Part shown: positions 1 to 64,000 of the stretch, piece by piece | Position numbering within the stretch: the stretch's first letter is position 1 | How the letters are laid out: every line of letters starts with the position of its first letter | Source: Octopus vulgaris | Lineage: Eukaryota | Direction of reading: 5' to 3' | Assembly: GCA_951406725.2 (NCBI GenBank) | Contig: OX597840.1 | Span: 38,440,001 to 38,504,000 of the forward strand | Length of the DNA: 64,000 bases | Notes under the pieces: generated by a model | What the model was told of the DNA's origin: nothing | What the model saw: only the letters and a program-made list of their open reading frames with translations | The model's database searches: none | Position numbers and translations under genes: made by a program

Positions 1-1565
1 ATATATACACAAACATATATATATATATACATATATATATGCATGTGTTTGTGAATACGTATACATGTGTGTAAGTATATATGTGTGTATGCGTATATGT
101 ACGTATAATGTTTCACATTCCCAGTTATGCTACTTAACAATCAGCCTCGATGCCTCGTGAAAACAGAAAGAAAATAAATACATATTCCAAGTAGAAAAAT
201 CAAGGAGGATATGGTTTTGCTATTCTTAAGCCATTGATAGCCTCGGGGAACAATTTTACTGTAATCACTATTTCCTCGCCAGGCCATTGTTTGTTTAAGC
301 TCCGCGCCATCTTCGGTCCCTTCCTTCTCTCCGTTCTAATTACGGTTCAGGAGATATTGAAAAATGCTCCAAGGTCTGTGATTCAATTGGAAAACAACAC
401 TCTCAGCTGTTGATTATGAGTGGATTCGAGGTGTAACTGTTACACAAAACGATATAATTACAATGATGTGGTTCGGTTTATTTTTTTCTAATGAAAAACC
501 AAAAAGGGCAAATACACAGGAAATAAAGAAAAAAATACAAGGACAAATAGAAATGTTGAATGCTAGCGTGAACAAGAACAACAATTTTGGCAAGAAAAAT
601 ACCATCAGTTTAAACTAAAACAAAAGGTAATCTAATTTCTCCAGCCAGAGGGGGAAAAAAAAAGTTTGTGTTTGTGGCTGTCTCTGTGGTTTTGTGTGGT
701 TTTTTGTGTGAGTTTATGATTTTTTTGTCATATTTTTTTTTTCATAATTCCTGATTTGTGGAATTAAAATTTTCAAGTTTTCAAGTAGAAGAATATTTGG
801 TTGTTTATGTTCTGAAGAATTCTAGTGAATGATTATTGTTGGGAGAATACCGCTGAAAGCAGTTTTTTTAATAATGATCACAATACAGTCCATTTCTTGC
901 TGCTGCTGCTGCTGATGATGATGATAATGATGATGATGATGATGATAATGATAATGATGATGATGACCTTCATCATCATCCTCATCATCTTCATCGTCCG
1001 CATCCCCACGATCAGCACCAGCAATGCCACCATCCCCACGACCAACAATTCAATCACCACCTCCATCTTTAAAACCATCGAGACTACCTCCTCCCCCACA
1101 CCGCCATCACCTCATGCACCGTACCATTGTTAATTTGTGTGAATGGAGTTGATTTTTACCATCGTAGTCACCGACGACATCACCATGGCAACAGCGACTA
1201 GAATGAAAGACACTCGTCCTCGTTCACAAAAAAAATTTAGAAGAAACCTGTTCTTTCATCGGTTAGTGAAGATATGTCTGCGCGTGTGACTGTACGCGAG
1301 CGCATGCGTGTATGCTTGTGTGTATGTGTATATGTGAGTGTCTGCGAAGGGGACATGTGCATGGTGGGCTCCACACTGATTTTCTCTTCCGAATTCAATT
1401 CACATTTTGTTTCGAATTCAATTCACATTTTGTTCGTGAATCCTGGAATATACTTTAAACCGTCTGCCTGTGTTCTAGCTCAGAACCGTGTCTGCAGGTG
1501 GCTGATAGGTGAATTCATGAATAACATAGGTATTTCTGCACCCCTGACCGCTGGCCAATGACGCA

Positions 1566-1728
1566 TCAGTGAATTTGGTAACCGAAATACGGTTTCCGTC
1601 TCCCAAATATACTCAAAAGGGTTTGGTGAGCCCGAAAATATAATAGAAAACACTTATCTAAGGTGTCAAACTGCAGGATTGAACACTGAGCCATGTGTTT
1701 GGGGAGGAACCATTTTGCCACGCAGCCT
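1566..1728 (-). mobile_element. Degraded CORE-type tRNA-derived SINE head
   Basis: Reverse complement resembles the 30546 copy (ggctgcgtggcaaaa...ggctcagtgttcaatcc...caccttagataagtgtttt). Confidence 0.6.
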
Positions 1729-1938
1729 CATATCTATGTGTGGGTCTTCGTATTGCCTTCACTACTACTTCACTGCCGATGCTGGTTTGTATATGTCTAC
1801 TTAACATATCAGTTCATCGAAATAAACCGATAGAATAAGTATCGAACGCTAAACGTGAATTACCTGGAGTCGATTTGCTTCACTAGACGTTTCAAATTGG
1901 TGCCTCAGCATGGCCACAGTCCAGCGTCGGAGAGAGTT

Positions 1939-2172
1939 CTATTTCTTTACTACCGACAAGGGGTTAAACATAGAGGGGAGAAACAAGGACAGACAAAAGG
2001 GATTAAGTCGATTACATCGACCCCAGTGCGTAACTGGTACTTAATTTATCGACCCCGAAAGGATGAAAGGCAAAGTCGACCTCGGCGGAATTTGAACTCG
2101 GAACGTAACGAAAGACAAAATACGGCTTCGCATTTCACCCGCCGTGCTAACTTTTCTGCCAGCTCGCCGCCT
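1939..2172 (-). mobile_element. tRNA-derived SINE monomer with Meta-like domain
   Basis: Reverse complement has head ggcggcgagctggcagaa, B-box-like gagttcaaattcc and core gcctttcatcctttcggggtcgataaattaagtacc. Flanked by agagagtt direct repeats (1931-1938, 2175-2182). Confidence 0.9.
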
Positions 2173-2289
2173 TAAGAGAGTTAAATAGTAGAAAGTTAAA
2201 AAATAAATGACAATCAAGTGAAACGTGATATCTAAAAACTCATAATATACTCTCATCCGCAATCATTGTTTCTCTCATATCTATCGTAT

Positions 2290-3150
2290 AAGGAATTATA
2301 ACTTATATTTGGCAGTTTCCAATATTTCTAGTCACAGATACTTCACTTACCTCAAGAGAAATATTCATTAAAAGCGCAGCTGATTCGCTTAACCAGCTCT
2401 TTGTCTTATTCTTAGTTTTCCCCATTCATTTGACCTTTATATTCTGGCTTACAAGTCTTTTGAGCATAATCTACTGCATCTAATGAGCTGTTGCCAAGTT
2501 GTTTCAGATCTTTCCTAATTGCGGCACGCCTTGTCTACAAGTGTATCAGTCACTCCCTTCGTCCCTCGGTGGTAAATAATATACGTCTGTTCTCTGTATT
2601 CACTCTTCTGGTGGCAATTGGAAAAAATATGACCTGCATCTCTCACTCTTCTTTCTGCAGGGTCAGTCCCCTGCAAACAGTGCAGATTGTCTCTTCTCAA
2701 GACTTCAGTGCTTTTGGTTGCATCCCAATCGATGGAACGTATTCGATCAGTCATTGACCTTGGGTGTCATTTCCCAAGTTCCTCCTACGTAAACCATTCT
2801 CTGTACGGCATTATCTATGTATTCAAACTTCATTCAACTTTGTAACTGACGATATATTCTTATCGGTATCAATTTATATCCACACATCATTCCCAGAATT
2901 TTATTTCTGAAAGCTGTTTTAACCTGGTTCCATAAAATTTCAGGAGGTGATAATTTCATTTTATTGCACCGTTCGCACACGTGAGAGGCAGTATTTACGA
3001 TTTTAATTGCGTTGATTTGCTGTGCAATTAACCTTTGTTATACGCAGCAATATCTTCTATTCTCAGATTGAAGACTTTGTCACGACTACACGCACCATTC
3101 TATACCTGGTGGGACTTAAGCGCAAAATATCGTATTTAACATTCTATGCG
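2290..3150 (-). mobile_element. Decayed non-LTR (RTE-like) reverse transcriptase fragment
   Basis: Minus-strand peptide RSMTDRIRSI resembles the LINE RT motif RSTTDQIF. Alignable by eye to 5800-6225. Many stops and frameshifts. Confidence 0.5.
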
Positions 3151-3588
3151 ATAATATTTAAAGTTAATAAGGTCGTAGGTTAATTAATTATAATCCTGCG
3201 CATCGCAACATAGACAGATTGCAGATTGGAAATCTGTCAGGGTATTGTAACAGAGTTTATCTATAAATATGTACTAAATATGTACAGCTGAACCGAGTGG
3301 TGGGTCAAATCCATTTAAGCAAATGGCACTAAGTGAAATATATATATTGTTTCAGTTTAAATATACACATGCATTTGTCAAATGGAAATCTAATATTCCA
3401 GTAAATCAAGCGAAGGAGTGTGCAGAGACAATGTGAGAAAGTATATTAAAATATTCTTGAAAAAGGGTTAAATTACGAAGTGAATATCTTTGGCGATTCC
3501 GAAACACAGAAGAGTAAGATTTAAAATGGTAACAATAGAAAAATAGAGGTCAACATATAATAACCTAAAATAACAGACACAAGCACAC

Positions 3589-3739
3589 ATGTATATATGT
3601 ATGCATGTATGTTGTATGTATGTGTGTATGTATGTACGTATGTATGTATGTATGTGTGTGTGTATGTATGTATGTATGTATGTATGTATGTATGTGTGTG
3701 TATGTATGTATGTATGTATGTATGTATGTATGTATGTAT
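3589..3739. repeat. (TATG)n microsatellite
   Basis: Direct inspection; the tract resumes at 4270-4348. Confidence 0.95.
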
Positions 3740-4270
3740 GGTCACTTTCGATGCTACTGGTAACATGTAACCCAGTACAACATGTTGCATGGTCGGGTCG
3801 TCGGCGACTAAACCGGCAACCCCACCAATCTTGCTTGGTGAGTTGGGTGTTTATTGGACACCCTGCAGGACGAAAAACAAAACTCGTCAAAGGGCGGAGG
3901 ATCTCTTGAGAGTCAACGGCCATCCAATAAATGTCTTCAGGCTGTATCATGCGCGGGGACATAGAAATAATCGGACTGAATACCCGATCGCGCGGTTAAA
4001 CCGTTGGGAGTGAAGGACTCCAAGCCTTTGTTAGGGCATCCTTCTAGGAGAAGGTAATTCAGGTAACTGGGATAACTCCTACATAAAACCTGCGGCTCAG
4101 TGGTTACCGATGACGTTGACTTTTTCTTCTTTTCGGATTATGGCTGCTGTTGCTTAGTGAGTGGGATTGACTCTGTGCACCGCCTTTCGTCACTTTAAAA
4201 AAAATCTTCTTGCACAGGAATTGCACGATAGCAACATTGATTAAGCTTCGATAACGAGGGGGCAGCCACT
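3740..4270 (+). mobile_element. Non-coding, GC-richer element with an RTE-type 5'UTR motif, inserted in (TATG)n
   Basis: Sharp GC step between two TATG tracts. Contains ttagggcatccttctaggagaaggtaa (4031-4057), similar to the conserved RTE 5'UTR CTAGGAGAAGG motif. Many hairpins. Confidence 0.6.
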
Positions 4271-4496
4271 ATGTATGTATGTATGTATGTATGTATGTAT
4301 GTATGTATGTATGTATGTATGTATGTATGTATGTATGTATGTATGTATATGTGTATGTTTGTATATAAATCTTTAGTTAAATATATTCAATAAGAATATT
4401 ATATATTCAATTTATATTGAGTGCTGAATTGTATCAAATTATTAATACTATTAAAGTATTTATATATTTAATACGAGCGATTATATACATATAGAT

Positions 4497-4850
4497 TTTT
4501 TTAATAATAAATTATTATTAATATTTGGAAATCAATATCAAAATTCCCCAGAAAGATATACACGTGTGAAAAATAGTGGTTGTATTAAAAATATATAAAT
4601 AAATAAATATAAATATCTATAAAATATATGTGAATATGCATAGGTATAAATATATAATGTATATGACTGTTTAAACGTTTTGAATTAATTAATTAATTAT
4701 ACATTAATTAATTAATTATTAATTTATACATATTTATATTTATTTATTTATATATTTTTAATACAAAAATTATTTTTCACACGTGTATATATTTCTGAGG
4801 AGTTTTCTGATATTGGTTTCCTAATATTAAAAAGAATATATTATTAAAAC
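4497..4850. repeat. Imperfect long inverted repeat (~125 bp arms)
   Basis: tatacacgtgtgaaaaata...tgtattaaaaatatataaataaata (4557-4610) is mirrored by tatttatttatatatttttaataca...tatttttcacacgtgtata (4740-4789). Confidence 0.85.
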
Positions 4851-4908
<58 letters not shown>

Positions 4909-4910
<2 letters not shown>

Positions 4911-5078
4911 TACTAATAAGAACATGGAGAAACAAATTTAGTTTATTCATCATCTTTCTGATATTAGACTGTTGAATTATTTATTCATTTAACAAAATGA
5001 GAACCTTATAATGCAACATTCTAATATCCGAAATATGATGAACAAACTAAATTTGCTTCTCCATTTTCTTATTAGTAT
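4909..5078. repeat. Inverted repeat (~60 bp arms)
   Basis: atactaataagaacatggagaaacaaatttagttt pairs with aaactaaatttgcttctccattttcttattagtat. Confidence 0.85.
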
Positions 5079-5245
5079 AATAAATTAACGGTAAAAATAT
5101 TTCTTTACCTTCACCCGTTTAATACAATAAATAAGTTAATTGCATTGCAATTAAAAATCTTTATGTATTAAGAATCTGGGTACTTTACCAACAGTATATT
5201 GGATAAATACTATCCCTTAGTGGGTTACACCCATAACCCCTAACT

Positions 5246-5321
<76 letters not shown>

Positions 5322-5492
5322 CCAAGAAAAAAGCAACAAGAATGGATTAATAGTTTAGTGCTTTTTTCTTGGTTATAATCACCCCACATTAGTTTATGGT
5401 TAATACCATAAAGAATTCTGGTGCATCTCAGTTAAGTACCGCATTCATTTGAATTCATTGGAATTCACTTGAATCTTAATTGTTTTTGCTGA

Positions 5493-5561
<69 letters not shown>

Positions 5562-5799
5562 ATTATTCAGTTTATTTCAAGATTTCTTGCCAATAAAGTA
5601 CCGGTTTCTACCCTAGATCCAAGACTCTTCCATTGGAACTTCAATATCAACAGCATGGTATTTTTGTGTGTATATATGTATGTATGTATAAATGTATGCA
5701 TATATGTATGTATAAAGGGTGTAAGATATCTTGTGTGAGATATCCAACAAATAATATAAAAAGAAGTTAAAGCAGTAATTCACGGACAGATTTGTTTCG

Positions 5800-6225
5800 G
5801 ACATATGCTTTGCATCGAATTACAGTTGCAATCAGACAACTGTCATCCTGTCCTCAGAAATAAATCAGTCATTGACCCGTTGGGAACGTGTAAACAACGA
5901 CGCTATAGTTCACGAATTCCCAGTTACCCTTATCAATGTTAATTTACATTATACATCATCTAGAGAGTTTTATCTTCGAAAACTGTTTTAACTCGGTTCC
6001 ATAAAATTTAGGAAGGCGATAATTTCGTTTTATTGGTGTGTTCACACATAGAAGAGGTTGTGTTCGTTCTCTTAATTCTGTTGAACCGCTTGATAATTAG
6101 CCTTTGCTATATGTAGTTGTAACATCTATTCCCAGATTGCAGAGAATATGAAGTCTAGATACGTGATTTTGAATCGAATGGGACTTGTGCATGAACGATC
6201 GTATTTAACCTTTTGTACAGGAATG
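5800..6225 (-). mobile_element. Second decayed copy of the RTE-like RT fragment
   Basis: Minus frame RNYRLPKFYGTELKQFSKI resembles NYRPISLL..YK.F.KI. Shares blocks with 2745-3150 (tcagtcattgacc, ggttccataaaattt, atcgtatttaac). Confidence 0.5.
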
Positions 6226-6243
6226 TTACAAGGTTATAAGACC

Positions 6244-6283
<40 letters not shown>

Positions 6284-6309
6284 TAATAATAATAATGAAG
6301 ATGATGATG

Positions 6310-6342
<33 letters not shown>

Positions 6343-6704
6343 TTGATGATGATGGTGATAATATATTATACTTTGTTTCAGAACTTCTTGATTGTAAATT
6401 TTGAAACTTTCTATGAAGTTCATTTAAAATATATTTTCCTTCTTTCTTTCAAAAGTGGACAATGAGAAACAGTTGGCGGAAAATGGTGGTAAATATAATG
6501 GAAAGAGACAGACGAGTGGCGCCTACACATCGAAGGCCACGTTCTCCATGATGATCATGTCATGGGGCTACATTGAAAAACTGAAGACACCTTGTTTAAA
6601 TCTTAAAGTTCATATGTGTGTGCGCGTGTGTGTGTGTGCATGAGAAAGGGAGAGAGCGAAAGAGAGACAGCCATGAATGGGTATATATATATATATATAT
6701 ATAT

Positions 6705-6850
6705 ACGACGGCCTTCTTTCAGTTTCCGTCTACCAAATCCACTTACCAGGCTTTCATCGGCCCTAGCCTATAGTAGACGTCACTTGCCCGAGGTGTCACG
6801 CAGTACTATGTGGCTGGTAAGCAAGCTACTTGCCACACAGTCACCCCTGC
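6705..6850 (-). mobile_element. CORE-type SINE, partial
   Basis: cttctttcagtttccgtctaccaaatccac...cacttgcccgaggtg...cacacagtcac matches the reverse complement of the 30546 family. Confidence 0.85.
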
Positions 6851-8939
6851 GGCTAATAATAATAATTGATGAAGTAGCCAAAAAATGGATTTGGTGTCAA
6901 TCTTTATTTTGCACAACGTTCATTTCGACCCACCCTGTTACTCTCCCTTATCTGTGAGACTCCGTTGAACATGTGTTGCGTCCATTATGCTAAATCCTTA
7001 CATTAAGTGGTGCTTCGCTAAATATCTTTAGTTTTTGTTGTCATGTTGTCATATGTCCGTCGAGTTATGCAACAATTTCCATTACTATTAAATTTCCATA
7101 ATAAAAATCGTAAACATTTGTAAATATAAGCAAATAACAGTCGATAATAAAGAAAGAAAAAGGCAGATGAAAAATAATTTTGCAGGGGAAGTGAATAGGA
7201 GATGGACTGGGAGGGATTGAGTTACATCAGGTTTAAAATAAAGGAATGGTGCTCGAGAGAGGAAAAGATATACATGCAGTTTAAAGTGTCTAGAGGGGAC
7301 GAAAGGATCTTATGCTAGCTAACCTCGGTCGGGATACGTATGGGCATATATACACACACATTCACACACACCTACCCGTATATATACCCCGACACAGACG
7401 TGAAAATCTAATGCTACTGGAAAATGTAGCAAAGCTTCCTTCCGTATCCAGACGGGCATATAACATGACAGCCTTTATATCAATAAATAATTTTAAACTC
7501 GTTCCAATTATAAGAACGGCGGGCAATACAAATTATCAGTATTACTTTCCACTTTATCGAGTCCGCTGCAGGACATTTCTAAATCATGGGAGATTTTTCC
7601 AAGATTTACATCCGAACAACTTGGAAAACAACTATTTATTTTTTTTTTACTTTATGTTACCATTTGTTTGTTTACGGTATTAACCGGATTTCTTTCTGCT
7701 TTTCTTTATTCTCCCATATTATTTTATACAGATTACTGCTGATCTGGTTGTTGTTGTTGTTTTTGCTGTTGTTGTTGTTGTTGTTCGTAGTGGCGGCGGC
7801 GGCGGTGTGTTATTTACAGTAGCTGTCATTGTTTTCTAATTTCCTGTTCAATATTTGCTATCGTTGTATATATTAAGGCCAATTTACTGCGCTAATTTAC
7901 AGTTCGTTATGTCTCTGCATAATGTATAATTCTGTTAGCGAGAAATTCTTCTTTCTTTCAATATTGGTTTTTATTTTTCTGTTTGAATTTCGTGGATTAA
8001 CTTTGCGATCAATGTTATTGTTGCTGTTGTTGTTGTTGTTGATTTCTTTCTTCTTCTCTTTTTTTTTTCGGTGTGATTATGTCTGGTTACGTCTAACTAT
8101 ACATCTATGTCTGAATCTGTATGTCTGTGTTTGTGTGTGTGTGTGTTTGTTTGTGTACATGTGTATAAATATATGTCTATGCCTCTCTGAGTCTGTGTGT
8201 GATTGTGTCTGCGTCTGTCTGTAAGTCGAATTTTCCGTGTTTTGTTGTTAATTATTTCTTCTCTTCATTTTTTTTTTGTATTCCACGTCTCCGACTTTAT
8301 CGTCATCGGCATCGTCATCTCCGTTCTTGCTGTGGCCTTCTTCTTCTCCTCACCTCCTCCTCTTTCCCCCTCCCTCTACTTGTTGTTGTTATTCTTCTTC
8401 TTCGTCTTCTTCTTCTTCTTCTAATCCTCCCCTTCCTTCTTCTCCTTCTCTTTCTCCTTCATCTTCTTCTTCTTATCTTCCTCCTCCTTCTCCTCTTCCT
8501 CACAATCTCACGATCGTAAGCTCGACGCTCTAACCACTCAGCCATGCATCTTCATAGATATATTATTCAGTTAATATTTGGGTGATGTTCAACGCGTTTT
8601 GCCAGCGGTATTTTCACCCGGGAAAATCCGTTTAGATGTGAAAAACTTTGAGAAGCAGAGTCTACGTTTTTGAAAGGATTTTCGCGTTAGAAATACCGCA
8701 GCCAGAACCGTTTAACAACAAAAAGGCATTATGTGTGTCACATTGATAATGTTTGCTTTATCGGGTAGCTTCTAACTCAATAATTTAACCACACACAAAC
8801 ACGCATGCATCCACATACACAAACCCGCGCATGAAGACACATACACACACACACCCACATGCGGACACACGTAATATATATTCCTTCTTCTGTCTGGTTA
8901 TTATTGTTGCGATACCAAATTGCAGCCAAAGAACAGGAT

Positions 8940-9361
8940 TTCTTATTTCTACATTGCCCGCAAGGGGCTAAACATAGAGGGCAAAAATAAGGACAGACAA
9001 AGGAATTAAGTCGATTACATCGAACCCCAGTGATTAACTGGTACTTAATTTATCGACCCCGAAAGGATGAAAGGCAGAGTCGACCTCGGCGGAATTTGAA
9101 CTCAGAACGTAGCGGCAGACGAAATACCTATTTCTATACTACCGACAAGGGGCTAAACATAGAGGGGAAAATACGAACAGACAAAGGAATTAAGTCGATT
9201 ACATCGAACCCCAGTGATTAACTAGTACTTAATTTATCGACCACGAAAGGATTAAAAGCAAAGTTTACCTCGGCGGAATTTGAACTCAGAACGTAACAGC
9301 AGACGAAATACCGCTAAGCATTTCGCCCGGCGTGCTAACGATTCTGCCAGCTCGCCGCCTT
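8940..9361 (-). mobile_element. Meta-like SINE tandem dimer (one head, two bodies)
   Basis: Two ~185 bp bodies joined at cagacgaaatacctatttc (9116-9134); single head at 9315-9361. Confidence 0.9.
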
Positions 9362-10210
9362 ACCCAGAGAACAGCATTTCTGCTCACGTTTTCAGTTAGA
9401 AATACTCTACTAATTGTGCCGCCATCTTTTCTCAGAAATTCTTTCACACAACACTTCCGGTCAGTCTCATTCCATATTTACTTCATCTCAGAAATATCTG
9501 AATTACTCACTGCAAAGAAGAAACCGTGCTACCAAATCAGAAAGACGTCTTAGTTCCTTCATCTTCGCATTTGCGGCCCGTTTTACTCTGCCACTTCACA
9601 ACAGACATTTGAACTCGTGACTTGCCGATCGTAAATCTATATTTGTTGTAAACTATCAAGTTGAGAAAAATCTTTCTGCCAACATTTATTACTCTTTTAG
9701 TTTCCTCAAACTTGATTGATTATAAATTACGTTAGGCATGCAAATTATAAATATTTTTGGTCACAGTGCCATCAGATGAGTTTCCAATTTCAGGAAATAT
9801 TGGCAGAAAACCAAAAATACTCTTAGAAATGAAAGATAAAATATGAGAGCGTTAACAGACAAGCGGCTATAAATTGGCCGTTCGTTGAATACTTTAAATT
9901 TCCAATTATTCAGCTGCTCTTTGGTTCGGCATTCCAAACGGAAGGCAAAATGTCGTATATGAAAGTAGATATCATATTTTGCATGATAATATTTAAAATT
10001 TTGTATTGTCAGTAAATAAATGGCTATCAAATTTCTACATGTTTATAAATAATCCGATATTCCTTGTATAATTCTACATGAATCATTGGCATCTAATTAC
10101 TAATCGAAACTGTATAGAACGCCATGTGAATTTATTTGGCCAAATTCCATGGCGAGTCTATTGCGGTCAGTGTAAAATTTAACTACATAGTGTAGGATCT
10201 TTTAAGAAAA

Positions 10211-10555
10211 CTAGCTGTATAGCCCGGCGTTGCTCGGGTTTGTTTCGACCTTTTAGAATTGGAATTTTTGAAAAGTAAAAAGTGTGCATTATGTAGCTTC
10301 TTCTTCTCTTTAAGTGAACATTTTTCTGGTTGAAATACACCGAAAAATGGCGACACAACAGTAAAAAAATCGTAAAAAATAGGGATTTTCATTCAAAAAT
10401 AGCAACTTTTGATGTAACACTTTATGGTGTTAACATGGTTCGATTTGTATTTTCTTCTATCATACGCCCAATTTTGGTCAACTTGTGCCGCAGGGTCTCC
10501 GAGGAGATAGTATTAGTTGAAGGCTACCAAACCTGCCGAACACAGACAACTCCAG

Positions 10556-10565
<10 letters not shown>
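10211..10565 (-). mobile_element. Non-autonomous Helitron-like element
   Basis: Minus strand ends cccgagcaacgccggg (hairpin) ctatacag-CTAG|T. The other end reads tatatataaagctggag. Both are typical Helitron-type termini. Confidence 0.65.
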
Positions 10566-10611
<46 letters not shown>

Positions 10612-10764
10612 TATATATATATTTACAAAGCTTCTTAGCTCCTTACTTTTGGGGAAACCGGCAGAGGCAGCCATTGAGGTGGCGGCTGGAGGTGGAAAGA
10701 AATAGAATGGCAAACGCAAGAAGCTGTGAGAAATACATAAATACATGCATACATATATATTTCA

Positions 10765-10960
10765 TCATGTTGAACCCTTATCCCTACATTTTTCTCTCTC
10801 TTCTCTAATTTTCATTCTCTCTCCTTTTTCCCTCTTAATCTTTTCTATCGAAGAGCGTAAGCTCCAAAAGTGAAACATGTTTCTGATCTTCCCAAGTGTT
10901 AAACTAATACACCTGCTTCTTGTTCTTACACCTGTCTTCATCATTTGTTTTCTGTATGTA
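10765..10960 (+). mobile_element. Short repeat related to 43580/56095, with a degenerate HHR-like core
   Basis: ttttCTATCGAaGAGCgtaaGCTCcaaaagtg at 10841-10872; TC-rich upstream and a taatac...tgtt-rich tail into (TA)n. Confidence 0.5.
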
Positions 10961-10969
10961 TATAATGTG

Positions 10970-11047
<78 letters not shown>

Positions 11048-11292
11048 TAACAACGATAAGATAACAAAATAAAGAGACCTCAATATTATGTAAGTAGAGA
11101 AAATTCTATCTATAAAATAATACGTTACAATTACTCAATAGTCAAGATAAACCTCTGAGTTTCAGATGCCGAAAGGGAAATCCACAACAGAAATGAAAAC
11201 TTCTTTGATTTGAAACCAGTTTGACAAATGCCAATGAATGAGATTCTTGTTTTTTTATTCAGTCTGTAAAATCCGCCGGTTATTAATACACA

Positions 11293-11333
<41 letters not shown>

Positions 11334-11801
11334 ATATATATACGCATATATGTACGCGTGCGCGCTCATTCATTGCTTCATAAAGAAATATAGGCAAGGG
11401 TTTCAATTATCGAAAAAATGTTGTTATTTTAAAGTCAGGTGCGTAGTACAACCATCATCATACGTCTCAAATTACTCTGATTGTGACAGCACCAATAATT
11501 GCTGTTACGGTTTCCATATTTGTATGTGTGTATTAGTGTCTCTGTGTATCTTCCTCTGTGTGTTTTAATTCGAGAATAATAATCATTAAATATAATTATA
11601 ATAAATAATCAAAATTCTTTATCAAACTGATCGTCCAGACGTTATTTTGAAGACAGACGACAACACGTTAACTATTTATTTATTTACGCAGTCTCTCTCC
11701 AACGATTCATCTTTCGAAGAGAGATATCGTGGTTATTCAGTTATGTCGCATAAAATGATATCGGCATGGTCACTATTTGTTCTTGCTTTCTTTAGAAGAA
11801 T

Positions 11802-12199
11802 ACCTATTTCTTTACTACCCACAAGGGGCTAAACACAGAGTGGAAAAACAAGGACAGACAAACGGATTAAGTCGATTGTATCGATCCCAGTGTGTAACTG
11901 GTACTTAAATTATAGACCCCGAAAGGATGAAATGCAAAGTCGACTTCGGCGGAATTTGAACTAAGAACGTAATGGCAGACGAAATACCTATTTTTATTTC
12001 TTTACTACCCACAAGGAGCTAAACACAGAGAGGACAAACAAGGACAGATACATTGCTTAAGTTGATTATATCAACCTCAGTGCGTAACTGGTACTTAATT
12101 TATCGACCCCAAAAGGATGAAAGACAAAGTCGACCACAGCTGACGAAATACGGCTACGCATTTCGCCCGGCGTGCTAACGATTCTGCCAGCTCGCCGCC
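11802..12199 (-). mobile_element. Meta-like SINE dimer with a 14-bp target-site duplication
   Basis: ttctttagaagaat at 11788-11801 and 12200-12213 flanks the whole dimer. Confidence 0.9.
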
Positions 12200-12417
12200 T
12201 TCTTTAGAAGAATTCCAATAGGTTAAACAGAAATAATTTCTTGCATAAAGTATGCAGTATCGCAGTCTGAGCATTGTTTTCAATAATTCTTTCAAATTCT
12301 GCAGGGTACCAGTCACTTATAAAGGAGGATGAACTTCTTCCATAATTTTGTGAGCGATACCCATTTATATTCAGGATTGCATCCTCTCATTCTTGAGCAT
12401 TATCATTTGCTAAATAA

Positions 12418-12628
12418 GGCGGCGAGCTGGCAGAATATTAGCACGCCGGGCGAAATGTTTAACAGTATTTCGTCTGTCTTTACGTTCTGAGTTCAAATCC
12501 CTTCGAGGTTGAATTTGCCTTTCATCCTTTCAGGGTTGATAAATTAAGTACCAGTTTCCTACTGAAATTAATCTAATCGACTAGCCTCCTCCCCAAACAT
12601 TTCGGGCCTTGTGCCTAGACTAGAAAAG
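12418..12628 (+). mobile_element. Meta-like SINE with an alternative 3' tail
   Basis: Same head and core as 1939; tail is ccttgtgcctagactagaaaag (similar tail at 55773). Confidence 0.85.
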
Positions 12629-15233
12629 TATATCGTCTGCTAAAATATTTACTTCGGACAAATATCCATCACTTTAAACTTCGCCGATAAAGGATCATCA
12701 TATTTCTTCAAATATTCCTCTTATACTATAAAGAAATATATTAATTTCCTTCTCTCTTCACAGGCATAAATTTCCAATGTAAAATATAGAAAAATAATTA
12801 AAATTCCACCAGTACTGTGCATTCTGCATTGTAATTGTGTAAAGAATTATTTGTATTTTCCGTAGAGGTTTTTTGATAAGGATATTTTGTCACGATATCT
12901 CACGATTATATATATAATATAAGTAGCAAGAGGCCTTTTAAGTAGTACATAATAGGCATAAAATATGGATACAAGGAAATCATAATATTAAATGCAGACC
13001 ATGGAGGTGTAATGAAATGAGAAATGTATTTACATAACCGGTAGATCACCGAATTATCTTGTTTTCAGTATTTCGATAAAGCCGATACACCCAGTGTGTA
13101 ATTTTTAAGGATATTGACGTATACGTCATTTTCTAGAGACAACAGCATTAGGTAGCAGTCCTTTTACAGAATTCAATATAATTGACATCCTCCCAACCAA
13201 ACTGATATCTAAAAGAACAAAAAATAGCAATTTTTATTTCAAAAGTCTGGTTTGCTGAATTTTAAACTCAGAGTATATTGTATAGGAATAAATACGAATA
13301 GACTGATTTTTATGATCTCATTGTTTACATGCAATCCTCTTATTTGTAATGGATTTGGTAGTTGTTTCATTTTTAACAGAAGTCTTTAGCTACATTAGAA
13401 GAGAAAATTTAATATTTCCTCCAACAGCATTGAATAGGTAATCTCACTTCTCCTTTTGCTAAAAGGCCAGCAATTTTTTTATGAATAGGTACATCACTTT
13501 CATCGATTTTATAACTAAATTGGTATTACCGATCCTGCAAAGACAAAAGCCAAAAACGACACCAGCGATGGTATAAACGCACAATGTAATGCCGCTCAGA
13601 ATTCTGTCCATCTTGCCAACGATTCTGTTAGCTCGGCACCTTAAGGAATAAGAAGTAAAACGCTGTATGAAATTCGACTCTCGGACCAATATTTTCGGAA
13701 GAAACCTTGTCACTGACATCGACAAAGGCGGGAAATAGAAGGAAAGATTAATTAACTCCTGCCGTTAAATGATAAATGAATTTATGATGTGAGACGTAAA
13801 TTAGACAATTAATTTCGACGACCAGTGGTTTCATTTCACTCACAGAATTTAGAACAGAGAAAACATTGCAGAACTGGAAATATTTCAAAGTGTTCAAGTT
13901 AAGGTAGTGTGTAGGAATTTGGTGGGGTCGGTCTCAATCGATTGTGTGATTGTAGCGTTGTTTAATTTGTGGCTTATTTGGGTTTTAATAAATAATGCGT
14001 AGGGGAGAATAAATTTCCTTGATGTTTAGCAACTTTGAAACACAAGAAGTTTATTAAATATGCGGCCCTAACGTATTGTTCAATATCTGAAACGAAAATG
14101 AGATTCTTCTAACAAATCTGAATAATTTCAAAGCAACAGAAATATTTATTAACAATGCTTATAAGCCAATGGTTTCGTATGTTCTGTGATTCGGCACTTT
14201 TAAGATTAGCCTTCGACTCCCTAAAGTATTTCTGAAGATAGAATTGCGAACACGGTCGCTCGCACAAGCACAAACGTACACACACACACAGATAGAGAGC
14301 GACACGGTCACATAGTTACACACAAGCGTACACATGTTCACAAACCAATCACAAATACGCGTGCGCGAAAAGAAGAAAAAAAATGAATATCTACATCATT
14401 CGGAGTAGAATTCAATTAATCAAAATGATCGAACGATTAGTTAGACAAAGTTGATAGACCCCATGTGTAATCTTTTACATAATGACCTGAAACAGACGTA
14501 TTCCATTAATGCAGTGATTTGCTCCCCTGGTTCCCATTCACTGATATATTGCAGTTTATCAGTAGTTAACGGACAGACTTTAAAATCGCACCATTTTAGT
14601 TGCAGAGAAATACATAAGTGATGTGTAATAGAATAGCAACTGTTTTGCAGCTTCGATAAGTTCGGCTGCTATCTATTCGCTTTCAGACAATTGCGGACAA
14701 TTTCATGGTTAGTATGGTTTCGCATAAATGGTTTAGGTGGCCTTAAATCGTTTCGTCTCGTTATGTGTTCGATCGAAAGCTTTCTACGGGTCGTGTAGCT
14801 TTTTTTCTTTCTGTCTTTTTTTTCTTCTTGTTCGTTTTTCGTTTAGTATGAACTCAGGTCACATTTAGACACTCACACGTACAGGTACGGATAGACATAA
14901 AGGCAGACAAATGCATACGCAAACATACAATACTTATATTACCAAGGCGCAGGTCACTGCACTTGTTTTCATCCATATCTGAATGCTTGTGTCTGTGTGA
15001 AAATTAGAACCATCATATTAACATACACATACACACCCACTCACATACATATACACACATACGTACACACACAAACACTCACACAGACACAAACACATAC
15101 ACACCTGTATGAAAGAAGGTATTTGCATCATCATGTGTGTGCCCGTGTCTCTATACACGAATGTGTAAACGTGAATATATTTATTATCATTACATATATA
15201 TGTGTGTGTGTGTGTGTGTGTCTGTGTGTGTGT

Positions 15234-15495
15234 GGAGGTGCAATGGTCCAGTGGTTAGGGCAGTGGAATAACGGTCGTAGGATCGCGGTTTCGATTCTAA
15301 GACCGAGTCAAAACACCCATAGCGGCACGAAGCTCCGGCAGGGGTGGGGTGAACCCTACTGTACCGTTTCACCATGACTTTCCCTCGCTGTTTCTCCCTG
15401 TTTCTGTTGTGCCCGTATTTCAAAGGGCCAGCCTTGTCACACTCAGTGTCACGCTGAATCTCCCTGAGAACCATATTAAGGATACATGGAGTGCA
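15234..15495 (+). mobile_element. tRNA-derived SINE (third family)
   Basis: A-box-like tggtccagtggttagg and B-box-like ggtttcgattct; head resembles the 47512-47822 element. Confidence 0.7.
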
Positions 15496-17344
15496 TTGAC
15501 GCACACAGGCGTACGCCCATACTGTAGTAGACCGTTTGTAGTAGACCTCATCACAGGAAAGCTCTTCAAAATTTGCTGAAACAAGTTCTACATTTTCTAC
15601 TTTTGCTAACCACACAACGATAACACAATCGTGTGACTGGTCTCCCACAAATTCGTATTTACTTAAAAGCTTTCTTTCTGAAATCGTTGTAGAATTGTAA
15701 GATATTATGTGGTTCATAAATGATATATACACATATATATATGTGTGGTTGCTTATGTGTTGCGTGCGTGTGTGTGTTTGTGTGTGTGTGCTACTCTCTT
15801 TATTACATGCATTTATTTAATTACGATAATTAAATGCCAATCAAACAATAATTAAAACAAACTGTGAAATTTGATGTAGGTTAGGCCTTGTAGATCCAGC
15901 TGCCACATCTTCCCCGAAGTACAACCTAATGGTTCATGTATGTTTATGATAATTGACAACAGTTGAACGTTTGTACATTGTAGACGGGCATGTATGAAGT
16001 ACCAGAAAAATCTGCCTCAAAATCGTTCAGGTTTATGATGTAGAAAAAAGATTAATATCTGCTAGAGCTGCTAGAAATAGTAGGTCAATCTACCTCAGTT
16101 ACACCGTACTGTCTCATGTAGGTACTTTATGTATGAGCCAATGCTGCCTGATATCACCGGACAGAAACTTAAACTAAGAACTTTAATGATATTAATTAAA
16201 GTCAAAAGGGCACCTTTTCCCTCAGAGGTGAAAAAAAAAAGAAATGCAGATTTTTAAACTGCAATATATTAAAGCCCCTTCTGTGCAATACTGGTAAACA
16301 TCACTGGCGATAGGCTCCACCAGGATGTGAACTTGGAACACGGGGACAAACAGGGTCAGAGGAACGTCGGAAATAAAGAAAGAAGGTGGGCAGAAGGAGG
16401 AAGCCTTGTAAAAGCATGAAAGAATGAGAGACCAACGGAGGGTGTGGTACCCTTTTCTCTTATCGCTACATGTGTATTTTCCTCTAAGAGATAAACAAAA
16501 CCCGCGTATAAAAGTAGAGGTTTGTGTGCATAAAAATCTTACGGTGTGTCACAATGTATATGTATTGTTCGCTTGGCAAGTTATTAATTTTAACTAATTG
16601 ATAATTCGGTCACCTTCTTTTATTCTTTCTCTCTCTCTTCCCTTCTTTCTCTCTCTCTCCCTCTCCCCCACTGAACCTATTAGCACCAACAAAGCCGTCG
16701 ATAGTAATTCGAAATAAATCGCACTCATATAGTTTATTGAACGGTACAGAGTTTGCTTTTTATCTCCTTTGCATTAAACAATCTGTAACATAATTTTTGT
16801 AACACTATAAAGCGGACAAAATCAGTTAAATAACAAAACATTTTAACGTTTCCGGCACAATAGAGCTGTCCTTCTTCCAGGCTTGAAAATTTAGTACAAT
16901 AATTAAAGACCAGTTAAAGAATTATTAAGATTAACAATTAAATTTATGAAGTATGAACATTTAATGGACGCTAAAACGGCTAGAAATAGGTACTAAATCT
17001 CGATCTCCTTACACCATGCTCTCATATGAAAGTAAACACATATTTATGTAAAAGCCAGTGTAGAGTGGCTTTTACGTGGTAGCTAAAGTTTTTGGAAATA
17101 GCAGCCAAATCTTGTTTTGAGGACTGATCGGCGCAGTTATTTTACAGGGCCATCTCATAATATCATACCGGGGCACAGTATAAGATGTTCTTGAACATGA
17201 TTGCATATGCGTTACAAATCCATAATAATCATGCTTTTTTTAAAGTAATATGGAAGATATGTATTATGCATGTGTGTAACAAATGCATAAGTGTAAATAC
17301 ATATTTATGCAGACACTTATAAAAAATGCACACACACACACACA

Positions 17345-17452
<108 letters not shown>

Positions 17453-17458
17453 TAATTC

Positions 17459-17650
17459 TTTATAATTAGTGTTCAGCAAAAATTTGCTTTACCACATACT
17501 GAAGTTTAGAAATAGCAGTCAAAAAACCTTACCTATTTCTTCTACTTTAAAAAGGGATTCCTAGAAAAACCAAAATACTTTGGTTTTCTGACTGCTATTT
17601 CTAAACTTCGGTATGTGGTAAAGCAAATCTTTGCTCAACCCTAATTATAA
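17459..17650. repeat. Inverted repeat (~68 bp arms)
   Basis: tttgctttaccacatactgaagtttagaaatagcagtca pairs with tgactgctatttctaaacttcggtatgtggtaaagcaaa. Confidence 0.9.
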
Positions 17651-17768
17651 AGTATTACTTAAGTTTACTGTGAAATGGTCTTTTTTCACGCCGAATTCTA
17701 ATTGGTGAAATTATTGATTACTTCTTAATTAATTAATTTTACCCTTTGTTAATATATATATATATAAA

Positions 17769-18530
17769 CAGGCATACCTCAGCTTAAGTCGTTCTCGATT
17801 ATACGCCGGTTTTCAAAAATAATATATGGAAAAATAAAAGGAGAAGGGGATTCCTTTTAAGGTTTTACTTTTCTTGGATAAAGCTCCTGACCACCCGCAA
17901 AACATCGCAGATTTTGACCATAGCGTTACAGTCGTATACCTCCCTACGAAGCCCAGTTCTCTTCTGCAGCCAAATGAATCAGGGAATAATTGCTATCGTC
18001 AAGCGTTACTGTATGAAGTGTTCGCTGCGGCAAGCATTTTCTGCAACTGATCCTGATGAGTCCACCACACTTTTGGAAGAGATACAATATCTACTAAGAT
18101 GTACTCAACATAGCAGCGGCATGGAATAATGTACAGAGCACGGCTATGTCCGCAATTCGTGAATGATTTTAAGGGGTTTGATAATGTTGGCATCATCAAA
18201 ACGTTGGTGACTACGAGCAAATAACTGGAAATGGATTTGAAGGAGGAAGATTGCACTGATTTATTTGAAAAGGACAAACAGCCCTGACGAACGAGGATTT
18301 GGTTGAGCTTCCCGAGCATTAAAATAAAGAAAAAGGAAGTCGAACCTGAGCCATGTCACTTTACCATTACGAAAATGTAGCAAGCAATTGATATATTGAT
18401 GAAAGGTCGAGAAATGTTCGAGAAAATGGACCCAAATGCTCAACGCTTTACCAAAATTATTAGGGCTTGTCACGGAGCGTCTGTACTATATAATGTAATC
18501 CTGGAAGAAAAAAATAGGCAGTTCGAGGTT
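17769..18530 (+). mobile_element. pogo/Tigger DNA transposon remnant (DDE_1 transposase pseudogene)
   Basis: Starts caggcatacctc (Tigger-like TIR). Peptides KVLLFLDKAPDHP and VVYLPTKPSSLLQP/MNQGIIAIVKRY match the LLLDNAPGHP and FLPPNTTSLIQPMDQGII motifs; frameshifted. Confidence 0.85.
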
Positions 18531-18698
18531 ATAGAACTAAAAACTAATAGATTTAAATTTAAGAATTTAAAAAATTTAAATTAGTTTGTTTATTTATTCT
18601 TAAGCTCGCTCTTCAAAAAGTGTTTTTTTTTAAACAGCTCTTAAAATTATGAAAATATTTAATAGTTACATTCGAAAAAATAATTTAGCAAGATATAT

Positions 18699-18737
18699 CC
18701 ATCTGATGAATCCTCACTGGATTTGAAACGGTAATTG
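18699..18737 (+). ncRNA. Degenerate minimal type I hammerhead motif
   Basis: ccat-CTGATGA-atcc tcact ggat-tt-GAAA-cgg-TA-attg; stem I is weak. Confidence 0.4.
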
Positions 18738-19050
18738 TAAATTTTGGAAACAAATATTTTATTTAACGATATGGAAGCAGCTGTAAATAGATTTGTCATT
18801 TCTTTGTATAGAAATAATAAAATTGGATTCATCATTTAATGTTTGAATTATGTAATTATTGAATTTTCTTATTTTGTTTCTGTTTCTAATTACGATTAAT
18901 ATTTTGATAAACTGATTGTTTATTCCTTGCCAATCAATAAGGAGCGGAAGTTCATAACGATGTTATTTATATAGGTAGAGAGCCAGTAATTTTTGGGATA
19001 TTTAATATCCCATAGGTGGTTATTTAACAATTTAACACCTAACGTAATTG

Positions 19051-19104
<54 letters not shown>

Positions 19105-19126
19105 TACATATATGTATAAGTATTTC

Positions 19127-19163
<37 letters not shown>

Positions 19164-19597
19164 CTTAGAAAACTCAGATACGTTTCGACCAAAGATTGGG
19201 CCAGGCCATGTCTAACTTAATAGCACCACCTGATAGGATTATTCGAATCCTGTTTAAGTCGAGTTTTGTTCAAGTAGTGAGTTCTTGTATATATGTACAT
19301 ATTTATATGTATATATATGTATGCACACACACACACACACAGACATATATATGTATTTATAGGTATATATATTTACCAGAATCTCCCTGATTGTGTACAT
19401 ATAAATCATAGAGCATGCCTCTATATTTGTCACGAAATTTTTCCTAGCATAGCTGTGTATTGTTCGCCTGGCAAGAAATTAATTCCTTACAATATTTTTT
19501 CCTCCTCTACATAGCTTTATATAATTAATGAATTAATAGAAAATGTACCTATTATATATGAAGCATAAGCGCACCTAGTTGGTATATACATAGATAG

Positions 19598-19645
<48 letters not shown>

Positions 19646-20298
19646 ATATGTATAATCATATATAAGTATATATCATGTATATATATATTTCCATATCATG
19701 TATATACATAAATGCAAATATTTCTTTGTATATAGTTCTTTTATGGATATCATAAACGAATATCGGAAAAGTATCCGCTTAATAGGTACGTAATTACTAT
19801 GCTTCAGTAAGTACTTGAAAGAAGGAATCAACATGTAATATGCAATAGTATAGTGCTAAAATAATGCATTAACAAGATTTGAACATTATTATATGCGATA
19901 CCATAAAAGTAGAAAGCAGGCGACTATCAGTACTTCAATAATGCGTATGTATTTTTTTTTTCTTAAATACGGATTATTTAAGATTTGAAACGAACGTGTA
20001 TTTCTAATTAATTTCAAAGGATTTTCTGCGAGTGAAAATAAACCCACAAATAACAAGATTTACTTAATATGTTTATGTATCTAAACCAATAAATGTTTCC
20101 GTTACGCTATATCTGATATTCACTAGCGCACACAATGCGTAAATTTATGTATATACATCTGCCAATTCATACGTATATACACTCACAAACAGTACCATAA
20201 ACACACACAGACACATACACAGAAATATGCATTCATGTGTGTGCTTGTATACCTCTACACATGTATATATATGTGCACCTGTATATATATGTACATGA

Positions 20299-20407
<109 letters not shown>

Positions 20408-20425
20408 TATATATGTATATATGTA

Positions 20426-20511
<86 letters not shown>

Positions 20512-20705
20512 AAACTCACTAACACGTCATTTACACATTCATATTTAAATGCAGAATATATAAAGCTGTGTATATATGTATGTCTATGAAGAATTACACA
20601 TATATTTACACATATACATCTATATAATTACACAATAGTATGTGTCTATATAAATATATATGTATATATATATATTTATATGTGTATGTTTGGTTGTGTA
20701 TGTAA

Positions 20706-20736
<31 letters not shown>

Positions 20737-21073
20737 TTCATCATCGAATATTTGTGTGTGTGTGCGTGCGTGCGTGTGTGTGTCTCTGTTGCGTGTGTAT
20801 GTCTCATTACATCCTGTGTGTGTGCTTGAGCAGGAAAATATATTTTGCGGCAATTTAGAGAGAGTATTGAAGTTCGCATTTCATCAATTTAGTCTGTATT
20901 CTAAATCAAACAAAAAAAGAAAGAGAAGAAATATTGCCATCAAAATCTTTAATTGACAAAATATTCTTGCATTTTCCTAAGTTCAAAATAATTGAGTAAG
21001 CTAAATTTGTGCCCCTAAAAGTATTAAATATTTTATAATTCATCATTGTTAAGTGATGTCTAATAATAATAAC

Positions 21074-21123
<50 letters not shown>

Positions 21124-21147
21124 TAATAATAATAATAATGATAATAA

Positions 21148-21680
21148 GACACATACCAGAAAAGGTTAATATAGACACACACCAGAAAGGGTCGCAGAAA
21201 GCGAGAAAGCAAACATACTCTGGGATATGCCAATATACACAGATAGAGAAATTAAGGCCAACAGGCCAGATATAGTTGTCAGAGATCATGAAGAAAAAAA
21301 AATGCTTTCTAATTGATGTATCAATACCGGCAGATGACAACGTGTCTCTAAAAGAAATGGAGAAACTCTCAAAATACAAAGACCTGGAAATAGAGGTAAC
21401 TAGAATGTGGAACCTGAAAACAGAAACAATTCCTATCATAGTAGGTGCATTAGGCATGATAAAAAAATATTCAGACAAATACATAACAAAAACACCAGGA
21501 CTTACAAACACATATAACATACACAATATTGCACTACTAGGCACTGCACACATCCTACGCAGAACACTGTCCATACAATAACCATCAGAGCATCACAAAA
21601 CATCACAGCACATACCCAAGGCACACAGAGCTTCGCTCGGTAGTGAAGTGAAAGCACGTTATAAAAATAAAACTACTGAA
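21148..21680 (+). mobile_element. Dong/R4-clade non-LTR retrotransposon 3' end (REL endonuclease), 5'-truncated
   Basis: Peptide ILWDMPIYTDREIKANRPDIVVRD, then a frameshift, then KKCFLIDVSIPADDNVSLKEMEKLSKYKDLEIEVTRMW (PD..D..K REL motif). Flanked on both sides by (TAA)n, the known Dong target. Confidence 0.9.
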
Positions 21681-21859
21681 TAATAATGATAATAACAACA
21701 ACAACAACCACAACAATAAGGATAATAATACAAGCACAACATTTCAGTGTGAAATACAAATTCTCCTGTTATACCAATCTAATGTAGTTCAGACCACAAA
21801 AACTGTTAATATCAATTGCTGAATTTTCCAAGGTGGCTCACTTTCACATTTGAGTTTTT

Positions 21860-22245
21860 GAAATGCCCAAATATCCCTTACAACTGTGCATAACAGAACA
21901 GGGTATGGATATGAAATAGGCGACAAGAAAAGTATTCCTCTATTTCATATGTATGATTGAAGGCTCTATGACTAAGACGATAAGGAGCTTGAAGGTCTGC
22001 CACGAACTGTGAAAGCTGTCAGGGATGATGTTGGGATGGAATTTGGTCTCGGCGTAAATGTGCCAAGACCACTTTCCAAGAAGGGAAACAGAAGACCTCA
22101 CATTCGGTGGATTTGAGTGTTGACACAATCATAAAAGAACTCGAGCAGGAAGAAACTTGCAAACAGCTCGGAATAAATGGGCGATCATGGAATTCAACCT
22201 GCAAGTATGAAAGACACAATCAAGAAGGAATGCTACAAGAGAGTT
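21860..22245 (+). mobile_element. Decayed R4-clade RT fragment
   Basis: LFHMYD*RLY..DDKELEGLPRTVKAVRDDVGMEFGL..KCAK resembles HLLYMDDLKLY...DIGMEFGLDKCAK. Confidence 0.75.
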
Positions 22246-22246
22246 C

Positions 22247-22573
<327 letters not shown>

Positions 22574-23160
22574 GTGCTTGACATACCTCATTTGATGAGA
22601 AGCAACGCATGGGTTTGATAGTAATGCCCAGTTAAATTATTCACCATACCGAGCAGTCCACTACGCTGAAATTGGCCCTCAATTAATTAGTAATGTTTAC
22701 TCATGATGTCAGGAAAAAAACCCTTTTTCCCCAAAGTCAATTATTCAAACCCTAACGAATACCTTTCAACACCAAATAAATATCACACAACATTGGCATT
22801 AAGGGGTACCATAGTTTTCTTGACGTATCTTACTGAAATATTTAAATTCTAAGTGAAATAGGTAGGTTATTTACAAGTTAATGGGCAAAGAAGGAAAATT
22901 AAGAAAAATTTCCTAAGTTAATGTGTACGAACGATCTGCAGTTAATAATCATAAACGATTAAATCTGGGAATTTGCTGAAGTTAACGCGTAATAAATGAG
23001 GAAAAAATATGATAAAAATTCAGATTTTAAATATATCGGCTAATGTGAAAGGAATGCGCTATGATAAAATCCTTTGTTAATGATAATAAGAAGTTAATGA
23101 ATAAAGAATAACCAGGCGAATATTCTTAAGTTAACATGTAATAAACGAAAGAAAATTGTA

Positions 23161-23542
<382 letters not shown>

Positions 23543-24124
23543 ATAATGGTAATAAGAACTGTTTACGTTAACTTGTAATAAATGAGGTAAGAACTGTAAT
23601 CAGAATTTAAAATTTAAAAGCATTCTATAATTTTTAAAGAAATCAGGTAATACAAGCCATTTGTTATAAATGATGGGAGTAAGAAAGGGAATGGCAAATT
23701 ATAGGGGCTATACAAGAATGATGGTGATGATGATGATGATGGTGACGATATGATAATGATGATAATGATGATAATAATAATAGGAGTGTAAATGGAAAGG
23801 AATTTAAAAGTATCAGAAAAATACTAACGTGTGAAAAAAAATGCGTCACCTCAAATCTGACGTTGATTTACGATAATCAAGCTTGGATGAGAGACACTGC
23901 CACGTCAAATGCCAAATTGAAATGACCTTGAAAGTATATAGAAGATACGGTGTAGAAAATGATGAAGATGATGATGATGATGATGATGATGAAGACGGAC
24001 GATGCTGATGATGATGAAGATGATGAAAAAACACAACATTATTAGCTACAAGAAACATATATAAAATAATCTATAACGTTCATGATTAAGGTAATAATAC
24101 AGAGTATATTACAATTGTCAATAC

Positions 24125-24172
<48 letters not shown>

Positions 24173-24333
24173 TAAAGTGTACTAGCCATCTGAATGTGGC
24201 TAGCCACTGGGGTGGGTGTTACTGACGCTTTTAGCCCCAGGAGATCGACGTCCCCAGCTGGCCTTAGACACAATTTCTGTGCCCTTATGATATTTGCAAA
24301 GGGAGGTCATCCTCCCTCGAAAACCTAAGTGAT

Positions 24334-24379
24334 ACATACGGACTATAGTTTCAAGGTTTTTGCCTCTCGTCAACGTATG
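24334..24379 (-). ncRNA. Antisense copy of the same hammerhead motif
   Basis: Exact reverse complement of 24520-24565. Confidence 0.7.
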
Positions 24380-24518
24380 GTAAACACCGGTTTTCGATGA
24401 AGGAGACATTTGCAAATAACTATTTAATGTTTTTCCCAGCAACCACAGTCACTGATTTAGAAAAACTGTCTGAAAGCATTAATAAATCTCCGAACGAGAT
24501 GTAAACGGTAACCGCTCG

Positions 24519-24565
24519 ACATACGTTGACGAGAGGCAAAAACCTTGAAACTATAGTCCGTATGT
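24519..24565 (+). ncRNA. Type I hammerhead ribozyme motif (U3 variant)
   Basis: acatacg-TTGACGA-gagg caaaaa cctt-GAAA-ctatag-TC-cgtatgt: perfect 7-bp stem I, palindrome ACTATAGT, GUC triplet. Confidence 0.75.
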
Positions 24566-24773
24566 ATCACTTAGGTTTTCGAGGAGGATGACCTCCCTTT
24601 GCAAATATAATAAGGGCACAGAAATTGTGTCTAAGGCCAGCTGGAGACGTCGATCTCCTGGGGCTAAAAGCGTCAGTAACACCAGCCCCAGTGGCTAGCC
24701 ACATTCAGATGGCTAGTACACTTTACGATGTCGAGCGGTTACTGTTTACATCTCGTTCGGAGATTTATTAATG

Positions 24774-24826
<53 letters not shown>

Positions 24827-26307
24827 TTAATACAACTTAATTTACAGAAAATATAGCTGATACTCAACTAAACGTAGAGTAAGCCTCACATATTGCTTGT
24901 CTGAGTCAGTTGTGATTTCTTCCCGACATTCACTGAAAGAAGTATAACGAATAGACAGAAATAGATATCAAAGAATTTGAACTCAATATCTGAAACAAAG
25001 TGGAGATAAACCTACCGGTTATGCCATTCTATTGGTAAAAGAAATTCCTTTTCACAGATGTAAATTGTTTTCAATCATATCGGTGGGTAAAAAGCTAATA
25101 TTTCCTCATATCGATATCATTAATATATTATTATATCTACCATTGGATGGACGATATGCAAAATTGATCTCCGTGAAATTTGACTTTCAAAATATTAAAC
25201 GGTAACTAGAATACAGTGTGGCAGATTACAGTGGCTCAAATAATTCTGCATATCAAGAACGAATGTAAGATACTTCATTGGAACTTGAATTACCAAAATT
25301 ACAGATACAAGTGTAACATTCAGTATTGTGTGATTTAGAATTCGTCTTTATCGTCTTCTGATAGTTGGCTCCCTTAATCTAACTAAATATTATGAAACAT
25401 CTAGTTATCTATAATCCATGATTACAAACACATGAACATCATGTGTTGTAATCCTTTTAGGCCCTACAACAGAACCTATGATCATACCAGAGCGCTGGAT
25501 TATCGACTGAAAGTTCCCCAAAAGTATGGAGACTTAGTTACATTTTGGAAAACAGGACTAAAAATGTTAATGTATATGAATGGATGTTTAAGCAATAGTC
25601 TAGAATTCTATATTTTCTTTAAAAGTGCAACGGCTACTTTTTTTTGTGAAATGAAATATTTTTAAAATGAACATTTGAACTGTAATATTTTATAACTTTT
25701 GTGAAAATTTGATATACTATCATTTGTTCATTGTTCGATTTTTCGTATTATTAATATCTCAAGTGTAAAGTATTCGTCGGTTCTTCTGAAAGAATAAGAG
25801 AAAGTATAGAATACCAAAATAGTAAATGAAAAAGATATTAAATGCATAAAAAAGAATTATATAAAATTAACAAATTTATCCCATTTCTTTTATTCTAGTT
25901 AATCCAAAAATGTCAGGAATAATTGATATATTCAGCGATTGCTATTCAAATGTCTTTGGACAATGATTTTGCAACAATAACTCAGAACCATGACTTCGAC
26001 TCGCAGAATACATTTTTGTATTGAAATTTAAGGAAAAAAAAAAAAAAAAGGAAAATACGTTCGTTTTTAACAACAACGATTTTTGCATTTTTTTTCTCGA
26101 TATTCCTCTCCTGATTTCACTGGTGTATTATGCATTTCGATGATAATTCTCCATATATTACATTGTTTTAGATGTCGTTTGTGCATTTGATGTAGAATGT
26201 CTTGGTTTGTTTGTATGTTGTATTGATATGTTTAAACTAGGAAACATATGCACACACACACACACACAGATACAAAGATGGACATGTCTATCCATCGCTC
26301 AATTTAT

Positions 26308-26345
<38 letters not shown>

Positions 26346-26429
26346 GGGGGGTGTATATATATGTATGTATACGACGGTAGCGATAGAGAAAGGAAAATAG
26401 AGAGGAAGAATGAACTATCTTGCTTGCTA

Positions 26430-26846
<417 letters not shown>

Positions 26847-26961
26847 CTATTTTTATCTTGTACTATTGCAAAACATTTATTCAATGCTTATTGGTCTTTA
26901 TCCTTTCGAAGGAATTTCGTTCTGTAGCCTTAAAAAGACAGGAATGTTTCTGAATATATCA

Positions 26962-27120
26962 GGCGCGGGTGTATAGTGAGACGTTTGCTTCACTGCCATA
27001 TGGTTCTAGGTTCAGCCCCACTACGTGGCATCTTCGGCAAATGTCGTCTAGTACATCCTCAAGCTGACCAAATCTTTGCAAATGGATTTGGTAGACGGCG
27101 ACTGAATGAAGCCCGTCGTA
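26962..27120 (+). mobile_element. Degraded CORE-type SINE head
   Basis: ggttcagcccactacgtggcatcttcggcaaatgtc...ggatttggtagacggc...gaagcccgtcgta. Confidence 0.75.
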
Positions 27121-27129
27121 TGTTTATAT

Positions 27130-27785
27130 AAGGCTGTCTTTTCAATTGCATGAACTAAACTACGGGCGGGGATGGGATAAACTACCTGCATCAACTTGCT
27201 ATAAATGCAGGTACTAGGTTTACCCTGTATTTATTCGCAGTGCAAGTTTCGAAAAGCGCAGTTACTTTTTCGTAGCTATAATGGAAGTGACAAAGGAGCA
27301 TAATCGGCACATTTTGCTTTACGTGTTCAATCAAGACAGTAACCCAATGATGGAAAGTGCGAGGAATATAAAAGCAGTATATGAAGATCGGGCAATAAGC
27401 ATAAGATGATTTCATGTTTCGAGCTACATCCTAGAAAATTAGCCTCATTGGAAGATCTGTGGAGCTCGACGAGAAAGTCCTGCAAACCGTGGTGGAAAAT
27501 ATCCCATCGTAACTTTTGAGGAATTAGCAGAGAAGGTTCGATTTGGTCATTCATCCAGTTATCCAAGTCAGCGCTAGAAGGAAAACAACCATCTTTCGTT
27601 TCAAGACGAAAGGTGTTCCTCAATGAAGATAATGCTTGGTCACATACAGCGAGGATGACATTCCACCCACCATATTCGCCGGACATTGCCCCATCTGATT
27701 ATCATTTATTCTGCAGTCTTCAAATTCATTTGGACGGGGAAAAAATGAATTACCTAGAATTCTGTCAGAACAGTACTGGAGGAAT
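27130..27785 (+). mobile_element. Internally deleted mariner transposon remnant
   Basis: ATG 27281 gives MEVTKEHNRHILLYVFNQ (mariner N-terminus). C-terminal EDNAWSHTA...HPPYSPDIAPSDYHLF matches the YSPDLAPSD motif. Confidence 0.9.
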
Positions 27786-27829
27786 ATTAAGTTGACAGTA
27801 TACAAGTACTCTCTCTCTCTCTCCCTCTC

Positions 27830-27873
<44 letters not shown>

Positions 27874-27904
27874 CAAAATAAGCAACAAGAATGGCTCCAG
27901 TAAT

Positions 27905-27990
27905 TTGGTACGATCGTTTCGTATTACATCATTTTATTAAATGTTTTAAGTATTACAACAGTTTTAAAATGCTGAGCACTCATCAGCCAA
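27905..27990 (-). ncRNA. Type I hammerhead ribozyme motif, canonical core, long stem II
   Basis: Minus strand: ttgg-CTGATGA-gtg..cagcatttta...taaaatgatg..tac-GAAA-cgatcg-TA-ccaa; palindrome ACGATCGT, GUA triplet. Confidence 0.75.
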
Positions 27991-30545
27991 TTATAGAGGT
28001 TTTCCATTAAAACAAACATTTTCATATCAAGTGGCAACATTATAGAGAAGGTAGATACATAGACAAAGATGTAGATTTAAATTTTAGAACATATTCATTT
28101 GAATCTAAATTTTTGCTGAACTTATATATATATATATATATATGGAAAGAGAGAGAGAGAGAGAGAGAGAATGAATGGAAGAAAGAGTGATAGATAGATA
28201 GATAATTAAATAGACAGATATAGATATAAGGATCCACATATACATACGACTGTCTGTCAGGGACTATTGCAGGAGACACTTGCTCAAGGTGTTACTCAGT
28301 GGGTCTGATCCCGGATCCATGTGTGTGCGTAGTAATCTTCTTCCCATACAGCCATGCCTGCGCTATACATACACACACTCATACTTACACACATACATAC
28401 AAAATATACATACACACACATGATTGCTGCCCCCTCGTTATCGTGTATGGCCATTGCACGAAGCTTAACTATTATTGGTGCTGTGATCGAATGTGACTTT
28501 TTAGCCCAGCTAAAGATCTACAATGTCTTGTACAGAATTGGCAGCTAAAACATTTACCGGTTTTACACAAACACACACATACATATATAGATACGTACAT
28601 ACATAATATACATACATGCACACATACATATACGTGTCTATATACGTATGTGTTTCCTTAACACTACGAATATGTGTTGAGTTCTTTATAGCGTTCTATG
28701 CTCCTCAATTTCATTTCGAGACCTAGTGCACACAGATACGTTAATGCAAACACACACACACACATATCTTACTCTCACTCAATTATATTGTCCTTTTAAA
28801 TATTTTTCTTCAATGCACATCCCCCCCCCCCCCCTCTCCTTACTTCTGTTTTGTTTTCCTACAAGAAACACAAAATATAAAAGAAAGGATTGATTTTCAA
28901 ATCAATATCAACTACACGTGAATGGAATCATACAAGAACTTAACAGCATCCTCTGATACAGAAATTGATTGAACGTACGCTGTAAATTAGATATGATACA
29001 ATACAGAGAACAGACACTCAGTCAAACTATTTTAAGTCTATTGTTTTCTTATTTAAAAACAAAAATCTCAATAAAATTCGTTACTTTTTGTTCGTGTTCG
29101 TTAAAGAATAGTTTTGCAGGTGTTGTACGTTAGAATAAATGTGGACAGTTATTGATGGAAGTCAGGTGGCGAAAACTCATCCATGAAAACATAATTGAAT
29201 TCATGAATTAAATTGTTCGTTTGATAAGAATTTGCGTCTTAATTTGAAATGGTGAAAACCCAGATTTTCGTTATTTGCTTAGAGTGATAAAACAAAGTGG
29301 AAAAATATAAATACATATAAATAAACGAGGAAAAATATATAGAAAGCGATAGAGATATAAAACAGAAAGCGTATAACATTCGACAAATGTAAATGTAGAA
29401 AATGATCGAATTTTAATGAAATAAAACAATATTATCAAAGGTGGTATTTTTGATGTTGTAATTGAAATCTAACATTTCTGCATTGAGTTTAAAAGCGTTA
29501 CATCTTTCAGATTCTTTGCGACAATCACTGCTGTCAGTCTGTAGGAAAGAATTTTAGTTAAAGTTTGAGAAATAAAATAAAATGAAAAAAAAACAACAAC
29601 CAAACACAATATAATTATCTTTTCTTCAAGACAGCAAACACTAGTTGTTAGAATATAATAGGTAGGACATCGGAAAGCAGATTTAACGACAAACTTTGGT
29701 TTCTCACTTAAATGTATTTCAACTCATTAATGTACAAATTTTCAAATCCTGTGGTGTCTATAGAAGAAGAGTGTGTGTGTGTGTGTGTGGGAGAGCGATC
29801 TCCAATTGAAATAATGAGATTAAGTAGATTTATGTGAAATCTCATCTGGAGAGGGATTAAAGGGACATTGGTTGCTTTACATAAAACAGTACACTTCTTC
29901 AGTGTTTCATAAAGAATGCCCATGGTCTTACGGTTCAGGGGCCTTTTCAGATACTGGATTAATATCCAAACCACCTCAACCCGGGACCAAACAATAGGAA
30001 AGATCACCACGTCTCTTACAATTCGTTTCCAATTTGTCTCGCATTATTGGTTGGACATCGAAGAAAATTCCTCTTTGTCAACTAACGTACTTCTGCCATA
30101 AGAGATGAGACGAAATATGTAGCAATATGAATCTCATTCTCTTATTTTCTCGAATTTTCATCTCACTTTTGAAACCAGTGGTGTACAATTATGGATGGCA
30201 ACATCACAATAAGTTATATCTGGGGGTTTCAATCGTTTATACAACTTATATTACTGCACAATATCTCAGGAGTGTCGGATATAGGTAAACATATGCTTCA
30301 TTTTATCCTGTTATCGTTGAGACTACTATTATCTTGATGAGTACTCAGGGTTGAAGATTTCCTTATTCCAAACAGTAAAAGAGATATGATATAGGCAAAT
30401 AAATCCAACGTATCGAAAGGCCGGATTTAAATGCATAGACTATAAAGTAACTCCAAAACTACATATTCAAAGAATTTTGAGCTCAAATCTTGCAATTTTC
30501 CAAGTGTATTACGCTTCAGTTCAATAATGTTGTGTATTGAAATAC

Positions 30546-30932
30546 AGGAGTGGCTGTGTGGTAAGTAATTGCTTACCAGCCACATGGTTACGGGTTCAGT
30601 CCCACTGCGCGGCACCTTGGGCAAGTGTCTTCTACTATAGCCTCGGGCCGACCAAAACCTTGTGAGTGGATTTGGTAGACGAAAACTGAAAGAAGCTCGT
30701 CGTATATGTGTATATATATGTATGTGTGTCTGTTTTTGTTCCCCTAGCATTGCTTGACAACCGATGCTGATGTGTTTACGTCCCCGTCACTTAGCGGTTC
30801 GGCAAAAGAGACCCATAGAATAAGTACTGGGCTTACAAAGAATAAGTCCCGAGGTCGATTTGCTCGATTAAAGGCGGTGCTCCAGCATGGCCGCAGTCAA
30901 ATGACTGAAACAAGTAAAAGAGTAAAAGAGTA
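30546..30932 (+). mobile_element. Full-length CORE-type tRNA-derived SINE
   Basis: A-box tggctgtgtggt, B-box ggttcagtcc, CORE-like caccttgggcaagtgtc, internal TG/TA tract, and tail ggcggtgctccagcatggccgcagtc...gtaaaagagtaaaaga. Confidence 0.9.
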
Positions 30933-32091
30933 TTCCTGAATCAAAAATAGTCCTCGAGACAATGTACGAATACTTGTGTGGCACTCAGTCTTCTCTCTGC
31001 TGAACAAAACAGCCAAATATCACTCAATTCAAAACCACCGACTCAGAGAAAGAAACCCGCACTGAATATAATGTTACAATGAATTTGAATGAAAACACGA
31101 AAAAAAGATGACTCCAAATCATTCAATCTTTCACTTAATGGCGCTTAGCATGAGTTCTTACCCTCACATTATACAGGAACAATATAGTGGAAAATATTGC
31201 CCCTAATATACAAAACAGAGTCTAGATATTCATGCGTGTAACATTTCTACTCCATTAATATTTAAATGAGGACGAAAACATCAACGGAACGCTGATCCTT
31301 GTCCGATTATTCAAAACATTGAAATCCCATTAAATATTCAGTTTGGAATATCTGGTTAACTCATTTTCTTTCCTATAATTAAATAGGTTATCACTAAAGT
31401 TTTCATTATCCCATTTAGACTGAACGAATTTCTAAATAGTCGCAGGCGCGCTTTTGTGATAAGATACTTTGCTTCCTATACTCATTGTTCCGGGTTCACT
31501 TCCACTACGTGGCGTTTTGGGCAAGTGTCCTTTGTTGTAAAAATAATAAAAAATATATACAGTACAATACTGTGTGTACGTCGCGGATTTTGACCTATCG
31601 TGGGTTGTTTTAGAACGTTACATCTGCGATAGTCGAGGAATTACTGTATTTTGAAGCTGACAGTATCTACCAATTGGTGAAACAACAAACATGTCTATGG
31701 CACAATAAGAAGACTTCTTTAGATATTATGATATCGTCACCGGCATAGATTGCAGCTGTCTCAACAAAACAAAATTAAGGTTGATTACGGCGGGAAATGA
31801 AATCAAAAATTTAGATAACAGAAATGTACCTAAGTGTTTTGTGCGTGCCACATATGGTGTGTCCTTTCCGAAAAGTATGTTGTGCCATTTCGGTTCTAAT
31901 CTCGCTTTCTAATTTGCACACAAGACCAAAAATTTTGAAGAGAGAGATGTTGCCCGATCGCATTTCACACCCAGTGCTAGCCTGATATTTTATGCATTAA
32001 TTTTTAGTTATAAAATTAATTATAACATTTAGTTATAACGTTTATACATTTGTTGTGCAAGACTTTTTATGTGAAGTCGTGTGTTGAAACA

Positions 32092-32535
32092 TATATTGTT
32101 GTATTCCGGAATGTTCATTTTGCCAGTTTAGCCAATAAAAACACACGCACTATATATTTGGTATTACGTTGCTTCAGTGCTATCTATTTTTTTACATTAA
32201 TCTTAATCTTATTTCGACCAGAGTTCTTTCGTCACACTCCTGTGACCGCATCAGTGGACCTTTGCTTTCTTATTTCTTAGTTGTGTGTCTCTCCTTACTA
32301 ACCGTTATACAAAATGGCTAACGGTTAGTGAGGAGAGACACACAAATAAGAAAGAAGAAAGCAAAAGACCACTGATGCGGTCACAGGAGTGTGACGAAAG
32401 AACTCTGGTCGAAATAAGATTAAGATTAATGTAAAAAAAATAGATAACACTGAAGCAAAGTAACACCAAATATATAATGCGTGTGTTTCTATTGGCTAAA
32501 CTGGCAAAATGACCATTCCAAAATATAACAATATT
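32092..32535. repeat. Long fold-back (~215 bp arms, 11-nt loop) carrying HHR-like motifs
   Basis: Arms meet at ctaaccgtta|tacaaaatggc|taacggttag (32298-32328). Confidence 0.9.
32367..32410 (+). ncRNA. Minimal hammerhead-like motif (core variant CUGAUGCG)
   Basis: gacca-CTGATGC-g-gtcaca ggag tgtgac-GAAA-gaac-TC-tggtc; antisense twin at 32216-32259. Confidence 0.55.
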
Positions 32536-34235
32536 TAGTTAAAACAACTAAATTTTAATTATAACATTAATAATTCTACAATTGGAATGGGCTGATGGCA
32601 TGTCTAAACGTAGGCTTCAATCAATTAATTTGATCCCAGAAGCTGATCGGAAATATTATTTTCTCTAATCGAAAATGATTTGTTGTCAGAACAGAAATCT
32701 TAAATATAAGAACGTAACAAAATAACATAAGGCATGACGTCCGGGTTCAAATCGATTCTTGCACATATCTCCATTATTCAGAACACGCCGGTGCTTTTCG
32801 AACTCAGAACGTAAAGATTCTTAACTGAAACCCGCATTGCAATTTTAGATAATGATCTAATGACTTGATCGATCCATAATCCACGCTCTATAATACTGGG
32901 ACATCAATTCCATTTAGTTAACAGCGCTAAAGTACACCAGTACTATTTTAAAATCCCTATAAACATCAAATTTTCAAAGCTGAATCACCCAATCAATTAT
33001 TGGTGACTTTCCAAAATATAATTCCAGTTATTACCTTCAACTCCCGTTATTACTGACAAACGTTATTTATTGACAGTCTCTGCAAATCACTTTGTAAAGG
33101 AAATCGCCCGCAAATTATACAGTAATAGATAAAAAGTTGGAAATAGTTGAACTTTAATTAGGAAATAATTAGTATCAGCAGAAAATTCTTAATTAGATAG
33201 CAAAGGAACAAGTACACTCACACACGCACAGCACACATTGTACAACTGTTATGCACGCATACATACAAGAATTACAGAAAAAATCGGAAACAGAGTGTTA
33301 AACACTTCATGTTAAAATTTATTTCCACGTTCTTGTAATAAACGGTTGAATATCGTCCATTTAACATGTACACGTTCTCCTCTTTATTCTTCTAATTCTC
33401 CTTCCATAACACCACCATCGCCACAACCACTACTACCATAACTACTACTACAACTACTACTACTACTACTATTTCTGTTGTGATTATTGCAGTGGGGATG
33501 TTGGAAGCGCAACATATAAAGTGGCGGGTCGAGCATTTTAAAGTGGTTTCGTTTATGTTCGAAATAACAACTAAAACAAATAAATTAATTTTGACTGTGC
33601 CTTCTTTTGTATATCCGCCATGACCTACAGAATGGAATACCAGTCAGACACTGTTGTTAATTCAATCGAATAAAAGCCTTCGAAGAATTCTCTGCTCCGC
33701 TAATCCTAACATAAAAAATCTTTCATGCTATTTGCGCATATATCTTAAATACATGCCAAATGACATTTAATTTTATTTAGTAGATATTAGTTAAAAGTTA
33801 TGCGGTTATAGTTATTTGGTGATTTAACCCACTGCTTCGGATATATCATTAAATATATGGCGCAGGCATGACTGTGTTTTAAGAATCTTACCTCCCAACT
33901 ACATGGTTCCATGTTGAGTTTCGTTCTGTGAGTCTGAAAGCAAGTGAGGTATACAATCGCCCAGGTCGGCTACATATTTGTGAGCGAATTCAGTAGACAG
34001 AAACAGACAGATATCCGTTATTCGTGGAGTAACAAGGCTACCAATGGTTTCGTGTAGGGATTTCATCACAATTTTTAAAGATTTCCACGTGGGAATGTTT
34101 GAAACAATGAATTCCACAGTGAATAATATCTTTTTTTAAAATAATGATTATATTATGATCAGCTGATTTATTTCACTGGAATTATTCTATGTTTACGAGA
34201 CCTAGTGAAGCATCTGCAGCTAGCAGGCCATGCTA

Positions 34236-34443
34236 CTTCAGACTGATGACAAGCAAGACACAGAAACTAGTCTCCGGTTGAAGGCTTAGCTGGGTGGGGG
34301 TGCTTGTCCCCCCCTTGTAAACACAAGGCCACTGGAAATGTGTCAAGGCCGACAGGAAGTGTCGATGCATCCTAGGGCGAAATAGCGGTGGTGTGATTCC
34401 CTTCATGGGACTGTCACATTAAGTTGACAGTATACAACTACTC
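34236..34443 (+). mobile_element. Diverged relative of the 24.5 kb HHR element
   Basis: ga-CTGATGA-(13 nt)-GAAA-ctag-TC-tc at 34241-34274. Downstream aaggccactggaaatgtgtcaaggcc aligns to aagggcacagaaattgtgtctaaggcc (24612-24638). Confidence 0.65.
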
Positions 34444-34874
34444 ATTATATTATATGCATATGAATAAGTGTGTGTTTGAATAACAAATATGCTGTAGAAT
34501 GAGCTAAAAGTCAGAACCTGAAAACAGATACACATCGTCGTGATAGGGCCCTGTGTATTGTGTCTCAAATTCCCTTTACTGTTTCTGCGATATTAAATCG
34601 ATTGATGATGTTCTTCAGGGTGGTCAATTGATTTAACAATTTCAGAAAAGGGGAATCCTTGCAGAATGTTTTAAATTGGTATTAGAAATACCATGACCGT
34701 CTATAAAATTACAGTAAGTCAATATTTATTAATTATGCTGGCATTAATACCATAGACTGCTGCTTTATATTCACGAACGTGTAGGATATTTTCACTCGTG
34801 AATTATAGTTTACAAACGCTTACAGTTGTTTCAAAGCATCACAAGCGCCTTCGTAACGTATCCTAGTTTTACAT

Positions 34875-35133
34875 CAGTAGTTTTCAACCTTAGTGTGGGG
34901 AGGGTATATGACCCTTGGGTTCATATAAGATTTTGCTGTTAAAATTTATGTGACATAGTCTGGTTATACTTTTACAATATACAAAATATTAAAATATATA
35001 TTAATCAATTCCTAATAACATTTAATTATAAAACTGTAATGGGATTTTTAAACATCAAATATCTATGAGGACCCACCCGAGTTAAAGAGTAGACGAAGAG
35101 GTTCTTTGGTTAAAAACCGTTTGAGAACCAGTG
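34875..35133. mobile_element. hAT (Charlie-like) MITE
   Basis: TIRs cagtagttttcaa / ttgagaaccagtg; 8-bp TSD ttttacat (34867-34874) / gtttacat (35134-35141). Confidence 0.75.
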
Positions 35134-35641
35134 GTTTACATTTACAGACAATAAGGGTAGAAAGAACACACTAAAGAATTCTATAAATCACTGGCAAGTT
35201 CTAACCCGGATAAATTCTTCCTCAACTTTTCCTGAATTCTTCCCGGTGCCAGTCTGTCTATATGAGCCAAGACATAAATAGTTTAGGACTGATAGCAGTT
35301 TTGAAACAGATGACATAGCTGATATATACCTGCCAACAAATATGTAGACATTTGACTTAGTCGCAACACAAACTAATACATCCGGCTGACGTCACTAGAC
35401 GTCTATTCACCATTTATATTCGCTTTCTGCCTTCTGGTTACCATTCAGTGAATATCGGTAATTATGGAGTTGCCTAACTACATTCCTACTTATAAACATA
35501 CATGCACGCATATGCACGAACGCCGTATATAAGAATATAAACACGACATATCCCTGCATGCGGCCTCACACATCATCATACACACATATTTGTATACATG
35601 TGTATATATATACATAGATGCATATATATATATGTATAATA

Positions 35642-35672
<31 letters not shown>

Positions 35673-35721
35673 CATACATATTTCATATATATGCATAAAT
35701 ATAGCATACATATAATATATA

Positions 35722-35779
<58 letters not shown>

Positions 35780-37873
35780 AGTATATATATATATATATAT
35801 TTATTTATATATATATACATATATTTATATATATATATATATTCTTGTGTATATATGTATATATGTGTATTAACATACATATGTGTTTATGCTTGCGTCT
35901 GCTTGTGTGTGTATCTGTCTGTGTCTGTTTCTATGTGTTTGTGTAAAATATATTGTGTGTGAGTGCCTGTGTATCTGTTTGTCTGTGTGTATATATGTGT
36001 GTAATTCACTATTGCATTTTTTTCTTTCATGTATTGAAGTATTTATAAAATATTTATTGAAATACTGTTTGGCAATTTCAATTAGTGGTTTTGTTTATGG
36101 TTGTTGGTGATGTTTTCTATTTATTCTTTTTTTTTAAATATCAACGTTTATATTTTGTGGCCAACCAACCCTAAACAATCAAGACTCCGAGAAAAGTTTT
36201 CTTCAGAAAAATACCAAGTTTCCTCAATAATTGTGTGTGTGTGAGTATTTTCAGTGCCAGTTTTAGTAAAACCTTTCCATAACGATAGTAAAATTTCGAC
36301 TTCAGGGATAGTTACTTGGTATTTCTTAAAGTTTCATTGTCTGGTACATAAAATATACGTTGAGTGATTATTTAAGATCTTTTCATTTTTGGGGAGTCAA
36401 GAGTTTCCTGTGATTAATTGACATTAACCAGATGTGGAATTTCGCAACGCCATATTGGTATTTTAGGTTATCACATTCTTGTAAATCATCTACTAAGATT
36501 TAGAGGCTGCAATCTGAGGTACACTTTTGGTCCATTGCAAATGTATGAACAAAGACTTAAATTTTGGGAGCGGTCGAGTTCATTTTTAATATTCTCATTT
36601 GTGAGAGCAGTCGAGTTTATTTCAGATATTCTCCTTTTAAGTCATCTCTGGCTAATCGTTCAGAGGATGTTGGTGTTACCCTGGCGAAGGGGTGCGCCCT
36701 TTGAGTACTCTTGCTTCGTGTTGTTTTTTGGGTGTTTTTTGTGTAAGATACTTCAGTAAGCAAAGGGAAACTGCTTTGTGGTCTTTTAGGAATAAAGTGA
36801 ATATGAGTTTGGTTGCCTATTGTTGTTACAATTCATAATGCCTAGGGAGAAAAAGCGAAGTGGATGGTGGCGTGAAGAGGGTGATGCAACCAATTAATAT
36901 CTGTGTTGGTCCGCCTAGGCCCAAAATAGTTCAGGGCAAACCGTTCTGGGAATGAATTTATGTACCGTAAGTGAGGATGACGACGTCGACAACGATAATA
37001 ATGATGATGATAAGGAGGAGAACGACGTGGACGAGGTTGGTGATTATGAGGATGATGAGGATGTAGATGACGTTCACGATGACGACGACAATGACGACGA
37101 CGATGATGATGACTTCTGGCCTTTCACCCTGAGATGCACGACGGTTTCGCTACTCAGTGCCTTACATGAGCGCCCAAAGATGATTCAGATATACGGTTGG
37201 ATCATTCTCGTTCAACACACTTGAACAATATTGAGTCATATACCAGTAATAGGAAATCGGTTAACGAGTTACTCAGAGGGGCACTCACACGCACACAAAC
37301 ACACACCCACACAAACGTTTTCTTCCTCTCTTTCTCACTCACAACCACACTCGCACTTATTGATTTACTCGAGATAAACATGAATTGTACATTCCTGCAA
37401 CGAGTGAAAAGGCGACCTGAAAGTTCAGTCGAACAAAACTGTGTATCATACTCAATATTGTTTCAGCCAAAAACTTTTTCCAAATATTTTTCTTATATTT
37501 TTACATTACAACATAGCAAGAACATGCAAGTACACACATAAAAACGCATACAGCAAAGCCCAAATCAAAGACACACACACACATACGCACGCATATACGT
37601 TTGTGTATCTGTACTTGTGTATGTGTGTGTTTGTATGTGTGTTATTCCATAATTTACCAATTCCAATTTTGTTGCAACTACATAATTGTTCGGACGAGTA
37701 TGTAATCAGACTTATGTTCTCTTGCATCTGTCTACATGCTGTGATGGGAAAATACGGAAGTGCGTGTTTACATAAGGAGGCTGTTCTCTGTATACAAATG
37801 CACATTTACTCACATGTGCGTATTCATCCATCGATCCGTGTATATAAACACCAGTCCTATATACATATGTTTA

Positions 37874-37960
<87 letters not shown>

Positions 37961-37975
37961 GTGTATCTATGTATG

Positions 37976-38016
<41 letters not shown>

Positions 38017-38627
38017 GTATATAGGACTGCACAATGTGTTGCAGAGCATGTGCGAGCGTGTGTATGAGTAATGTACGCCGTCCATTTTCTGAGGCACTTT
38101 GACGCCAAGCTGTCAGGGAAATAAGCTAGAGATGGAATGATATCCTGTTTTTATCTGCTTGCATATAGGAGCCCTCTTAATTGCACTGCAATATATCCTT
38201 ATAGTTGATTAATCATCTCAATAAAATATAAAGACACATACTGCATAACAAAGCAACAGCGAAAATAAAACACGGCAAAAATATATACATAAATGAGTAG
38301 ACTTCAGCTGGAACAACAAAAACAAAAGATCAACCAAGAACAAAAATGACAACAACGGAATGATGATGATAATGCTACTACTAATAATAATATAATGATG
38401 ATAATATTATAATGATGACGATGGTGATGATGATAATATAATGATGATAATATTATAATGATGATGACGATGATAATAATAATAATATAATGATGATAAT
38501 AATGTAACATTAAATTAAAGATGATGTTGATGATGATAATATTAATGATAATAATAATGATAATGATGAGGATGACGAAGACGAAGACGGCGACCACTAC
38601 CACCATGGTGACGATGATAATGATACT

Positions 38628-38870
<243 letters not shown>

Positions 38871-39693
38871 ACGCAATGAAAATGTAACTAAACGAGTAAT
38901 AAGAGTGATTAATATTAGATTACGGTTTGTTTTCCTATCTCCGAATTGACTGTTAAGGCGGGATTTAGTTGGAATATTCTCTCAGTTCAATGAAAACGGT
39001 AATGAACATATATTGTTCTCATCATACACGGCCCAGTGCACTTTGTAGTTTGGCCAAAAGCTATGCATCTTGGCAAATGAACGAGAGCTTGCTCTCTCTA
39101 GCCATAGTTTGTTAGTTTGACCAACGTCGTGTGTAACGCTCACCCCACTTCCTCTCGCAAACTCGACAACGCTCTTTCCGTCCTCCTTCCGTCCCGCCAT
39201 CATCCTGCTATCAGAATGGGCAAATATCTAATGGTGCTTTACAGATTGTTTGAAATCATCAGCACTTGGCAATTATTTATTCATTTCAGTAATCTCGTTA
39301 ACTCTTGAGAATGGTAAGTGGAGTGTCGGGGTAGAGAGAGAGAGAAAGAGAGAGACATAACAGGATTGCGTGGATGTTTGTAAAAGAGGGGTTGGTGTCG
39401 CTAAAGGAGGCGAAGTGATAAGGAAATGATGAACTGAGACGCATTCACGTAAGAATGAGCAAGGATTATGAAGAATATGCCAACAGTTTCTAAATTATAA
39501 ATGCCGTAACCTATAATTTACTCTCTAACTGACTCGCCAAATTCTTTCTTCATTCAATAATTTAGTTCTTTATTTCCATGTAAATTCGTTATAACGTAAA
39601 ATATTATGGATTATGGTTCAGGATATTGTTAACGTTAGCGTCTTCGAACAAAGATCGATTCTAAAGGCGATGCGCGCAACTGCATCGACTAGA

Positions 39694-39763
<70 letters not shown>

Positions 39764-39768
39764 CTAGA

Positions 39769-39816
<48 letters not shown>

Positions 39817-39991
39817 TGACAATGTGGATATTCAAGCCTCTGAGATAGATGAACTGTTTTAATAAATTAAATTTATTAAAGATAATCTTTCAATGAATAT
39901 ATTCTACAGAATATCGTAAGATATAAAACATTATATATATACACACATACATACATGCATACATACATACATACATACATACATACATACA

Positions 39992-40078
<87 letters not shown>

Positions 40079-40412
40079 TTTATGTAGCTGCTCTCGTTTC
40101 TCTCTTTTCTTCTTTGTTCGAAAAAGTTCGTTTTGTATGTTTTTGTTTTTATTTTACCCATTGTCATTGTTACGGAGATGTACTTGCATAGCAAGCGATT
40201 TGATCTGAGATCGTGTGATGAAACGAAACCAATTGCAGCGTGGAAGGTGCTGGTAAGTCATTTGTGTGTTTCTTAAAAGGCTTACAAACACCTTCCACGC
40301 TGCAATTGCATTCTCATTGTGTTCAACAATTTTTTGATGTCCAGTACCCATATATGCATATATGTACGTAAATATGTATATACAAATATATATGTATTTA
40401 TGTATTATATAT

Positions 40413-40526
<114 letters not shown>

Positions 40527-40579
40527 CACACATACATATGCATTATATATATATATTTGTACATATATATATCTATATT

Positions 40580-40965
40580 TTTTTCTTATTTCAGCTCAGA
40601 ACTGCGGCCATGCTGATACACCGCCGTTTTGTGCTACACTGTTATTACGAAGACTCGCCTCTAATATGTGGCACTTGGTGAAGAATGGAGTTTGATATAG
40701 CTACTCTCATTTGCACCTCTTTCTGTGAGGGAGGTTCATCTGGGACTCTCGACAAGAAGAGGTCCAGCTTTGATTTAAAAACCGCTAAATCTGCATTGGG
40801 CAAGTTCCTCAGACTCTTTGGGAGAATATTAAAAAGCTGTGGGCCCTTGAGACCCAAGCTGTTGCAGAAGTTGGTCCTGAAGGGTGATGGCATTGCTGGG
40901 ATCTTTGGCACTATGCAGTGTCGTCTCGTTGTAGCATTGGTGTAGCTTACAATGCCAAAATTTGG
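40580..40965 (-). mobile_element. CR1/L2-group LINE 3' end
   Basis: NSLGLKGPQLFNILPKSLRNL...VFKSKLDLFLSRVPDEP is a typical ORF2 C-terminus; tail ggcggtgtatcagcatggccgcagt. Confidence 0.85.
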
Positions 40966-41066
40966 CACACACATATATATATGTATGTATATATGTATGT
41001 ATGCATATATGTATGTATATATGCATGCATGCATGCATGTGTGTATGTATGTATGTATATATATAT

Positions 41067-41281
41067 GGGCGTTGAGCTGGCAGAATCATTAGCACGCCGG
41101 GCGAAACGCTTAGCTGTATTTCGTCTGCCGTTACGTTCTGAGTTCAAACTCCACCGAGGTCGACATTGCCCTTCATCCTTTCGGGGTCGATTAAATAGGC
41201 ACCAATAATGCACTGAGGTCGGTGTAATTGATTTAAACCATTTGTTCATCGCCTCTATGTTTAGCCCCCCGTGTGATCAAG

Positions 41282-41285
<4 letters not shown>
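41067..41285 (+). mobile_element. Meta-like SINE
   Basis: ggcgttgagctggcagaatc...ttcatcctttcggggtcga. Confidence 0.85.
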
Positions 41286-41335
<50 letters not shown>

Positions 41336-41549
41336 GAGGTTGAGTAATTCTACCGCTTCGACAAAGCGCGTTTTCAAGGATTATTATATTTTGTCTCCCG
41401 ATAATATAGACTTGAATACAATTGATCTTTTGAACTCAACCTCACAATCATTTTAATAATAATGAAAACAATTAGAAAATCAATAGTATTGGCCAATAAA
41501 TTAAAACTACTACTACTAACACTAATGATAATAATAATAACAATAGTAT

Positions 41550-41610
<61 letters not shown>

Positions 41611-41783
41611 CATTGATGTTGTTACCATGATCATAAGAATATTAATTGTTTCTAATAAAAAAAATGGATAAACGCGCAAGAGGAAATATGACGACGATGG
41701 TCACATTGATGTTGATGATGATGGTGATGATGATGATGAAGACGTTGATAATAACGTTGATAATAATAATAATAATAATGATG

Positions 41784-41838
<55 letters not shown>

Positions 41839-42027
41839 TAATAATAATAATAATAACAATAACAATATTAGTGATCATGATATCGAACGTATTGATAAAT
41901 TTTAATATCTTAACCTAAAGGGTATTTAAATGAATATATAACTACGTATATATACAAGTGTATTTATCTATCTTAAATCTGCATAAGCGCATATATATAT
42001 ATATATATAAATATATATATATATATG

Positions 42028-42074
<47 letters not shown>

Positions 42075-42443
42075 TAATATATATATATATATACATACAT
42101 ATATATATATATATATATGTATGTCTCTATTGATATTTTGTATCTGCACGTACGTATGTATATAAAGGTTTAAAATCATTATTTCATCATTTTATTGTTT
42201 TAGTTATATAATACGCCAACCTGTGAAGTGATAACTTTTAATGGGGAATAGACAAATGTCACCAAACCAGAAATTGACTACATCAAAGGCTGCCAAAAAA
42301 TATTTTCCTCTTCAATAAAGATTTGCTATAAAGCGTTTAACGTTTCAAGCACGCTTCCATATATAAACATTTGCTATTAAATAATTTAATACTTATAAAA
42401 ATACTCACTTACGCATATGCATGTGTATGTGAGCGTAGGGATA

Positions 42444-42507
<64 letters not shown>

Positions 42508-43579
42508 AGCATGTGTGTGCATATGTGTGTATATATGTATGCATATTTAAACTATATATACACGCACATACGCAGTCACCTGCATACACACGCACACACA
42601 CGTATATATACATGGATATATACACATATATACGTATAAATATACATAAATATATATATAGATAGATAGATAGATTGATAGATATAGATATAGATATAGA
42701 TATAGATATAGATATACACATATACATGCTGCTCGCATGCATATATCCATAAATATAAATTAATCTCTCTCATCTCTCTCTCACTCCCTCCCTCTCTCTT
42801 TCTCTAGATATATATATATATATAGATAAATAGATAGATTGATAGATAGATAGATAGATAGATAAATATCGATATAAATTTTGATATGTACATATATATC
42901 CGTTCATCTATCTATCAATCACTCTAAATATATATTTGTGTATATACATAAATATATACATACATGTACGTTTTGTGGACGCGATTGCATATTTCTCAAC
43001 ATACGCAACATCCTGGTAGTGTATGCATATAATATGCATTTATGTTGCACTATATTGTTATAGCCATATATGTTGATGACTAGACCTTTTTATTGTTTTT
43101 GTTGCATGTGTCTGTATGTGAAAGTTTGAAAGAGCGGGTGAGAGATAAAATCAATAATACCGTTCTTAATTTATCGATCTCTTACTCTTCCCACTAACAG
43201 GATTACATACAATGTCTTTGTATTGATTTTTTTCTTACTCTACGTTCTTTTTCCATTCTTTCATCTTCTCTAATCATAAATTATTTTACTCTAGCGCAAA
43301 ACTCAGCTTCTAGTACCCTCTCTGAATCTGCTAGAAATAGCAGTCATACTTCTGCAAGATGTCACCCTGCTTCGTAAAGGACAGAAAACTTTAGTATCTA
43401 ATTGATCATAATATTATATACACAATTTGATAATCGAATATTCACACAGACATTCACCCACTTTCACCTACATATATATACACACACATATATGCATACT
43501 CAAATATATACATATACATACATATATATATATTTGTGTGTCTCTGTGTATATACATACATACATACATATTTAATGCA

Positions 43580-43775
43580 AACATGAAAACACAAAGAGAA
43601 AACACAACGCGAGGACGTCCAATAGTGTTATTGGGCGTTCAGGAAAAGAAAGAAAGAAGGAGGATTTAATGTTTCGAGCAGAGCTCTTCGTCAGAAACAT
43701 AGGAAAAGGAAAGATCCAAGGAAGGGAAGACGGAGGAAAAAAACCGCCAACGATACACACACGGTCACATTTTAA
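43580..43775 (-). mobile_element. ~200 bp repeat with a minimal HHR motif at 43664-43698
   Basis: Minus strand: gttt-CTGACGA-a-gagc tct gctc-GAAA-ca-TT-aaat. Homologous to 56095-56295; microsatellite-flanked. Confidence 0.7.
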
Positions 43776-43780
43776 ATACA

Positions 43781-43816
<36 letters not shown>

Positions 43817-43899
43817 TATGTGTGTGTGTATATATATATATATATGTATGTATAAATATATATGAGAACAAATAGAGCATCTTATAACAATTAGAGATT

Positions 43900-45000
43900 G
43901 ATCTTAGTATTGAATGTTCATAGTTTAATTATGGTTAAGTTAACATTTATAGCTGTTTCAGTTTGTTATTTTTGAGGTAAACTTGCGTTATTCTCGATCC
44001 ACGTAACAAGTATCATCAGAATGATTTGAACTTTACCAGAGGAAGATTGACAAGATGATTGAATGTTGAGACTAGAAAAAAAAAGCAAGAAAGATAAATA
44101 AAAGGAAATGGAATAAAGGAAAAGGTTCCTTAGGTCTGCATTCTTAACAGATGGCATTGTGTGTACAGTTACCTCAAGCAGATGAATGGAGCAGTGAGTG
44201 GGGAAAACGACCATTTGACCGGTGGTGTTAGTTGAAAGAGTTACACCTGATATTAATATCCAGTATCATTAATGGTAAGAAATAACGCTATTTGAGTCAG
44301 GTAGATAAGTCCCTCTGATTACAAATATTGCCCGAGTTAAAACTTAAGGACGCTCTTAAAAGTCTAAGTGCGATGTACGGTTTAAATGTGGGTAACGTAA
44401 ATAGGTGTAATAAATGAATAAAATGTCGTAATGTGTAGCCACGGTTTATTACTCTTTAATATAATTAAAACAAATCAACTCGTCAAGAATAGGATAAATC
44501 GCTCGTTTAATCGTATATAGGTTAATGGCATCAGTAGCAATTAGTATGTTAGTCAGTGATCGAACTTCAATGTGAATATATTAAAGAGAATTATAGCTCC
44601 GCGTGTGCATCGTGCATCTGAGATAAATAATTCAGTTAGTCGATGTAGATTGGATATAATTGTGGTTTATGATGTTATGTCGTGCTATGTGGAAATGGGG
44701 TGGTCAAAGGGAGGTAATCAGAGGTTAGTCAAGGCAGCTATAACCAGTAATATAAAGATAGGTATTAGCAGTACTTAGTGACTAAGAATTTATCTTTAAG
44801 TAAGAATGCTAGATTTTCTCGTCACGTTTATTAAGAAATTCTCATTTGGACATTAAAGTGAAAAATTTCAAATTTATGCATAAATTTCAGCGTATATTTG
44901 TAAGCTTGTATGAAGATGTTTTGGCTAGGATGCCACCTTCTAATCGATAATTATTGCTATTATAGTTAAGTTCCCAAATTTAACTACTTAATCCTGTAGA
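43900..45000 (-). mobile_element. Very old Penelope-like RT remnant (tentative)
   Basis: Minus peptides ILIATDAINLYT (~44540) and ILDINI (~44265) occur in the expected order for the D..NLYT and FLD motifs; heavily decayed. Confidence 0.4.
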
Positions 45001-45869
45001 GTTAGCTTTATTTCCACTCTTGAAAAAGCTTGAGAGATGGAAATTATATTTAAGTTTCATTTCATTTTTAGTTGATCCTAAATAATTGTACTTGTAATTA
45101 TTGGAGAATATATTCCATTGGTGAATTACATTCTTAGTTTTTTTTTAATCCTTTATTCATAAATTCACAATTATTTTCATCTCTGCAAACCACACAGATT
45201 AGTAATATTATCTGTCAGTGGGATTAACATTTATAAGGTGATCGTCCGTATTTCTGGAATGCGAGCTATCTTGGAGGATCGCTTATCATTTCAACCAATT
45301 GGTTGTTGTGGTTATTATTGTTATTCTTCCAAGTTTCGTAGAAGGTGTCTAGATTTTATTGTTAATGGATGCTATAATAGTAGAGCTGGTTTACTAGCAC
45401 AGCTAAGGCGTATTCTCATCTTATTACAAAATATTTCTGAGTATTTCGTGCTTTTAAAGTGCTTATGTATAAGGCTCATTATAGATTTAACTATATGAGC
45501 TTTTATCTTCATCGCCAAGAGGATTATTTGCACGATGTTACCATTTTTCTGAATGCTAATCTTTATATATATATATATATATGGATAAAACGGAGGGAGT
45601 CAGAATTTTGGATAATCTGTTATTAGCGTTTTCATTCGTTTAGGAACTCGTCAAGACAAAGTCTAATCAAAATGGTAAAACCTGAAAGTTTCGTTGTTTT
45701 TTTATATGAATCGGATGAGTGTTTTTTTGTTTAGAAAAGAAGAATATTGCTTTTGGTATTTGGGAAAAAGGCGGGAAAGAAAGAGAAAGAAAAGCAAAGC
45801 GGTGGGAGGAAATAAATAAAGAGGTCTTTAGAAAGACAAAATATAATAATAAATATGAGGAAAGGATAA

Positions 45870-45946
<77 letters not shown>

Positions 45947-46489
45947 GACAGAGGGAGAGAGAGAGAGAGAAAGAAAGGAAGAGAGAAAGAGGGGTTTCTT
46001 TTCAATTTAGTGTGGTCAATTCATTGAAATTTCATTTCAAATTATTTTCCTTTCTTTCTTTTATCTCCTCTCTTTCTTTTTCCTTTTTCAAATTTTATAC
46101 GGACCAATATATTTGTAAATGAATATATTTTCTCTCAAAGTGGGGGAAAACCTAGATAGAGTGGGATGTTTCAGGACAATCAAGAAAGAGAAGGGGAAAA
46201 AAAATAATAATAATGGTTAGGGAATGGTAGCTAGATAGATAGATAGAGCGATCGGAAGAGAGAGAGAGAGGGACATTTCTTTTCAATTTGGTTTGGTCCA
46301 TTCATTAGAAATTTTCTGTCTTTTTTTCTTTCTACTTTCTTTTTTCTTTTTCCATTCTATGCTTATAAACATATTTATAAATAAACACATTTTCTCACAA
46401 GGGCAGGTGACCTTTCAAAGGTTTCATTTGTAGGAAGCAGGATGGAATAAGAACAGGAAAAGGGAGACGGTGCGGTTATCACTGAAAAC

Positions 46490-47510
46490 TTTTTAAAAAA
46501 GAGTTCAAAGTTCAAATTCCTGTGAGAATGTGTATTCTTTCACAATGTATAACCAGGTCACATATTCTGGCAAATTCTATGCGTTTCGTGAACAAACATT
46601 ACACATTAATACAATATTAATTAAAATTAGGTAGCTAGAATTACATTATCATTTAGCTACATTAGATATCTCTCCTGAACAGTGGTTCTAGTATTCCTCG
46701 GCAGGTATTGTAAGTTCTATTTATAGAGATGAGTATCACGTATTGAATATTGGAACCACATTCAGAAACAACAGTAATAGTGTAATATAATTGTTTTCTC
46801 TTCATCCGTCATCCCGCGATTATTAACCCTAAGGGGTATTTCTGCTTTCTTGGGAAGGTTTTGTGCTGATATGGCTTGCATGGTGTATGGTTGTTCCTTT
46901 TGATGTGTGAGACATGGCAAGATTAGAAATTCAAATATTGGTGCGTTTCCAATTTTCTGTAAAATATGTCTCTTGTGACTGTAGAGTTGTGTGTTCTTAC
47001 CTGAACATCCAGGAATGGTAACACATTGCAACCGGATACTGTCACGAATTAGATGGATGTATGAAATGTGTTGAGTATATTATTAACTGTATATAGGTCC
47101 TCATTTAATTGGTCCTTAAAGACGAAGCAGTCATCGAGGAAGCGTTTCCATTTTTTAATAATGTATTTTTTTATAATCCCGATTGAAGTCTCTCTATACT
47201 TCCTACTAAAGCTTATCTTCCCAGTAACCCACGACTAGGTTATCATATGAGGGTGCAAACAGCAACCTCAGAGTGGTGCCCTTTAACTATTGATATGCTT
47301 ATTATCGAACCTGAAGGTGTTTTCTTCTAGTACCACGCGTGTGGCATTGGCGATGACGGTCATTTTTGAAGTGCTCATTTATGCGTCCTCTAGGTTTTCC
47401 TACGCTGTGTTTGACTGCTTCCAATCCCAACGTGTGACGTATATTGGTATAAAGATTGGTATCTAGCTTAATAAATGACCTCTGAGAGGATACATTCTTT
47501 ATATCACATT
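46490..47510 (-). mobile_element. Penelope-like element RT pseudogene
   Basis: Ordered motifs DTNLYTNIRHTLGLEAVK, KGT...FAPSYDNLVVGY, WKRFLDDCF (47124-47150), LNTFHTSI*F...LPFLDV, DIFYRKLETHQYLNF*SCH. Confidence 0.9.
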
Positions 47511-47511
47511 T

Positions 47512-47822
47512 GTTTGTTTTGTTTGTTCCTTCTCGAGCCACGCATGGCTCATAAGGGCCGGTTTCCCGGTTTCTTTGGCGTATAGGTTCCCCACCTACAC
47601 GAGACGCCGGTCCGTTGCAGGTGAGCTGCAAGATGCAGGAGGAAAGAGTGAGAGTAAGTTGTGGCGAAAGAGTCAGCAGAAGTTCGCCATTATCTTCTGC
47701 CGAAGCCGCATGGAAGTTGAGTGTTTCCCTCATAAACACACACATCGCCCGGTCTGAGATTCGAACCCGCGATCCCTCGACTGCGAGTCCGCTGCTCTAA
47801 TCACTAGGCCATGTGCCTCCAC
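47512..47822 (-). mobile_element. tRNA-derived SINE with TSD, at the edge of or inside the Penelope relic
   Basis: A-box tggcctagtga, B-box ggttcgaatct, (CAAA)n tail; TSD tatatcacattt (47500-47511) / tatatcatattt (47823-47834). Confidence 0.85.
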
Positions 47823-48881
47823 TATATCATATTTAAATACCATGAATTGTAATTTAAGTTCAAAGCGGCGAAGCATCTTTTCTTTAATTCATTTACAGAT
47901 GAGACACGAGAACAAATATCGCAATAGCAAAAACCACAGTAATTCCTACTCGGGGATTGTAAAGATATTGAATATTTCTATTGAGTGTAAAATGGCGTAA
48001 ATTTTGTTAACAAGCAATACCACCAATATCAACGGATTCTTCATTTTGCTTTAAACTATGTTTGTTTAATTTAAAAACTTAGATTCTCTTGAATAAAATT
48101 GTCTTGTGACAACCAATAACATACTAAACAAATTCTTAAAATGAAATATTGTTCCATTTTTCACCGGTTTCCTAACGTATTATTTCTGACAAGTTCTCTG
48201 CTATAAAACATAATTTATGGGTATATTTATTGTTATTTTAATCAAAATTGAACCAAGTTATTTCAACTTTTCCCTTAAATTATTTTTTACGATACACACT
48301 AGACAAAAATAAAAGCCGCGTACAAAATATACATACACATGTATAAGAGACACACGGCTCGAAGATGTGAAGTTGTTGTTAGGAGGAAAGATGGAATCAT
48401 AACTTTGAACGCATAATGGTCCGTTGGCGCAAATGTTTCTTCCTAAATGTCATATACATACATACGCCCATAAACAGAATAACATACATAAAATACATAC
48501 ATAACATATATACGCCCATAAACAGACATGTATGTATGCGTCCCTCTATACATATATTTGTGTATATTTATATATAAATATATGTAAATATATTTATTTA
48601 TATAAATGAATATATGCACTTATATACACAAGTGTACAGCAATGCAAGAATGTGTAGGAAAGTGTACGCATTAACGCATACACATAATTATCTGGATATT
48701 TGCAATGCGTAGAAGAATATATATGATTACAAGTTTAAACATAGAGTGCAATTAATAGGTAGAAAGGAAGAAAATACAAGAATTCTTCGCAGAAATGATC
48801 AGAATATACATACAGATAGACACAATACGAAAATATGTACATACCCAGGTGAGTATAGCACTTATATACATGTTTGTAAGT

Positions 48882-48929
<48 letters not shown>

Positions 48930-50128
48930 TTGTGTGTGTGTGTGTGTATGTATATACGTATGTGTATATCTATATATATATATATATGTGTGTGCGTGTG
49001 TGTGTATGTATGTATTTATGCATGTATGTAAGTATATGTATGTTTGTTTATCTGTATCTATATATATTTCTATATCTACATGTATATATATATATATATA
49101 TATGTGTGTGTATGTGTGTGCGTGTGTATATGTATATATTTATATGTATGCACACACATAGAGAAACCTATTCATCTAACTTGTAAACACAGGTATGTGT
49201 GTGTACGTGTTTCGTGTGCGTGTGAGTGTGGATGTGTGTGGCGCTGTGTTTCTGTGTGTGTGTTTGTGTTTGTGTTTGTGTGTGTGTGAAAGCTGAAAGA
49301 TACAAAGACTAATTGAGGCTTGCAACCAAATGATCTATATATTTACAGACACAGAAGAGACGAGCATAATCACACATATACGCTGGAACCTACAGACACA
49401 CAGACGTCTCTCTCCATGTGTATTTCTACCTGTATGTATATATGTACCGTTTATATATACACATGTGTCCATATATGTCTGTGTTTTGCTGTTTTGAGTG
49501 CGTGTGTGTGTGTGAATGTTCTGCTCAGCGACGATAAGTTACTGACAAGAGTAGATTTATGTCCACTGAAAATAATAATAAAAATAATGAAAAAAATACA
49601 TATATAAAATATAGTAAAAAGCTAAAAGATCTCATTTAATTTTCACTCTCGAAATTGTAGCGACCATGTCAATTTATTTATTTCAATCCACTAATAAGAA
49701 GCTAAAAGCGAAAACAATAATAGAATAATATATAGACAGAAAGAGTGAAAGAAATATGAGGGATAAACAGAAAGAGAGTGAGAGAGGGAGCGGGGGAGAA
49801 AGAGAGACAGAGAGACAGAGTGAGTAGGAGAAAAAAAGGTTAGAGTAAAATGGCGGAGAGTGAAAAAACGAAAGGTAGAGGAGAGATAAATAAAACTTAA
49901 TCAAGAACATACAATGATGAATCGAAGAAGCAAATTTCGCAGCGGTGTATTCATACGTTAAGAGATGACAAAGTTTTAGCTGAACTGTAAAGTAATATCT
50001 CATTTAAATTGTTATATCATGAAAGCATATGGACATATACGTACGTCTGTAGGCATGTATATATGCGTATACGTGTACGTATCAGCGTTTATCGGTGTAC
50101 GTACTTATATAGATATCAGATTTATATA

Positions 50129-50161
<33 letters not shown>

Positions 50162-50171
50162 CATATATCAG

Positions 50172-50214
<43 letters not shown>

Positions 50215-50668
50215 TGTATATGTATATATGTACAGAGAGAGAGAGAGAGATGGTGGGGTGGGAGGGAGAGACAGTGACACTGATATGGAGGGGAATAGAG
50301 AGTGTGATGAAAAATAACTTGATAGAAAAATAGGAAGCATTATACCGAAATAAATGTCGACCATATATGTTCTTACGTTTACCAAGAGATATACACAATT
50401 ATGTGTATGATTACATATACATATACCCGCAGAAAGCATGCAAAATCATATGTGTATTTCGGTAAATGTATATATGTAAGCATATATATATATATGTTTA
50501 TTTAATTATATATATATACATACATACATACATATATATACGTATATATATATATATGCATAAATACACATATATATATACATACATATATATATATATG
50601 CATATATATATATAAATACCTATGTATTTAAGCGTCTATATGTGTGTATGTCTGTATATATTTATATG

Positions 50669-50700
<32 letters not shown>

Positions 50701-50772
50701 AACATTCATATGTATCTATATACACATGCATACATATATATATACATATATGTATATATATTCATATATATA

Positions 50773-50842
<70 letters not shown>

Positions 50843-50963
50843 TATAAATATCTTATGTATGAAATAAATGGACAGCTAACTAGATGTCTAGATGTCTAGA
50901 TGGATAAATAGGAGGACAAGTAGATTGCTAGGTAGGTAGGTAAATAGATAAATAGACAGACAG

Positions 50964-51027
<64 letters not shown>

Positions 51028-51093
51028 GTAGATAGAGAGATAGGTAGGTAGATAGATAGATAGATAGATAGAGAGATAGGTAGATAGATAGTG

Positions 51094-51148
<55 letters not shown>

Positions 51149-51899
51149 AATAAGGGGAGACAGATTGATTTTTATCGAGCTTCTGTTTACAATATGCTCT
51201 GTTGGGGTTTAGCATATAAAGACACATGAATCAAATTATATGTAGTGTTTCATTAGAATTAGATAAAAGAAGCATTCTTCATTGTTTCGAAGATGGCAGA
51301 TAAACTGCGAAATAAGGAAAGTAAATAAGTAGAAATAAGTAAGAACATGTTTAAAATATTAAAAAATGTTGAATCAATATTTTTCTGCCACCACCTTCGA
51401 CGATAGATTTCTAGAAGTAAAACTAAATATCCGTTTAAAAATTTGTGATAAACTATCGGGGTAGAAATTAATAAACCTCAAAATATTAATAATATTGGTA
51501 TTATTTTTTAAAATGATATTTATAATTAAAAATATTATTAATAACAATTCCATTCGGAAGAATAACAACAACGAATATAAGGCTATCGACGTAGAAGGGA
51601 TATACTTTTTTACGAATTTTTAAATATGAAGAAAAATGTACAATTTTTATGGAAGCCAACAATAAATACTTACATAATGGTTTGGAGAGTGGGGCTGGGT
51701 GTGAATGCAAAGCATATATTTCAAGTTTTCCAGGAAATATTGCAATCTCTCGCCTTTGACAGCTGTGAAATTCCCAATTTTAAAATTGAACAGGCAGCAC
51801 AAAATTATTTAGAATATTTACCAAAGATATTAACAGCTACAACATTAACAACAAGTACAGCACTAATAATAGTAATAATGATAAGAAAATCAACATCAA

Positions 51900-52560
<661 letters not shown>

Positions 52561-53049
52561 TAAACGACAACATGATTAAGAGAGAGCGAGACAATGAAAT
52601 AAGCAAAACTCATAACCTCGGAACGTATTTAAGTCATTTATTTTCGTGCTTGTTTTCCTCCTTATTCTGGTGAGTTTCCTAGGTGTTATATCCTTTTTCT
52701 GTCCGTGTTTTCTTTAATATGTTGTAATGTCGCCATTGAGATGTGTTGGCGTTTGTCATTGTCGCTGTTAGTTTTGTAATGTATCCCATTCGCTGTTATT
52801 GTTAAGGAACGAACGTAAATTATTGAGAATGACTAAATTAAAGAAAACCTCCTGGCAATGTCTTATTAATTAATCTAGTTAATAAAATGCAATTTATTTT
52901 TATGCGTGGTCTTTTGTTATGGTTTTAATTCACCAACCTTCCTAGCAACGGAATATTTTGCTAACTAAGGACCAAAAACGTAGTCAACAATCGCAGCTTG
53001 AAGAAAGAAGATAGATTAAGGACATTCAAAACTTCAGAAGTCAGTGTTA

Positions 53050-53945
53050 AATATAAGGACTTCGCTAAGGCCTACATGTTAGATAATCGCATGATATGTC
53101 ACAAGATGTGAGACCCTCACATGGCTGGTACAGGGGCAGAATCGCTGCATGACTTCATTAAAGAAAGAAGCTAGGCAGTTGCAGCCGGTGGTACACTTTC
53201 TAATGGGACTCGATGTGGCACTCCCCAGGTAAGATTTCTGGGCCACTGCTGTTTGTAATAGTCACTTAGAGAGCCATTGTCACTAATTATGCCGAAGATA
53301 CAAAATTATCACAAGCAAAAATAAAAAAGAAACAGATGACGTAGCAAGATTACAATGAGAACTCAGTACAATATATAAATGGTTTGAAGTAAACAACATG
53401 AAGTTTAATATAGGAACATCCCAAGCACTGCACTATCAACCTGCATATAGAGGACCCAAAGGCGTTGCAATGCCTGTGTCACAGACAGTGAGACTTGGAG
53501 ATCAGTTTGTATAATGATCCATAATTTCAAGATGGCAGCAAAGTGCAGACAGCTGCCAGGGTGGATTTGGTGCCATTGTATTATCGCAAAGATACCGTCC
53601 TCTCCTTCGGAGTTTAAGACGAGATACTCAAATAGCTTAGGGTCCAAAGGCCCAAGGCTTTACAGTGCGCTTCCACAAAAGTTAAACCTACACAATGTGG
53701 ACATTCTCCTATCCACAATACCGGATTAACCGATGCCTTGGTTCATCTGGTTCACCACAGTGAATGGCATAGGAATTAAACGCAAATTTGTAAACAGTTC
53801 GGACAAAAAGGCAAAGGAGTGGCCGAATAAAACGCCACCTCCCAGACGGAATCAACCGAATGAGATTCATAAAATAGCAATGCAAAATCATGGCGGTGTT
53901 CCAGCATGAACGCAGTCGCATGGCTGAAGCGAATAAAAGAAAAAC
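53050..53945 (+). mobile_element. Decayed CR1/L2-group LINE (RT to 3' tail)
   Basis: GTPQ...LGPLLFV, YAEDTK (YADDTK), YKWFEVNNMKFN, NSLGSKGPRLYSALP; tail ggcggtgttccagcatgaacgcagtc. Confidence 0.85.
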
Positions 53946-54069
53946 GATAATATAAATATATACACATACATGTATATATATACATGTATGTGTATATATA
54001 CCCACTCAGTCTCTCACGAATATATGGACATATATATACACACACTCATATATCAATATAACAATAACA

Positions 54070-54110
<41 letters not shown>

Positions 54111-54265
54111 CACGCACACACACACACTCATATATATGTACATATACATGTATATTTATATCTGTATATATATATGTACGTGTATACATATATATATATA
54201 CATATATATGTGTATATATATGTATATATATATATGTATATATTATATATATATATGTATGTATG

Positions 54266-54323
<58 letters not shown>

Positions 54324-54410
54324 TGTATATCAGATTTCCAACATCAATTAACCCATATCTATCTACCTATTTATATATACATATATACATGCATACATAC
54401 TTACACACAC

Positions 54411-54483
<73 letters not shown>

Positions 54484-55206
54484 GTAATTGAATATATGTC
54501 CTTTTATTCTCCCTCGTAAGTGCATGTGTGCGCGTGTGATTGTACGAATTGATGTCAGTGTTTCTGCGCGTGTATACGGTCATATCTCTAAATAATTACC
54601 ATCTGTTTATCTCGCAGCACCACTTTCTGACATGAATTTGGCTCCCACTCATCTTTGATTCGCTTCGTTGGCCCTTGTCTGTTGTTATTTCTTATAACAG
54701 ATTGTCTTAATAAATAGACTGCAGAAGACCTCTATTAACTTCCAATTGACCTCAACCATCGAAGGTCGCACGCGAGGTCACGCTACCATGACGTTTTTGA
54801 AATATATTTCACCAGTCTCGGCTCTGCCCAAACTTTATTTTCGTTTTAAACCCTATGCCAAGTGGTGTTATGATATAATTATTTTTATCCAAATTTTCAA
54901 TTATTGTTACATTGTTTCAAGAAGTTTGGTTTAATGCAAAACAATTGCACATGTCCATTTACCTTTCTTTGACAGATATTACTGTGTTCGTGGTATGGCG
55001 TTGGGGTTTATCGCAAGAAAAATCAATGTGTATAGAAATATGTAAGGAAATGATGGTTTGATGGCATACGAAAGTAATATCGCCCACCAGTGCCAATTTT
55101 CAATAGTATTCTGTCCAAAATAATTCGATAATTTATATAGATTTTACTGAAGAAGCACACAGAATTATATTATACCCTATGAATATATTTTACTTTTTTT
55201 TACAGG

Positions 55207-55792
55207 AAAGCGGTGAGCAGGCAGAAACGTTTGCACGCCGGGAGAAATTCTTAGCAGTTTGGAGTTCAAATTCCACCAAGGTCGACGTTGCCTTTCATCC
55301 TTTCGGGGTCTATTAAATAAATATCAGTTAGGGACTAGGGTCGATGTAATCTACTTAATCCGTTTGTCTGTCCTTGTTTGTCCTGTGTGTTTAGCCCATT
55401 GTGGGTAGTAAAGAAATAGGTATTTCATCTGCCGTTACGTTCTGAGTTCAAATTACCCCGAGGTCGACTTTGCCTTTCATCCTTTCGGGGTCGATAAATC
55501 AAGTACCAGTTACGCACTGGGGTCGATGTAATCGACTTCATCTCTTTGTCTGTCCTTGTTTGTCCCCTCTGTGTTTAGCCACTTGTGGGCAAGAAATAAA
55601 TAAATGATTACACACCGGTCAAAATATTTAGCGGTATTTCTGTCTTTACGTCCTGAGTTCAAATTCCACCAAGGTCGACTTTGCCTTTCATCCTTTCGGA
55701 GTCGATAAATAAAGACCCAGTTGCGTACTGGGTTCAATCTACTCGACTGCCCCCCTCCCCTGAAAATTCAGGCCTTGTGCCTAGAGTAGAAC
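55207..55792 (+). mobile_element. Meta-like SINE multimer (three bodies)
   Basis: Core gcctttcatcctttcgg at ~55290, ~55472 and ~55683. Confidence 0.85.
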
Positions 55793-56094
55793 AAACATCT
55801 TTTCTCTTCCTGTAAGTTTAGGTGTCTCGCGTGCTGACTTCTCGCTCTCCGCTTCGTCTTGAGTGGAATTAATATTTTCCTCAGCCACTCTGCCCCGGAA
55901 GAACATGGACAAGGTTACAGCTACAGAGATTGTTCGAAAAGAAGTTCGTGTTCCGTGCTTTTAGTTTCTATGTTCTCGGTTCTCATTTTGTTCACGTTTT
56001 TTTTACGTTTTGTACCCATATATGCATGTATAAACACATATATATGCAGGAAAGTTCATGTCTGCGTGTATATAAATGCATATATATATATATA

Positions 56095-56295
56095 CCTCGT
56101 GTGTACCGTTGGCGATTTTCTTCCTCTATCTTCCCTTCTCTGGATCTTTCCTTCTCCTATGTTTCCGACGAAGAGCTCCGCTCGAAACGTTAGACCCTCC
56201 TTCTTTCCTTCTTTCCTGAGCATCCAATAATACTATATTTGTTCCACGTCCTCGCGTTGTTGTGTTTTTTATGCTTTCTTGTTTGGATTAACTTT
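56095..56295 (+). mobile_element. ~200 bp repeat with a minimal HHR-like motif at 56161-56195
   Basis: gttt-CCGACGA-a-gagc tcc gctc-GAAA-cg-TT-agac; palindrome AACGTT; (TA)n on both sides. Confidence 0.7.
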
Positions 56296-56734
56296 ATATA
56301 TATATATATATATACCATATGTAGACACTCTACCTTTTTCTCTCTTCCTATTTAATGATGTATCTATATATTCAGCCACATGTGCAATGTTCTGATTGTA
56401 GGAGAATACAAAATTTCTTCATCTAACTTTTCCTTAACACCGTTCTTACCATAATAGATTAAATTTATATAAATCTGATCTTACTAATACTCAACGTATG
56501 CATTATACAGGTTTTTCATACCTGGAATTATCTTCAACGTTTCTACGATTTCCACGAACAGCATATTTTAAACCTATATCTCGAAAATGTTTGATTATAA
56601 ATTTTCATTAGATAATCCAGGACGTGCCAGGTTGAATTAATTAAAATGCATGCAACCCGTTCCTGCCTGGTTGATCAAAAAATTGATTTTATGTAATAAC
56701 ATTTGTATACACTAAACTGAATTTATTCGGAATA

Positions 56735-57303
56735 CATGGTCGCGTAGTAAGAAACTTGCTTCACATACGCATGGTTCCGGATTCAATCCAACAACGTGGT
56801 AAATGGGCAAGTCCTTTCTACTATAACCTCGGGCCGACCAATGACGTGCGGGTAGATTTGCTAGACGGAATCTAAAAGGCGGTAAGCTGGCAGAGAAGGC
56901 GTTGAGCTGGCAGAATCGTTAGCACGCCTGGCGAAATGCGTAGCTGTATTTCGGTTGCCGCTACGTTCTGAGTTCAAATTCCGTCGAGGTCGACTTTGCC
57001 TTTCATAATTTCAGGGTCGATTACATAAGTACCAGTTACGCACTGGGGTAGACATAATCGACTTAATCTGTTTGTCTGTCCTCCCTGTGTTTAGACCCTC
57101 GTGAGTAATAAAGAAATATGTATTTCGTCTGCTGCAACGTTCTGAGTTAAAATTCCGCCGAGATCGACTTTGCCTTTCATCCTTTCGGGGTCGATTAAAT
57201 AAGTACCAGGTACGCACTGGAGTCGATATAATCGACTTAATCCCTTTGTCTGTCCCTGTTTCCCCCTCTATGTTTAGCCCCTTGTGGGCAATAAAGAAAA
57301 TAG
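56735..57303 (+). mobile_element. Degraded CORE-SINE head followed by a Meta-like SINE dimer
   Basis: CORE head 56735-56875; duplicated head start at 56878/56898; bodies joined at gaaatatgtatttcg (57113-57127). Confidence 0.85.
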
Positions 57304-58296
57304 GAATCTAAAAGACGCCTATCGCAGATGTTTACACATATACATGTATATGCATGTGTATGTGTTTCTTTATATTCGACGGTTTCTTTCCATTTACAAG
57401 GTTTTAGTAATCCCGGTGGTACTCTTGGAGATATTTGCCCGAAATCATCCCCATATGCGTTCTATTTTATATCAAAATTAGAAAAGTTAGTTCGATATCT
57501 AACTTACTGATGTTTTGACGGCAAAAATGACATGAAATCGTCTAAAACTCATAACAAAACAAAACCCCAAAAAGGTATCTGCGTGTATAGGGGGTGTCTG
57601 TCTCAGTTTTCCAATCACCCACTGACAAGTATCGGTATGTTTGCCTCCCCGTAAACTATCGGTTCTGCAAGAGGAATCGATAGCAGAAGTATGGGCTTTA
57701 AAAAAAATGTTTTGGTATCCATTCATTGGATTAACAATTCGTCCATGTTGTGCCCCATTATAGCCGCACTCAAATAAATGAAATGTAAAAGATGCATCAC
57801 ACATGTATAATAATTTGAAGGTTGTGGTATGATGTAAGGCTGTTGTGAAACTGTTTATTTTCTATAGTTTTATCAATGATTATGGCGTCCTAGCCATTAT
57901 CCCAATTCTTGATCCATATCCAACAACGTAAAAAAATAACCAGAGACAATCATCTTTTAATCTTACAACGCTATATATTGTTTTTTCTTATTTTTGTATA
58001 TTTTGTATATTTTCCTATTCTCCTTGGAAGTATGTTGTCTTAGTGTCACGCTGTTTCGGTCTAAAACATGCTTATGCTCACAAAAATATATGCTGCGTGC
58101 TCGTTAATTCAGGAGGTCCGTCAAAAGGGTACCAATTGCAGCCAGCGGCGTGGACTGGAAAACTTGGAATTGACTTGTTTTACTAAAAGATACGAGATGT
58201 GCACAGCTCAATAGAAAACACAGTTGTACCATCATGAGTGCAACAACTTTAATTAGTTACATTTGGAAGATATTTGTCCTCATCTTGTTTGTTGCC

Positions 58297-58342
58297 AACA
58301 CAACGTTTCGGCTGATATACCCTCCAGCCTTCATCAAGTGTC
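58297..58342 (-). ncRNA. Minimal type I hammerhead motif (U3 variant)
   Basis: Minus strand: gacac-TTGATGA-a-ggctg gagggtatat cagcc-GAAA-cg-TT-gtgtt; adjacent to a (TTG)/(TTA)n tract. Confidence 0.65.
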
Positions 58343-58430
58343 TTGGGGAAATTTCGAACCTGAGATTTCATTGCTAAGGAATTTTTCGATGTTGTTGTTG
58401 TTGCTGTTGTTATTATTATTATTGTTATTA

Positions 58431-58522
<92 letters not shown>

Positions 58523-59053
58523 GCGTTTCTATAATATGATGAAGTCTGGCGATTATATCAGCCGGAATGTTCTGTTAGCAACAATCAAAATGAGGACAAA
58601 TAGACGTTAAATGTAAATAATGTACATAATTCTTCATCTCTTAAATATAGAACAAAACTTTAATTATTACCTAACACACCTCCAGCATTACATACACATA
58701 TGTATGTGTGTGTGTGTGCGTGTGTGTGCGTGTGTGTGTGGCTCACAACAATTGTCTATCGATGTAAGATTGTTACAAGCCTTGAGCAAACCAGAGACTG
58801 TGCTGATAGATATTTCAGACATTTGGTACACAATGAAAACTTCTGGAGCTTCCTTATTACAGATCAAATTTCTTAAACGTTCGCTCATATTGCTTCCGTT
58901 AGCAGATATTCCATTCAAATTTTGCTTGAAGAAGAATATTCAAGTCAAAACATCAAGATAGATCTCCGAAATCAGGTTTAAAATGCTCTGAGTAAAACTT
59001 CTAGGCGAATTGTTATTTCGGTTGTCTAGCCCTCTCGTTAACTCTCTCACATC

Positions 59054-59101
59054 GTCTCTGATGAAGGGACATCCTTAATATTCCAGAAACAGCTGTAAGG
59101 C
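59054..59101 (+). ncRNA. Type I hammerhead ribozyme motif
   Basis: gtct-CTGATGA-a-gggacat cctta atattcc-a-GAAA-cagctg-TA-aggc; palindrome ACAGCTGT, GUA triplet. Confidence 0.7.
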
Positions 59102-59302
59102 TACCTTACCCTTCATAAACGCCCTATGAATTTCACACATCCTTGGCTTTGTGGTCTTATTTTATTTAATATATACATGCTCACGTAAGACCCGCATTAG
59201 ATGCCTCACTCGTATTACTATCGAGACGAGAGTCTAACAACCGTGCTCTCGTAGCAGTTACATAGCTTTGCCTGCCATCGTGGGTCTTCTGGAGACCAAT
59301 GC

Positions 59303-59342
<40 letters not shown>

Positions 59343-59366
59343 GAGAGAGAGAGATATCAGATACAC

Positions 59367-59419
<53 letters not shown>

Positions 59420-59452
59420 CATAGATAGATAGATAGATAGATAGAGAGATAG

Positions 59453-59885
59453 ACAATTTTCTTTATTGGCCACACAGGGCTGCACACAGATGGGACAAGT
59501 TACAAGGTAGAGCTTTTCTTCTGGGGGATGAAAAAAACAAAAAATAAAAAAAACAAAAGAAACAAAAAAAGCGTGGCGTAGGTTTTCGATCAAAAGGGAT
59601 CGTAAAAGGGAAAAAAAGATAAAAAAAGGAAAAGGAACAAAAGAAAAGAGAAATGAAAAAAAGAAGAAAAAAGGGGGGAAAAAGGGGAAGAGAAAAAAAA
59701 ACGGTCAATAGGGATCGTGTATCACAGTGTTATAATATATGGTGTAAAGGGGAAAGCAAGTAAGGTTTATCCGTGGGGAGAAAAGCCTACGAAAAAGACC
59801 ACGGTGACCTTGGTCAATATTGTGATACGTTACCACATTTGTTTGCAAGTGGGTAACCCTCTGTTTTCAATTTCTGGGTTCAGAA
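59453..59885 (-). mobile_element. Probable LINE 3'UTR fragment inserted in (GATA)n
   Basis: Minus strand is T/C-rich and ends ggccAATAAAgaaaattg-(TCTA)n; GATA tract on both sides. Confidence 0.5.
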
Positions 59886-59959
<74 letters not shown>

Positions 59960-60051
59960 GTAAAGTACATCCATCGATCAGTTTGCCGTTTTGAATTTCA
60001 ACTATAAGCGTTATCCTGGGACAAGTCTCGAGGTATTTTATAGAAAATTAG

Positions 60052-60214
60052 CAAGCGTGCCTGTGTGGTAAAAAGACTGTTTCCTACGCACATGGTCGCG
60101 GGTTCAGTTCCACTGTGTGGAACCTTGGGAAAGTATTTTATGATATAGCCTCAAGCCGACCAAATTCTGTGAGCATAGTTGGTAGAAGGAAAATAAAAGA
60201 AACCAGTCGTATAC

Positions 60215-60245
<31 letters not shown>

Positions 60246-60601
60246 TGTATGTATGTATGTATGTATGTATGTATGTATGTATGTATGTCCGTATGTGTGT
60301 ATGTATGTATGTATGTATGTATGTATATATGTATGTATGTATAAATAGATGTATCTTTCCTTTGTTCACAATTAACAAGGAAAAATTAGATAAACAGTTA
60401 CCAGGGTAGCAAAAAATCACACAAGTAAAAAGGGTGTAACACCTTGTTTTTTAAAGTTAGAACCTCCGGGTTTATATAAAATATTTTGTATAATATATAT
60501 AAACAAATATATGTCGGAAGTAAAAGAATTTGAATAATACCTGCGTTTAACTCCATTTATTTATTTATATATATGTTTGTATGTAGGCAGGTAGGTAGAT
60601 G

Positions 60602-60633
<32 letters not shown>

Positions 60634-60922
60634 TGTATGTATGTATGTATGTATGTATGTATGTATGTATGTATGTATGTATGCATGTATTTCGTGTGTG
60701 AGTTTTTGTGTCCATGTTTGTACCCTGCCACAATCGCTTGACAACCGATGTTGGCGTATTCAATTGCCCGTAACATAGCGGTACGGTAATAATGACCGAT
60801 AGAATAAGTACTAGGTTTACAAATAATAAGTTCTTAGGTTGATGTCTCCGACTAAAACCCTGAATGAGTGTGCTCCAACATGGCCGCAGTCAAATGATTG
60901 AAACCAGTAAAGGAATAAAAGA
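60052..60922 (+). mobile_element. CORE-type SINE split by an expanded internal (TATG)n and a ~210 bp insert
   Basis: Head 60052-60212; tail 60700-60922 matches 30735-30930. Confidence 0.7.
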
Positions 60923-61844
60923 ATACACACACACACACACACACATACACACACATACACACACACACACACACACACAATACCTTCATATAACGATGCA
61001 CTATGATAAATAGTTGAACAACATTGCTACAGATATGTTATACCGTTTCTGTATATATTATGTTTCCAGCCTAACATATAATTTTTCGGTACCTGTATTT
61101 ATAGTCTTCATTTCTTGAAGCTGTACTTACAATATTTGCTGAACTGTTCTAAACATTTGTTCTTAGAATAACTACCCACAAAATATTTCAAATTTATTAT
61201 TCATAAGCTCCTGTAATATTTAATTTTGTGGTGCAATTTGATGACATCTTGTATGCAGTTTTTATGCACTGGTGCATCGCGGTCGTTTGTTTTATATTTT
61301 TCATCGAAGGACGCATTACTTGTGTTTAGTTCATATTTTTAAGTGAAAATTACGATAAAATTTTAAAAGAAAACAAATTATTCTGCCAGACAAACCTCTA
61401 TATCTCTTTAACAGTAAGTTAATTGGAGCAGATATCCAAAAGTAACTAATTATCTAATTATTACTGCGAAGTACACCAAAGAAATTTATTTGGATAATGT
61501 TTGAAATAAATTCGAGTTCGCAGACAGTAAAATCACTTTTACAAGCTCTTAACATTAATAAATAAATATATTCATTATTTGATTAATTAATTAATGGTTT
61601 TATTAATTAATGATATTCTTCCAGACGTTGGAATATAACCTAAACTAAAATTAAATAACACAACTCAAGCAGCAAATCCACAAAATGCACTCACATTAAA
61701 AGAACCGACGAGAAATATGAAACACGAAGCAAGAACGGAAAACAGACGCACTGCACTCAGAAATGGACTCAAATACTTCCGTCTTCCAGAAACTGAAAAA
61801 TGTAAACTGTTACACAAAGAGAACACATCGATATATACCTGACA

Positions 61845-62074
61845 GGCGGCGAGCTGGCAGAAACGTTAGCACGCCGGGCGAAATGCGTAGCCGTATTTCG
61901 TCTGCCGTTACGTTCTGGGTTCAAATTCCGCCGAGGTCGACTTTGCCTTTCATCCTTTCGGGGTCGATAAATTAAGTACCAGTTATGCACTGGGGTCGAT
62001 ATAATCGACTTAATCCGTTCGCCTGTCCTTGTTTGTCCCCTCTGTGTTTAGCCCCTTGTGGGTAGTAAAGAAAT
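61845..62074 (+). mobile_element. Young Meta-like SINE monomer with TSD
   Basis: TSD atatatacctga at 61831-61842 and 62075-62086. Confidence 0.92.
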
Positions 62075-62119
62075 ATATATACCTGATAGTGGGGTAGGAT
62101 TTCCTATGATATTATCCAA

Positions 62120-62498
62120 AACTACCACAACTTGTGGCTTCATGATTGCGCAGTGAATGTGCTAGACTGGAAACTGTGCGAAGTGTGAGGGCGAAAGAGA
62201 GGTAAGACGTGGTATGAGCACGAACCGCAGTGTGGCGCAGTCGGAAACTGGCAAAAAAACCTCTGGGATTTCCTAATCCAAACAGGTGCTAGAACATAAG
62301 AGACCGGACGTAATGGTGGTGGACGCAGTACATCACATTAAGCTCTATAGTTGATACTGCATACCCCTTTGAGATACGAATAGTCAAGAATGAAGGACAA
62401 AGGATAGATAAGTACAACCCTCTTATGTACGAAATAACCCGGCAATGGAAAAAGAAGGTGAAAATAGTGCCAACTATTTGTGTGTCCTTTGGAAAAGT
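62120..62498 (+). mobile_element. Decayed R4/Dong-type REL endonuclease fragment
   Basis: LWDFLIQT..EHKRPDVMVVD...DKYNPLMYEITRQWKKKVKIVP. Confidence 0.75.
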
Positions 62499-62505
62499 CA
62501 TCATT

Positions 62506-62539
<34 letters not shown>

Positions 62540-62586
62540 CCACCACTACCTTCACCACCACAAATACCACCACCACCACCACCGCC

Positions 62587-62618
<32 letters not shown>

Positions 62619-62679
62619 CACCAACACCACCAACACCACCACAAATACCACCACCACCACCACCATGATCATCATCACG

Positions 62680-62728
<49 letters not shown>

Positions 62729-63592
62729 CCATCAGCATCATCATCATCATCATCATAATTATCATTATAATTACCATAATCATTATCCCCATTATGATCA
62801 TCATCGTCATCATTGTCATCGTCGTCGTGAATCGTCATCGTCATCAAATGAAGATGGTTAAAGTCGATTGGCCAACCAGCCTCAAACAGATCTAATTCTT
62901 CCAGCAGAACTTCACAATCTATAAAACGTCATATGCGTCTCGTACAATACATTCGCTGATATCTTTAGAATTAATGGGATTAAGAGAAAATACTATTTAG
63001 ATTATTGTCTTAATAATAATCCCAACCGCCGTCGTTTCAATATCATTACCATATCTTCATCATCAACGCCATCGACAACGCCATCACCGTCGTCAACACC
63101 ATCATTGTTGCTCATTATTATGTCCTTGTTTGGTCATGCTGTCGCTGATGATGATGATGATGATGAGGAGGAGGATGATGATAATGAAGAAACTAATTAT
63201 CATCATCGCCGTCGTTTTTCACTATCTTCATCATCATCATTATCATCATCGAAAACATCATCATTATCATCATCATCATCATCAACATCATCTTCAATAT
63301 TATCATCATCAACATCCTCATCAACATCATTGTCATCATCATCAACATCATCATCGTCATGGCCACAGTCAGCGTCCTGGTCGTTGTTAACACAATTTTT
63401 AGCGTCATCGAAAGCGAGCAAATCATCAAAAACATCTTCATCATCATCATCATCACCATCATCGTCATCTTGTCATCCTCCTTCTCATTATGATCATCAT
63501 CATCATCACCATCATCGTCATCTTGTCATCCTCCTTCTCATTATCATCATCATCATCATCGCCATCATCAGCATCTTGTCATCATCATCACC

Positions 63593-63626
<34 letters not shown>

Positions 63627-63831
63627 CCATCATCAGCATCTTGTGATCATCATCATCATCATCATCATAATCATCACCATCATCATGATCAACATCATCA
63701 TCACCATCACCATCATGCTCCGAACCACCCTTGCTATTATCAGTATAATCTATATATTAGTCATCAGCTACATCGTTAATTATCATACTTCACTCTTTCG
63801 TAATCAGCCTCTTCATCATATTATAATTATC

Positions 63832-63902
<71 letters not shown>

Positions 63903-64000
63903 CTTATACCACATTATCTTTGAGAAAGAACAACTGATGGTAGTAGTAGTAGTAGCAGTAGTAGTAGTAGTAGTAGTAGTAGTAATAGTAGTAGTAGTAG
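62499..64000. repeat. (CAT)n/(CAC)n/(ATT)n/(GTA)n low-complexity region
   Basis: Direct inspection; short unique spacers lie between the tracts. Confidence 0.9.

What the first reader, a model, noticed from the sequence alone, without database searches (positions are those of the whole stretch)
24171..24774. Interlocked fold-back element whose antisense copy is split at the base of hammerhead stem I
Seen: the order is A(-) 24171-24379, spacer, B(+) 24476-24522, A(+) 24520-24727, B(-) 24728-24774, all within (TA)n. The minus copy stops at ...caacgtATG and resumes at ATGtcgagc on the far side. A plus copy therefore interrupts a minus copy at the outer end of HHR stem I, with a 3-nt ATG overlap. 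The arms differ at only a few positions, so the event is recent. Inference: reverse-transcriptase template switching or self-priming guided by the ribozyme structure, similar to inverted Penelope pLTRs. Transcription from either direction would include an HHR.
Basis: partly seen in the sequence, partly recalled or inferred. Interest (0 to 1): 0.75.

Follow-up and report, generated by a model that had tools for sequence, protein, structure and literature searches.

The report
Two-armed Penelope-type hammerhead retrozyme insertion
This is one ordinary copy of a 352-base, protein-free mobile repeat with a predicted self-cutting RNA motif, sitting as two back-to-back arms in a TA repeat; the place where the arms meet varies from copy to copy and shows no peak at the ribozyme, and the arms were likely copied from both sides of one DNA cut by a Penelope-type enzyme.

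Summary
The coordinates are right but the reading is not. Nothing is split: 24171-24522 (minus) is one whole 352-nt unit (M1-352) of a non-coding repeat with a type I hammerhead; 24520-24774 (plus) is a 5'-truncated second arm (M144-352) plus a 47-nt tail; the arms lie head-to-head in (TA)n. Own genome: 632 matches to the 3'-end motif. Of 136 insertions sampled by that motif, 69 are simple head-to-head pairs; 57 of 69 have one arm ending at M352 and the other at the tail end, the published Penelope-like (PLE) footprint. 5' ends spread over the whole unit: 5 of 191 at the stem I position, 7 of 191 at the cleavage site (both n.s.); only a weak, roughly twofold excess lies in the ribozyme's 5' half. 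The junction lies inside an extended stem I, not at its outer end. Best mechanism (inferred): both nicked target strands prime reverse transcription at two fixed sites, and the cDNAs join by microhomology. The partner PLE was not identified. The scan has already reported this architecture, and a LINE that targets these units, on other DNA of this genome. New member of a known kind; interest 0.3.

The parts
24128..24170 (.). left (TA)n target microsatellite
24171..24522 (-). left arm: one complete 352-nt unit M1-352 (M1 = 24522); its 3' end at site 1 abuts (TA)n with no tail
   Evidence: contiguous in other genomic copies
24451..24456 (-). U2-type proximal promoter motif ATCAGT (M67-72), 58 nt before predicted +1 at M125 (window 24398)
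   Evidence: same hexamer at -57 to -61 in 11 of 12 U2 genes of this genome; the 12-mer around it is intact in 32 of 34 projected copies; promoter activity untested; a PWM scan ranked M124 only second of 352 sense positions
24318..24396 (-). complete type I hammerhead of the left arm (extended stem I with internal loop, U3 core UUGACGA, 4-bp stem II, short self-complementary helix III); predicted cut between 24341 and 24340
   Evidence: fold z=-3.1; covariation in 21-23 relatives, 0-1 of 500 shuffles as high on four of five measures; cleavage untested
24476..24522 (-).
24520..24522 (.). head-to-head junction of the two arms (2-3 nt overlap)
24520..24727 (+). right arm body M144-352, 5'-truncated; holds the proximal hammerhead (core 24526-24532, predicted cut after 24558) but not the 5' strand of distal stem I
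24728..24774 (+). 47-nt tail (M1-47) between the two fixed 3' end sites; on this arm only
24776..24824 (.). right (TA)n target microsatellite (any target duplication cannot be seen)

Best explanation
The locus is a head-to-head, two-armed insertion of a 352-nt non-coding hammerhead repeat (a non-LTR retrozyme), likely made by a Penelope-like RT-GIY-YIG protein that primes cDNA from both nicked strands of a TA target at two fixed sites 47 nt apart, the two cDNAs then likely being joined by a few bases of microhomology wherever they stopped. Shown here: the unit, the two arms, the two fixed 3' end sites, the one-short-end/one-tail rule, target duplications at other loci, variable junctions with excess short overlaps, and the two arms of a locus sharing alleles. 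Inferred: transcription from a U2-type promoter at M125; self-cleavage and (possibly) circle formation; the enzyme; two-strand priming; end joining. At this locus the site-1 cDNA ran one full turn (352 nt) and the site-2 cDNA 256 nt; its stop at M144 is mostly chance, at most helped by a mild slowing inside the ribozyme. The copy is predicted to be a dead end: one HHR per strand, and no tail behind the promoter-bearing arm.
For: Family: 242 exact and 632 near matches to a 3'-end 27-mer. Set 1 = 72 insertions from the first 100 of 242 exact matches: 36 simple inverted, 32 single-orientation, 4 complex; 32 of 36 inverted have site 1 + tail. Set 2 = 64 insertions from the first 100 of 183 matches of a variant motif (65 tried, L222 dropped): 33 inverted, 26 single, 5 complex; 25 of 33 have site 1 + tail. 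Tail ends fall at M35-64, mostly M44-52. Target duplications of 9-18 nt in 30 of 42 non-(TA)n inverted insertions, null 1.7%. Junction overlap of 2 nt or more in 34 of 75, null 16%. The arms agree at 72 of 76 subfamily-diagnostic sites (36 expected); they share 11 locus-private alleles against 0.4 expected from independent mutation, in 74 two-armed loci; here both arms have the rare A after M352. Published match: inverted 5'-truncated copy, tail at one end only and (TA)n targets (PMC8557442 passages; PMC3846280 passages); in vitro a PLE protein nicks and extends both strands and starts RT at two internal sites that bound the tail (PMC11167929, parts 1-2 of 4). Intact RT+GIY-YIG elements are in the genome, and one shows the same build: 766-nt arms, 100% alike, one with a short extension (L137).
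Against: No autonomous PLE with ends alignable to this unit was found among 35 GIY-YIG loci examined; the matches near three of them are separate insertions. 12 of 69 inverted insertions break the end rule (3 scored site1/site1, one of which shows a short tail in its flank; 1 tail/tail; 8 other). BLAST overlaps overstate microhomology. Shared alleles could come from gene conversion between arms or from a rare source locus. A weak excess of stops in the 5' half of the HHR remains. Set 2 holds non-independent loci (L225, L229 and L242 share one junction; L241 belongs to L242). No RNA evidence was obtained.
Confidence: 0.8

Rival explanations
1. Ribozyme-guided template switch or self-priming: RT stalls or folds back at stem I or the cut site and makes the inversion there.
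For: Stop rate about twofold higher over M133-176; step at M141, 23 against 6 ends; 6-of-7 imperfect match at this junction. Self-priming was proposed for PLE inverted junctions in PMC3846280 (discussion passage).
Against: No peak at M141-147 or M180-186; the step is post hoc and not significant in set 2; junction pairs range from M2 to M324; one self-primed cDNA does not explain two fixed outer ends plus a target duplication; HHR mutants did not change insertion in vitro (PMC11167929).
Confidence: 0.1
2. The two arms were copied from two separate RNA molecules by a dimeric RNP, or are two insertions at one microsatellite.
For: The arms overlap in sequence, which classic L1 twin priming (recalled) does not give; the PLE protein is predicted to be a dimer (PMC11167929); the arms differ at 6 of 256 sites.
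Against: The differences are all near-private alleles; the arms share rare alleles; one target duplication encloses both arms. Two RNAs from one source locus are not excluded.
Confidence: 0.2
3. Post-insertion DNA rearrangement (fold-back repair or inversion) of a tandem array.
For: Microhomology at junctions; tandem arrays exist.
Against: It would not give the site-1/tail rule in 57 of 69 or intact target duplications.
Confidence: 0.04
4. Assembly artefact.
For: Palindrome between microsatellites.
Against: The arms differ at 6 sites; 69 other loci have the same build with different junctions, many with target duplications.
Confidence: 0.03

Closest known systems
Metazoan non-LTR retrozymes (Cervera & de la Pena 2020, PMC7229834: passages and Discussion read; Li, Clavereau & Pollet 2026, bioRxiv 10.64898/2026.07.22.740005: part 1 of 5 read)
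   Same: Non-coding unit of about 350 nt with one type I HHR per unit, dispersed and in tandem; PLEs proposed as the mobiliser.
   Different: Here about half of the insertions are two-armed with PLE-type ends; in PMC7229834 the word 'inverted' does not occur. RNA, cleavage and circles are untested here.
Inverted pLTR insertions of EN+ Penelope-like elements (Craig 2021, PMC8557442; Arkhipova lab Adineta vaga paper, PMC3846280; passages read)
   Same: Head-to-head arms, 5'-truncated inverted copy, tail at one end, target duplications of about 9-10 bp, (TA)n targets.
   Different: No ORF in the unit; tail of about 47 nt rather than 30-40; HHR with an extended stem I rather than the minimal pLTR type; no coding partner sharing the ends was found.
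Poseidon_Ac in vitro mechanism (Frangieh 2024, PMC11167929, parts 1-2 of 4 read)
   Same: Two internal RT start sites bounding the tail; both strands nicked and extended; AT-rich targets.
   Different: That paper saw no strand difference in start sites, and in the parts read it does not link them to inverted insertions; here the genomic arms pair one site with the other.
L1 twin priming (recalled, not read)
   Same: Second-strand priming gives a 5' inversion joined by microhomology inside one target duplication.
   Different: L1 arms copy non-overlapping parts of one RNA; here the arms overlap and start 47 nt apart.

Membership tests
Non-LTR retrozyme | Short (150-400 nt) non-coding unit, low GC | tested here: met
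   352-nt unit; no coding frame of note seen by reading; the unit folds with z=-3.9
Non-LTR retrozyme | Type I HHR in each unit | tested here: met
   core and three stems with covariation; no Rfam gathering hit
Non-LTR retrozyme | Tandem copies with at least two consecutive HHR units | tested here: met
   met for the family (for example L046, L225, L264); not at this locus, which has one HHR per strand
Non-LTR retrozyme | Self-cleavage and circular RNA in vivo | not testable with these tools
   only contigs were served; no holder on record as RNA
PLE-type insertion | Inverted 5'-truncated copy with a tail at one end | tested here: met
   this locus and 57 of 69 inverted insertions
PLE-type insertion | Target-site duplication, AT-rich or (TA)n target | tested here: met
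   30 of 42 with 9-18 nt; hidden by (TA)n at this locus
Autonomous Penelope-like element | RT + GIY-YIG ORF | tested here: not met
   none in the unit; a PLE protein matches the window only at 46812-47460
Solo pLTR of an autonomous PLE | Sequence shared with the end of a coding PLE | tested here: inconclusive
   none among 35 GIY-YIG loci; only 150 of 6136 candidates were scored
Canonical (tertiary-stabilised) type I HHR | Extended stem I with internal loop contacting loop II | tested here: inconclusive
   distal helix supported, but 5 of its 13 pairs vary only by mismatch; the loop-loop contact was not tested

The most novel reading that the evidence does not exclude
Each two-armed insertion is written from one RNA molecule, possibly a ribozyme-made monomer circle, by two RT complexes that start 47 nt apart and tend to stall at each other's start points and inside the ribozyme. 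This locus, whose left arm is exactly one turn and whose two arms share a rare base, would be a direct imprint of that. Support: 11 shared locus-private alleles; 11 arms stopping at M1-8, including 5 tail-only arms at M3-8; raised stop rate at M23-66. It would give a general explanation of PLE inverted pLTRs. Searches for it in print found no such statement, but this scan's earlier notes propose it.
Probability: 0.35. Interest if true: 0.6.

Novelty: new member of a known kind. Interest (0 to 1): 0.3.

Why it matters
The value lies in the family. The step that makes PLE inverted repeats is still described as undefined (PMC8557442), and the mobiliser of animal retrozymes is only proposed (PMC7229834). 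A 352-nt RNA with two fixed start sites, a near-strict end rule and hundreds of young insertions is a small, ready substrate for testing both in vitro. The scan has already noted this for related families in this genome, so this locus adds a replicate and a negative result on ribozyme-placed junctions.

Tried and rejected
Rfam at gathering score: no hit in the window. The first own-genome DNA search used the junction in its query, so its top hits look clustered near it; it was not used for junction statistics. Sharp clustering at stem I or the cut site: rejected. Stops at M1-9: the count of 10 of 42 is inflated by tiling on a monomer reference; 7 of 18 such ends run 5-19 nt further, and only 11 were kept. 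Partner search: the L137, L141 and L134 matches (64-71%) are separate insertions of related units, not pLTRs; the ends of the 781-aa and 574-aa PLE families do not align to the unit, apart from a faint hairpin-plus-TTATTA likeness of the tails that I did not test. The 5.3-kb body found inside two arrays was first taken as a possible coding body of the element; it is an L1-group LINE. M141/142 as transcription start: rejected, since the U2-type spacing points to M124-128. Public runs: no RNA holder listed. Contigs of 4 runs cover both arms, but no listed piece bridges 24520-24522 and 24034-24169 is uncovered; such holes prove nothing. A repeat of the pattern search with 2 mismatches gave a count but no new places. 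The 10 matches and the 47 subfamily matches (mapped) were left out of the counts. Literature searches without a relevant hit. No supplements were read; Craig 2021 file S1 (PLE sequences, including Hydra-clade families) may hold the partner.

Full report
1. Observation. No other copy of the unit lies in the window. Rfam finds nothing, but the motif reads as a type I hammerhead with a U3 core.

2. Re-reading the anatomy. A search of the own genome (2.8 Gb, animal-like) gave 2665 candidates, 40 scored. In other copies A runs on into the spacer and the spacer into B, so the minus strand of 24171-24522 is one unbroken 352-nt unit, M. The locus is therefore M1-352 on the minus strand and M144-352 plus M1-47 on the plus strand, head-to-head. 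The 'split antisense copy' is a mirage that comes from treating the inversion junction as part of the unit.

3. The ribozyme. In 23 distinct relatives (70-97% identical, taken from loci beside a LINE, see 7) the three helices are 87.9% paired with 7 doubly changed pairs; 0-1 of 500 shuffles are as high on four of five measures, the fifth (further pair types) is not above the shuffles, and slid controls are much lower. Relatedness can inflate these numbers. Helix III is very short and self-complementary and varies in a compensated way, which fits dimeric cleavage as reported for newt and axolotl motifs (PMC6155905 passages; PMC7229834). Stem I extends through an internal loop to about M127 (fold z=-3.1; distal helix 87.8% paired, 3 doubly changed pairs, 5 of 13 pairs varying only by mismatch). 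The junction at M144 thus cuts stem I in the middle, and the plus-strand HHR lacks its distal 5' strand.

4. Census. I sampled insertions by a 3'-end motif, which does not select for the junction: set 1, 72 insertions from the first 100 of 242 exact matches; set 2, 64 insertions from the first 100 of 183 matches of a variant (one locus dropped). Together: 69 simple head-to-head, 58 single-orientation, 9 complex. In 57 of 69 inverted insertions one arm ends at M352 (site 1) and the other at the end of a tail of about 47 nt (site 2); 3 scored site1/site1, 1 tail/tail, 8 other. Outside microsatellites 30 of 42 have a 9-18-nt target duplication (null 1.7%). This is the published PLE footprint (PMC8557442; PMC3846280), and the tail matches the interval between two internal RT start sites shown in vitro for Poseidon_Ac, whose protein nicks and extends both strands (PMC11167929).

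5. The 191 5' ends range over the whole unit. M141-147: 5 (expected 3.9, p=0.34). M180-186: 7 (5.1, p=0.25). The stop rate is 0.80-0.84 per 100 nt at M133-176, against 0.32-0.40 just upstream and 0.24-0.53 downstream. A step at M141 is the best of 270 positions scanned (23 against 6, p=0.006 uncorrected; set 1 p=0.012, set 2 p=0.19). So there may be mild slowing in the 5' half of the ribozyme, or loss of ends near a transcript start at M125, but no ribozyme-placed junction. Junction overlaps of 2 nt or more occur in 34 of 75 cases against 16% by chance (BLAST overlaps run long), consistent with microhomology joining.

6. One template or two, and age. The arms of a locus agree at 72 of 76 subfamily sites (36 expected) and share 11 alleles found at no other sampled locus, against 124 such alleles in one arm only and 0.4 expected in both by chance (74 loci). 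Here both arms have A after M352, where 211 of 219 other ends have T. The six arm differences are near-private, so likely later mutations; 2.0% divergence against a mean of 2.9% makes the copy young but not unusually so. Gene conversion or two RNAs from one source could also give shared alleles. After correcting a tiling artefact, 11 arms stop at M1-8: 6 after a full turn and 5 after only the tail. The left arm here also stops after one turn. This hints at collision with the other priming site on one RNA, perhaps a circle, but it is not shown.

7. Promoter and a parasite. A hexamer found at -57 to -61 in 11 of 12 U2 genes lies at M67, which puts +1 at M124-128; M125 begins with the same four bases as U2. 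A PWM scan was only weakly supportive (M124 second of 352; a higher antisense score exists). The idea of testing this came from earlier scan notes. Before seeing those notes I had found that an L1-group LINE (zinc-knuckle ORF1, APE+RT ORF2; Tx1 clade by inference, no tree made) ends at about M122-125 in 30 of 30 best copies; 27 are followed by hammerhead-unit sequence and 3 by the target 20-mer and another LINE. This LINE is not involved at the focal locus.

8. Partner. Intact RT+GIY-YIG elements with a Neptune-type zinc linker (motif read against PMC8557442) are abundant, and one shows the same two-armed build (L137), but none of 35 loci shares end sequence with M. The enzyme is inferred from the footprint only.

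9. Verdict. Shown: unit, arms, end rule, target duplications, variable junctions, shared alleles, covarying HHR. Inferred: promoter activity, cleavage, circle, PLE enzyme, two-strand priming, end joining. It works like a PLE inverted insertion; it is a member of the non-LTR retrozymes on every feature I could test, with the RNA features untested; it is not an autonomous PLE. The two-site rule as an explanation of PLE inversions was not found in print (subscription papers and supplements not seen), but earlier notes of this scan report it for related families in this genome. Those notes are not independent support. New member of a known kind; interest 0.3.

Noticed in passing
L276 (G000:C18:19918000-19927900), L279-L308: L1-group (Tx1-like) LINE inserted at one site of the unit family, about 20 nt 5' of the proximal HHR stem, with a 17-nt target duplication (M125-141) at L276; 30 of 30 best 3' ends lie at that site. 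A related LINE end sits directly before a U2 gene (L314). Already noted by earlier scan reports.
   Followed up: partly
L277/L278 (G000:C4:124123500-124140900): Head-to-head pair of unit arrays, each carrying a LINE of about 5.5 kb at the same site, arms 98.5% alike over 2.5 kb; the 67|294 junction is shared with L225 and L229 on another contig. Suggests a whole two-armed array was re-copied, with the LINE as cargo or duplicated afterwards.
   Followed up: partly
window 32093-32534: A second fold-back, 442 nt, 91.6% self-complementary, with a near-perfect centre; unrelated to the unit.
   Followed up: no
window 59048-59107 (+): Another minimal type I hammerhead motif with a canonical core and self-complementary helix III.
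   Followed up: no
window 46812-47460 (-): Decayed Penelope-like RT fragment, 31-35% identical to the L137 protein.
   Followed up: no
L083, L093, L177, L134, L137, L141: Related hammerhead units 64-75% identical to M, some in tandem of about 340 nt, point to a wider superfamily.
   Followed up: no
L131-L136, L117, L122: Young, abundant PLE family with an intact 781-aa RT+GIY-YIG frame (copies about 98% alike), two alternative 3' ends about 31 nt apart, in (TA)n.
   Followed up: partly
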